NCBI GenBank assembly: GCA_964106645.2
Contig: OZ067044.1
Source of the DNA: Podarcis pityusensis
Taxonomy: Eukaryota
Strand: one strand, 5' to 3'
DNA: 64,000 nt
Below, piece by piece: positions 1 to 64,000 of the stretch; the first letter of the stretch is position 1; each line of letters begins with the position of its first letter. Made by a program: the position numbers and the translations under genes. A model generated the notes under the pieces. That model had not been told where the DNA came from. It made no database searches and saw only the letters and a list, made by a program, of their open reading frames with translations.

Positions 1-56
1 AACCCTAGAGTCAGATACAACTGGCCCGTACGGTCAGGGGTACCTTTACCTTTACC
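1..56 (+). mobile_element. 3' end of a Sauria SINE, cut by the window edge
   Basis: ...gagtcagatacaactggcccgtacggtcaggggtacctttacctttacc ends in an (ACCTTT)n tail; same subfamily as 51673-51809. Confidence 0.85.
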
Positions 57-487
57 AGTTACCTTACAGGGGGCGGGTTCTTCTACAGGGCCATAGGTCT
101 CCCTACAGTAGAGGTGGGGAGGCATGTAGGAGACTGGTCCCCTGACGGTTAGCAACAAATAATGATCTTGACTGGGTTATGTTTTGTATATGTTATGAAT
201 TCAGGAACAGGAATCCTCTATGCTTGGCTGATCTGTGACCAATTTACCTCCTAGATTTGCTTGGTAGAATAATAAAATTCTACCATCTTTTCTTTTCATC
301 CAGCTACCAAAAAAATAAAAATATTTTTGTTTTAGATCTTTAGCATATCTTGGCAATTTTGTACCCTAACTGGTATTTATGGCAACCTAATTTAACATAT
401 GCATTTTTTAAATTGAAATTGGTTGGCCTATTAAGCACCCAGGAAAGTTTTACTGGACAGTTAAAGGTTGAAGGACAGAAAGATCAC

Positions 488-679
488 CTCTTCAGGCACA
501 AGTGGTTCAATCATAGGAGCTTCTTCATGTCTTGCAGCAAGCCGGACTGGTGATGTAGAAAGCCTCTTCTCCCATTCATTGGTCCCTGAGGTATCTGCGG
601 AAGTTTCCAAGAATGTCCGTTTCAGCTCACTTATATTGGTCTGGTGTTTCATCAGGTCTTCCTGGTTTTTATCTAGTTC
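488..679 (-). CDS. EPB41L3: EPB41L3 SAB exon (ELDKNQEDLMKHQTNISELKRTFLETS...EWEKRLSTSPVRLAARHEEAPMIEPLVPEE)
   Basis: 192 nt, strong pyrimidine tract, GTGATC donor, phase 0/0. Confidence 0.95.
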
Positions 680-1249
680 CTGAAAAGAAAAAAGAAAAAC
701 AGCATTTTAAAAAATACCTACTTTATCTAAATTGACAAGATATGAAAAAAAAAAAGTCATGTGCGTTAGTCAGCAAAAGAAGCCTTGACAAGATTATGTC
801 TCACAACACTAACACAACACTCTCGGGAAACTGTGGTGTTTCAAAGGATAGTTACATATAAACTCTTAGGACACTTTGCACATAGCATGGTGGCAAACTC
901 ACTCTTGCCGCTCAGGGTACACTTGTGAGGGATCTCTGCAGCCAGTCCCAGCTCCCTGGCAAGTTTACCTCTATTAACAGGCATTTCTACTTTATGTTTT
1001 TACACATATGTGGAAAAGATTTTATAGGCTTACTTCAAAATGCAATGTGTGAAGTGGTCCTAATTCATTAAGCATCAAATATTCTTAGGATGGTCAGATT
1101 TTATACACATTCTACCTGTTAAGAGGTACATCTACATACCCCTGATCTACATATATACAAACACAGTCTTAAACAAAAGTGTAACAGAAAGTCATAATCT
1201 TAGGAGAGAGAGAGGCATTTGGTTTATTAGCAAGTGAAAATACACATCT

Positions 1250-1313
1250 CATGCATCAGAGTGCAGATCCACAGCTTAACCACTATATTCAAATCACAAG
1301 GAGAGTACATGCA
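1250..1313 (-). promoter_or_regulatory. Two UGCAUG (RBFOX) motifs downstream of the SAB cassette exon
   Basis: catgca on the + strand at 1308-1313 and 1250-1255, about 20 and 80 nt into the intron. Confidence 0.65.
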
Positions 1314-1334
1314 CTGGTATATACCAATACCAAC

Positions 1335-1400
1335 CTCTAACATAAGATTACTATGTTTGACATACACATTTTCACCCTTTATGCGCTTAATCAGACTATT
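1335..1400 (-). CDS. EPB41L3: EPB41L3 66-nt SAB cassette exon (NSLIKRIKGENVYVKHSNLMLE), counterpart of protein 4.1R exon 16
   Basis: Phase 0/0, ttttttcag acceptor, GTTGGT donor. The GENVYVKHSNLMLE motif parallels 4.1R GENIYIRHSNLMLE. Confidence 0.9.
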
Positions 1401-1531
1401 CTGAAAAAATTGAAAGAGAAAGGGAAAAGTAAGGGCCATAGTACTGAAAGGATACAAAATGCTGTTCTGGGTAAATTGGTAGAGGAAGTGTACCAACAAT
1501 TAAGCATAAGACAAGCCATTCTTCCACCTAC

Positions 1532-1567
1532 CTGTGCCTTGAGATCACCATCTTCTTCTTGATCAGA
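1532..1567 (-). CDS. EPB41L3: EPB41L3 36-nt exon (SDQEEDGDLKAQ)
   Basis: Phase 0/0, pyrimidine tract plus aacag acceptor, GTAGGT donor. Confidence 0.92.
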
Positions 1568-3266
1568 CTGTTAATATAGGAAAGATTGGGGAAAAATACT
1601 TTACAATAATTATAATAGCTTTTTAAAGTGATTCATATACATTATCTCAATAATCTGGTCCCATAGAACATGGATGTGCACACTGCAGTTTACCTCAGGC
1701 ACTCAAATAAGGAAGTTATGGTTTAAATAACTTGGATAAGTGAATTCCAAAAGTGTATAGTGAATTTTATGGTGCTGATTGGCTTATTTTGTTTTACATT
1801 TGTATTGTTAATTGCAATTTTCATATTGTTTGTACAATGGGATTCTTGAGTGAAGGGTGGACTAGATTGCACTGAAGCAGGTTTTGAATAAACACCAACT
1901 ATTCAGTGAAATGCAAATAAGCTCCTCTCTACCTTCATAGTTTTGGACAGTAAAATTGGATTCATACTTTTATTTAGTATGGGGGTTTTTAAATCTTAAG
2001 ATAACACTGAGGCAGATGGTTCTTTCTGTCTGAACATTCAGAAGAAGGATCGATCAGGCTTCCTAAATTAGGAAGGTATTTAGAAGCTGGAGACTATGGG
2101 CTGAATTCAGACTTCCTGTGAGTGGACTTTCCAGGGGCTGAGGAAGTGTTTCATGTGCCAGAAACAGAAATAAAATCTGAGAGCATTCAGCACAGTAGCC
2201 CCTGTATTATGGAACACTGTCACAGTGGAGTTGAGGCAGGTGTCAACATTGTATGGATTTGGGTGTGCTATGAAAATTCAGCAAAAAAATTAAAGAATGC
2301 TAATTTTATGTGGTTGCTTTAATCTTACCATCACTTTTTTTTTTTTTTGCTACAGAAGGCACTTTTATCAGTATTCAGGTACTGGCACCTCATTCCCCCT
2401 CACCCCAAAAGCACTGATTTTATTTATTATGTATGCTGTTCTGTTTTTTATTTTGCGGTAAATCATTTAGGAGAACTCTGATTATAGGCAATTCACTGTC
2501 TGTATTTGTGTGCAAGCTATATTTCAGAAGCCAAGTAATGTACTATATGAATTAGTTACTTTGCATCAGGTTGCTTTGCTATTGTTTTATTTCTATGTAC
2601 TATGTTTCTTTTATTCTAAAATAATACACAACAAAGCATATTTGAAACATTGAGGTTTTAAAAACACGCCACAGAAAGAAAATGGCCTAGGATGATAGGA
2701 GTAGGCTTCACTCTCAAAAGCTGAAGAATAAAGGGCAGAGAAATGCAATCTTTCCCATGCGAACCCTTTAAGTTTCATATAAGTGAATGTCATTCGCTAA
2801 GGGAAAAAGCTGCCCTCCATGCATGAGACTGACAGGAATCCCATTGTGAAGTTACTGTGTTTCTTGGTGCATAGCATGCAGAGATGCACTGTATCTTACA
2901 GGAGCTATTTCAGTATACAGACTGACTCCACCCCCTCACCTTAGCTCATCATGATCATAGGCATTTTGCTAGTGTTTTATGTATTTGGGCTCCAATATCT
3001 GGATACTACATACATGAATAGCACCCAAGTGCAGCTTTTCTAATTAGTACTTGTGCTTTGAGATGAAAAGCTGCAAATCCTTCATGTATGCAAAATGTGT
3101 GTGGGTATGTATTGTGTATTCATGTACCAGATCCTGAGCCCATATTGTGTTGAAAAAGGTGTTCTATTCCATGAATAACAGGCAAAACAGTGCTAATGTG
3201 CAAGATCTGATGGGAGAAGGTACATGATATACTCTTTGGCAACTATGTGATATCAACTGTACAAAC

Positions 3267-3320
3267 CTCTGTGGCAGTGGTTTCCCCATCAGCTGCAGTA
3301 TCTGTCCTTTCACTGTCAGT
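3267..3320 (-). CDS. EPB41L3: EPB41L3 54-nt exon (TDSERTDTAADGETTATE)
   Basis: Phase 0/0, acag acceptor, GTTTGT donor; peptide matches 4.1B as I recall it. Confidence 0.93.
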
Positions 3321-4579
3321 CTGTTTTGTTATACAAGTAACCAGGTTCCAATGGGTAAGCAGGAATAAAGAACAAACCCAGTTTGTAAGTAAACACAAGC
3401 CAGAGGTTGATTTGCCAAGTCTACATCCCTGTGAACTGCACTTGAGTTGCTTTTCAAATTATAGACACTTTAAAAGAAGCAAAATCAGGGGGAAAAACAG
3501 ACCAGACTCAGAGGAAGGCTCAAGGCATACTGTACAAAGAATATGGCTTTTGATTTAAGACATTATTAGCCAAACAAAATAGTACCAGAAAAAGTATGTA
3601 AGTATAGCTTTTAATTCTACTGAGGAAAGCCAGGTGGCTTTAACAAGAAGTAAAGCTTCCAAAAGCAATTAGTCCAACTACAATGCACAAAAAGTACGTT
3701 TTTAATGAAAAATTAGAAAAATGTTGGTAGTTTATTGAGTTCATATTTGAAAAGGGAAAAAGCAGAAATAAATTTGTTTGTATATATACATATACATAGC
3801 TACTTTAACAGTCACCTGACTTTCAGCCCCTCATTTGTACAGATTTTATTTTCCTCACATATAAAAAAGGGTATAAGGCTGTCTGCATTACCAAAGTGTT
3901 TCAAGAGATGGGTTAAATGTAACAGAATCTGCTATTCTTTCTTTGAGAGAATTGCAATTCTCAACCAACATATGAGATGCTGATACCAATTCTAACACTG
4001 AAAGGACATATTTAAAAATAAAAAAGACAAAAAGACTTTCCATTCCAATTTACAAAACATGACAATTATTTTTTAAAAAATAAAATAATAATGACATTTA
4101 GTAGGTACAAATGATCCAAGTGAAACAAAGCACAGCATTATCCATCCTAATCTACTGGTAACTAAGAATGTATCAAGAACATCTTTGTTATTAGTGCCTG
4201 AAAATGAATTACTACATCCAGGTATTATCAACTTTTAAAAAGTTGATGAGGTATTGGGATGGGGTTAGGGAAATATTTCAGATTTTACAAATAGTGAAAC
4301 TTTTTTTTAAAAAAAATCCTAGATATTTCACACTCTTTAAATTATATTCTTGCTGTGTTAGGATCATCAGATGGGCAACAAAACTGAATTCTGCAAGCCC
4401 TTATGGTTGCAAAGAGGCTTACACAGTATTTCAAAGATTGATGGATAGATACCTGCCACCCACTACTCAGTGGTCTTACTGGCCTTTCTGTGTTCTGAAT
4501 ATATATCTTATAATCATTGCTCTTGTTTATATATCTATTTGGACAAATGGACTGCCGATATTAATATATTTGTAAGTTC

Positions 4580-4865
4580 AGCCCAGACACTGAGGTCCAG
4601 TTCTGAGGGCCTTCTGGCAGTTCCCTCATTGTGAGAAGTGAAGTTACAGGGAACCAGGCAGAGAGCCTTGGAGCACCCGCCCACTAAAACACCCTCCCAT
4701 CAGTTGCCAGAGAGATAAACAATTATACAACCTTCCATAGACATAAGAAGGCAGCCCTGTATCAGGAAGTTTTTAATGTTTAATTGTGTGGGTGTATTCT
4801 GCTGGAATCTGCTCAGAGTGACTGGTGCAACCCAGTCAGATGGATGGGGTACAAGTAATAATTTA
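4580..4865 (+). mobile_element. L2-type LINE 3' fragment
   Basis: gggaaccaggcagagagcc...cccagtcagatggatggggtacaagtaataaa; reverse-complement homologue at about 29300-29605. Confidence 0.7.
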
Positions 4866-5986
4866 ATGGTATTATAAGTTAAGAATGGGAGATTATTTTT
4901 ATAGTTACTGTGACAATATTTTATACTTTTTATATTTGCAAAATAAAACAATATATAAAAGAAAACCAAATTATTTTCATAAAAGGAAAGCTGTATGGTA
5001 GCTCAGCGCAATATAAAGCTTCCATTCTCATCAGGACCGGTTTTGCCAGCTTTACTGGTCACAGACAACACAATGTTGTAATAATATGTTAGATAGTTTC
5101 TGATGGCACCATGCCAGTTGTGTCCAACACTGAGTACAATAAATATTTCAAGGGCTTGAATAATCTGTAAAAAGACCATGTGTGAGCAATGTCAGTCTCC
5201 AAGAAGATATTCTGAAAAAGTAGAAATCCTTCTCACAGCCACTCAATTTGCTGCAGTAAACTGGTAGGCTGTTTGGTTTGATCAGCATGAAGGGTACATG
5301 TTCATGTTCATATATATTCCCTATCTTGTACTGGGCTTGACCTAGACTGGGACACCATCCATGTGTATTTGAAAGGGAAATGCATGCAACAAACAAACAA
5401 AAAGTCACCAACTCAGCACACACATACCCTTAATACTTGAAAAATATTTTTCACCCAGGAAACCATACTGCAAAACAAAAGCATGATTTCCTTTCCTTTC
5501 TGAAGTTAAGCTGGTCCAGGTCTGGTCAATGCCTGAGGCAGTCCACATGGAGGCCACATGTACATCTAATGTCCCATGAATGGTCAAATATAAATAGAAG
5601 TTAGATACAAGTCCAGGAGTCAGCAGCAGGCCTGGATCTAGACCAAGGGAAATTTTTCACTTAAGCAATACCCCGTACATGCTAATGCCTGTGCTGCCTG
5701 GGGCTCAAAGGATGTAGACCAAAATATTTGGTGGACACCATGTTGTGTGAGCCTGTTGTTCAGATCACTTAGCAAGGCAAAGTTCAGTAGTGAGTTTGTG
5801 AATGGCAGAACTAATAGATTTGTGTTACATATTTAGTATGACACTATTCTATAACACTAATTAAAATGATTTGCATATATTAATTGTCACTGGGGTTCAC
5901 ATGAAACCATCTACTCTATTGACAACTTTTTTTAAAAAAAAATCAACTAACCCATTTTATTAAACAAAATAAAATTGAAAGTAACA

Positions 5987-6077
5987 GGCTGCAGTTCTAT
6001 ACACACTTACCTGGAAGTATGTCCCATTGAACTCAGTGGGGCTTACTTCTGAGTAGACATGTACAGGGTTGCACTGA
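5987..6077. repeat. Short (~90 bp) quasi-palindromic interspersed repeat; degraded relatives near 7280, 12320, 29110, 38470 and 39225
   Basis: gctgcagttctatacacacttacctggaagtatgtcccattgaactcagtggggcttacttctgagtagacatgtacagggttgcac is imperfectly self-complementary and recurs in the window. Confidence 0.6.
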
Positions 6078-8328
6078 TAGCGAGTTTTACATGTGTGGGT
6101 TAATTTTAAACTATGAATAATTTAAGTATTTCCTCTGGTGTAAAATACTTACTGTAACTCTATAAAGACTGATTTTGGCTTACTTCTATCAGGGTATGAG
6201 TAACCATATGCTAAGTATGCTGGTGGGCAGGGTCTTAGGAATACTGGTAATTAACCCTGCAGTATAAAGTGCTATTTTCTGCACAGGAAAGCAGAAGCAA
6301 TATCTCTAGAAATGCCTTTCAACTAATTTTAGAGGCAGCGTTCAAAATGGAGATTCTATCCCCTCCAAGTCCTTTACAGCTTTTATCAATTGAAGCAAGA
6401 ATCTGAATGCTAAATTGTATGTCTGTGGATGAAGCACACTCAAGGTATACAAAGCTAACAAGTTGCTAGCTGAGTGAAGAAAGCAAACCAATGCAAAACA
6501 GTAAAATGAAATCTCAAGGGGCCTCAAGAAAAGCAGGTTTCCCCAGGAGCAGGAAGTTGTAAAAGGCTAAGCAGATAATCACTGACCAGCATTAATTTTG
6601 AATGGTACACTATTGTGCTGGAACGAACAGACGGAAATGGCCTTTCCAAAGAAAATGTAAAATAGCTTCAAAATATAGAAAATTCCAGCCACCTGTTTTC
6701 TAACTTGCCATAGTAACTGCTGTGTTTTGTTTTGCTGGTGTAATGCAGACATGCCCAAGTTTGAAATAAAGTAAACTTTCATGCAGTATGTCCAACAAGA
6801 GAAGCACCCTGGATTAGGCACAAGTCTGTATAAATCTATTAAAGAAGTCCTGGCCCTGAGATTATTATAGGGCTGGTTCACATACAATGCCAGAATTTGG
6901 TATCATACATGTGAGCTTAATCCTTGTGAACCCTGACCCCCATCCCACTCTTTTCCTCCCACTGTGCACTTCATGTCAATTATTTACTTTAACTTTGGTG
7001 CAAATCTTTGTTTGTTATAGTATCTGAACTGGCAAAATATAGTTTGCCCTGTCTTCCAAATGAGGATTGATCCTGGTTTGTTGGAGTAACACAACCATAG
7101 TCTTCCAATTCCGATATCCTAGGAAACAATTATTTGGACTAAAGCAGAAGTAGGAAATTGAAGTGGTGGACAAAGGAAGGGGGAGGAAGTGTGCAAACAG
7201 AAGACTAATTAACATAACACCTAACCATGCTTTGACTCTACATCTGAACCAAGCCAGTTTCAAAAACCTTTCATATCCAACCCAATCCTATACACTTTTA
7301 CTTAGAAGTAAGTAATGTTGACTTCATTGGAAATTAACTGACAAGTTAGGTTTGGAATGAACTCTAAAAAACATAATCCTGATGTCACAAATGGAAAAAG
7401 GGGTGTGTTCTGGATTGCAGCCTGATTAACCTAAATATTGTTATATTTCTACTTGGAGAATACAACATATTAATATGATTGTTACTATTAATTGTTATTC
7501 GCAAGGTAATATAAATGGCAAATTCTGTTTAAGATTTTATGCCAGTACAAAAAATGACCAGATCTATAGGCAGAAGATTGTCATCCCTTTTAACTGTAAT
7601 GTCCTTGAAAACAACAATTTATGGATAATTTACTGCCAGTCTAGACTATTTCCTTGCTAAACATACTGGAAAGTGCTCTTCACTGTGATTATAGAAAGCA
7701 TTAATTTTGGCAGTAAGTGAAGCATAGCACATGATACCACAAGATAACTGATAGTTATATTTTCTGTGGGGACTATTTTATTCATTCAGTGGGTCTATTT
7801 AATGAAACACCAGCTGGATTTACAGAAAAGAAGTTCTAATACCCACAATGAAATAACAAACACCTCAAAGATTCAATGTATTTTATTGATGCTGAGAGAC
7901 TGGCTTGGTGTCTTACAAAAATAAAAGGCTACTCAAACAATTCAGACCTAATTTTAATTTTTACCTACTACAAATGTATAGTTGGAATATATAGTGTTCC
8001 TAATTACTTACTCTTGGGTGGCACTGAAACCTGTAAAATAGATTTTGGATGTACAAGTACAAGAGACAGCTAGTTAAAAGTTATTGAGTCTTAGAATAAG
8101 GGTTTTTTTTATATAAAAAAAGTTGATACCACTACTTCATAAATATAGCATTGTGCCTAACCCTGAGGCTCAAACTACACTCAACACAACAAAAATTAAA
8201 AAATTCTGAACATATCAGCACAGACAGAAATGAGGCTCTGAAAGTAGGACCACTATTGCAGCATTCTAACACTCTTTAGGACTGAAGCAATGAACACCAA
8301 AAAGTGTGTTCTGTGCCGAGGTACACAC

Positions 8329-8892
8329 CTCTTCCTCTGAACTGTCACTCAGGTCATTGTCAAGTGAAGCACTCAAGGAGGCCGCCTTGGGCTCCAGGTA
8401 GCAGAGGCACATAGCCAGAGGAAAGGAGAGAGTGAGAGCATATGGCACTGAGAAAGAGGCAGAAAGCAGAAAGAAAAAGATGAAGAGGAAACAAGGCACA
8501 AGGGATGGTGAGCGAATGGGAAGGAAGTGCTGCACACTTTCCGGCAGAAAGTTGGTTTCAGAGAGATTAGGAAAGGATAAGTAGCCATCATCATCCAGGA
8601 GTGTGGGGAATGATTCTGGAAGTTGCAAGGAGAAGGAAAACAATGTCCCGCCTTTACCAGCCTTTTGTTTATAGCTGAAGGCCATATCTTGTTCAACTGA
8701 GCAAACTCTTCCTTTTCTTTCAGAGTCCAGCTCAGACTCGTCAGGCTTTTGAACAGTGTTTTTAGATGACTTGCAATCTAATGGTTTTCGACCACTCTCC
8801 TTACATCTCCTATGGGGCTTTGTTGAAGATGCAAAGGGACCAGATTGTGAGGATGGTGAGGTATGTAATGGATCTGTACCAAGCAAAGGTGG
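8329..8892 (-). CDS. EPB41L3: EPB41L3 large U2 exon (188 aa, PPLLGTD...SDSSEEE), frame-preserving and probably a cassette
   Basis: 564 nt, long pyrimidine tract plus CAG acceptor, GTGTGT donor, phase 0/0. The distal half closely resembles human 4.1B (FSFSLQLPESFP..LDDDGYLSFPNLSET...). Confidence 0.92.
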
Positions 8893-11324
8893 CTGATGAA
8901 AAAGAAGAAAGAGCAGCAAACAAAGTGCAAGAGCAAAAGGACAAAAGAAAATTGTAATTAGTTAATTTCCTCTGTATATAAAAAGTTAATTACATAAGTT
9001 TTAAAAAACCAAATTTATTCCCTGGATTAAATTCCCTTGCCACATGCCATAGCTATTCAAATGAAGGAGAGCAGTCCAATAACACAAATTCGAAGGTCAA
9101 TGTGTCTGTTAACAGTATTAGACATCTCATATTTTAAAATATTCAAATGTACATATTTGGTAGAAACCCAGCTACTACATTTGGTTAATAAACTAGATAT
9201 GTTTAAACATGAAAGCTCAATTGAGATAGTCACACAAACCATGATTTAAAAAAATGGAATTGTGTTATAGACCAGATGTGAGGAACCTTTGGCCCTCCAG
9301 ATTTTCTTAACTGCAACACTCATCAAACCCAGCAAGCATGGGCAATACCCAGGGTTGATAGGAGCTGTAGTAGCAGAACATCTGGAGGGCCAAAGGTTTT
9401 CCATATCTGCTACAAACCTTCATAGTCCTTCATCACCTTGGTACATGCACCAATTCCCTCTTCCATTTCCAGTCTGCTCTAATCCTATTTTACTATAACA
9501 TACCTATTTGCACATCAAAGCAAGTGCCAATTTCCAGGCCATGGTTTACAAACCCACTTCAATCCCATGGTTTGGAGGGTTACCACTACCATATTTTGCC
9601 CAACTTAGTCATTACTTTAAGCTACAGTTAGAAGGAATTGGAAACTAGAACAAGACATTGGCATGAAAGAGAAGCTAATCCTCCCAAACATTCTTTCCAA
9701 GGAATGCTTGGAATTGTTTGGAGGCAGTAAGGATTTGTTAAAGAAAAATTTTCATCACCTGGGAGTCTTTTGAGAAGCTGTTAAAAGTGGGATAAAATTT
9801 ATGTATGTTTCTATAACTGTAGCCAAACTGAGAAAAAGAGGGTGGTATCAGCTTTCTTGGGAGAACTACAAAGGTCCGTAGAAGTCCAAAACATCTTGAG
9901 GGGTGGGGATTTTAAGGGGTGAAATCCCACGTACCCAAACATGCTCAGTAGCTATAGAACACTGAGTGTGTGTTGGGGAAATGGATGAGGGCATGGCTGG
10001 CTGGCACCCTAAGCAGAAGCACACCACACTGCGATGTTTTGTTGCCCATCCCACTTGCTATAAAGAATTTCCATATAAGAAGTACAAAATGTCACCGTAT
10101 ATTACGAAGAAGGAACTACAATGGAAATCAGGTGACATGTAGCTTGTGTATAGATAGTAAGTGTTCTTGGGAAAATACAATGTGTCCCAAACTACCTGTT
10201 CCCTGATAATATACAGGTAATGTGCTGTACATGGAACTGCCTTTCTAGACTATTGGGAAATTTCAATTACTTGAGACAAAAGTGGAGAAATCTTTATCTG
10301 GACCATCTAGAAATGAGTATGGTCCATTTTAAAGATTTCTTTACATATCTTTGCTACCTACCAGAATTTCCAACCAAAAATCAAAATGCTAGTTTTAGGT
10401 CTAGGAATAGGGAGCCTGAAAGACTTCTCCCCTATGAACTTGCCCAGCCACTGATACTACCGGAGACATGACTGTGAAAGCTCTCACATTCTGAGATGGG
10501 TGACTATCAGAGATTATGATAGTAACATCTCAACTATGTAATCTTATCAAAGGATTATGTTCTTGTGAGTTTTTAATGCTTTCTAACAGTTTAGTGACTT
10601 TAAGTCCAGAGGCTTTGGCTTACACAGATTATCTGTCTACAGGTAGAAGTACCCCAACGGTGATGTCTTATTTATCTGGACACTTTCCATTTGTAGTTAC
10701 AACTATACCAGCTGACAAAATTTTCAAATCTATTCTTACACAGCAAGCTTTAGATGAATTGTGTTGATTCCAGGGAATCAAAGATACAAACTGGATAGGT
10801 TCAGCCTGTTAGTGGATGAACTACTGCTGGTAAAACAATGTGAATGCACAGTGCTTTGCTGGATCCAGTCAAAACTCCATGTACTTGTTTTTTACACTCA
10901 CACTGTGTATAAAATTTATGAAAAAAATAAATAACATTGTATTTTCAAATGTGGCCTTCTAGATGGCTTCGAGATGTTCTAAAATATAGTATGATAGCTA
11001 TTCCTAAGTCAATCTGAGTTATCCTTTTACAAAGTGTCCTGCAGCTTTCATAATTTTACCTGCCTTTGCTTTGGTTTAACAATGGAGCTTGTGTAGAACC
11101 CCCCCCCCCTTTTCCTGTTAAGTTGTGCCCTATGGTAATTTACTACACTGACATAAAGTTTTTAAGTATTAAACAAAAATGGTAATCAAATAAAGGATGA
11201 TGAAGAATCTGAGTTAGCATGAGTAAATGTATAACATTAGCAGATTTGGAAGCTAATGCATTAGTGAGATATTAAATGGAGAGGGAGACATAAGATGATA
11301 TCCAATTCAGTGATGCCTAGAAGA

Positions 11325-12300
11325 GTGATTGTTGGCATCCATCTGTCTTGAGAGACAATGGAAGAGTGCGTCTTCAGGGGTAAAGTGAAACTGTTGGAGA
11401 GTTACAGCACCTGCTGTGGCTGTTGAGACCAAAATGGGAGAGACATGTTTTGTTGCAGCTGGGCAGATCTTCAGTCGAGCACCAGGGAGAAGTATATGCC
11501 AAAGAGAGTTGGGGCAAGAACACAGCCCTGTTTTACACTGCTCTTTATAGGAAAGGCGTTTGAGGATGAACCATCATACTGGACAGGCATGCATGTTCTT
11601 GTGGAAGGCTACAATCATCTTGTGGAGCTTAGGTGGGCATCCTATTTTGTTGAGCAATGTGAAGAGTCCTTTTTAACTGACCACCAAGGTCAAAGGCTTT
11701 TGTCAGGTCTATGAAGGAGATGTACAAGGAGGATTTCTGCTCCTGGCATTTCTCCTGCAGCTGGTGCAATGAGAAAAACATGTCAACTGTTGACCTCTGA
11801 GCTCTAAAGCAACATTGTGACTCTGGATAGACTCTGTTGGTGAGAGACTGTAATCTGTTGAGAACTACAGGGGCAAAGATGGTTTCTACAGTATTCAGCA
11901 GGGAGATTCCATGATAGTTCTTACAATCATGGCAGTCACCTTTGTTCTTATAGAGGATCACAATCCTGGGGGTCATGAGAGGTGCATTATGTTGGAAGAA
12001 CTGAGGCTAGCTTTCAGCACTTCTGTTGAGATTCTGTCCTGTCCTGGGGCTTAACCTTATGCCTGAGAGTTGATGGCATTCTTCAGCTCATCAAGGAAGG
12101 GGGGAGCATCCAACTCTCCAAGACAAGCAGAGTCTGAATGCTGTCAATTGCTGTGCCAGAGACCATGTTTTCCTGCGAGTACAGTTCTTGATAGTGCTCT
12201 GGCAATCACTTCATCGGTTTGCTGCAGTCTGTGATGATCTCTATAGACAAGGTTTTTAGCAGTGCAGTTTTCCTGACAATCTAAAGGTTGTCTGCATGCC
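11325..12300 (-). mobile_element. Degraded RTE-clade LINE fragment (RT N-terminal part joined to 3' end, internal deletion)
   Basis: ORF 11629..11976 contains LYKNKGD..NYHGISLL..ESQCCFR..STVDMFFSL.QLQEKC.EQ..LYISFIDLTKAFD, which are non-LTR RT motifs, with frameshifts. Confidence 0.85.
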
Positions 12301-12479
12301 TCAAGTAGACTCACTGAAATCAATGGTCTTAATTTAGCCATGAGTAACTTAAGTCCATTTATTTCAAGGGGGCTGCTCTAAGTACAACTTAATTGGATGC
12401 CATGTATACTGTACATATTTAAGTTATTTAGAGCACAAGAGCAAATTCTATGACAATCATTTGATACAGCATTTTCATA

Positions 12480-12825
12480 CAGTGGTGCCCCGCAAGACGA
12501 ATGCCTCACAAGACGGAAAACCCGCTAGACGAAAGGGTTTTCCGTTTTTGAGTTGCTTCGCAGGACGAATTTCCCTATGGGCTTGCTTCGCAAGACGAAA
12601 ATGTCTTGCGAGTCCTGAGATTTTTTTTCCGCACCCCCCCCTTTTTCTAAGCCGCTAAGCCGCTAATAGCCTTTTAGCAGCTAAGCCGCTAAGCCTTTAA
12701 TAGCCGCTAAACCGCTAATAGCGCTAATCCGCTAAGCCGCTAATAGGGTTGCTTCGCAAGACGAAAAAACCGCTAGACGAAGACACTTGCGGAACGGATT
12801 AATTTCGTCTTGCGAGGCACCACTG
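12480..12825. mobile_element. Tc1/mariner (Tigger/pogo-like) non-autonomous MITE
   Basis: TA|cagtggtgccccgcaagacgaa ... ttcgtcttgcgaggcaccactg|TA gives terminal inverted repeats with a TA duplication; CpG-rich. Confidence 0.9.
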
Positions 12826-13015
12826 TATATTTATAGTGCAGGCCTATACATGTCTTATCACAAGTATGTCCTTCTAAATGAGGAACCCCATGGAAGCTTT
12901 CAATAAATCTCCCATACTTTTCTGATATGGTAAATGGAGGTAAAATAATTAAAAAGAGAAATAACTAATTCTAAAAGGATTTTTTAAAAGAAAACCCAGC
13001 AGATGCAACTATGCA

Positions 13016-13071
<56 letters not shown>
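13016..13071. repeat. Compound (GT)n(GA)n microsatellite
   Basis: Seen directly. Confidence 0.97.
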
Positions 13072-13074
<3 letters not shown>

Positions 13075-13574
13075 GGATGGATCAAGTTGTACTTTAAAAT
13101 AAAAATCAACAGAGCTGCTATTGACTTCAGTGATCGTAGCATCCACACACAGGGCGAGTTTTTGGTGAATCAGGTCCATGTACCTGGTGGCTGCATTGTT
13201 ACCTGGTGGCAGAATTCTAACCACCTGTTTGAGAGGCATAATCTAGTTTATTTTTCTTCTGCTCTTAACAGGTAATTGGCACTGTCAGAGCTGACATTTA
13301 CTAACAGTTTGGTAGGTTCATATGTAAAGTTATTTGCACCCAGTCCACTATTGTACAGAAAGATCTGTGCACTGGAACCCAAGACATAAAATTTTGAATT
13401 TAGAAGAAGACAACTTTTCTTATTTTCCTATCTTACTGTATTTATCTCTGTTCATCTACTTTGCTTGTATGATTTAATTCTCTTAATCTAAATATATGGT
13501 CCTCTTAATAAGCTGTAATACTTTCTTATTAGTAAGAGCCATTTTAGAATTCATTAAGCATCACCATTTAGATT

Positions 13575-13793
13575 TCCGGAAATCCGTTCAACTTCCAAAA
13601 ATGTTCAAAAACCAAGGTGCAGCTTCCAATTGGCTGCAGGAGCTTCTTGCACTCAATCAGAAGCCACGGAAGCCCTCCTGGACATTTGGGTTCCAAAGAA
13701 CGTTCACAAACTGGAACACTCACTTCCAGGTTTGCGGCGTTCGGGAGCCAAAAGGTTCGAGTCACAAGGCAGTCAACAACCAAGGCACGACTG
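13575..13793. mobile_element. One-ended Tigger-like MITE fragment
   Basis: Ends in ccaaggcacgactg|TA, resembling the CAGT-type terminus of the other MITEs; the matching left end was not found. Confidence 0.6.
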
Positions 13794-14980
13794 TATAATA
13801 AACACACTGCTTTCAGTGTAGTTTGCAACAACAATTTTTGTTCTTTTTAGCCCTACAATTGAATTAAAAGTGCAGGGTGAATGCTGTCGCTTCAGTTTAT
13901 TCTTACAAACTTATTTCAGTTGCCTGGAGCTGCAAAATCAAAAATTTTAACCAACCGAGCAGCTATAAAGACAGAATTAAGAATTTGTACATTTATGTAA
14001 AAGCTTTACTGTGAGCTTCCCAGTCAGCAAAGTAATTAGAAAAGGTGCCAGCAACATCACAATTTGGGGTGACACTGCACTGGTGTCAGCAGCCAACCTC
14101 AGGCTGTCATACAGGAGTGGCTGTGTGGACCAGCAGTGCAGTGCAAGGCTGCTAAAGCAGAGTGGTTGTGAAAGAAATGAACAGCGGGCATGCAAAACTA
14201 GGGAAATAAACCTACATTGTATTATAAAAGCATGCTGTCATGGAACACACTGGCAAAGACCCAGATGCCTCAAATTTGAAAAACAGGACTGAAACTAAAG
14301 AAGCAGTTCAAATGGAATAGAATGCTGTTTAGAGTATATGTAGCTGCAACATTAGGCTGAAGCGCCTCATTTACATTGTTGATTGAACTTACTAGTTGTG
14401 TGCAACAGACACTGAAGGAGACCTACTGGCTCCGAAAATTGCTTGGTTTGCTATGGATCCAGAATTAGTTAAAACCTATTTCCCCAAGTACTGTGGCTGG
14501 CTGATGGAATGAAATGCCAAAACCTACACTTAAAAGTATGCCAGCGACACTGATTCCAACAACATGAAAAGGAAGGTAATGATATTTTAGATTAGAAAAA
14601 TAAGAATTCACACAAGAGCCATTTGGATAAACTTCTCAGGAGTAATTAAAAAAACATGGTAAAAGTGAGATCTTTTAAAAAAATTACAAACATAAAAGTC
14701 CTGGTCTTCTAAAAATAAGGAAAATGTGAAAGCCATCTCAGTCCATAATAGCAAAGCTATTTACATTTTTGCAGAGTTCATCATATTGCTTAGAAATAAA
14801 CCATTTCTCTATAAAATAAGATGTGTTGCAAGTCATCGTATTCAAATTGCAGAAAAAGACTCCACAGGATCATAAATATATTTCCTGTTGAATATGAATA
14901 TATATCATGACAAATGTTTCTTTCTACCACTTCTAATTTTGCTTAGCTAGTGGAGCTAAATATAATCCATAGAACTATAC

Positions 14981-15201
14981 CTTTGTATCATGCCGTATTG
15001 TTGAGACTGGAGTGACTTCTTCTGACTTCTTCTTTTTATTCTGGTCCTCATCCTTCTCCTCTTCCGCCTTTTTCTCTGGAGTCACAGTGGTTATCAAGTT
15101 CGTTTGAGAGATGCCCTTTGTCGTGGCATACTGGCCAGTACCAACCTCTGCAGCAGACATAGAATCCTTCATGTACATTTCATGGTTTTCATTGACTGAT
15201 G
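14981..15201 (-). CDS. EPB41L3: EPB41L3 U2 exon with two acceptors (15201 long form adds ASVNENHEMYMKDSMSAA; 15147 short form starts EVGTGQYATTKG...IRHDTK)
   Basis: 221 or 167 nt, both phase 1/0, donor GTATAG. Confidence 0.93.
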
Positions 15202-17042
15202 CTAAAAGCAAATATAATTTGAAGAGGTAAAGTCTAACATAAATTGCGCTGCAAAGCCAAATAAAAATAAATGTGGATTAAAGCAATTTGCTAAGGAGCT
15301 AAAAATGTCATGTTTCATAAACATGCAGAAACATGTATAATTACTAAGTAAATTTGCAAAGGGATTAAATATACAAGTGTGCATATGCATACACACATAT
15401 TAAGGCTTTATATGTATTCATACACATGCAGATGCTCCATAACACATATTCAGAATACATTTATAATATTAGTTGCTAGAATGCTCAACATCAAAAAACT
15501 AACATGATTTGAGCATGTTGCAGCGTTTCTCACTTAAGGGAACAGTGTAAATAATAATATGCAATGCGCATAGCAGGAAAGGGTTCTGTTTACTATTTTC
15601 ATTATAATGTAACCAGATGCAATGCAACCAAAATGGAGCCAAAAAGGAGGACAGTATAAACCTAAAAAAAAAACCTGTGCATCCAAATAAGATTCCATAA
15701 TTTTTGGAAAAGAAAAAGATTTTTTTAGAAAACCAAGTATGTAAAAAGCAATTTATAGGACTGGTATAATTGCATTGAAACATTATGATCAAAAAACACC
15801 TCTAATGGTCCAAAATTTGTATGTTATGTTATTATGAATCAAAATTATACTTCTGTGTATATTACAGACCTTTTCCTCTATACATATCAAATGTCACCAC
15901 TCTATGGCAAATCGATCTATCTAGCTGTTTCGGAATTGCACTGTAAATCATAACTGTAGAAACCTTTTCCTAGAGTAAAATTCTGGCGGTGAGAAGCTAT
16001 AATAATTTCCATTCAATTTTTGTAGACTTAAATGATACCATGGTACTCTGCAAGACTGCCAATGGGGGGGGGGGGGACAAACTAGATGTGTGACGTTACT
16101 CAAGTTGTTAGCCTTTGCATGGTTGTTGTTTTGAAAACCAATAAACAGCTTTATAGGAGGCAAGTAAGTCAGATCAGAATCATGACATGAGGCTTTATCA
16201 CATTCCCTCTGTTACAGTCCTGATCAGAACTGGGCGCCAATGGCAGTTTTCACTCCACTGCAAGTAGCAGGCATAGTTCCACTGACACCAATCAGAGAAG
16301 CATCTGTCCAAGCATTAACTCACTTCCTCCTTCCCATTCTAAAGCCCAAAACTGGTTTGACCTCCCCATTCACATAACCTGCTCCTTATTAAAGAACAAA
16401 CAAACTGCAAGCACTAACAATATTACAGTCTCATTTGGCCCTCCATAGTAAGTCCTGGGGAAACAGACTTGACTGATTCTGTAAGATTTTCCCCCATTTC
16501 CACCCTTATAAATTGAACTTTCAAAAAATCTAATTTTTCTTTCCAATAAATCAGTGAGCCTCCTTTGGATCTGTACCAGAAGCAATGCTTTATGTTTATT
16601 TTATTGTGCCTTTATTTTGGTGTTTTTCAGTTGTTAGATTCCTTACACAGTACCCTGATGGCTGGCATAAAAATCTTTTAAATTAATAAAATTATTTTTT
16701 TTAAATTTTACTTTAAATAAAATTATTGTCTCTGGCTGTACTGTGCTAAAGGCTTCCATTTAATTTCAGTGATGCACATGGAGGCCAACTGAAAGCTGAG
16801 CAAGAACTCTGAAAGGAATAATAGTAACAATTATATGCATAACTTTTCTAAGATGTATCTGGCCTGAATAGAATATGGAAATTGGAAGACTAGAGGTTAC
16901 ACTAAGTATAGGCTTGAATCCAGAAAACCCAGGATCAAATCTCCTCTGTACTATGAATCTCACTTTCTTGAGCTAGTCACTATTTCTCAGCTGAACTACC
17001 TCACAAGATTGTTGTATTATAAGCTGAGCTCTTTGGAGGATG

Positions 17043-17393
17043 TAAAGGTAAACGGACCCCTGACCATTAGGTCCAGTCGTGACCGACTCTGGGGTTGCGG
17101 TGCTCATCTCGCTTTATTGGCCGAGGCAGCCGGTGTACAGCTTCCGGGTCATGTGGCCAGCATGACTAAGCTGCTTCTGGTGAACCAGAGCAGCGCACAG
17201 AAACGCCATTTACCTTCCCGCTGGAGCGGTATCTATTTATCTACTTGCACTTGATGTGCTTTCGAACTGCTAGGTTGGCAGGAGCAGGGACCAAGCAACG
17301 GGAGCTCACCCCGTCGCAGGGATTCGAACCGCCGACCTTCTGATCGGCAAGTCCTAGGCTCTGTGGTTTAACCCACAGCGCCACCTGCATCCC
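17043..17393 (-). mobile_element. Full-length Sauria SINE with 13-nt target-site duplication, inserted in an older tRNA-SINE-like repeat (~16900-17430)
   Basis: tRNA-derived head with B box (ggttcgaatcc) and ACCTTT tail; TSD tctttggaggatg at 17030-17042 and 17394-17406. Confidence 0.93.
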
Positions 17394-18819
17394 TCTTTGG
17401 AGGATGAGCAAGATACAAATAAAATAACCAAATAGCCAGGTGTATACTTATGCCATTGAATTCATTGGTAACTTTACACAAGTGTGTAGTTCCCCAGATT
17501 AGTAAACAGTGCAAGGTAAACCTACTCCATGGTTAATATCTAATTACCAATTTGTAATCATGTTCCACCTTTTTATATGCTTCACTCAGAGTGATTTTTC
17601 AAATTAATGTAGTCATAATTCGGTTCTGCCTCAACAAACCCTTTGGAAAAAACCTAATCTGCACTTTCAGAATTCGAGTATATTATCTGTGATTTAGAGA
17701 TACATGTATGTTCAATTTGTATGCACATCAAAAACGATTGGAGCACCTTTCCCTCTCTTAGTAAACTCAAATCACATTTTACACCCCCTATTTTTTAAAA
17801 AGGGGCTCATGTTCTGCCCAGGAAAAAAACCCACTGTCCAGTTAACCATGATGTAACCTATGCATGCATACAAGACAATGATTAGGGTTATTCTGATCTG
17901 AATTTTGCTAGAGGTATTTACTTAATAAAAACTAAGCAAAAGAAAAACAACACTGAGAACAATTTGTACTCTGAGATGCATGCATAGCAGCAAGGTCGCG
18001 AGTTGCTTGGTAACCAGCAGGAAGCATATTAGTACTCAAAAGGATCAAAATTAATGAGTGATAAGCACTCATGTTATCAGTTTCAGCAGGGAACACCAAG
18101 GATTATCACTAATTTATATGGATCACAATTTTTTCCATTGACCCTGGCAGTTTCTTGGTATCTGCTTTATATTCTTTTTTTTTTTGTATAGAAATTTGAA
18201 TAGCAGCTTCCTAGAAGACAGTTACATGCCGATTTTCTATCTGCAAATAAATAGTATTAAACTGAAAATTGGTTAGGTGAGTTCACATTTTGAGCATCAT
18301 GTTTTGTTAGTTTTAAAGGGTTGCAAATTGTCGATAAGCGTAAGCAACAAAAGTAGCAGTAAAGAGGAAGGAAAGAGCTAGCTCAGGAGCCTTGATTTGT
18401 CTTTCACAACATATATTAATTTATTTACACTGTATGCATGCAGGCGAAGCCGGAATCTAGGCAACACCTGAAAATTAGAATGCTGCTTACCTGGGACTCC
18501 ATGGAGGTGGGGTTTGTGGCCTGGCCTGGCAGGAGCCTGGATCCGAGGCCTTCTTAGGCTACAGGTAGCCATTGAGGGATGCCAGCACCTCCCTCTGCAG
18601 CCATGTGGCATGCCCAGAGGCCTTGTTCAAGTGAGCCAGTCAGGAACGAGCTGAGGGGTAGGGCTGTGGACCTGACAACCCTAGTTTCCAGTCAAATCCA
18701 TCTAATATTAATAAATACTAGCTGCACGCAGCCACGTCAGCTCCAATCCTCGCTGGACTTCCAACCCACCTGCCCTGTTTATGGGTCCTGCCCATAGGTG
18801 TGCAGGCAGATAAGCTATA

Positions 18820-19384
18820 TAGATCAAGGGAAGTAATAGTGCCACTGTATTCTGCTCTGGTCAGACCTCATCTGGAGTACTGTGTCCAGTTCTGGGCACC
18901 ACAGTTCAAGAAGGACACTGACAAACTGGAACGTGTCCAGAGGAGGACAACCAAAATGGTCAAAGGCCTGGAAACGATGCCTTATGAGGAACGGCTAAGG
19001 GAGCTGGGCATGTTTAGCCTGGAGAAGAGGAGGTTAAGGGGTGATATGATAGCCATGTTCAAATATATAAAAGGATGTCACATAGAGGAGGGAGAAAGGT
19101 TGTTTTCTGCTGCTCCAGAGAAGCGGACACGCAGCAATGGATCCAAACTACAAGAAAGAAGATTCCACCTAAACATTAGGAAGAACTTCCTGACAGTAAG
19201 AGCTGTTCGACAGTGGAATTTGCTGCCAAGGAGTGTGGTGGAGTCTCCTTCTTTGGAGGTCTTTAAGCAGAGGCTTGACAACCATATGTCAGGAGTGCTC
19301 TGATGGTGTTTCCTGCTTGGCAGGGGGTAGGACTCGATGGCCCTTGTGGTCTCTTCCAACTCTATGATTCTATGATTCTATGAT
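18820..19384 (+). mobile_element. CR1 LINE 3' end, 5'-truncated, with open ORF2 C-terminus
   Basis: [31 protein letters not shown]...[22 protein letters not shown]; ends in an (ATTCTATG)n tail. Confidence 0.95.
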
Positions 19385-19867
19385 ATGGAAATGACTTAAA
19401 TTCCATAGTGGCAGGCAGACAACTGGTGTGACACCAATCTGAAACCTAAAAACAGGAGTTCTGGTGGCAATTGTTTTATGTATTTATTCGAGTCTCTTTG
19501 GCATCTAGGTCAACTATCAAGTATATATTTGGTTGGAACACCCTAAAAAGCTGAGGGAAACAGAAAGCATTTCGGTAACTGAAGAAAGACTGGTGGTTGA
19601 AGGAATAGGTGGGCCAAGGTTGAAGTTTCATTGTTCTTATTTCCACAGCTTTTGTGTACTGCCGTATGAATAAGCCCAGGAAAAGTAGAAGGCTAATATT
19701 TATTTAATGGGCATTTTATAATGAATGAAGTATCATGCATATACTTACAAGCATCATCCAACAGAAGCTCAAGGGACATGAGATTACAAGAAGCTTAAAT
19801 CTGTTCTCTAACAATATAAAAAAAATTAAGATAAAACTCCAAATAAAGACCATCAAGAGCATCTTAC

Positions 19868-20043
19868 CCCCATCTAAGCTGCGAGACATTGTATAGCGTT
19901 TGCTTGATGAACGCTCAAAGTAAGGTGCTGGGCGGTCTATCAGTGCACTTGCTCTCCTTGTCTGGGCTTGTGTCCTTCCACTGTAGCGAAACTTGGAACC
20001 CAGTGTAAGAAATTTTTTGGGAGGAGCCTCTGGGAGCAAGAGC
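19868..20043 (-). CDS. EPB41L3: EPB41L3 FERM-adjacent (FA) domain exon ([58 protein letters not shown])
   Basis: 176 nt, phase 2/1, GTAAGA donor; inside ORF 19716..20234. Confidence 0.97.
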
Positions 20044-21240
20044 CTAGAACATATCACACAGAATGCTTGTGACGAATTGCAGGTTTTAAATGGGAAAAAT
20101 GAAGTGAAAAATAAATTCTGAGCATCCATGTCTCTATTCCATAATCCTTTATTTGAATAGATACGGTTATAACACAGTGTTCCTACGCATGCCTCCTCAG
20201 ATGTAAATCTAGTTATATCCACTGGTACTAACATCCAGGCTAGGTGGACATAGATCTACAGCCTCAGTTTTATGCTAGAATTAAATATTGTAGAACCTTC
20301 CTGTCCCTCCCCTTCTGTCCCCTGCAACACGCCAGACATCCTCAAAATCTACTCCAGAGGGTTCTGCACATACAACCCATATATTATACTTAGAAACAGC
20401 TGAATATTTTGAAGTCTTTGTCAAATAATAATAATAATAATGTATGTTATTCTTTTCAAAAACACGTATCAGCAACTGCTTCTTCACAAATATATCTACA
20501 TATTTACAAACACACACACACATCACCTACTACAGTCATTTTGTCTGGCACTGACACTGTTTGATTATGTATTGGCTATGATATATAAGATATTATATCT
20601 AGGTGAATCAGCATACAGGTAGACTTCTCTCAAACCCACCACTACAGTAGTATTAAAACTTTCCACATGAAGTTTGCCCCAGAATTCACTCTTCATTCCG
20701 GAGTTGGTATCCCTAATCTGACCCCACCCTAAAAAAGAATCCCTAGATAAATATCAACTCATTATATAGTAACTGTTCTCCCACATCATTGGTGAAATTA
20801 TCTTCATAGATGTGGTCCTGCCCAACCATGACTCTGGGTGTGGGACTCATCCAAGGAAGAGGAGTGGGGCTCTTGCAGAGGCCTCAATTACCACCAGGGA
20901 CCATGAAGTGCTTCCTCTTATAGTCAAGCATATATTTCGAATGTTTCTCTATACCAATGATCAAGAAGAATGCTACATTTTAATGGGTTGTAGCCAATGC
21001 TAGCCCTACTCAAAGGAGACCCATTTGATGTAAATGGACATTATGTTTCTACTTGCCCAACAGAACAACCTCCCATCTCCTCTGCTGTTCTGGGGTTTCT
21101 GGGGTGGGGGTGGGGAGTCAAGAAAGCCCTGCTGCACTAATAGAAGCCATTATGCTGGCTTCTGCGAGGAGAACTATTTAATTGTATCCTTCTTAAATAC
21201 ATTTTAGTTTTTATTCTTTATTTCTATGTGTCATGTTTTA

Positions 21241-21360
<120 letters not shown>

Positions 21361-22531
21361 CTAGGAGAGAAAAGAACATTTAATTTTGAGTTAAGATGTA
21401 ACAAATATACAATGAGGCATATTACCAATTCAAGAAACTTGTAGACATCTGCACATATTACATACAGGCAGACTGGGTCAACACTGTTAGGGTTGCCAAT
21501 GTAAGCAAATAATATGCAGTGTATTCTAGATTTATGGCTGCTCATGAAACCTTAATTTGGTCCCTTGCAGCCTTAGTTGACTACACAGACATTCCCAGGG
21601 GAATATATATTGTAAGTAAATATAATGGCATAAAACCAGGATCAGTTCTGGTTTGCTAATAAACACCGTGTCAGAGTTCTTCTACACATTTCAGATGTTG
21701 CTGGACTACCAGTGCCAGGCTGATGGGAGCTGAAGTCCAACAATACCTGGGGAGCTAAAAGTTGACCACCACGGACTTTGAAGAAATAGCACACAAAATC
21801 CACAACTATTTAAGAAAGGGATATTTGATTAATGTCTGTCAATATATATGAAAGTGTATCTTAACTGCTATTAATAGGTTTTACTGGACTCGTGGACCAA
21901 CCATGAGATACGTCAAGTGCTGTAGAGAAGAAACTTAACACATCAAGACACTATTATTGCTACATTAATCACCTGTGACATAAGATTCTCATCTTGCTGC
22001 CACACAGAAATCAGCTGTTATTTCTGACAATGTGGTGCTCTGGGGTTTAAAAGTAGGAGAACAAAGTAACTTCCTATTCAGATATGAAGTTTAATAACAG
22101 CTTCAACAACTCAATATCCCCATGACTAACCCAACCTTAGAAATGTTCTGATTAATAAATTATACAAGAATTAAAACATTGGGGGGGGGGTCTAAAATAA
22201 TGTGAAAATGATGATCTTGGTAAGTCAACGTTTGCCTAGTACAAAGAGGGTGAGGAAGAATGAAGCAGAGTGCATACATAAGAAAAGACACAAGTGTATG
22301 CTATAATTCCTAATTGTGTGACTGCTGTCATATGTCGTTTGTGCCTCAGAAAGGCAAGGGGGGGGGGATTCTGGCAACAGGGGAAATACAGCATAATGCC
22401 ATGACTGCCATGGACTTGGTTACATAAGCTTGCATGAACTCAGTTAAAGATTATATGAAATTGGGCAACTGGAGCAGTCCAGTTCGCAAAAGGAACACTG
22501 AAATACATTTGGTTTGCTGAAGTCCACTTAC

Positions 22532-22684
22532 TTCCCCTGGTCGGATTTTGATATAGAAGTTATTCCTCTTGTATGAAATTTTGAGAACCTTAGGCCAAGC
22601 AAATCTGTTTATTCTGAGTCTGTCCCGATATATCAAGAGACCACTTGCGCAAACCCCTAACATGATTTCAACTCCTTCAGAATC
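22532..22684 (-). CDS. EPB41L3: EPB41L3 FERM-C exon ([51 protein letters not shown])
   Basis: 153 nt, phase 0/0, GTAAGT donor; overlaps ORF 22451..22663. Confidence 0.97.
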
Positions 22685-23824
22685 CTAAAAAAAGATGTTT
22701 CAAAAGATGTTATTTTTTAATCTTTAGAGTATCAATGGTTCATTTCCATTTCTACAATCACAAGCTTTTTGAACATCAGATGGGGTGGGCAGCATTCCTT
22801 TGTGGGGAATGCCAGCCACTGAACTACAGTTAGCCCATTTCTGGCAAAAACAGTTAATGTAATTAACAGAACACAAAATAAAAGACTTTCTTTCACTCAA
22901 ATATCTATGCAGATTTCCTCCTGAAATGCCCTACAGTCCTTTCAAAACCTGTGCATATATTATATACATTTATCTAAGCTTTCGAAAAGATTTTATGCAG
23001 TATACACTCAGAATAACATGCACTTCATAATTTTCTTCTGGTCAGCAACATTTTGCCAAAAACATGATCCATTTAATATATAATGACTAAGATGTAAACG
23101 TGTGATCTTAAATTGAGGAAGACTAAAGCCACATGTCAAGCCAAACCACTTTTTGCAGACACTGTTTACAATATATATAATACAGTACATTTTGGTTCGG
23201 TTAACTCTATTCCATGGCACCAATTACAGAACTTTCCACAGGTACGTAAGACAAAGGGCTGATTCACACACAATGGTAAGCCAAATCATGGTCTGGAAAG
23301 AATGAGCAAGCATGAGCAAGCTGAGAGAGAAAATCATGACTGCTTTGGCGCTCCCACAGTCATCCTGCTGCCCTGATACCTGGAGCTAAGCCATCGTTTG
23401 GCTTAGCCTTTCATGCAAACTCAGTCTCAAGATTTGTCTCACTCCCCAAAAGCCATGAGCTGCAACCAATGGTTTACCATTATTTTCTTACTGATTACCC
23501 ACCTGCTTGCTTGTCACAAAGCCATTGTTTAGCTTAGCATTACATGCAGAAGAGGCCAGAGCCTCTTCAATGGCTCTGTGGACGCTGCACAATGTACCAC
23601 TGAAACTACATGCCAGGTGAAGGATAGGACACTCTATAACATAGATCTGACTGAATTTCCCTGTTAGTTAAAAGTGCTTTAGCATTCTTTTTATTTTATA
23701 ATCATCAGTTCATCAAAATATATTAAATAAACTAGACAATAAAATCAACAGATTATTTGCAGACATATTACTTAATGCATGAATGGCAACACTTCTAAGT
23801 TTCTAATGGTGAACCATCCTGCTA

Positions 23825-23959
<135 letters not shown>

Positions 23960-24167
23960 TTAAAAATGAACTTGTTTCCCGGAAAATAAATGTGTCCTTT
24001 ATGATGATTTAAATGATTTCATGCGGTTGTCTGTTTTACACTATTATTCACTCCATCCAATCATTTCCCCCCTCAATGTAATGCTTTGAAATTCAGTACA
24101 TTTTTCTTGAAGGAGGATAGAATTCCAAAGGACTCTATTGTATACATTTCCCCCCTGCTTATATTAC

Positions 24168-24386
24168 CTGTGGCTTTTATGAAGCTCTATTACTTTGTCT
24201 TCCAGTTCTTTAGTATGGTTTGGTGCAAAGCGAAATTCACTGACGTAATCACTTCCGTATTCATCAGGATCATAATCTCCAAGCTCTGACTGAACTGTAT
24301 AGGAGCCCAATAGTGCAAGTGTAACAAAAGAACATGGCAGTCGTCCAGAAACTATGTCATCTCTCAGCTGTAAACAGAGGTAGTAC
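24168..24386 (-). CDS. EPB41L3: EPB41L3 FERM-M exon ([47 protein letters not shown]...ELHKSH-R)
   Basis: 219 nt, phase 2/2, tgcag acceptor, GTAATA donor. Confidence 0.96.
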
Positions 24387-25682
24387 CTGCAACATTTTTT
24401 TGGGGGGGGGGTTTAAAAAACACACCTCATTAACACCTCCATACCCCTCGCAAGTTCTAGCAATTCACAAGCAGTTTAAAGGTTCCATTAAGCCTAGAGA
24501 ATTGCAGAATCTCTGCTTTAACCAAAGTGGTAGGAAGCAGAAGAAAGGACAAATAGGAATGTGAAAGAAATCTCTTCTCTCCATTACAAGGTAGTTGGGG
24601 GGTGGCCAGTTAGGTTGATACATAATGGAGCACTTGAAAACACAATCCCAAGAAGTGGTGTGCACATATGAAGAAACAGTAGATGCAGTCAGAACTCCAG
24701 TTTTTATTTTAGGCACAATAGAGTTCTCCCTCCCCACACACTATATATTAATTAGAAGAATTTATACATTAAGCAGAAGTGCCAAGGCTGTTTACAAACA
24801 AACAAAAACAACAAAATACCACAACAGAACCAGCTCAATAAAACAAAGTCACAATAAAACATTAAAATATCAGTCATAACAATCAGGAATGGTGGGAATT
24901 GGTTCTTCTCAGTATGTCACTGCTGTATTATTTTAATTGCAATCCACGTTTCCTCTTCTGCTTACTTTTCAGTTAATGCTAACTATAAATGGCAATTTCA
25001 GAAATATGTCTTTCACCTGCTAATGGTAGCAAAGAACTATTCCCTCCATTGACTGCAGCATCTTCATATGTTCATATGTTCACAATTATGTGAATGCCAC
25101 AGCCACTGTTAGGGACAGATGAGGTCTCCTCAGCTCAAATTTTCTGAGATTTTTCAGAGAAAGTGCAGTGTTTTATTTGAGATGCTGTGGGAAACCCAGC
25201 CTTCCGCTATGAAAATTATCCAACCCTTCTCTAAAACTTACTGTAGGCAGGATGGGTCAGTCATTAGCAAGGAAGTTTGGTTCCCAGCAATGGAGGCTCA
25301 TGAGTATGCGCAGGAAGCATGTGAAATGTAGTTTTCAAATGCTCTTTGCTACACTTCACAGGTTTCAGTGCACTGGATGCCATGAGGCTGAGGTGTTGGC
25401 TACTGCAAGCCCACCCTAATACACCTACCCACCCTTCAACAAAGGTAAGGGGATGGCAGTGAGGCAAGCTTATTATAAGTTAGACCTTTGGGGGGGGCAG
25501 GTGGATGAGGATGATACATCTCCAATATCTACATTTCCTTCCATCACCCATTATCAGTATGGTAGTAAATAGTGTTCACCTCACATTATACAAACAATTG
25601 TTTAACAATTGTTAGTTAGAGGTTGCCACCACCAATAACTTTTCATGACCAACTTATAAAGATTGCTGGGTGTTTTAAATAC

Positions 25683-25758
25683 CTGGTAATATCTTCAGAA
25701 AGCTGGGCAGGATCAGGAGGATAGAATTTCACATTAAAAGAGAAATGCCAAGCACCAC
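25683..25758 (-). CDS. EPB41L3: EPB41L3 FERM exon ([25 protein letters not shown])
   Basis: 76 nt, phase 1/2, AG/GT boundaries. Confidence 0.96.
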
Positions 25759-26529
25759 CTATAAGAAAACAAAACTTAATTAGGATTCTCTGCATACCGC
25801 GTCCAATAATGGTTATCCAGTTGTCTGAACCATTTCCTTTGCTTTCATAATTGAATATTGAGGGCTCCTAACTTAACAAAAAATAAAAAAAGAATTGTCC
25901 CTCGGCAAACAGCAACTTATCTGAAGTGTTTGCAAAAACTTGTAAACCCAGGGCAATTTTCTTGGCTAAGATACAGTTTACACAGTCAAATACAAAGATG
26001 AGAACAATGCCACCTAAACATTTAGCAAGGTTGTGCCCACAACTGAGTGAAGCATATAGTTATTTCTATAAACACATTCATCAGCACCTTGGGGATATCT
26101 ATCTCAGCAGAATTTCTTTGTCCTTCACCATGTACAAAATTGTAAAGATAAAACATAGAGGTCATTCCTCAGAATCAGCCCTGAAAGCCTCAAGATGAGG
26201 CAATAATATCACTACAGTCAACTAGCGAGCTTAGTTCCCCTGCTCCGACCAATTACAGTGCCTATTAGTCTTAAACTGGTTCAGTCTTGCTACAAGAAGA
26301 CTCTGACAAAAGCAAAGAGGTATAAACATTTGCATTTTACAGCCTGATCTTGTATATCAGAAAATAAAACAAAATGAGAGGTTGTTTTGGTTTGTTACTA
26401 TAATATGTATTTTTGTGTTTTTATGTTGTAAACTACCCTGTGTTCTTCAGATGAAGGGATGTATAGAAATTTAATAAATGAAATAAATATCACCAGTGCC
26501 CTTTCTTGGGCCTGGCCTCAGTCATTCAA

Positions 26530-27180
26530 GTTCTAATGACAATCAGGTTACCATAATGCACTCTTCTGTGGGATACTCCCTTGAATGCAGCCTGGAAACT
26601 TCCAACAGGTTCATAATGCAAAGCTGCCAGAGTTCTGATTGGACCTAACAGAACAGTGAATGCTGATGGGGTTGTAGTCCAAACCATCTGGACAGCACCA
26701 GGTTGGTGAAGGCTGCAATGTACTGATTGATATTACACACATCCTTTAGCCACAAAACTGTGTACCATTTTTTTCCCCTCGATTCAGAATTGCTTTTGAC
26801 CTTTGCAGTTCTCAGTGGCCTGTAACTGGAGTATCTCAAGATTAATCTTCCTCCCCATGAGTCTAACCCTGAGGCTTTTCTCCAGATCACCCCACTATTT
26901 GATACCTGGTGAGAAGGGGAAAGTGCCTTTTTGGTTGTGATGCAACTAAACTTCTGTAATGTTCTTTGGAAAAGGTACACACAATTTTTAAAAACACAAT
27001 GCTGTTTTAAATAAGGATTCGACCACTGCTGCTTTTAAACTTGTCTTGTAAATCTGTTTTTAAAACATGTACTGTAATTGTTGCATTCCTGCTTGCTTGC
27101 AGTTTTTATTATTTATAAGATGCCTTGAATATTTTAATAGAAAGACAGGGTAGAAATGTTTAGAAATAAAACATATAATA
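26530..27180 (+). mobile_element. Old degraded L2-like fragment with a short nested repeat (~26660-26720)
   Basis: Remnants such as ggaaacttccaacaggttcataatgc (RKLQxVQNA-like) and an AATAAA-rich L2-type tail. Confidence 0.45.
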
Positions 27181-29194
27181 AATACAGCCCACTAAGGTAA
27201 GTAAATAAGCTTTATTGTACTAGCCAAAGGCCATGACTAAACCATACAAACACTATGTGGAAAAGAAATATCTATATGCCTATAAAACTATATAAAAAAC
27301 AGAGTCACTGCCTGAACCATCAAAATCATAAAATGCAGATGAAAATGTAGACTGGGGACTCCACACAACATACAATATTTTTCTATTTAGACCTCTGAAT
27401 ATCCCTTACAGTTTACTGAAATTCTGCCCAAGTTCTTCTTCCACTGAGGTGCCATATATCTTACCAGCAGAAGCTGTGTAAAGTATATCTTTTAATTTCA
27501 GTTTTAAGTACTTTTCTACTTTGCAACATCCTATTTTTAACTATTTAAACTGAGCACGTCATGATGAATATGAATGTTGAAGGTGTGTCAAGTTTCATTA
27601 CTGAAGCCTTGAGGTGCTTGACAGTAGAGGGGTCATGTTAATCTTGACAGTACAATATATATTAAATTGTGTGCAAATTTCCTACAGGTTTTGTCCTTTA
27701 GGGTCTGGAATGTTATCTACATGAATGAACCTCTGCCCTTACAAAATACAAAGACTCTCTTTTCTTGGTCCTTCCTTACATATATTTCTGCTTGAACAAG
27801 TCCTTCGCTTGAACAAAGCTCTTGGTTTATTCAGGAAAAACAGACTTCTAAATGGCAATTAATCAGAGATCTTAACAATCCTGGTGTACAAATCTCTGAG
27901 CTACTTTGGAAAATGTTTGGATTCCATTCATTTGTTTGGGAAAAGCAAGAAAGACTTCAAGTAAGCCTGCTGTGCTGTACTGATTTCAGAAAAAAGGCAC
28001 AGTCCATATTTCTTTCCCACATTGGGTAAAACAAAGAAACAGGGTGAGAAAAACTGTATACATACTTTTAGCCAAATTTTCTTAGGTGCCATTGAACATT
28101 ATTACTTTTAACTGCAATGATAACTGGGCGCCTTTCAGGGTAGAGGAGCCCAAAGGAGATCCCGTGTGCTAATGAATTTTTGTGTATGATTTGCATTCTT
28201 AAATTATCAGACAATAATGTTTTATGTCTGGTAATACTGGGTTCCTAAAGTAATGCTCTGAAACAGCAAGTTTTGCATTTTTATATGCTACAACTGCATC
28301 TCTTCCCACTGTCAAGAGCAGGACTAGACTTTGCTGTTCTGGATAATCTCCTGCAGTTACCATTGTTCACATTTGGCTAAGAAGTCTACATCAGATGTAT
28401 CTACCATAACAAACACTGCACATTTTCTTGACTACATTAATACTGATTTTTAAAAATGGCAAATAGCTGAAATCATTGCTGTCACATATAAACCTAGTTC
28501 AGCTGAAATCCATGTGCTTAGGCTTTCAAAACAGGTTTACATAATTTGGCTATTCAAAGCAGACATTTCTTTACAGAAATTTTGATGTTTTAAAGCATTT
28601 ACAACATTTTATTAAATATTTATCATTACAAGTATACAACTTCGCTCATACTATAAATTAACATTTGTAAACCAGAAACCATGTTTTAATTCCAGATGGA
28701 GAATGCTTCCTACCAAATGTAATTGCTTGCATATACTTGGCCATTGGAAAGATTTTATTTGTGAAGTGTGATTGAGAATGAACACTGACATCTGTTTGCT
28801 ACAGCAAATTCCATGTGTATTCATTACACCAAGTTTGTAGAAAGGATCTTAAATATTCAACTTGGTTGCCTTGATGCTTAATTTATTCTGAGTACTTATA
28901 GGTTTCTAAAGCAGTTCACAAGTACATTTACATGTTAAGCACTGATAACAGGAGATAGGAAGTATAAAATTATTTACTTTCTAGTAAGACTGACTTGGGT
29001 AACTTGGGTAACAATGTGGACTTGGGTAACAATGTGGAAAAACAAATTTAAAAATACAAGGTAGAATCACAGATATAAAGACCTCTTCTTTATAATCATA
29101 TATTTTAGGCAGCATTCCTACTGTTACTTACCTGGGAGGAATCCCTATTAAAAACATATAATTAATGTCTTTAAAATGATTTAGCACAACTTAC

Positions 29195-29237
29195 TTCGGA
29201 TCTGCTTTTTTATTTCCTTGGCTGGGTCCAACCAATT
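29195..29237 (-). CDS. EPB41L3: EPB41L3 FERM exon (NWLDPAKEIKKQIR-S)
   Basis: 43 nt, tttcag acceptor, GTAAGT donor, phase 0/1. Confidence 0.95.
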
Positions 29238-29299
29238 CTGAAAATAAGTATTTAAAATATTTGAATGTACAAACATGTTTTTAAAGTCATCAATAAGAA

Positions 29300-29605
29300 C
29301 AACAGCAACAATAATTTGTTTATACCCTGTCCATCTGACTGGGTTGCCCCAACCACTCTGGGTGGCTTCCAAAGTATAAAAACACAACTGTGCATCAAAT
29401 ATTTAAAACTTCCCAAATACAGGGCTGCCTTCAGATGTCTTCAAAAGGTTGTGTAATTGTTTATCTCTCTGACATCTGACGGGAGGGCGTTCCACAGTGC
29501 GGGAGCCACTACTGAGAAGGCCCTCTGCCTGGTTCCCTGTAACCTCACTTCTCACAATGAGGGAACCACCAGAAGGCGCTCAGAACTGGATCTCAGTGTC
29601 CAGGA
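29300..29605 (-). mobile_element. L2-type LINE 3' fragment in the short intron between two FERM exons
   Basis: The reverse strand encodes the RAFSVVAPALWNALPSDVRE-like C-terminus; homologous to 4580-4865. Confidence 0.8.
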
Positions 29606-29812
29606 ATGACAGGGACCCCACTCCATTATGAAAAGTGCAACACTGTTGCTGTCAGGAGGATGCTACTGCTTCCACTGCCAGCTCTCTGACCAGTTTTGAA
29701 GGCTGATGTTTCTGACAACACAATCTCAGTATCATTAATACGACTGGATTTGATATATTTTCCCCATTTTATCCTTTCTTTATGAATTTCCTAAATTCTT
29801 GTCTAATTTTAC

Positions 29813-29917
29813 CTTTTGGCTTTCCATATCTTTGTATGTTAACCCGAAGTAATCTTTTTCCAGCAGGTTCAGATGTTCACATACTTTGTCAAACAGCACC
29901 TGGCCTTTTGAACGTTT
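29813..29917 (-). CDS. EPB41L3: EPB41L3 FERM exon ([35 protein letters not shown])
   Basis: 105 nt with AG/GT boundaries; read directly from sequence, not in the ORF track. Confidence 0.96.
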
Positions 29918-32900
29918 CTACAGAGAAAGTATAGGAAATAAAATGTTTGAGTATCAAAACATGAACCTTTAAAAAAATCAAGACAGCTTAAAAGAATTAA
30001 GTGAACATTCATTTAATTTCATGCTAAAAGTTTGATATTAACTGGCTCATAATATGAATTTTCCATGCCTGAAATACTTCCTTCTGTTGCAAGGTATGTT
30101 GCCTTACCATTAAATTATTACTTTAATTGCAATGAAAACATAATGGGAAGGATCCATCCCACGCAGCTCACAAAATTCAGTTTTCCTGGCCCCTTCTCCA
30201 CACTGAACCCATCCCAAAAAACAGAATGGCACAGGGTGGGACATGGGAGACTGCAGCAGGAAGGAGAAATTAGCAGAGTTTTTGGGGAAGAGGGTTCCCC
30301 TAAATGCAGCTTTCGATCCAAGTCTGTTCTCTTCAATATTATTTTCAACAGGCCCAATAGTAGGGACCATTTTCAGCACATATGCAGAAGTTGAAAGCGT
30401 TAACGTCTTATTGGCTCTCAATGGAACTGTCCTGATTTCTGAAATTAAGTTGGACTTTTTGTAAAACTGAATATAACTTACCTAAAATTAGAATGTCATG
30501 GTCCCAGGGCTAGGAACATCAAGTATGCCTAAAGGGCAGGATATGCATCATGCAAATGTAATTTTTATAGCAGTGAATGCATAGGGGTTAAGGAAAACCA
30601 AAGCTGATTGTTTCCCCAGGGGTGGGGGTGGTGTTCCTCTTGATCAAAGAATTCTGCACACAATCCAAGAGAGGATTTCATGGTTGTCTAGATAATGCAT
30701 TGCCTTCCCTGCACTTGCAAAGGAATTTCCAAACAGCACTGCAGTAAGACATTATGGGCCAATTTAAAATGAAGAATTCTTTTTTTCAATACGGCATTCA
30801 TGACTCAATTACGATTGAGCCAGGGGGACTTTGCTCACCACTAGACGAAATATGTTGGGGTGGAAGAGTTTAAAGAACAAGATAACACAGATGTGATAAT
30901 ATCTAGTAAGATGAATAACCATGACAACATATTGAAGGAAATGTAAATTACTGTAGCATGAAAATACATTTTGAAACTTTTGAGATAATTTACTGAGGGG
31001 ATTAAATGAAAGCAGGGCAGGGGTTTAATAAAGCTATCTGGAATCTGAAATAATATTCACTGTTATCTGGGCTGAATTCACCATTTTGAGAATTTTGACA
31101 GCATTAGCAAAGAATAACACACACAGCACACAAGCATCAACAATCAAGCGGAACCGCTCCCTGGTCTCCAGCCTTTGACATCTTCACCTCTGCAGCTTAG
31201 CTAACCTATAAACAAACCTCAAGCTCCCTTCACCGGAGATGCAACTATGGACACTTCTCAGTATGCCCCTCATTCCTTTGTGGCAGATGTCACTGCAAGA
31301 CGTGCACACTGGCCCAAACACTGGGCACTGACACTCTTCTCAACAGTTACAAACTGGAGTTCACCTCCAATCTGTCACCGAGATTCTTTCTGTCTCCGAT
31401 ATCCAACAATCCACAAAAATGCTCCAGTGAACTGCTTTGAGTTTCTGAATCAATATTTTAAGCTACAATATGTGCTATCTACATTAAGTGGTAAGAGTTC
31501 ATGTGCTTTCCTTTAACAGTGCATGTATGTTTACCTTTTTGAAGAAACTGTTTCAATTCAGAAAGAAGTTTGAAAATTTCGGGGATATTATATTAGTTTT
31601 CAGATTAATCACTATAAAACAGAGTGATTATGTAATGTGTACTCTTGATTATTTAACTGATTTCAGCATTTGTATGTCACCCCAGAAAATTTAGCTCTCT
31701 GGGTGGTTTATAACGAATAGTAAAATAAAAATAGAAATGTAAATATATGAAATAAAACATGAAACCATAAAAACAAAACAAAAAAGCTCTTCATACCCCC
31801 CAAAATCAGAAGCACAAATTTAAAAACTGTGAGGCCCAGAATATATAAGATATTTAGGAAGCCTAGCTGAACAGAAATGACCTTGGTGATGAAAATATCA
31901 CAAAGCTGGTGCCATGAGAGACTCACTGGGGAGGATGTTCCATAACCATAGTGCCACTGCTAGAAAAGCCCCTCTTCCTGATGTCTACCTGCCTCATTTC
32001 ATTTGGTGAGGGCAACTAAAGCAGGATATATCTGAATATAATGCTCTAGAAAATCCAGGAATTATTTTGATTGTACACCCCTCAGACTGAGATTTCTGAA
32101 CTATTTTGTTTTAGGAAACATAAACACTGTCAGGCGAAGATGCCTAAAAACACCCAAAAAGCTTTATAACCGTGAGGTACAAAACATAACAGGAATGCAC
32201 TATCTGCATTAAAAATAATGAGTAATCTCAACAACATTACAAGTGCCATTCTTAAACTAATTTGTACTGAAACAAAATTATGCTAATTCATTTCATTCCA
32301 CAGCTTCCCCCAAAGGCTATACATTTAGACTCAAATTATTAAAGTTCCTCAGAAAGAAATAATGAAAAAGGGGAAGTCACTATGCAATTATCTATAGAGT
32401 CCTCAAGAAATCATTTAGGATGATAGAAATGGGCAGTACATAGGAAGAAGAAAATGATGTTTTCCACCAAACTGTCAACTTTGCCTGAGTTTTTCCAGGT
32501 TATTTTGCAAAAGGGGAAAAAGATTTTATTATCTCCATTTAGAAGACTGAGAAAAATATTAAAAAACCAATAAACCTCTCCAAGGTGGAAACAACAGGGG
32601 ACAGTTACTCTTTGTGTTCCTTAATTGCCACACATTCTAGATTCAGTTTTCACCAGCATAAGGCTTGTACTAAACACCAACTACTTGACAATCACTTAGG
32701 GATGTAAATTGAAGGAACTAATTCAAGACAGATAATTGGCAAGAGCCATGATTGTGGGTTTGTTTTTCTGTAAATCCTTTGCAACACCCTTTTATGTACA
32801 CCTAGCAAGAAGTTCCAGATCAATTTAACAGGGAACATGATAAATGCTAAAAAGAACTATTTCGGTAATATCTAACACCATATGCTTTCAAATATGGGTC

Positions 32901-33589
32901 AGTAGCTTGCAGTACTAAAGTGTAATTAGACAGTAAGGTAGAGGTGCTTGCTTAATTGGAGGAACAAGTGTGATACTTGATTTTTCTGGGATTTTGTTGT
33001 CCATTTTAGTATCTGTCAATGCAGATGTGCTAGCTGAAAGACTGTTGGGAGATCATTAACAAAATTGCTGGGCTCAGAATTATATTAAAATTCAAGGGTG
33101 CAATTTGCATCTATTTGCATTTTCATGATGACAGTACAGCACCTTGTCAATTTAAAAGCCAGGCAAGGTCAAAAATCAAAGATGTTTCAGCTGGCAAATC
33201 CATATGCTGGCAACAGCTGACTGCTTTGATAAGCAATAAGCAGTTGGTTAAAGGTGTTTTACTGGAGGCCTGCAGGAGGCAGGTGCCTTTTTTAATATGT
33301 AACTTTAAGAGGTGAACATTCGTTGGCAGCAAATATACAACAAGTGACCAAACATTGAAATTCAAATTACCATCAAAACCCCATTGTGTTGGATAGGAGA
33401 GGATAAGGGAACACACAACAATGGTTTGCAATATACCAGTTAAATTAGCACTCCATGTAATTTCTGATGTGCACATTCCACTGTGGCTTCATCTGACTTG
33501 TAACGAGATCAAGCAAACAAAAGTATATGCTTGTTGGAAACAGATATGCAGGCAACCATGTATATAGCACATATCCCAAAAACGTGTTT

Positions 33590-34060
33590 ATTAATTTATT
33601 TAGAAAAAAATGTATGAACTACTTAATCAAAGCTGTATACATAAAGTAACATAAAATAATTGTCAACGATACCCCCCCCCAAATCAGCTTTTTTTAAAAA
33701 AAGCAAATATACAAACACTAAATTGCATGCCTAGGTAGACTTGTTGAAAAAAAAATGAAACAATATAGCGTGGGTGGCTGCCTAAGAAGAAGTGTTCCAA
33801 AGCACAGATATTGCCACACTAAAAGATACAATGCTCCACAAAAGAGGAACAAAATCCCAAAAATAGAAGTGGCTGAGTAAGTACACGTGGAGCAAGGTGA
33901 TCCTTCAAGTAAACTGGCCTCAAGCCACTCAGGGCTTTATATACCAATAGGAAAACCTTGAATTTGGCCAGGTAATAAAGAGGAAGTCAGTGCAGGTCTT
34001 TAAGTAAAGGTAATATTGTGGTAAGATCTCAGTCCTGCCAGCAGTTGTGTTGCATTTAGA
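33590..34060 (-). mobile_element. Degraded L2-like fragment
   Basis: cagggctttata...ccttgaatttggccagg resembles the 61400-62000 copy. Confidence 0.5.
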
Positions 34061-35177
34061 CTGTAACTAAAGAGAACCAAAGGGATTATATTTCAGTTAG
34101 TAGTTTCCTTCCCTACTAACAGTACAAACCAACTCTAGGCCTGAAAGAATTAAGAGTCTGGCAACACACCATTCAATTATTTTTTAAAAAAAATCAATGG
34201 TGGCAACAGGACTAAATAATTTATTCATCCCAAACCATTATTTATTGTTGCCTTCGCTGAAAAGAAAAGGAGATGGACAAAGAGAGACTCTAGCCCCGCA
34301 AGCTCTAGATCTTAGTCCCAAAGCATTTTTATGTTCCAGATTGCTTCACCAATCACTTTTGCAGTTTCCTTTTGCTTCTCAAGTCTTTAAAATGTATTCT
34401 TACAATTTTGCCTGTTCTTCCCACTATATTAGGACAATTCTTCCTCAGTTCACCTTAGCTGCTATTTACATTACAAAATGTGCATATTAATTCCATGAGT
34501 ACAATTGATGTCTCAAATGGTTTGGCCCCTGACACCAACAATTTGTTCAAAGAGCTGCAATTTTAAAGCCTCTATGGCACAAAAAGTGCTGTATTTTAAT
34601 TTATTTTAACTGCTGATTTACCGCTGGTTATATTATAAATGATTTGCATTTGTAGCATAACCAGCAATAAATTGTATTGTATTGATTTTATAGTCATTTG
34701 TATTATATTGAGAGCTGCACTGGCTGAATAATTATATACAAATACACAAAATGAATGAATAAGTAAATGTTTAATATAAGAAAGCAGTCAGTTTAACTCA
34801 AGCTAGTCCATGGACCTTAGAATTCATCTTCTGAAGTTTCTCAAGTAACCTTAAGCACCCAACAGCCTAGCACTAAAGTATCCTGGCCCATAGCCAACAG
34901 CAGCCTGAAGGACCGTGGTACCCGGCCCTGGGAGCCCACCCCCTCATATACTGAGTAAATCACACTGGCATTGAAAAAAGAAATGAAATCAGAGGCTGAG
35001 AAGAAATTGCAAGCCTCATGGCATTAGAGGGAAAAGTGGACACAATATGGAGGAGGTTTGACTACAGTCACAGTCATACGAATGAGTCCTTTGTTAGTTT
35101 GCAAATAAATATATGGGTTATCACAATTTGCGGCAAACAATGTTAAACATTAACTCGTTAGTATAAAGTAGTTTGTG

Positions 35178-35182
<5 letters not shown>

Positions 35183-35223
<41 letters not shown>
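35183..35223. repeat. (TA)n microsatellite
   Basis: Seen directly. Confidence 0.97.
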
Positions 35224-35226
<3 letters not shown>

Positions 35227-35411
35227 GTAACTCACAACTTACACACATTTAACTTGTGTCTGTTCAGCACTTGGCAGATAAATAACTAAATTAATATGTA
35301 GAAAGTGGGCAGGGTTCTGAGAAAAATGACTTTGGCAATCCCACCCGCCATTGAACCCAGTAGGTTTAGACTTTATGTGCAATCCCCAGAGTGTAAGCTG
35401 AGAATTGCCTG
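35224..35411. mobile_element. Diverged Tc1/mariner-type MITE abutting the (TA)n tract
   Basis: TA|caggtaactcacaacttacac ... gtgtaagctgagaattgcctg|TA imperfect terminal inverted repeats. Confidence 0.7.
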
Positions 35412-35443
35412 TATGTGTATGTCATTTACAATACCAATAATTT

Positions 35444-35546
35444 AATGTCACAGTTCTTAAACAGAGTTTTCTTCCTTTTTATGTATCCTTTGAAGAATGT
35501 CACAGTTCTTAAACAGTTTTCTTCATTTTTATGTATGCTTTTGAAG
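35444..35546. repeat. Two-copy ~52-nt tandem duplication
   Basis: aatgtcacagttcttaaacag...tttgaag at 35444-35495 and 35496-35546. Confidence 0.9.
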
Positions 35547-36747
35547 ATATGTATCGGTTTGAAAATGGCTTAATATAGAGCACCCACATAATTTAGCAAT
35601 AATGATTGAAGTATGCGAGGAAATATTGACTACAAATTAAACATCTGGTGGATTATTATAAATGCCTATTATTCAGTTTAAATACTAGGGTATACTTTGG
35701 GGAAATTTCTTAGGACAGAGAAATAATGAAGAGATAAAGCAATTTTACAAGCTAATTGTTCTCCCGAAACTGTTTGTGTCTCGGACTTTTGCACTGGGAG
35801 AATGTTTAATAGAGTACAAGCTCAAGACTATGGCTCATTATATGACAATCTCTACAGAGTGTTTCTCAGCTACAAAGGGAACTATGGGACCTGCCATTTG
35901 CCATATAACCAATAAAGAATCTACACCATGGATAGATGCTCTGAAGCAACAAGCCCTTCAAAGTGTTCAAAGAGTGCTATCATTCTTCTTTCAATCTTCC
36001 TCTTCAGGGTAAACATGCCAAATCCCTTCACCAATTTTTCATAGGAAGGAGTATCCATAATGTGAGAATCTTCACTACCCTCCTATGGATGCCATCTAAA
36101 CTTCCTGTATCTATCTTAAAGTAAAGCACCCAGAAGTGGACACTGTGCTGCTGAAGATGACTGTGTAATGCAGAATAAAGTGGACCTAAAATGAAATCAG
36201 CAAAGAAATACGTCACACCACCTAGAAAAGGGAGTAGGCCAGTGAGCAAACTTTTAGACTAAATAAGAACATGGGTCCATCCAGACTGAAAGAAAAAACA
36301 GAATGCAGTATAGACATTATATTACCAGGTAGCAAAGAGGGATCAATAAGCATATCACACACACACACCCTGTGAGAAATAGAAAGAAAGAAATATATAC
36401 ACACAAAAATACACACACCTGTCTATGTAGGGCAAGGACAGTTAACCTTTTTTCTGTCAAAGGAAATTGAGGACTGGCCACCTCTCAGAGGGTGACATAC
36501 CAGTGGTGGCTATGGCCAATGCACATGTGTGGAGGCACACAATCAGCATACAGATAGGCAGGAAGGAATGCACACCGAGTCAAACATTTGGGCATGCAAC
36601 ACCGCATTTATGACTTTAAAATGCTTTGGTTCTGCTCTCTCACAGCAGTGCTAGAGTGGGAGGCTTTCCTACTCAACTCTGCATCTAGAGCAAAGCGAAA
36701 GCATTTCTCAATTGCAGTGCTAAGAAATGAGGCAATCCTACCTCGGC

Positions 36748-36873
36748 ACAGGTGCCTTTGCCAGGCAAGAATACATTTGAACGTGTTGATTGAATGATTG
36801 AACACATTGATTTGTTTTTCTTCTCCATTAATCAACACATTCAAATGTATTCTTGCCTGGCAAAGGCACCTGT
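36748..36873. repeat. 44-bp inverted repeat with 38-nt spacer
   Basis: Arms 36748-36791 and 36830-36873 are reverse complements with one mismatch. Confidence 0.92.
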
Positions 36874-39800
36874 TCTGCTCTTCTGGTTTGGTACTACTGC
36901 AAAAAAGAAAAGAAAGTTTTCCTTCCTGTTTCCTGAGCTCGAAAACCTTGCAATAGTACCATTTGTAGGGAAAGCTGAGGCAGAGGCTCCTGATTTCTGG
37001 AGCACTGGTGATACCCTACAGTATCCCTCAGCAGAACATTTTTAAAGCAACTAATTGCCAAATTATTGAGCGTCCTGGGAGCCACCCAAACCGCTTGGGG
37101 GGGGGGGGCAAATTCAGTCTATCAGCCAGAGATCACATACCCTGATATAGGGTCAGGAAGTAAACATAAACAACTTGAAACATCACTTTACCCATCCTAA
37201 ACCAACTATAATGATCCCTTTAGTGAAGAAAAGCCTGAAGGTTTAGCCAGTTGTCAGGAACACTTTGTCTGTAATACAGTAATAGCACATGTCCACCACT
37301 TCCAGTTGACTGATTTCAATGTTTACAGTAGGTCAGTCATATGAACTGTTGACTTCTGGGCAGAAACAATTTAACTGTACAAGTTCCTTTCTTGTGATAT
37401 CGGCATTTAAAAGCCCGAAAAGCTAACAATGTTCCACCAAACTTTTCTCTTAATGCAGGAGGTCTAGGTTAAGAGTTTGCAAGCAGAACAGTATGTAAAA
37501 TTTAAGGGAGTGAACATTCAGAGTATGCCTCTATTTGCATTTTCCCCCTTTCCCAATACTAATATAGCCTCTTTGTAACAATAGGGGAGTGTCCCATCCT
37601 ACACCAGCCTAATCTAAATAGCAGGTTTGCTCATGTGTGAGTGAGAGAGAGTGCACACAGGTGACAAGATTAATACCACCCATTTTCATTTTAAATCCCA
37701 TGAGATTTATGACACGATGTTGCATAACTATTTCTTGCAGTAAAAATGTCACTGCACATATACATTCCCTAGCATTAGAACATAGGAAGATGGCTTATAT
37801 ACAAACTTTTACTGACTAAACACCCATTAGCTTGTTCAATTAGCTTGGTATTGTCTACACTGACTTGCAGGGTCTCATAGACTTGGGACTTTCTGAATGC
37901 AAGGCAAATGTTCTGTCCCTGATAGTCTTGTAGTGAATTCTCTCAGTGCAAATATAGAAAATACAGAATTACCATATAGCCTTGTGTCTGAATGCTGAAA
38001 CACCTATCCTTTGAGAATGGATGATAAAGTTTGACTAAGAAGCTTACTGCTAACATTCTTCTATCAGTTATCATTCCATCAAAATATGAGTTTTGTCACT
38101 TTGCTTAAGAACTGCAGGCAGTCAACAGATTAATAACATTTAAACTGATTGGATTCAGCTAAGAAATGGAAATACCAATAAATGAGACAACAACAATAAT
38201 AATATGCAATACTTTAAAGACTTGTAAAAATTCACTGAGTTATCCTGGTACTGCCACACAGGGAACCCTCCTTTAAAACAGTTGCAACACAGGCAGCTAT
38301 TGGTGCATCATCTTTAGCACTGATTTGCAAACTCAGGGTTACGGTAGCTGAAAATCCTTTGAACATTCTTAATCAAAATCCTAAAATACCCTTGGTTCAC
38401 TTCTGTCGGGGGGAAAATGCTTCACAAATGCACAGACACTCCTTACTATGTGGCTTGTAAGGAAGAGCAAGGTGGCAATTTATACACATTCATGGGAGTA
38501 AGCCCCATTGAACTTAATGTCTCTTACTTCTGAGCAAATGTGCACATGATTGCGCTGTAACCCTTACACATGCAGGCTAGCTTGTTGGCCTGAATTAACA
38601 CCTTGTTTCTATCAGGGCATTTACTCCAGACTATTTTCCTTTGTTCTCCTTCTTCATTCACAGGCCATTGCATGCATGCCAGCAAATGAATTATCTTGAA
38701 TAAAATATTCATTTGTTCTAAGCATAAAGACACAAAGAGAAGTAGCGTTTGGCATTTCTGGCCATGTTGTTCTTAGGCCACAATAATAGTTTTGCCATGT
38801 AATGTAGAAATCCCATAACAAAAATTTGGTGACAACCTTTCTTGCTACTCAACTGGCAACAGCTTAACTCATTCAAGCAGCAAACTAAAATGTTAAATAT
38901 CTGTTACCTAAAATGTCACGTGGGAACCATTAATTTGTGTCTTCTAGTTATCCAAAATAATGGCCTGTAGTAACATGCCTGTAGCACAATGAGTAGCTTA
39001 TTTTTGTTTTATAAAGAGCTTAGTTCAATAATACAGTGTTAAATTTCAATTTGTGAACTACAAATGTAGATATTTTAAACACACATTCTTTTGCTACTCT
39101 ATCATAGATTGTTTCTTTATTCCATATAGCATGTTTGGATCTGTCTGTATTAAAAATGATCCTTGCTGTGCAATTTTAAAAACTTGCTTAAAATGTAATG
39201 CTCATGATATGAAGGAATAGTACAGCACAATTCTATGCATTGTTTACCCCAATGTAAGCCCCACTAAATACCATGTGTGTACAGGATTGCAGTCTACAAC
39301 CTCCACTGAATCTCATACTGCCTCTGTGTTGCAAGTACACATTAATGTAAATGAAGCTTCATTAGAAATAAACGTCTTATGATCGGTTAGAAAGTGTTGC
39401 TAATACTCAGTTATGGGTTTCTGATTTTTCCATTTAATTTCACACACACCCTTTAATCTTTTAAACAAACAAACAAAAAAAATAGTGCTGGAGACAAATG
39501 GCAATGCTAACAATTTACCCAGCAACACAGTTGCATTATATCTGCATTTAAAATGTCTTCTTCTAATAGATTTTCAGTGTGCAGATCAATGTCTCACACT
39601 TTTGTATATTATAGTAACAATCATACAAGTGTCAGTGACATTGTATAATATGGCACGCTTTCTATTGGGGCCAAGAGTTTATTTTTAATAACCCTTGAGC
39701 TCACAATCCTAAAAAGCCAGCACTAATCTAAACAGAAAAAAGCCCCAACAACCAAAGGATTGCTAAATCCCAGTAAGAAGATTGGTGACCTAGTCCTCAT

Positions 39801-42663
39801 TTTGGAATCAGACCAAATTAGGGCCTTTTCTCATGACATCAGCAACAGAGCTCTCAGCAGGCCTAGTATTATGAACTGAAACTGTAATATTCAGGATGGT
39901 TTCTTAAATTTTATGAAATTACACATGCAGGGGCAGAAACAAACATGTAGACACACATCCTCACACATACAAGCTACCCACACCACACATGGTTTTATAA
40001 TCTGTCTGAAGCAACTGGTATGCAACAGACCCATGCTAGTTACTCCAGCCTCTCTCTTTCAAGAATCCCAGTGCGGCAACCCTTGTAGCGTGAATTCAAA
40101 GTTCTTACCTGTAACCTGCTCTAAAGCTGCTGCGCAGTTAAGAGTGGCAACAAATATTTTAAATAAAAAGAGATGGGCAGGGGGAAAGAGAGAAAAGGCA
40201 ATTCAGGCACAATTTTTAGAATAAGTGGATTGAACGGAACAGTCCAGGGAGAAAATAAGTCCAACTGAGCTGGTCCCCCTGCTAACTCACTTTCAATCTT
40301 GCCCAGGTGGTATCTCTCCCTTTGTAATGGCTACTGCTGGCTGGTAGCTGAAGGAAAGAGGAGCCACTTCCAAGTTGGCCCACTTCCATTTCTCCCTGTG
40401 CTGTTGTAGTCTGTCAGGTGGAATGGCAGCTAAAAGCGGTATATTGTTCGAGAAATATTAGCAAGAAATTGTTTGCTGGTAGTATTCGAATCTTGTAAGA
40501 TCCATAGACAAGAAATTTAATATGAAAGCTCACAAAGATGAGTGCAGCATAACAAGCTTGTTATCAATATAAGCTAATGCTGGCAAGATTGTCTGTTGTA
40601 TGTCAAAATATTTGGGGTTTTAGAAATAACAACGTTAAATAGCAAATTTGCCTAATTGTACTCATGATTCACTCAAACTGGTCAGATTCTAATGCATGAG
40701 TTGTTAACACGGCTCTGGCAGGCATTCCCTGGTGCTCACAGGGACCTGTTCCACACACTCCAATCTGGATGAAATGGGGCTTGAAAGAAACCTTGTAAAA
40801 TAGTCAGTAGAAGACATTTCTCAAATCCATTTGCAACATGAAGGGGTTAACTCTCCAGCTGCTGACTAATATGGTCAGAGTTCGAGAGGGAAGACAGTTC
40901 TCTTAGAAAATGTGGATTCTACTTCCAGTCAATATGAGAGCATATTCACCACCACATGAACCTCCATTTCAAAAAAGAGAATTAAAAATGGGCAAAAAGT
41001 TATAGATATTTTGTTAAATCCGTTATGAAAAACTGTAACAGACACAGTAATATACAGTTTACCTCAAATGTCAGTGCAGCTAAGAACATCTCAGGCGAGG
41101 CAAGCAAAAGGTAGGTATTTTGCTAGCAGTGAGATGGTGGCAGCGGCAGCAGAAATGGTAGTGGATGGGATCAGAAGTACTTCACACTCTTTCTCTTCCA
41201 GCCTTCTCTTCCCTACTTGATGCTTCCTCAGCTGGTTAAATCTCACCACCACCATGTGATTCTCATCATGACTGGTGTCATGCTACTATTAAGGGTCCGT
41301 CCCCCCATAAGCTTAATAACAGCATGAATGCACAGGGCAGGTAATTTCAATCAGAACTATAGATTTAAAGATTTAAAGCTCCTGAGAAGCTTCCTCTTCT
41401 CCCTCCCTGCTAGGTTGGCTAGTTACACAGAAACAATTAAATACCCTTCCTTTCCATTGGAGGTCCTTGGTGCACCAACTAGCTTAGTCACAGAATAGAA
41501 TGAAACAAAACCAGGTTTTCCTACTAATTCAAGGAGAAAATAATTCTGACTTGGCAAAATATGACCATTGGCTTCCAAGATGTGTGTGCTGTGGGAGGAA
41601 GTGGTGGACGGCCATGCCATTCAGTGAAGGAAGTGAAGGAAGCTAGACACAGACATTTTTACAGCCTCTGTTCCTTCATCCCCAACTGAACCTGGTGCGT
41701 TGGATAGTTGTTTCTGTGTTGGATATGTTTTGCTTTTAGAAGTTTTAATTGTTTTATCACCTGTGTGCTTGCTGCCACGGGTTCCTTTGGGATACAAATT
41801 TAATAAAGTTCTGGTTGCTTGCCTTGGGCACGCCTTCCAGGAAGGAGAAGAAAATCCTATCCCTGTTTTATATTGCAAGAGACTCTTGACCTATGCTGCT
41901 ACCAGTGCTGACAAACCTAGAAAGCACATTTTTTTTGCTGATAATCTTTTGACCTTCACACACAACAAAATCTTGCAGGCTTACACAACCAACATTTACA
42001 TTACTCTGTCAATGCACACCCACACATAGGGATTTCCCCCTCCATTTGAGGAGAAACTCAAATATGAATAAACCAATTTGTTATTTTCAGCGTCCTATTT
42101 TCAACAAAGGCCAACCAGATAACTTCAAGATACTGGCCATAAAGGAAACAATCATGTTGTCTCCTGCTTGTGGGCATCCCATTGAGATCTGGTTGGACAC
42201 TGTCACAACAGGATGCTGGACCAGATTATATATGGCCAGATCTAGCAGGGCTCTTCTTATTTTCTATGTCCCCTCTGGCATGATATGCCCCTAGCAGGAC
42301 CAGCACGGTTCTGGATGAGACCTTGGAGGAAGAGCTGATCCAATTATTAAGCCCACTTGAAGCTACAGTTCTGAAGGAACCAACACAAACTGGCTGGCAT
42401 CAGCACCAACCCACTCCCTGCACTCAGAATCAGAACTCTGATTGCAGGTCAGGAAGGGACGCAGCAGCTAAACCAGCTATAAACCTGCTTAGCTGGAACG
42501 TAGCCAGAATTGAAGCAACACCGTATCCTGCTATGCTCTCTGCTGGACAACTCTTATCCTTAATATATTGATGTCTCATCCCTAGATTGGCTCATTGGTC
42601 TCTCTGAATTTTGAGCCATGTGTAAGAGATGGCTGGAATGAGATACAGCAACTGGTATTCAGT

Positions 42664-42980
42664 GGTAAAAGAGGTAAAGGGACCCCTGACCATTAGGTCC
42701 AGTCGTGGCCGACTCTGGGGTTGCGGCGCTCATCTCGCTTTATTGGCCGAGGGAGCTGGCGTACAGCTTCCGGGTCATGTGGCCAGCATGACTAAGCCGC
42801 TTCTGGCGAACCAGAACAACGCACGGAAATGCCGTTTACGTTCCCACCGGAGTGGTACCTATTTGTCTACTTGCACTTTTGATGTGCTTTCGAACTGCTA
42901 GGTTGGCAGGAGCAGGGACCGAGCAACGAGAGCTCACCCCGTCGCAGGGATTCAAACCGCCGACCTTCTGATCAGCAAGT
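42664..42980 (-). mobile_element. Sauria SINE, slightly 5'-truncated
   Basis: Near-identical to 17043-17393 but lacks the first ~35 nt of the head. Confidence 0.92.
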
Positions 42981-44727
42981 AGCAGCTAATAGCCGCCGAT
43001 AGACCTCTCATCCACATTTTTTAAAGTTCCTCATGACGATGTGATGTGGCAGGCTTGATAGCTGTGCCTGATGAGCTGCCCATCAACTGGAAGGCCCCTG
43101 CTCCTTAACATAATCTAGGGAAGGGGGGGAGAGAAAGAGAGAGAGCACACAGCTTCGCTGACAGTTGAGACGTGTCAGAGAAGCTAGGTGACGTCTCCCA
43201 AACCTGTCCTTGTTACACACACAGCTGTTCTAAGCCTTCTCTTGAGACCCTAGGGATAGGAATAAGGTAGGTAGGAATTGTTAACAAGCTTGTTTGCATT
43301 AGAACTGGAATGTATGTTCTATAAGCTAACCCTTTTTTCCAATCATCAAGCTCTGTCCTTTTAGTCTAGGAATAACGTTAAGCACTATTTTCGGAATTTG
43401 GTGGAACTGTGGTGGACTCCTGACTGGAGAAATATTTCCCTGCTGTCTTCTCCCTTGATGCCTGACCTTCTACTCTGCTCACATTGTTCCGATTTATTAG
43501 GAATAAGGGTGCTCTCAGCCCAAGCAGAGAAAAGTAGCAAAACAAGGAGTAGTGGCATTAACCTCACTGGGGCAGAAATAGGATGTGTTTTGCTTTTTAT
43601 TTAAAGTTGGAGAGCCTCCTAGGTCAAAGGCGTTGGGCATCAAGTTTCCCTTTTAAAGTAATCATCACCATAGCTTGTGATCACAAATTTCCATATGAAC
43701 TAAGCATTGTGAATAAGTACTTTTCTTCTGAACTGTTTGTTAATCAATTTCATTTGGTGACTCTGAATTCTACTACTGTAAGATAAAAGGTCCCTAGTCA
43801 TTTTCTCTACATAGGCAAACTTTCACAAGCCTCTATCCCAGCCCATTATACTTTTCATAAACTACTACCATGTCTTCACACTCAGTTACCTTTCTTCCTA
43901 AGCTAAAAAGCCTCTACATTTCCTCATTAGGAAGGTGGTCCAACCACTTTATCACCTTGCTTCCTCTGTCTACACCTTTTCCCAGTTCTAAATATATGTA
44001 TATTTTAAATGGAGAGCACTACAAATACACCCACAACATATATTTATTATACTGTACAGGCATTACAATCTTGGCGGCAGTTTTATTTTCAGTCTATTTC
44101 CCAATAATCCCTAGCACAGAATTGGCTTTTTTCACCACTGCCTCACAAGGCTGCCTTTGATGCTATACAAATTGCTTGCTCTTTCTGAACAGTTATCACC
44201 AAGATCCATACCCTGAGAATAAAAGTGTGAAATTCTAGACAGGCCTTTCTTTGAAGAATATGTGAACCAAAAGTCTCTTGACTGATAGAAAGCCTGAAAC
44301 GGCACACTTCAGATAGATTCAGACACAGCTATAGAATCCAACTGCGGTACAGAATAACCAGCAATTCCCGATCTGTATCGTTACTGTCTCTTTTCCTTGC
44401 TGGTGTTTCCTGCTGCTCTATACTCTCACTGCTCATCAATATCACAAGGGCAAATATATTTTGAGGGAAAGGCTGAATTGCTAAGTGAATTATCACATAG
44501 AGCCTTGGGAGAAGGATTATTCAATTTCTGTTTTTGGTTTTCTACTGCCAGTATTCCAGACTGAATACACACAAACCACAAGCTTTTATAAGCATATTTC
44601 CTTTCTTAGAGGTACTCTCCTTCTGATATAAAAGAGAAGTAAATTTCCTTTGCAACCAGCCTTCACCAAATAAACACCTTAGATCAAATATAGTAAAAAA
44701 TCTTCCTCCCTCCCTTCCAGTATTTAC

Positions 44728-44925
44728 CTCCACTTCACAGCCGTATTCTGAGCCATCTAGAAGGATTACTTTGCACTGCATATTTTTCGGTTTTTTGACA
44801 ATCTTTAGAGGAGATCTGGAAAGCTTGCTTGAGGATGATTTTTGAGAGAGCTTGTCGTCTTCAAACTGCTGGTATTCCAGTTGTTTTGCTGCTGCAGCAG
44901 CAAATTCGCGTTCTTTGTCACTGCC
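44728..44925 (-). CDS. EPB41L3: EPB41L3 exon, end of U1 and start of FERM-N (GSDKEREFAAAAAKQLEYQQ...MQCKVILLDGSEYGCEVE)
   Basis: 198 nt, tgtag acceptor, GTAAAT donor, phase 0/0. Confidence 0.96.
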
Positions 44926-46988
44926 CTACAAAGAGAAAATAGGGAGATTAAGTTCTAATTTCAGATTAAAAAAATGTGGCCGATTGCAGCGAGCTTTCAG
45001 AATCACAAGGTACAATCAGACATCCCTTACAGAGGACTAGTTAGAGCCACATTTTGAAACTGCAACGTAACTGCAGTGCAGAGAAATTTCATTCAATGTT
45101 TTGAAAAGCTTTTCTAGTCAATGAAACTGCTACTCCATTTTATAACTCCTAATTCATAGTGTAAAGTGTTGAGAATTATCATTTCAGCATATGACATATA
45201 TTAACCTTTGCAGGAGTCTTGAGTTTTATATTTCTAATAATTTAGTGTTTTCATCATAGGTACACACACAATATTTACATTTAACAGAGATCAGATTTGA
45301 TTATTTATTTTTATTTCATAAAATGTATATACCACTTGATTGTAGAAAAACCGCAAAGCAGTTTTTTTTTTAAAAAAAGATATAACAATAAAACTATCTC
45401 TAAAAAATTGCAACCATAATTTTAAACATACAGAAGGTTAAAACTGCAGTGAAATAGACTAAATTGAAATGCCTACAAACTTTCTAAACATCTGGGCAGA
45501 GCTGATAATTCATAATGCATAAAAAGGAGTCTGAGTTTAAAAGATCCAATGTGACATATGGCTGAATGCAATATGTCCCCTTTCAGGAAAGAAGGGAATG
45601 AAGATTATAGTCCAGCCAACACAGTGTGCTCTTTCCACCTGGCAGTTACATTCCAATGCCATTGCCACTTTAGTGGCAGCTAACTCTGTACACAGCTCTT
45701 CCACAACTAGTTCAGAAGCAACATTTCAGCAGCAACTAAAATGTAGTAATACGTTAGTTAAAGCTTAGAAATTTAATCTTATTTTCATCTGGCCATCATA
45801 AAAAACAAATCTGATTCAGCTCAAAATGACTTCATAGTAAGTCAGCAGCATGCAGAACTGACATCCATCACAAATTAATCCTCCAAGTCCGTTTCCTTCA
45901 TTGTAACAAGTCTCCATGAGAATGAATCAAATCTGGCCAAAAGCCTTAATCTGCTTTCAGAGCCAAAGAACTGTGTGTTGCACAATATGTGGGAAAGTGC
46001 AGGGCTTCACTGAATATACATGGTGAGAGGAATTACATTTGCTTGTGAAAACTAGTGGGTGGTACAGAGAAAACAGATACACACACACACACACACAAAC
46101 CAGCTGGTAATATTTAGTTTGATCTATAAACAGGAGCATTAGTATTTCAAAAGGAAAGGATGTGGATATGAATGTCTAGAAGTAGCTAACCAGGACAAAA
46201 CTAAGCCGGGGAGAATTTATCCAGGTTAGACTGTCACAGAAGAACCTTTATAGTAATTTGTGCTGTGCACAAAAACATGCCAGGAACTATTATAGCAGGA
46301 CCCCAAACTGTCAAGATGTGTTCATGCACCTTCACAGGGAATTAAGTCTCATCTTCCTAAAGAAGCCTGACATCCTGTTCATGCAGTTATCTAGGGCAAA
46401 ATGACCAGGGAGACACAACTTGCATTCAGTATTTTATTTTTTATTTTACATGCATAAATGCACATTCTTTCATGTGTGATGAACTCTTTTTCAAAGGTTA
46501 TTTGTGATGCATTTCCACAAGCAATTTGATTATCTGGCTAATGGCACCATAAATTAACATCTAACAGGGAAGAAAAATTGTGTTAAGGCTCTTTTTGGAT
46601 CAAGCTACCTTCAGCTATACTCAGAGCAACAATGAAATTGCTCAAATTTTCACACAGGAGGACTTCCCATTGCTTTCTTTGTGTGTGTGGGGGGGAGGGA
46701 TCTAAATATTTATTTCTAACCGGACTAATCTATACATTTTGGTTTGTAACTTTGGTTCAGAGTTTGATATAATAATGTCTGATTAGCCCAACAACACCTG
46801 TTGTTGATGGAGTAAAGAATGTATGTATTATTCTAACCAAAGCCTACAATATAGTTAGTTAGAGATGGGAAACCTATTCCATACATGCCTTGTTTTGAAG
46901 GGGGCAATGCAGCTGGTTATCCATGCACACTGCTCTTGGCTTAATGCTAATACACATGCCATGTCTCTTTAAACAAAGTTGTGAACTA

Positions 46989-47214
46989 CAGTGGTACCTC
47001 GGGTTAAGAACTTAATTCATTCTGGAGGTCTGTTCTTAACCTGAAACTGTTCTTAACCTGAAGCACCACTTTAGCTAATGGGGCCTTCTGCTACCGCTGC
47101 GTCGCCGCCGCACGATTTCTGTTCTCATCCTGAAGCAAAGTTCTTAACCCGAGGTAATATTTATGGGTTAGTGGAGTATGTAACCTGAAGCGTATGTAAC
47201 CTGAGGTACCACTG
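46989..47214. mobile_element. Tc1/mariner (Tigger-like) MITE
   Basis: TA|cagtggtacctcgggtta ... taacctgaggtaccactg|TA, with repeated internal ttaacctga motifs. Confidence 0.9.
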
Positions 47215-47816
47215 TATATAATCACAGTCATTGCTGTCTGCCTCCTTTGTTTCCTTTCCCATTAACAACATTCTAATGTGATACACCTTGTTTATGTCCA
47301 AAAAGCAATGCTTTATTAAAGAGGGGGAAAGCCTCAGGGCTGAGAATTTTTTCAGTGTTGACACAACTGAAAGTAGTTTAAATGTAGTCATTTTGTAAGT
47401 ACCAGGCCTTAATGGATGTAAGGTTTTGTTAGTTTCAAACATCACTCAACCCCAAATAAAATGGGATTTCAACAGGTGTTAAAGTGGAAATGTGTTGCCA
47501 AACTCTTCAAAATGTGCAGTTATCTAACACTGTGATGAATAGCGAAAGGTCCCCCCCCCTTTTAACAATGGCAATAGGTTTTAAAAATTAAGCCCAGCAT
47601 GTAAGACAATCTGACAAAAATTACAAAAATATTATATGACTGAAATTGAGAGAGGGGAGTAGTATCTAACCTGTCCCCTCCATCCCCAGTAGATCACCAA
47701 TCAGTGTGCAAGAGTACTGTTTAATCAGACTGAAATCTGTGTCTAAGTAAAGTTATGCATTGGCTTTCTAGTGTATGTTAAGACTTTTAAAGAAATTATC
47801 CAAGTTCTGATCTTAC

Positions 47817-48035
47817 CGGTTCCTTTTTCACAGGAGTGCTGTGAGCTGCAACACCAGAAAATTGTTCTAATGCATTCTGGTGCTCTTCCCTCAGCTGCTG
47901 TTGCTGTTGCTGTTGTTGTTGTTGCTGCTGCTGTCCTTGGGCCCCTGTCCCACCTGATCCTTGTTGACCCGAAGCTTCTTTCTGCTCTTGATCCTGATCC
48001 TTTGATTCAGAATCTGATCCAGATTCTGTAGTCAT
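47817..48035 (-). CDS. EPB41L3: EPB41L3 first coding exon (exon 47817-48046 including 11 nt 5'UTR); U1 region with 13-Gln tract
   Basis: Acceptor AG at 48048-48047, accATG context, 73 codons MTTESGSDSESK...HSTPVKKEP, donor GTAAGA, phase 0. Confidence 0.95.
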
Positions 48036-50344
48036 GGTTGATTATTCTACAACACAAATAAAACTATTCAGTATCATAAAAAAATCGAAAGAAGGCAAAA
48101 ACTGAATTGACAAACAAGTAAGATGGTTTTAAGTGTGGGTGGCAAAGTTAAGACCATTTGTGGGTGACGGGGAGTCACACCCACCCACCTATCTCTTCAC
48201 ACAAGGGGATTTTTTTATTAGTTGTCTTCACACCTGCTCTCCTGTCCCCTCACCACACTTAGATGGTCTGAATTTGTTTGAATGCAGATTCTTCGTAACT
48301 CTGGTCACTGAATCCAGCTACCAGAACTAGTCCTACCTAGGGACTTGTTTAAGATTGTAGAGGACTATAAACCATTTGTCAGATAACTAATCACCCTTTG
48401 TCCAACTCTTCCAACAGAATCCCAAGGAAATAAAATTGAAAACATCCTGTTCCTGCTTGGCGGCTCAATGCAAAATCTCTGTGCGACTCAGGAATATCAC
48501 AAAAATAAGGGTCTCACCATGGCCTGGCTGTAGCCCATGACACACCTTTTAAGCATTTAGACAATTTTAAAACTCAAGAGTAAAAGTTTTCAAATGAATA
48601 AATGCAGCATTGTCACAATTTGAATCTATCAAAAACAAAAGTATGACCGTAACGATCTGATTTTGTTAATCACCATGTAATTTGCCTTAAATCTGGTAGC
48701 CATAATAATTTATTTAATTGAGTAACTATGCAATTAACAGAGGGGAAATACTCCTTTAAAAAGAAAATCAGTATTTTTGCTGATAAGGACCTGTCCACTA
48801 CCTACTGCTATGTTCGCATTGTGATGTTCTTCACTAATCATCAATTATCACTGTAGGGGTCACTTTAGTAATGACTCAAAATCATCACTTAGATGGCCCA
48901 CCTCAAACTCTTCCCAATTAAATATATTGTATGGGGTTGCCTATCTTCAGAAGGGTGGACTAAAAGTATAACAAATTTTAACTATGGTTTAATCATGTGA
49001 TGGCTGAACCAGGCCACTGTATGAAAGTCTAGTATTATAATTTAGTAAAACAGCCCTAGTAAAAATAACAAAATCCATTCTTGCAATCCTACTGAAAAGT
49101 TATCTATGGAAGTTACAGAGCAAATCGTACATAAAAAAGTTTATGAAAATAGGTTTGATGTATTTATTTAACAAAATTTATATATCACTTGATTGTAACA
49201 AAAACCTCTACACACTTTACAAAAATATAAAATAAAAACATTTAAAATATAAATTAAAAAAGTAAAACAGGTTTTTTTAAATGATAAAAGTGTGCGGGGG
49301 TGGGGTGGGGGTGTGTAGCCTAAAATTTGTAGTCTGCAAATAAACAACAAAGGAAAAGAAACTGGAAACACGGGGTGCAAATTCTCACATGAAGTTTATT
49401 GCAACATTTCTTTTTTAAGGAAACAGCAATAATAAACAGTGTAACTTATTGACTTCACTCCATACCAAAAACAAAAAGAGTATTTGTGAAAGGCATTATT
49501 ATAGCCAGATAGCTCTGGAAACCGAATACAAATGAACAATAAATATTTCATCAAGCAATTAAGGAGGAAAGAAGGGTTCACTAAAATGGCTCATTACAAT
49601 CCTCAATAGACTCACTTTCAAAAAAACCATTCAGGTCTAATCTCCTTCTTTTCTGACCTTTTTTTTTAAAAAAAGTATTTTTCTTCTGATTTCCTTGCTG
49701 AGCATTTGCTTTCTTCTTTTCCCTCTGATTGATGACTACAGTGCACTTTCTGTAAAGGCTTCACTGGGATAGTTCAGCTTATTGCCTCATCACTTTTTTG
49801 TTGGAGAAACATCATTAGTACAACCTATTGCTTCTATAGTTGCTGTAAAGTGCCTTGTTTACAAGGGGTGCATGCACACATATTATTCACCATTTAAAAG
49901 CTTGATTAATTGAATGCTTTAAAAGACAATATGTGTTTGAGACAGAAGTTCATCAGCAATTTGTCCCAGCTATGCACAAAGTACTGTAATTCTCTGTCTT
50001 TTCTCTAGTATGGAACATGTAGAAATATCATCAGTGTATGATCAAGATTTTGCCCCTGAACTAAAATGTGACCTGACAACTACATAGCTGGTAATTATAA
50101 ATCACTAACGTTTCTTAAATTTCATATTTATTATGCTTGAGTTGCTTACATCTTACTGTATCCTGGAGAAGAGCATGGGTGACAGTAGAAATCCTCCCAG
50201 GGGACAAGGATATATACTGCATTATTTTGTGAGTTTATTAAAAGCATGCAAGATCTGCACGCCTGCCTAGCCAGCATGAGGTTACCTGTATATTTCATTT
50301 CCCCCAATACTATCACAAGCCCCTGAAATGAGTCTAAGATGTCT

Positions 50345-50816
50345 TGCTGTTGTTTAGTCGTGTCCGACTCTTCGTGACCCCATGGACCAGAGCACGCCAG
50401 GCACTCCTGTCTTCCACTGCCTCCCGCAGTTTGGTCAGACTCATTCTGGTAGCTTTGAGAACACTGTCCAACCATCTCGTCCTCTGCCGTCCCCTTCTTC
50501 TTGTGCCCTCAATCTTTCCCAACATCAGGGTCTTTTCCAGGGAGTCTTCTCTTCTCATGAGGTGGCCAAAGTCTTGGAGCCTCAGCTTCATGATCTGTCC
50601 TTCCAGTGAGCACTCAGGGCTGATTTCCTTAAGAATGGATAGGTTTGATCTTCTTGCAGTCCATGTGACTCTCAAGAGTCTCTTCCAGCACCATAATTCA
50701 AAAGCATCAATTCTTTGGCGATCAGCCTTCTTTATGGTCCAGCTCTCACTTCCATACATCACTACTGGGAAAACCATAGCTTTGACTATATGGACCTTTG
50801 TCGGCAAGGTGATGTA
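50345..50816 (-). mobile_element. BovB (RTE) LINE 3' end, 5'-truncated, with 12-nt TSD
   Basis: ITLPTKVHIVKAMVFPVVMYGSESWTIKKA...AWRALVHGVTKSRTRL; TSD tctaagatgtct at 50333-50344 and 50817-50828. Confidence 0.95.
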
Positions 50817-51672
50817 TCTAAGATGTCTAGAATGCTTCAATATCCTATTCTGTTTTTTCTATGTGGATCATATTGAACTGTGCTAAAACATGCAACAGGA
50901 ATCAAAATGTCTATATTTTAATAATATAGTAAATTGGGCCCAAATTTTCAAGAAATATCCACATGGTTCAGTGATACAAGAATATAGAAAAGGCAACAGG
51001 AAGCAAAAAAAAAATACAATCTATGGGCAACTGCTTATATGTATTGTTTTTAAAGCGATATAAAATAAAAACATTCGAACACAATTTACATTAATGGCCG
51101 CTCGGTCACTGGTGTAAATTCTGTAAAGATCTTAGGCAACACAACTAACATTTAATCAAATCAATAGTTTTTAACTATAAGAATTTATGGATCTCACGAC
51201 ACCCATTTTCTGTTCATGATCATATTATGCTCATTAGTGCTGTCATATATTCAGTTTACTTTAAAATAATCAACAGTAAAATGCCAACAGAAACCAGAAT
51301 GATGTGTCTTCAAGAGACTTAATTTATTTTTGCATTGGTTCTTTGTTCTACACATTGACTACTACAGCACATACGAAAATACCCTTACTTTATGCAAATG
51401 AGGTTATTTAAGCATTGCCTTTTAGTTTTTCTCATCTAGGTAGATATGTTTCTGTGAATGTCTCTCTATGCTCAACATCTAAATGTGAATGAGACTGCCT
51501 CACACTTTTAAAATGGTTATCCTAAACTTAACATATGCATACTAATAGGCTCCAACTCCTAGGGGCCAAGGTCCTTTTGCCCCCCCAATTGAATATTTTA
51601 GGGGGCTCCCTCCCCCCAAAGTTGTGCATTTGCCACATCTTGTGATAGATTATGTGGGGTGGGGCTTACATA

Positions 51673-51809
51673 AAGGTAAAGGTACCCCTGCCCGTACGGG
51701 CCAGTCGTGTCCGACTCTAGGGTTGTGTGCCCATCTCACTTAAGAGGCTGGGGGCCAGCACTGTCCGCAGACACTTCCGGGTCACGTGGCCAGCGTGACA
51801 AGCTGCATC
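51673..51809 (-). mobile_element. 5'-truncated Sauria SINE (second subfamily) nested in an older MITE-like repeat (~51546-51857)
   Basis: ACCTTT tail; TSD tggggcttacata at 51660-51672 and 51810-51822. An uninterrupted relative of the host element lies at about 63500-63670. Confidence 0.88.
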
Positions 51810-51939
51810 TGGGGCTTACATACCCCTCCCCATATTGTATTCAAGTTGGAAACCCTGCTAGCAATTAGAAAAACAGTATATATTAAAATAAAAAAAATCC
51901 TTCCAGTAGCACCTTTAAGACCAACTAAGTTAGTTCTTG

Positions 51940-51977
51940 GTATGAGCTTTCGTGTGCAAGCACACTTCTTCAGATAC
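51940..51977 (-). ncRNA. Minimal type I hammerhead ribozyme motif, mirror copy, sense to EPB41L3 pre-mRNA
   Basis: Exact reverse complement of 52009-52046. Confidence 0.75.
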
Positions 51978-52008
51978 ACTGAAACAGAAGTTGCCAGATC
52001 CTTTCAGT

Positions 52009-52046
52009 GTATCTGAAGAAGTGTGCTTGCACACGAAAGCTCATAC
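52009..52046 (+). ncRNA. Minimal type I hammerhead ribozyme motif
   Basis: GUAU-CUGAAGA-A-GUGUGC-UU-GCACAC-GAAA-GC-UC^AUAC: stem I GUAU/AUAC, conserved CUGANGA and GAAA, stem II hairpin, palindromic AGCU stem III. Confidence 0.75.
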
Positions 52047-53113
52047 CAAGAACTAACTTAGTTGGTCTTAAAGGTGCTACTGGAAGGTTTTTTTTTATTT
52101 TGACTATGGCAGACCAACACGGCTACCTATCTGTAACTGGAAGTATATATTAAGGCAGCCTTAATATTGAACCGTGACACTGGGCAGAGATTTTTAACAA
52201 TTCCCTCTACACTGAGGGGATTTTTTAAAAATTTACACTGGCCACAGAAACACAGTGCCAGCAGACCTTCAAAACACACATGCCCACATTAATGCATAAC
52301 AACAGCTGTTTCCTATATATGATTAGCCTATTTTTGGGGGGAATCCCTTTTTAAAAATCATTGAAACCATTTGCGAAAAATGGACATTTGAATAGAAGCC
52401 TTCATTTCAAAATTGTAAATGCCATTCTTATTAATATCAGGGCTTAAGTTTAAATTTGCAACTACTCAAACATTTTCTCCCAAAAATGAACTACGATCTC
52501 CTAAAAATGGAGTTTGTGATCCTTCTTTGTGCTAGGTGTAACATACAAACAAAGAGTAAAAGGCAAAAGTAGGGCACAAAGACAGATGTTCTGTGCCATC
52601 AAGCATCCATCACAGTGGTTGAACAGAAGATTAAATCTTAGGTTATTTTCCACATTAAGGGGAAAAATCCTTTTGAGTTTAACCATGAACACTGGTCTCT
52701 CTTCAAAGTCATACAGCTTGACCCTGAAAACATCTTCCAGGTGCACCTTGATCAATTGCATATGTTTCCAGGATTGAACTAGCAGCTGCAACCACAATCA
52801 GTTTCAACTGAACACTGACTGGAGTAAGCAAAGTAAACAAACCCTAACTTTTACTCTTAGTCATCAAAAGAACTGTTTAAAGAATTCTCTCCTCCCCCAC
52901 AAATCATCCCTTTTTGTACCTACTGGGTTATCCTAATTTATGTTCCAATTTAGTACACACACTACAATATGATCCTTGATGTCTGCTTGCTTTCGTTTAA
53001 ACTTTGTAATTGTTTGGGATAAAAAATATTAAACTCCTGATAATAGACTCGTCTTCAATTCATGGGTCAGATCCTGACTAATGATAATAGTAGCACTACT
53101 GCCATATGAATGC

Positions 53114-53153
<40 letters not shown>
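53114..53153. repeat. (GATA)n microsatellite
   Basis: Seen directly. Confidence 0.97.
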
Positions 53154-56100
53154 CACTATAAATGTTAAACACTGCTAATACAAACAAAATCTAAACCATT
53201 TCCATTTTTGTCTTGACTTCAGAAGCTTGTGGTATATGAGCGGATCTCCGATGCAAGGCTAGCAGTTGCATAATTTATTAATAGGTTGAGAGTAAGTTCA
53301 TGTCCATTAGACGAGCAAATTATAGTTGTATCTATGCAATCTATTGGTTTCCACTGGAATAAAGTACATTAAAAGGAACTGCTTCTGCCAGCTTGTCACT
53401 TCTGGCAACATATGTACATGAAAATTAATAATCACTCACGGCACAAAAGAAACAGGGTATTTCTAGAAGATAATTATATCTTTTGGGAAGTTTTTGTAAA
53501 TACATGCATGAAAAGTCGAATAATGAAATGAAGACGACAGTAATTGCAGAGCATAACCCATCAGATAGTTGTTTCTATTCTAGTAACTCACTCTTTTCAT
53601 TTCTATTGGTGCCTCTTAATTAAAACACGACGTACAACCAATTTCTCCATTCTGAGTGCAAGATCCACTTATACTGCTTGTCTGATCCCACAACAGAGTT
53701 TGAGTGGGATTTACAGACAAAAGTGTGGCGATTCAAGCTGAACGACTTTGCGTACACAGAGGTTATCTACATTGACATAAATTAACAGCAACACTATTGT
53801 AGCAATTCAGCATTCTTTTTTAAACTTGGGTGGGGGGCGGTGTAAAAAAGTATTAAGCAGATAATGGCTTACAACAGTAACAAATTAGGAACATAGGAAA
53901 GCTACTAAGACAGACCATTAGTTCATCTAGTCCAGTACTGATGACTACCTGCAGCATTTCATGTTTCGGACAGGATTGGGTAGTTTTCCACTCCACCCAA
54001 AGGTACCGGTAACCAAACCTGGAAATGTACCACTGCTTCCTAGAGGTATTGAACCAGGTATTGAACCTAGGAACTCGTGCATATAAAACAGATGTCCTTG
54101 CTCATAGATAACTACCGAGCACATAAAAATCTTAAATCCACAGAAATTGGACAATTTCTAAGCACGTTATTTATTATTGTTGTTGTTTCAATTTATAACT
54201 CATCCTTCCTCCCGAAGGAGCCTACCTGTATGTACAATCCAAAATATTAACCTACCTGACTTGGATAATATTTGTGAAAGGCAACTCCTTTCCCACACTT
54301 CCTTCATCTGCTGTGCCGATTTGGCCACAGTTGCTCTGCAATAATTACTGTGGGTACCTCATCTGGGCAACAATCCAGAAAATGGCTCAACACAAAGTCA
54401 TGTAAAACTGTTCTAGTTAGCTGAAACACCAGTTTCCAGACAAAAGATAAAGACACAAAGGATGCTCTGGTGCTTGCATGGAAGTTCACTCATGCTGTCC
54501 TAAGTAGTTATTATTCTGGATCGGCATGATTATGAGTTCGCTGATGCTGTAGAAGAATGTTTCAGGGACGGGAGCAGGATTCCTGAGCAAACTATCATTC
54601 AAAGCCTGTACGCTAGAGTTACAGCTAGAACAGGTTTTCCCGTAATGGTGTTTTTAACAGGATTAGGAGAAATGGAAGAAAACACAGTAATCTGAGCAAG
54701 GAAGCAAAACAACACACACCCACACCAACACACATGCATCATCCTGACTCCACATTTTACTATTTAACATACCATTGCTAGAAAACCTGCTTTAGCTGCA
54801 ACCCTAAAGAGAGAACCAACAAGATCTGCTTATTAACTTCAGTTAATTGTTTCAAGATATATATTTTTTCTAACTATGAACATGGTTAGTTGATTCCTTA
54901 CTAGGAAAGGGTAGAACCTCTTTGCCACATTTTGTTTGGTCTTGGTTCATTCCGACCTTAGGAAACCCCTCTGGTGAATCCTTGTCCTGAATTTTAAGTA
55001 CTTTGTGAAGTGCTTTCTTTGTCATACCAAAGACTTTACCAAAGAACACTAGCACTTAAAAAGACAGAGGTGCAAGTACCTTTTGTCCTGGCATGTTGAG
55101 GAAAGTTTCACTAGACTTCAAAGCCAGCAGTAACTCACTAAAAGCAATTGAGCTTTAATTTGAGACATGGAATTGAGTCAAGAGTTCTTGGACTTTGAGA
55201 CATGGTGATATGCCTCAAAATATCATTGGGAGAGCAAAAACTGATGCTTAACAATGCTTAATTTTAATTTAATTTATGCAGTCCTCCAGGCCTCTTTCTC
55301 TTGCCCTCAAGACTCTCACTAGGCCATGTCCTCTCACTGGTCCTGCTCTGCATCCTCCTTGCATTTTCTGCCTAGCTGTGATAATGTCTCTTGTTGACCT
55401 GAGAGGAAACGGGAAGGTGGTGCTTCTGTGTTAGTTTTATCTCTGGCTTCTGCATGAATGAAATTTAGTCTACCATACAAGTAAGAGAAATATCCCTAAT
55501 GTGGCCCCTGGTAGATCCCCATGAGGCAATGTGGCCCTCGAATTTATAACTCCCAAGTTATAAAGTTATTCAGGGCAATTGTCTTTGGACTGCTCCTCAG
55601 AGATGCAAGCATAATGAGGTTATTCAGAGACTATGGCACAATGCAAGTTATATCTTTTGGGGAGTCATTTACTTGTGCTAGTGTATAGTTTTGTCTTGAA
55701 CAACAACAAAATACTGGTTGTAAATAAATACACACTGAATTTGGCTCTACTGAACATACATTTAAGCTCTGAAAATCATTCCATATAAAAATGCTCCATG
55801 ATTTCAGAAATGCCCTGGGGTTTTATAATGCTTAAGGCACATATGCAGGACATTACACTTTAGTCACACACCACACACATATTCTCTTTGCCTCTTGGGT
55901 CCTGCGGCAAACAGCTGTCATTAATATTCACCCCTTCTGCTAACACTTTCCTTAATCCCAGTAGGGCTTCCTAGCCTATAATTAAACTTTCCAGCTGCTG
56001 CACTGCTAGACAGAACCCAAATGGATCATTTGCTTTTAAAACATCCCCTCTTTGCTAGTCCAAGGATGAATTCGAGGAAACTTTTTTCACAATGTCATGG

Positions 56101-59100
56101 TTCATTCTATTTCTTCCAACCTATGTCATGTACTAAGTGCTTCACATTCCCTAACATTACATTCTGACATGAATGGGCAGCATTTTCAAAAGTGCTACCT
56201 GTTTCATGTTCAGAACTACTTAGTGAGAGTTGAAAAATCTGAATGCATGGATGCGATGTTAGTATCCGAGGAAGGGTTTTGTTCAGTTAGAGTCAGGGAA
56301 AGCTAAGCTAAGGGGTAAAAATCGTAGTTAAGCAACAATCTTAGTTTAATGGCAATTTTAAAAAACCAAAGTAGCAGAAACACAATTAAAAGAGAGATGT
56401 ATTATTTACATGCCAGAAATGTCAAATCTTTAAAAGGAATGAATACATCCACAGAAATACTCTTCAAAAAATTAAGAAGGTACTAGGAAATTACTGCTAT
56501 CCAATTAACGAAAATTCTGATCTTCCTTCAGACAGGGAGGTGCAGCACGTACACCTCAACAACAACTAGAACCAGGATTTTAAAAAAATATAAGAAACTT
56601 CTTCAGCTTGAAGCCTAACAACCTATCATCAAGTTACACCACAAGTATTTCAGTGGAGCTCATCTGAAATGTCCCTGAACATCTCATCTAATTTCTCTCA
56701 GCATCTTCAAAGCATGCAACCTGGCCTTGCAAATGAACTTCTTCCCCAAAAGCCAACATTGTGTTGCATCACACACACTCCCAAAGTGTTTACTAAACAG
56801 GGATTAAACTTCTACATACAAGCAAATCCTATGATTCATTCTGAATCAAAATATAACCAATTTTCAAAAAGGAAATCAAAGGCACTTCTCCCACTACATA
56901 AAGTAGTACTGCTACAATAAATACATTAATTTTTTATTGTTATTTTAAATATATTGTTACTAATGATTACTTGGTTTACTAAAGTATGCACAATGTCTCT
57001 TTTTTCAAGTTACATTTTCTACAGATCAGTTTCATATGTTGAGACCTTAGTGTTACATTTGGAAGAAAAGAAGGAAAGAGGTGGAGGGGGGCATGGTGAG
57101 TGGGGTGGGGTGGGAATGCTTCTGTTCTACTTAGTATATGTGTGGGGTTTTGTGTCAGCGTCACTTGTGTGGGAATACCTTTATGAACTCCATTCAAAGG
57201 AAAACTGGCAAGTGCCCACCAGCCATCTCAATAAAGCACTGCCCCAAATGAATTGCTTAGCCTCCTGACAACAGCAGCATTCTAGGTCACTTACCCTTTT
57301 TGTCTCCCTCAAAATATTTAAAGTGACAACATGCCTTGGCTGTCCATTTTGAACAGCACAGCAGAGATAAAAAGCAAGTACTCCGGATACCCGAGATTTC
57401 ATGTTGGAAGTGCTTAACAGTTTAAACTGAGATATTCTCCTTTTCTGAAACAGTCTTCTGTTTAAACAAGGGAAGATGCCAAAGTATAAATTTAAATGGT
57501 GGTATCAAGCTGATCTTCTTTCACTCATGGAGATTATTTTGATCAAGTTGATGCCTTTGCTAATGGAGGAAGCAAGGTCAGGGTTTTGCCAGCAATCCCC
57601 TTCCAAAAGCAGCTCTGAGGAGTTTGGGGGACTCCTCAAAACAGGGTAGAAAGTATTGTCAGAGCTTCAAGGTGAAGAAAAAACTGGCATGCCCTCCTCT
57701 TTCAATAGTGGAGGTGTTTGGTGGATCAACACTCTTCTGTAAATGCAAGGGCACCAGCTGCATTCCACCCACTGGAATTAACACTCCTAACTGACCCATG
57801 TGTAGATTATGCTATTTTATTTTTAAAAGGCTATCTCCATTTTGTATGTTTAATAACTAGACAGCCCTGGCAAAACATATATTCACATCTGCAGTGATTT
57901 TACTTCAAAACGATGGATCTGTTGTTTATTTTACGAGTTTACAAGATACTTAACTTCCCGATCATAAACATGCTAGGCTAAGAAAGTAGGTGGTTATCAG
58001 CAGGTTTACCAACAGCTGCATAAGCAAAACCTTTATCAAGTGGTATAAAGGCATATATATATCACTGGATGAGAGTTAGAAATGTAAGGGATTCTAACTG
58101 AGATTTTGCATTAAGGAAGTGCAGCTATAGCTATAGCTATAGCCCAGCTATAGCTTTACCCCAAGTTCAGCATGACACATCTATAACATAAAATGTGAGA
58201 CATCCCTACATCAAAGGACAGGCTATGGAAAACACTGCTTCACCCTTTCTCTAATTAACACCATGCCGCAGGCTTGGAGAAAGAGAAATGGCACTACAGC
58301 AACTGCTGTTTAGGATGGCAGGTGTTTAAAAAGGTAAGCCTATGTGAAATGTTTACAGCTGGAAATTTAAGCAAGTAAAAGATGTACCGTAATTTGGTAA
58401 AATATATAATTTTTTGTTAGCTGTTGTAGATTTGGTCATAGTTCAGATTGGAAAATGTGTTCATGCACATTAATAAAAATATATATCACTTCTGGTGGCA
58501 CAAGATTAGACCATGATGAACATGTTCATTCAGATTAGCTGATTATATAAACAAACAACTCCTTTTGGTTGCCTTTTGGTTGTTTTTATTTTTAATATGG
58601 GGGGGGGGGCCTCAGCGTGTGTGTGAAGACCTGGTGAAAGAAAAACAATAAAACGGAGGAGAGCAGTACAATTTCTGCTTTGCAGCAACAGTGATGTTTC
58701 TAAGAACAATAAGGGGCTGAGGATAACAATTTCTTCTGCATAAGAGATAATTAAAGAGAAAATAAAAATAAGTAGGAACTTAACACAAGAATGGGCAACA
58801 ATACCACTTTGACAGAGCTACACTTGATGCAGGAACTAATAGGCTCCTTGAACCAGCTGTGTGCAAATTACAATGTCATTAACTGAACACAATTTACAGC
58901 CAAGAATATATAAATGCTCTTAAAAATGTATTCCCCCCCAATAAAAGCAGAGTATATTGTTCTGATACTTTCTAAAAATTTACTTCTAGTCAAAGTTGTT
59001 CTTACAGCAGCGATTCATGCATAAGTTCCTCTCACATCCTGTTGTCATATTTATTATTTCATATCACACAACTATCTCTCTATACAATTGTAGCTCTCAG

Positions 59101-60737
59101 TAGTTTCCCAGATATCATTAAAATTAGATGGCCTATGCAGGATGACTTAAGAATGCTCCCTACAAGAACCTTTTGTACCTCTTGTATCAACATGACTAAA
59201 ATTTTAAAACAAGCCTTTTACTTGCTTCAACTAGCATTACTGGGACTTGCACATACTACCAGATCTGCATGAAATCACTACAGCCAATACAAGAATCTGA
59301 ATATCGTTTGTTAACAAGAACTCAGTCGTTCCTTCAAATCTTTCAACGGAATGTATTCAAAATGCCACTGAGACCATTCCAATGTCACTCATTTATGCTG
59401 AATGTCTCCTTTTGAATGATAATGTGGGTGAAAGTTTTATCAAACTTCTCTGTTCTGCAACAATAATTAACAGTGTATGGATAGTAAAGGGAAATGGAGA
59501 AGAGTACACTTGGAGATACACAGTGTACATGAACATTTCAAAAGGTTGCATTACTTCCTTGGCTTAGACTGAAGCAACTACAGCTTTTATAACTTTTTTC
59601 AGTGCTGACAGAGAAACAAACTATTTTTTTTTAGTGCTACAGATGGCATTCATCTCTATCTTTCCCTATCATTGAATCTAGATGTGGTAGTGCAACTGAT
59701 GGGAGTTGGGAGTCCGACAAGATTTAGACTCTACAGAGCCACATTCCCTATTGCTTGTGCTCTACTGTAGCAAATGCCTGCTCTCAAGATAACTCCTGGT
59801 ACTGAAGTTTCTGAAATGCTGATATTTAGTAGGCTCAAACCATTAAACTTAGAAATGATTACGCTTCCAGCTCTCCTTTTATGATATAAAAATGCAATAA
59901 AATCTCTCAGTTTACCACAATGGCATGCTAAAATTGCATTCCATTTTTTTTTTAAATTAAAATTTGAGAAGCACAGCTTTACTCTGTGTTCCCTATAAAT
60001 AATGCTATATAGGGTTCCATGGCTTTTGTCTTGCTTATAACCCTGAATATTGGTGTATACGGCACATTAAAATGGCTTGTTTATAACTTATAATTCTTGA
60101 CATTATATATTACAGTTGCTCAAATAAATATCTATAGTTTTATTACGAAGTCAGCAAAAATAGTAAACTCTACTAAATTTTGGATGCAAGTTGTTGAGCT
60201 CTGGCTCAACAATCGTTGGATTGTGCCATTCTTCTTTACTAAAGCTTATTTTCATCATTTTTGACAAAACAGATTTAGTGACCTACACACAGAATCTACA
60301 CCATTAAGTTCAAAAGAACTGGAAATCCTGTTCTCTATTCTGCACTCTCAGTCTGTTGCAGTAGAGAGAATTATTCACATTGCTCACACTGCTGCTCCAA
60401 CAAAGTAATCAAAAACAGCAATGTGCTGGCACCAAACTAAAAGGCCCTTATAATTGCCATGTTTCAAATTCCATTTAGTCAGCCCCTAGCAAAGAGGCTA
60501 CAAAACTCTTTAATAAATCATAAAACCAGAGGGGGGAAATTAGGTCATCTTGTCCATCCCCCAACATTTTAAACTTGCATTCTCCATTGTACCACTGAAT
60601 ACTCGGTCAACTTGTAAATGATTCAAGTGATGGGATTTTTACTGGCCCCCTGGAGAAACTGCTCTATAGTCCATGAGTGAGCTCTTTCCTGATAACACTT
60701 TCTCCACCTATTTACCCATTTTAGAGGATAACATATA

Positions 60738-60792
60738 TATTGTATTGTATTGTATTGTATTGTATTGTATTGTATTGTATTGTATTGTATTG
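60738..60792. repeat. (TATTG)11 pentanucleotide microsatellite
   Basis: Seen directly. Confidence 0.97.
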
Positions 60793-61399
60793 CCATTACT
60801 ATTTTCACACTTTTTGATAATTTAGCAAAAGACTTTGCATTGTTTACTGATTCCCACCACCACAAAAACCTTACTGCTACTTAAGAAACATTCTGTAACC
60901 CATTGTAATTTGCTGCTATCTGTGTAATTTAGGGGCACAAACGAATGAAAATGTGTTACCTACAACAGTAGTAGATGTGTGCACGCACAAAGTTCCAAAT
61001 TATTTCATTTATTTAGTAGATTTATATCTCACTTTTCAATTGGAGTCCCCAAAGCGGCTATCAAGCATTTATGAAACACAACACATGCTCAAGAAACAAA
61101 ACAAAACAACCATGCCCCCTGAAGCAGAAACCAGCTTTAAATATTCCTTCCTACAGGGCAGTTGCTAAACATTAGCTCTTATGATGGTCAGCCCTGATGC
61201 TACCTTTGTCTAACTCCCTCACTGTCTTCTTCCTTTTCACAGGGCACTTGATGTCAGTTGGCTCTCTGACATTGCTTTGATATCAGAAAAAGCAGATTGT
61301 TTCCTGAGCAGCAATACTGGATTGGGAGGGGGTGGGGGAGGACAGTGGACAACCAAGTGGGTGACCAAAAAAGCAGTGCTACCGAAGAGATAAAATGTA

Positions 61400-62000
61400 A
61401 ATATTTGTATTTATTTATAAAAGTATTTATATACTGCCATTTCAGAAAATATCAGGGTGATGTACTAAAAAATGTATACAAATCATAAAACACCATTAAA
61501 AACAGTGCAAAATAATCATTAAAATGACTGGCTAATTGAGAATATTTTAACCAATTGCTTAGGCCTGTCTGCATAAAAAGGTCTTCAAGAGATGCCTGAA
61601 AGTCAAAAGCAAGGGTGTCTGCTGAACCTCTGCAGCAAGAGTGTTCCACAGCATGGGCGCGTGACACCAAATCCCCAACTTCTATTGGAGTCCAGTCGGG
61701 CCTCCGTATCTAAGGGAACAACCATCATTGTCCATCTAGATGATCTCAGTAACTAAGCTGAGATATAAAGACTCAGGCAGTCCTTAAGTTATCCTGGATC
61801 CAAGTGATTCAGGGCTTTGTACATCAACACATGAGCTTTGAACCTGACCCAGAATCGTATGGGCCTGCAGTGCAGACCTTCTATCAGAGGTGTCACATAA
61901 TGTTGAAGGTCTGGCCCCATCAGCAGCCTAGACACTAACTTATGCACTAGCTGGAGCTTCCAGACCAGGCCCAAGGGCAGACCACATAAAACAAACATGT
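61400..62000 (-). mobile_element. Degraded L2 LINE 3' portion
   Basis: ORF 61789..62007 has GLPL..VWKLQLV...VTPLIEGLH..PIRFWVRFK..VLMYKALN.L.P, typical of the L2 ORF2 C-terminus; AATAAA-type tail near 61410. Confidence 0.8.
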
Positions 62001-62207
62001 AGTGCATATCAAAGTCCTAAGTTATCATAAAGAACACATAGAATGCTGACTTTATGCTTGGTAGCTTTTCTCCAGCTTTTACACATCTTAACCAAACAGA
62101 TACAAGTGTGGAAGTACTCGTATAATATTTAATGTACAATTCTTCCTGATATCCAACCATGGTTATTTCCACCACTCATGCATGTAATGGTCCTATTTTA
62201 AATAAAA

Positions 62208-62340
62208 TCATAGGATTGCAGAATTGAAAGAGACCATGAGGGTCATCTAGTCCAGCAGTGTGCAATGCAGGAATCTTTTGTCCAACATGGGACTTAAACC
62301 CACGACCCTTAAATTAAGTGTCTCATGCTCTACTGACTGA
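62208..62340 (-). mobile_element. Short tRNA-Lys-derived SINE with CR1-like 3' tail
   Basis: The reverse strand reads tcagtcagtagagcatgagacacttaatttaagggtcgtgggtttaagtccc... followed by ggactagatgaccctc..ggtctctttcaattctgcaatcctatgat. Confidence 0.75.
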
Positions 62341-62684
62341 ATACATTTATATTACTGCAAAATTGAAAGTGAACAAACTTCTTACATCAACCCTTATGTG
62401 AAAGCATGCTACTTCTTGTTCACTTCAAACTGATTGCCCTTCAATTTTAAAGCAATTAGCTAAATCCTGGCTCTTGCAGTGTGAGACACCATGAGACAAG
62501 AGCGATCTTTCCACACTCTATTACTGATCGTATCTGCTAGTGCTATTATATTCTCTCTTTAGTCAACTCTCTGCTAAGCTGAAGAAACAATCACTATTTG
62601 TTACATTAGCAGGTCCACACCTCCTGTTATCTGTTTGACCTCCTCTGTAACTCTTCACATTCTAATGTAGTCTCCTTGAAGGTG

Positions 62685-62686
<2 letters not shown>

Positions 62687-62725
<39 letters not shown>
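62687..62725. repeat. (TA)n microsatellite
   Basis: Seen directly. Confidence 0.97.
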
Positions 62726-62730
<5 letters not shown>

Positions 62731-63499
62731 TTATAGCCACACTTTAGTCAAAAAATCTCTTAGGGAGCCTACAAAAATCAGTATTAAAATAGTGCCTGTC
62801 CTCAGGCTTACAACCTAAAAAGACATCACACATAAAGAAAAAATAGAATGAGAGGGAAGAGGGGAAAACAAGCTCAAGTTCTTAAAGTCAAAATTAGATA
62901 TAACAAGAATTTTAAATTATATTTTAACATCTCTATTCTATATCTCACATTTATAATTTCTTTTTATTTAAAAATATATTTATCTTCTTGAAATTATATC
63001 TGAACAGCTGGAGAAATGCAGTACATGTAATAAAATTCATTTGCACACAAAACGTCAGTATTGGGAACAGCAGAATATTATTTCTCTTCTTGGGTTGCAC
63101 TGCTAAATGACCTTGAGTGGTTATATCACTCACTGCTTTCTTTTTCTCCTCTCCCCCATCATCTATTTTTATCATGCATCTCTTCAATGCAGGTACCACT
63201 GTGTATGATATTTATAGGCTCTTGTGCATTAGAGATTCCACAGAAGAGGATGAGAAACAGAACCGTAATTTCAAAAGGACTTACTGTTCAGAAGTACCAT
63301 TAAAATTGGAAACTACTCATATTCTGATTAACACAGGTTTTGGCTTCAACTTAGCTTGCCTTTAAATAAATATGAACTGCTTATATAGGCATGAATTCAA
63401 TCACCAGATACCAATCCTGAGTTGGACATGGTGCTAACAATAACAATCCATGTCTGAAAGTAGAGCAATATACACTGGAGGAAAGAGCTTGGATTTTGG

Positions 63500-63670
63500 C
63501 CAGGGCCTGACGTGCCTTCAGACCCTAAATAAAATATTTACGGAGGCCCTGGGGTCCCCAAATTTGATAAGTGGTGCCATTCAAATGGTGTGTGCGCACC
63601 ACATATTGTGATCAATTATGTGTGGTGGGGCTTACCTGCCCCTCCTATTTTATATAAGATGGCGCCCCTG
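63500..63670. mobile_element. MITE-like repeat (caggg...ccctg ends), related to the element at ~51546-51857
   Basis: Shared core ccacat.ttgtgat...ttatgtg.ggtggggcttac....ccctcc..at.tt.tat..aag.tgg...ccctg. Confidence 0.55.
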
Positions 63671-64000
63671 CACACAATTATCTCCATGGTGCAATGGTGT
63701 TTGACACAGTGTGTGTTGAAATCCACTCACTGAAGGATAGACAAGGCCCTTTGTGTAGCGATACATTAAGGAAATGGGCTGATGCTATGACATAGCACCC
63801 ATGGAGTGGTCCGCAGCAACCAGCATGGCCCTAATGATGTCACTGGCCCATACTGGGTATTGCTAGACACTTCTTGGGTACTAAACTAATGGCATCTGCA
63901 CAACAGTATTCAAGCCACAGATGTTCCTCCTACTTTGATGTCCTGAGCTGTGTTGTTATATTTTACAAAGTGAGAAAATTGCTCTCTTTAGGCTTTAATG

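Follow-up and report, generated by a model that had tools for sequence, protein, structure and literature searches.

We concluded, with a probability of roughly 70%, that the insertion found in the first intron of EPB41L3 is a dead-end copy of a young and abundant Penelope-like element (PLE), likely Neptune, which was primed from two DNA ends and whose two cDNAs were joined at microhomology; a hairpin is predicted to lock its ribozyme and prevent cleavage. The insertion lies in a 64,000-nt stretch of Podarcis pityusensis DNA, hereafter the window. It is an ordinary example of a known insertion type, one among hundreds, and its architecture (inverted pLTR, one-sided tail, duplication) has already been published, as PMC3846280 and PMC8557442 describe.

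Structure of the insertion

A sequence-only reading of the window had described a 12-nt duplication around a 255-nt insertion with two perfectly complementary 86-nt arms, and its coordinates held. The direct repeat (AGTATATATTAA) was found at 51875-51886 and 52142-52153, flanking 255 nt. The arms (51885-51984 and 52002-52101) were 100 nt each and 99% complementary, with a single mismatch at 51898/52088 and perfect complementarity over 86 nt at 51899-51984. The minus strand of the insertion folded at -184.7 kcal/mol (z = -25.7, 200 shuffles). Each arm read GUAU-CUGAAGA-A-GUGUGC-UU-GCACAC-GAAA-GC-UC-AUAC, and the ribozyme cuts were predicted after 52042 on the plus strand and after 51944 on the minus strand.

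The insertion had also been divided into two arms, a spacer, and a unique tail. The arms stood, but the other two parts did not. With element positions numbered from the A of the predicted initiator (position 0, window 52006), the 17-nt ‘spacer’ matched element positions -21..-5 exactly, in reverse complement; thus, the inverted arm is simply longer and there is no separate spacer. The ‘tail’ was the 40-nt tail common to the element family, with the ORF start codon inside it at 52106. The features are as follows.

51875..51886 (+): left copy of the target-site duplication, 12 nt; a direct repeat, single-copy at the empty site of organism B
51887..52001 (-): inverted tailless arm, element -21 to +93; both ends show 2-nt microhomology
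51940..51977 (-): minimal type I hammerhead motif in sense orientation relative to EPB41L3 pre-mRNA; cleavage predicted between 51944 and 51943 (sequence and fold constraint)
51985..52001 (-): hairpin loop, element -21..-5, in the inverted arm only; junction unique in the genome
52002..52141 (+): forward arm including the tail, element -4 to +135
52009..52046 (+): second minimal type I hammerhead motif, with cleavage predicted after 52042 (sequence and 45-nt fold)
52102..52141 (+): Penelope-type tail of about 40 nt, containing a small AC-rich stem-loop and, at 52106, the start codon of the ORF
52142..52153 (+): right copy of the target-site duplication (direct repeat; empty site in organism B)
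47816..48048 (-): first coding exon of EPB41L3, from spliced contigs; the insertion is 3.8 kb upstream, in the first intron

Other repeats were seen in the window. A second inverted repeat at 36748-36873 (44-nt arms, 98% complementary, 38-nt spacer) was unrelated in sequence to the insertion and is perhaps a small DNA-transposon derivative. An internally repetitive element built of short repeated words occupied 12486-12781. SINE copies, which we take to be Sauria-type, were found at 51671-51812, 17046-17352, 42672-42980, and 1-54, one of them 60 nt from the insertion. Fragments at 18722-19303, and at 11629-12006 and 50146-50886, presumably derive from CR1 and RTE LINE proteins, respectively. 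About 60 kb past the window end, locus L124 (500-6500) held LTR-retrotransposon-like gag/pol frames in pieces.

Host gene

The exon at 44740-44925 had its best match in Band 4.1-like protein 3, a weak one (E 0.0045, 17 aa). Presumed-RNA contigs of a related organism spliced this exon to 47816-48048, and spliced the latter to exons about 24 kb and about 68 kb upstream, across the insertion. One upstream exon, at window-equivalent 71,967, showed an exact 30-nt match and a GT donor (one of four runs); the second was at about 116,000 (two of four runs). Both were at or beside CpG islands. Because splicing crosses the insertion and the gene is on the minus strand, the first intron contains the insertion, and transcription reaches the antisense arm before the other, as had been proposed. 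Within the first coding exon, a glutamine-rich CAG/CAA repeat (47887-47939) differed in length in the related-organism contigs.

The element family and its full-length parent

The 38-nt motif had 3,892 exact copies genome-wide, whereas a reversed control gave no matches. At least 639 loci carried two motifs back to back within 34 nt (tight palindromes), and the site in the window, first regarded as special, is just one of the 639. The window copy itself is non-coding. A full-length copy was found at locus L031 (2176-5470), with the order duplication, inverted pLTR, pLTR, 910-aa ORF, pLTR, tail, duplication. Its uninterrupted ORF matched RVT_1 (E 2.4e-12) and GIY-YIG (E 2.3e-4; 21.9 bits, slightly below the Pfam cut-off of 22.6), and contained DKG, YIDD, and CxxC-YIG motifs, with RT followed by GIY-YIG in a single frame. 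Together, this ORF, the direct and inverted pLTRs with a one-sided tail, and the short duplication are those of an EN+ Penelope-like element, and they support the Penelope-like origin suggested earlier. A CX4CXXC linker at residue 770, before GIY-YIG, points to Neptune: a CX2-5CxxC linker in this place is characteristic of Neptune and shared with Nematis (PMC8557442). Judged from sequence, the family likely belongs to the Neptune clade.

Two further observations concern full-length units. The 5' repeat of L031 begins at -10 and hence lacks the TATA motif. On contig C1, some matches were exactly 3,010 nt apart, which points to tandem full-length units.

Insertion ends across copies

We took the first 100 matches of the 38-nt motif on contig C1 (first 42 Mb), a sample that selects loci with one exact motif on one contig of one genome. 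Six of these matches were not retrieved, L058/L059 and L114 were complex or gap-spanning, and L082 ran off its locus; L003 (also run off its locus, from another copy set) and one old fragment in L057 were left out as well. The sample yielded 38 two-armed inverted events and 27 single-orientation events.

In 36 of the 38 two-armed events one end fell at +75..+101 and the other at +121..+148, and in none were the two ends alike. Over all sets, including separately selected copies, 71 of 73 two-armed copies had the tail at one end only. One-armed events were divided between 14 tailed and 12 short ends, and relative to this split the one-short-one-tailed asymmetry was highly significant (p about 1e-11). 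Resolved ends peaked at +92..+97 and +127..+137. Microhomology with the target averaged 1.66 nt, compared with 0.47 nt in 2,000 permutations (116 of 136 ends resolved). A target-site duplication flanked 71 of the 73 two-armed copies and was 12-13 nt long in 50 of them.

These ends suggested asymmetric double priming, in which one protein dimer would hold a single RNA so that each of the two cut DNA ends sits at a different edge of the tail, and the trailing enzyme would copy again what the leading one had already copied. We lean towards this model in its full form, at somewhat better than even odds. The principal alternative is fold-back or self-priming, in which one cDNA or antisense RNA snaps back and copies itself into the inverted arm, as has been proposed for rotifer Penelope elements (PMC3846280). 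Arm-to-arm variation agrees with such self-copying, in that arms nearly always share variants: common minor variants were shared 61 times and discordant three times, and 9 of 10 informative long-armed events were concordant (p about 0.015). The same sharing is expected under double priming when both ends usually copy one RNA. The long-armed copies L037, L050, L081, and L083 also end within 30 nt of each other.

Arm lengths favored priming from both ends. Among 33 simple events, the tailless arm extended further upstream in 17, the tailed arm did so in 6, and the arms were within 7 nt of each other in 10; the last two classes (6/33 and 10/33) also fit fold-back. In the first class of 17, as in the window copy, it is the tailless arm that contributes the loop, which speaks against fold-back there because a copy of a tailless arm cannot gain a tail. 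One-armed copies ended at the same two sites, a further point against fold-back. Finally, copy L090 (940-1467) had arms of two haplotypes, differing at two linked diagnostic sites (-95, -82), although this mosaic could be due to later gene conversion. The end asymmetry, the longer tailless arms, and the mosaic thus argue for priming from both cut ends and against fold-back, which we consider improbable as the general mechanism. In L109 and L113 the second end carried nothing but the tail, a further argument against fold-back, and L096 was a non-overlapping inversion.

The probable run-off point and the RNA template

Exact matches numbered 4,538 at +10, 3,892 at +3, 2,024 at -4, and 1,943 at -11, so that the losses per 7-nt step from +10 to -11 were 14%, 48%, and 4%. 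The sharp drop coincided with a predicted transcription start, 3 nt before the ribozyme, that combines TATATA at -30 with an initiator-like TCAGT at 0. On this sequence evidence, the drop would be the point at which reverse transcriptase reaches the 5' end of the RNA made from the element itself and runs off.

Truncated arms stopped mostly at +1 to +3, not 0, and the sequence there can also be read as a 3' splice site. The pile-up at 0..+3 might then mark the end of a pLTR intron, as in D. virilis Penelope, instead of a transcription start. A pyrimidine run and CAG do end at +1, an intron is reported to end at helix I in D. virilis (PMC4209133), and the D. virilis element is described as having a TATA-less internal promoter (PMC2377424). 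However, truncated arms were preceded by no fixed upstream exon sequence (GT 17, CT 9, AT 6, AA 6, others), most arms retained the G that splicing would remove, and TATATA stands at the usual distance. We therefore regard the splice-site interpretation as unlikely and transcript run-off as the better explanation of the pile-up.

Cleaved RNA was rejected as the main template. Arms starting near the ribozyme cut (+37) made up at most 3 of the 100 listed (+34, +35, and about +41, by eye), none of the 100 listed started exactly at +37, and 0 of 96 arm 5' ends fell at +31..+45 in a sample that requires one intact motif. The rarity of ends at +37 agrees with the uncut RNA template used in vitro (PMC11167929). 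The window arms reach -23 and -4, and their template was likely the downstream repeat of a longer transcript.

Arm junctions

The arm junction of the window copy occurred once in the 1.5 Gb genome. Junctions differed among the 65 copies scored, many carrying short inserts copied from nearby sequence, and arm lengths formed a continuum up to the full element. These results bear on whether a non-autonomous palindromic element (MITE- or retrozyme-like) has been copied as a unit from a master palindrome. Although such a unit could explain 639 similar short palindromes, and some simple 5-8 nt junctions do recur among those listed, the unique window junction, the varied junctions with no fixed shared interior, and the continuum of arm lengths make it very improbable. 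A MITE or other palindromic non-autonomous unit was accordingly rejected for lack of a fixed internal sequence, and a non-LTR retrozyme was rejected because the insertion is a single inverted pair instead of a tandem direct array.

Tandem pieces were seen at a few loci. An extra piece from +1 to +179..185 was present at three independent loci (L020 1607-1791, L074 1336-1518, L101 1035-1213), which suggests a jump of the enzyme, once it has run off the 5' end of the RNA, to a preferred site near +180 or to the end of a short RNA of about 185 nt. In L047 (1500-1736) a +3..+75 piece occurred twice in tandem ahead of the final arm, which points to repeated template jumps and may be the seed of a retrozyme-like array.

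Hammerhead motifs and the predicted hairpin in the host transcript

Each arm contained, as had been claimed, a minimal type I hammerhead motif: the core CUGANGA / GAAA / UH, an extra nucleotide after A9, the G10.1-C11.1 pair, and a palindromic 15.2-16.2 could all be read in the sequence, and a 45-nt piece was predicted to fold with stems I and II. Common variants of the motif within the family affect loop II and position 17. The suggested check against Rfam gave no hammerhead family at E <= 10 with either 3 kb or 76 nt as the query; because the motif has no proper helix III, this null does not refute the minimal form. Matches to MIR1222 and mir-85 were below gathering scores and were taken as chance matches of a long hairpin. 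When two 45-nt motifs were co-folded, they dimerized through helix II and did not form an active double hammerhead, a result that is silent on activity. For RNA starting at element position 0 the best structure had both hammerhead stems, and for RNA starting at -21 it did not.

In pre-mRNA orientation the insert folded at -182.1 kcal/mol when free and at -112.6 kcal/mol with the ribozyme enforced. That is, the hairpin in the host transcript is predicted to be favored by about 70 kcal/mol, which supports the earlier suggestion that it would lock the ribozyme off. A hairpin of such length is a plausible ADAR substrate. Each EPB41L3 transcript carries a single sense hammerhead motif. Given the favored hairpin, this single copy, and the inactivity of a single minimal motif in PMC4209133, cleavage of EPB41L3 RNA is unlikely. 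A pyrimidine run with CAG, acceptor-like and sense to EPB41L3, was also seen at the hairpin loop (window 51985-52006; minus strand 52001-51979), where it is predicted to be partly masked. An active or co-opted ribozyme that cuts or regulates EPB41L3 pre-mRNA has hardly any likelihood in our view: the core is intact and sense to the gene, as is the acceptor-like motif, but the predicted fold gap, the lone sense copy (without cleavage as a lone motif in PMC4209133), and the empty site of a close relative all stand against it.

The empty site and the age of the insertion

In one contig of organism B, a related organism, 51874 was followed directly by 52142 and the repeat occurred once; the right flank of this contig differed at 5 of 659 nt. 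This is the empty site that had been sought, with a lone repeat copy and no insert. Contigs from two organism A runs, belonging to two studies, continued unbroken from the tail into the right flank, and the palindrome center was spanned by none of the contigs listed. The empty-site contig and the tail-flank junctions in both runs indicated that the palindrome is not an assembly artefact.

The insertion had also been called very young and possibly polymorphic. Its recent origin is supported to the extent that it probably postdates the split of A and B, but perfect arms are no sign of unusual youth: comparing the arms of two-armed copies over the overlap scored gave 25 differences in 8,090 positions, and zero in 48 of 64 copies. 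Polymorphism received no support, since the junction was present in two of two organism A data sets, although the assembly itself may derive from one of them. The other loop-II variant made up more than 98% of the depth in organism B and about 60% in A, and the subfamily of the window thus appears to have expanded in organism A.

Proposed integration pathway

The mechanism that we infer from the finished insertions of one genome would proceed in the following order. A staggered break would produce the target duplication, the 12-13 nt pattern itself being observed in 50 of 73 two-armed copies. One DNA end would then prime at the beginning of the tail and the other at its end, each with 1-3 nt of target pairing; here too the pattern is observed, and the priming is our interpretation of it. 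Both ends would usually copy the same RNA and occasionally two RNAs, the tail-primed enzyme lagging behind the other. About half of the arms would run off the RNA 5' end at the predicted TATA/initiator start. Host end-joining would fuse the cDNA ends, through 2-nt microhomology in the window copy and with short inserts elsewhere. The resulting host transcript is predicted to form a hairpin of about 98 bp with one sense ribozyme.

Comparison with known systems

In LINE-1 twin priming, a single RNA is primed from both target ends, and microhomology joins the resulting cDNAs as non-overlapping pieces. Copies L096, L109, and L113 resemble this outcome; in the palindromic copies of the present family the pieces overlap instead, and the second start lies at a fixed position. 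A search of the open-access literature found no paper stating a twin- or double-priming model for PLE inverted repeats.

The closest biochemical parallel is the Anolis Poseidon protein (PAc), which cuts and extends both strands in vitro from two start sites bounding the tail (PMC11167929), and this fits double priming. Further likenesses are a ribozyme near the ORF start and the uncut RNA template. That study concerned Poseidon, not Neptune, and reported neither a start-site difference between strands nor homology where priming occurs; it leaves inverted insertions untreated. In contrast, the present family has a Neptune-type CX4CXXC linker, an ORF that starts 60 nt after the ribozyme and not inside it, and 1-3 nt of microhomology at the priming sites.

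Endonuclease-bearing PLEs, as described in PMC3846280 and PMC8557442, share the head-to-head inverted pLTR, the one-sided 30-40 bp tail, the short duplication, TATA- and initiator-like motifs in the pLTR, and a single RT + GIY-YIG ORF. Relative to them, the present family mass-produces the shortest form (639 tight palindromes) and has duplications of mostly 12-13 nt, and its insertion ends speak against self-priming as suggested in that work. The minimal type I hammerheads of animal PLEs (PMC4209133) likewise have a short helix I, a long helix II, an extra nucleotide after position 9, the G10.1-C11.1 pair, and a palindromic remnant of helix III. Opposite-strand motif pairs 100-700 bp apart were already noted in that paper, where a single minimal motif did not cleave; the two putative ribozyme motifs described here are complementary and just 31 nt apart. 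Non-LTR retrozymes (bioRxiv 10.64898/2026.07.22.740005) are also short hammerhead-bearing derivatives of PLE pLTRs, but they are tandem direct arrays, unlike the single inverted pair with its duplication in the window.

Implications

The insertion in EPB41L3 is likely a passenger, at what is most likely a neutral locus. The interest of the family is in its integration: how PLEs come by their inverted repeats and one-sided tails is, according to PMC8557442, unresolved, and a young family that combines an intact ORF with thousands of near-identical copies is well suited to testing it. The strict one-short-one-tailed rule, the tail-only ends, the mosaic, and the sharp run-off yield predictions that can be tested in the in vitro system of PMC11167929. 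If asymmetric double priming is correct, every two-armed insertion would have exactly one tailed end. Because copying would start 95-135 nt from the promoter, run-off would mass-produce ribozyme palindromes that map the transcription start site, and hundreds of near-perfect hairpins would have been put into the genome in this way.
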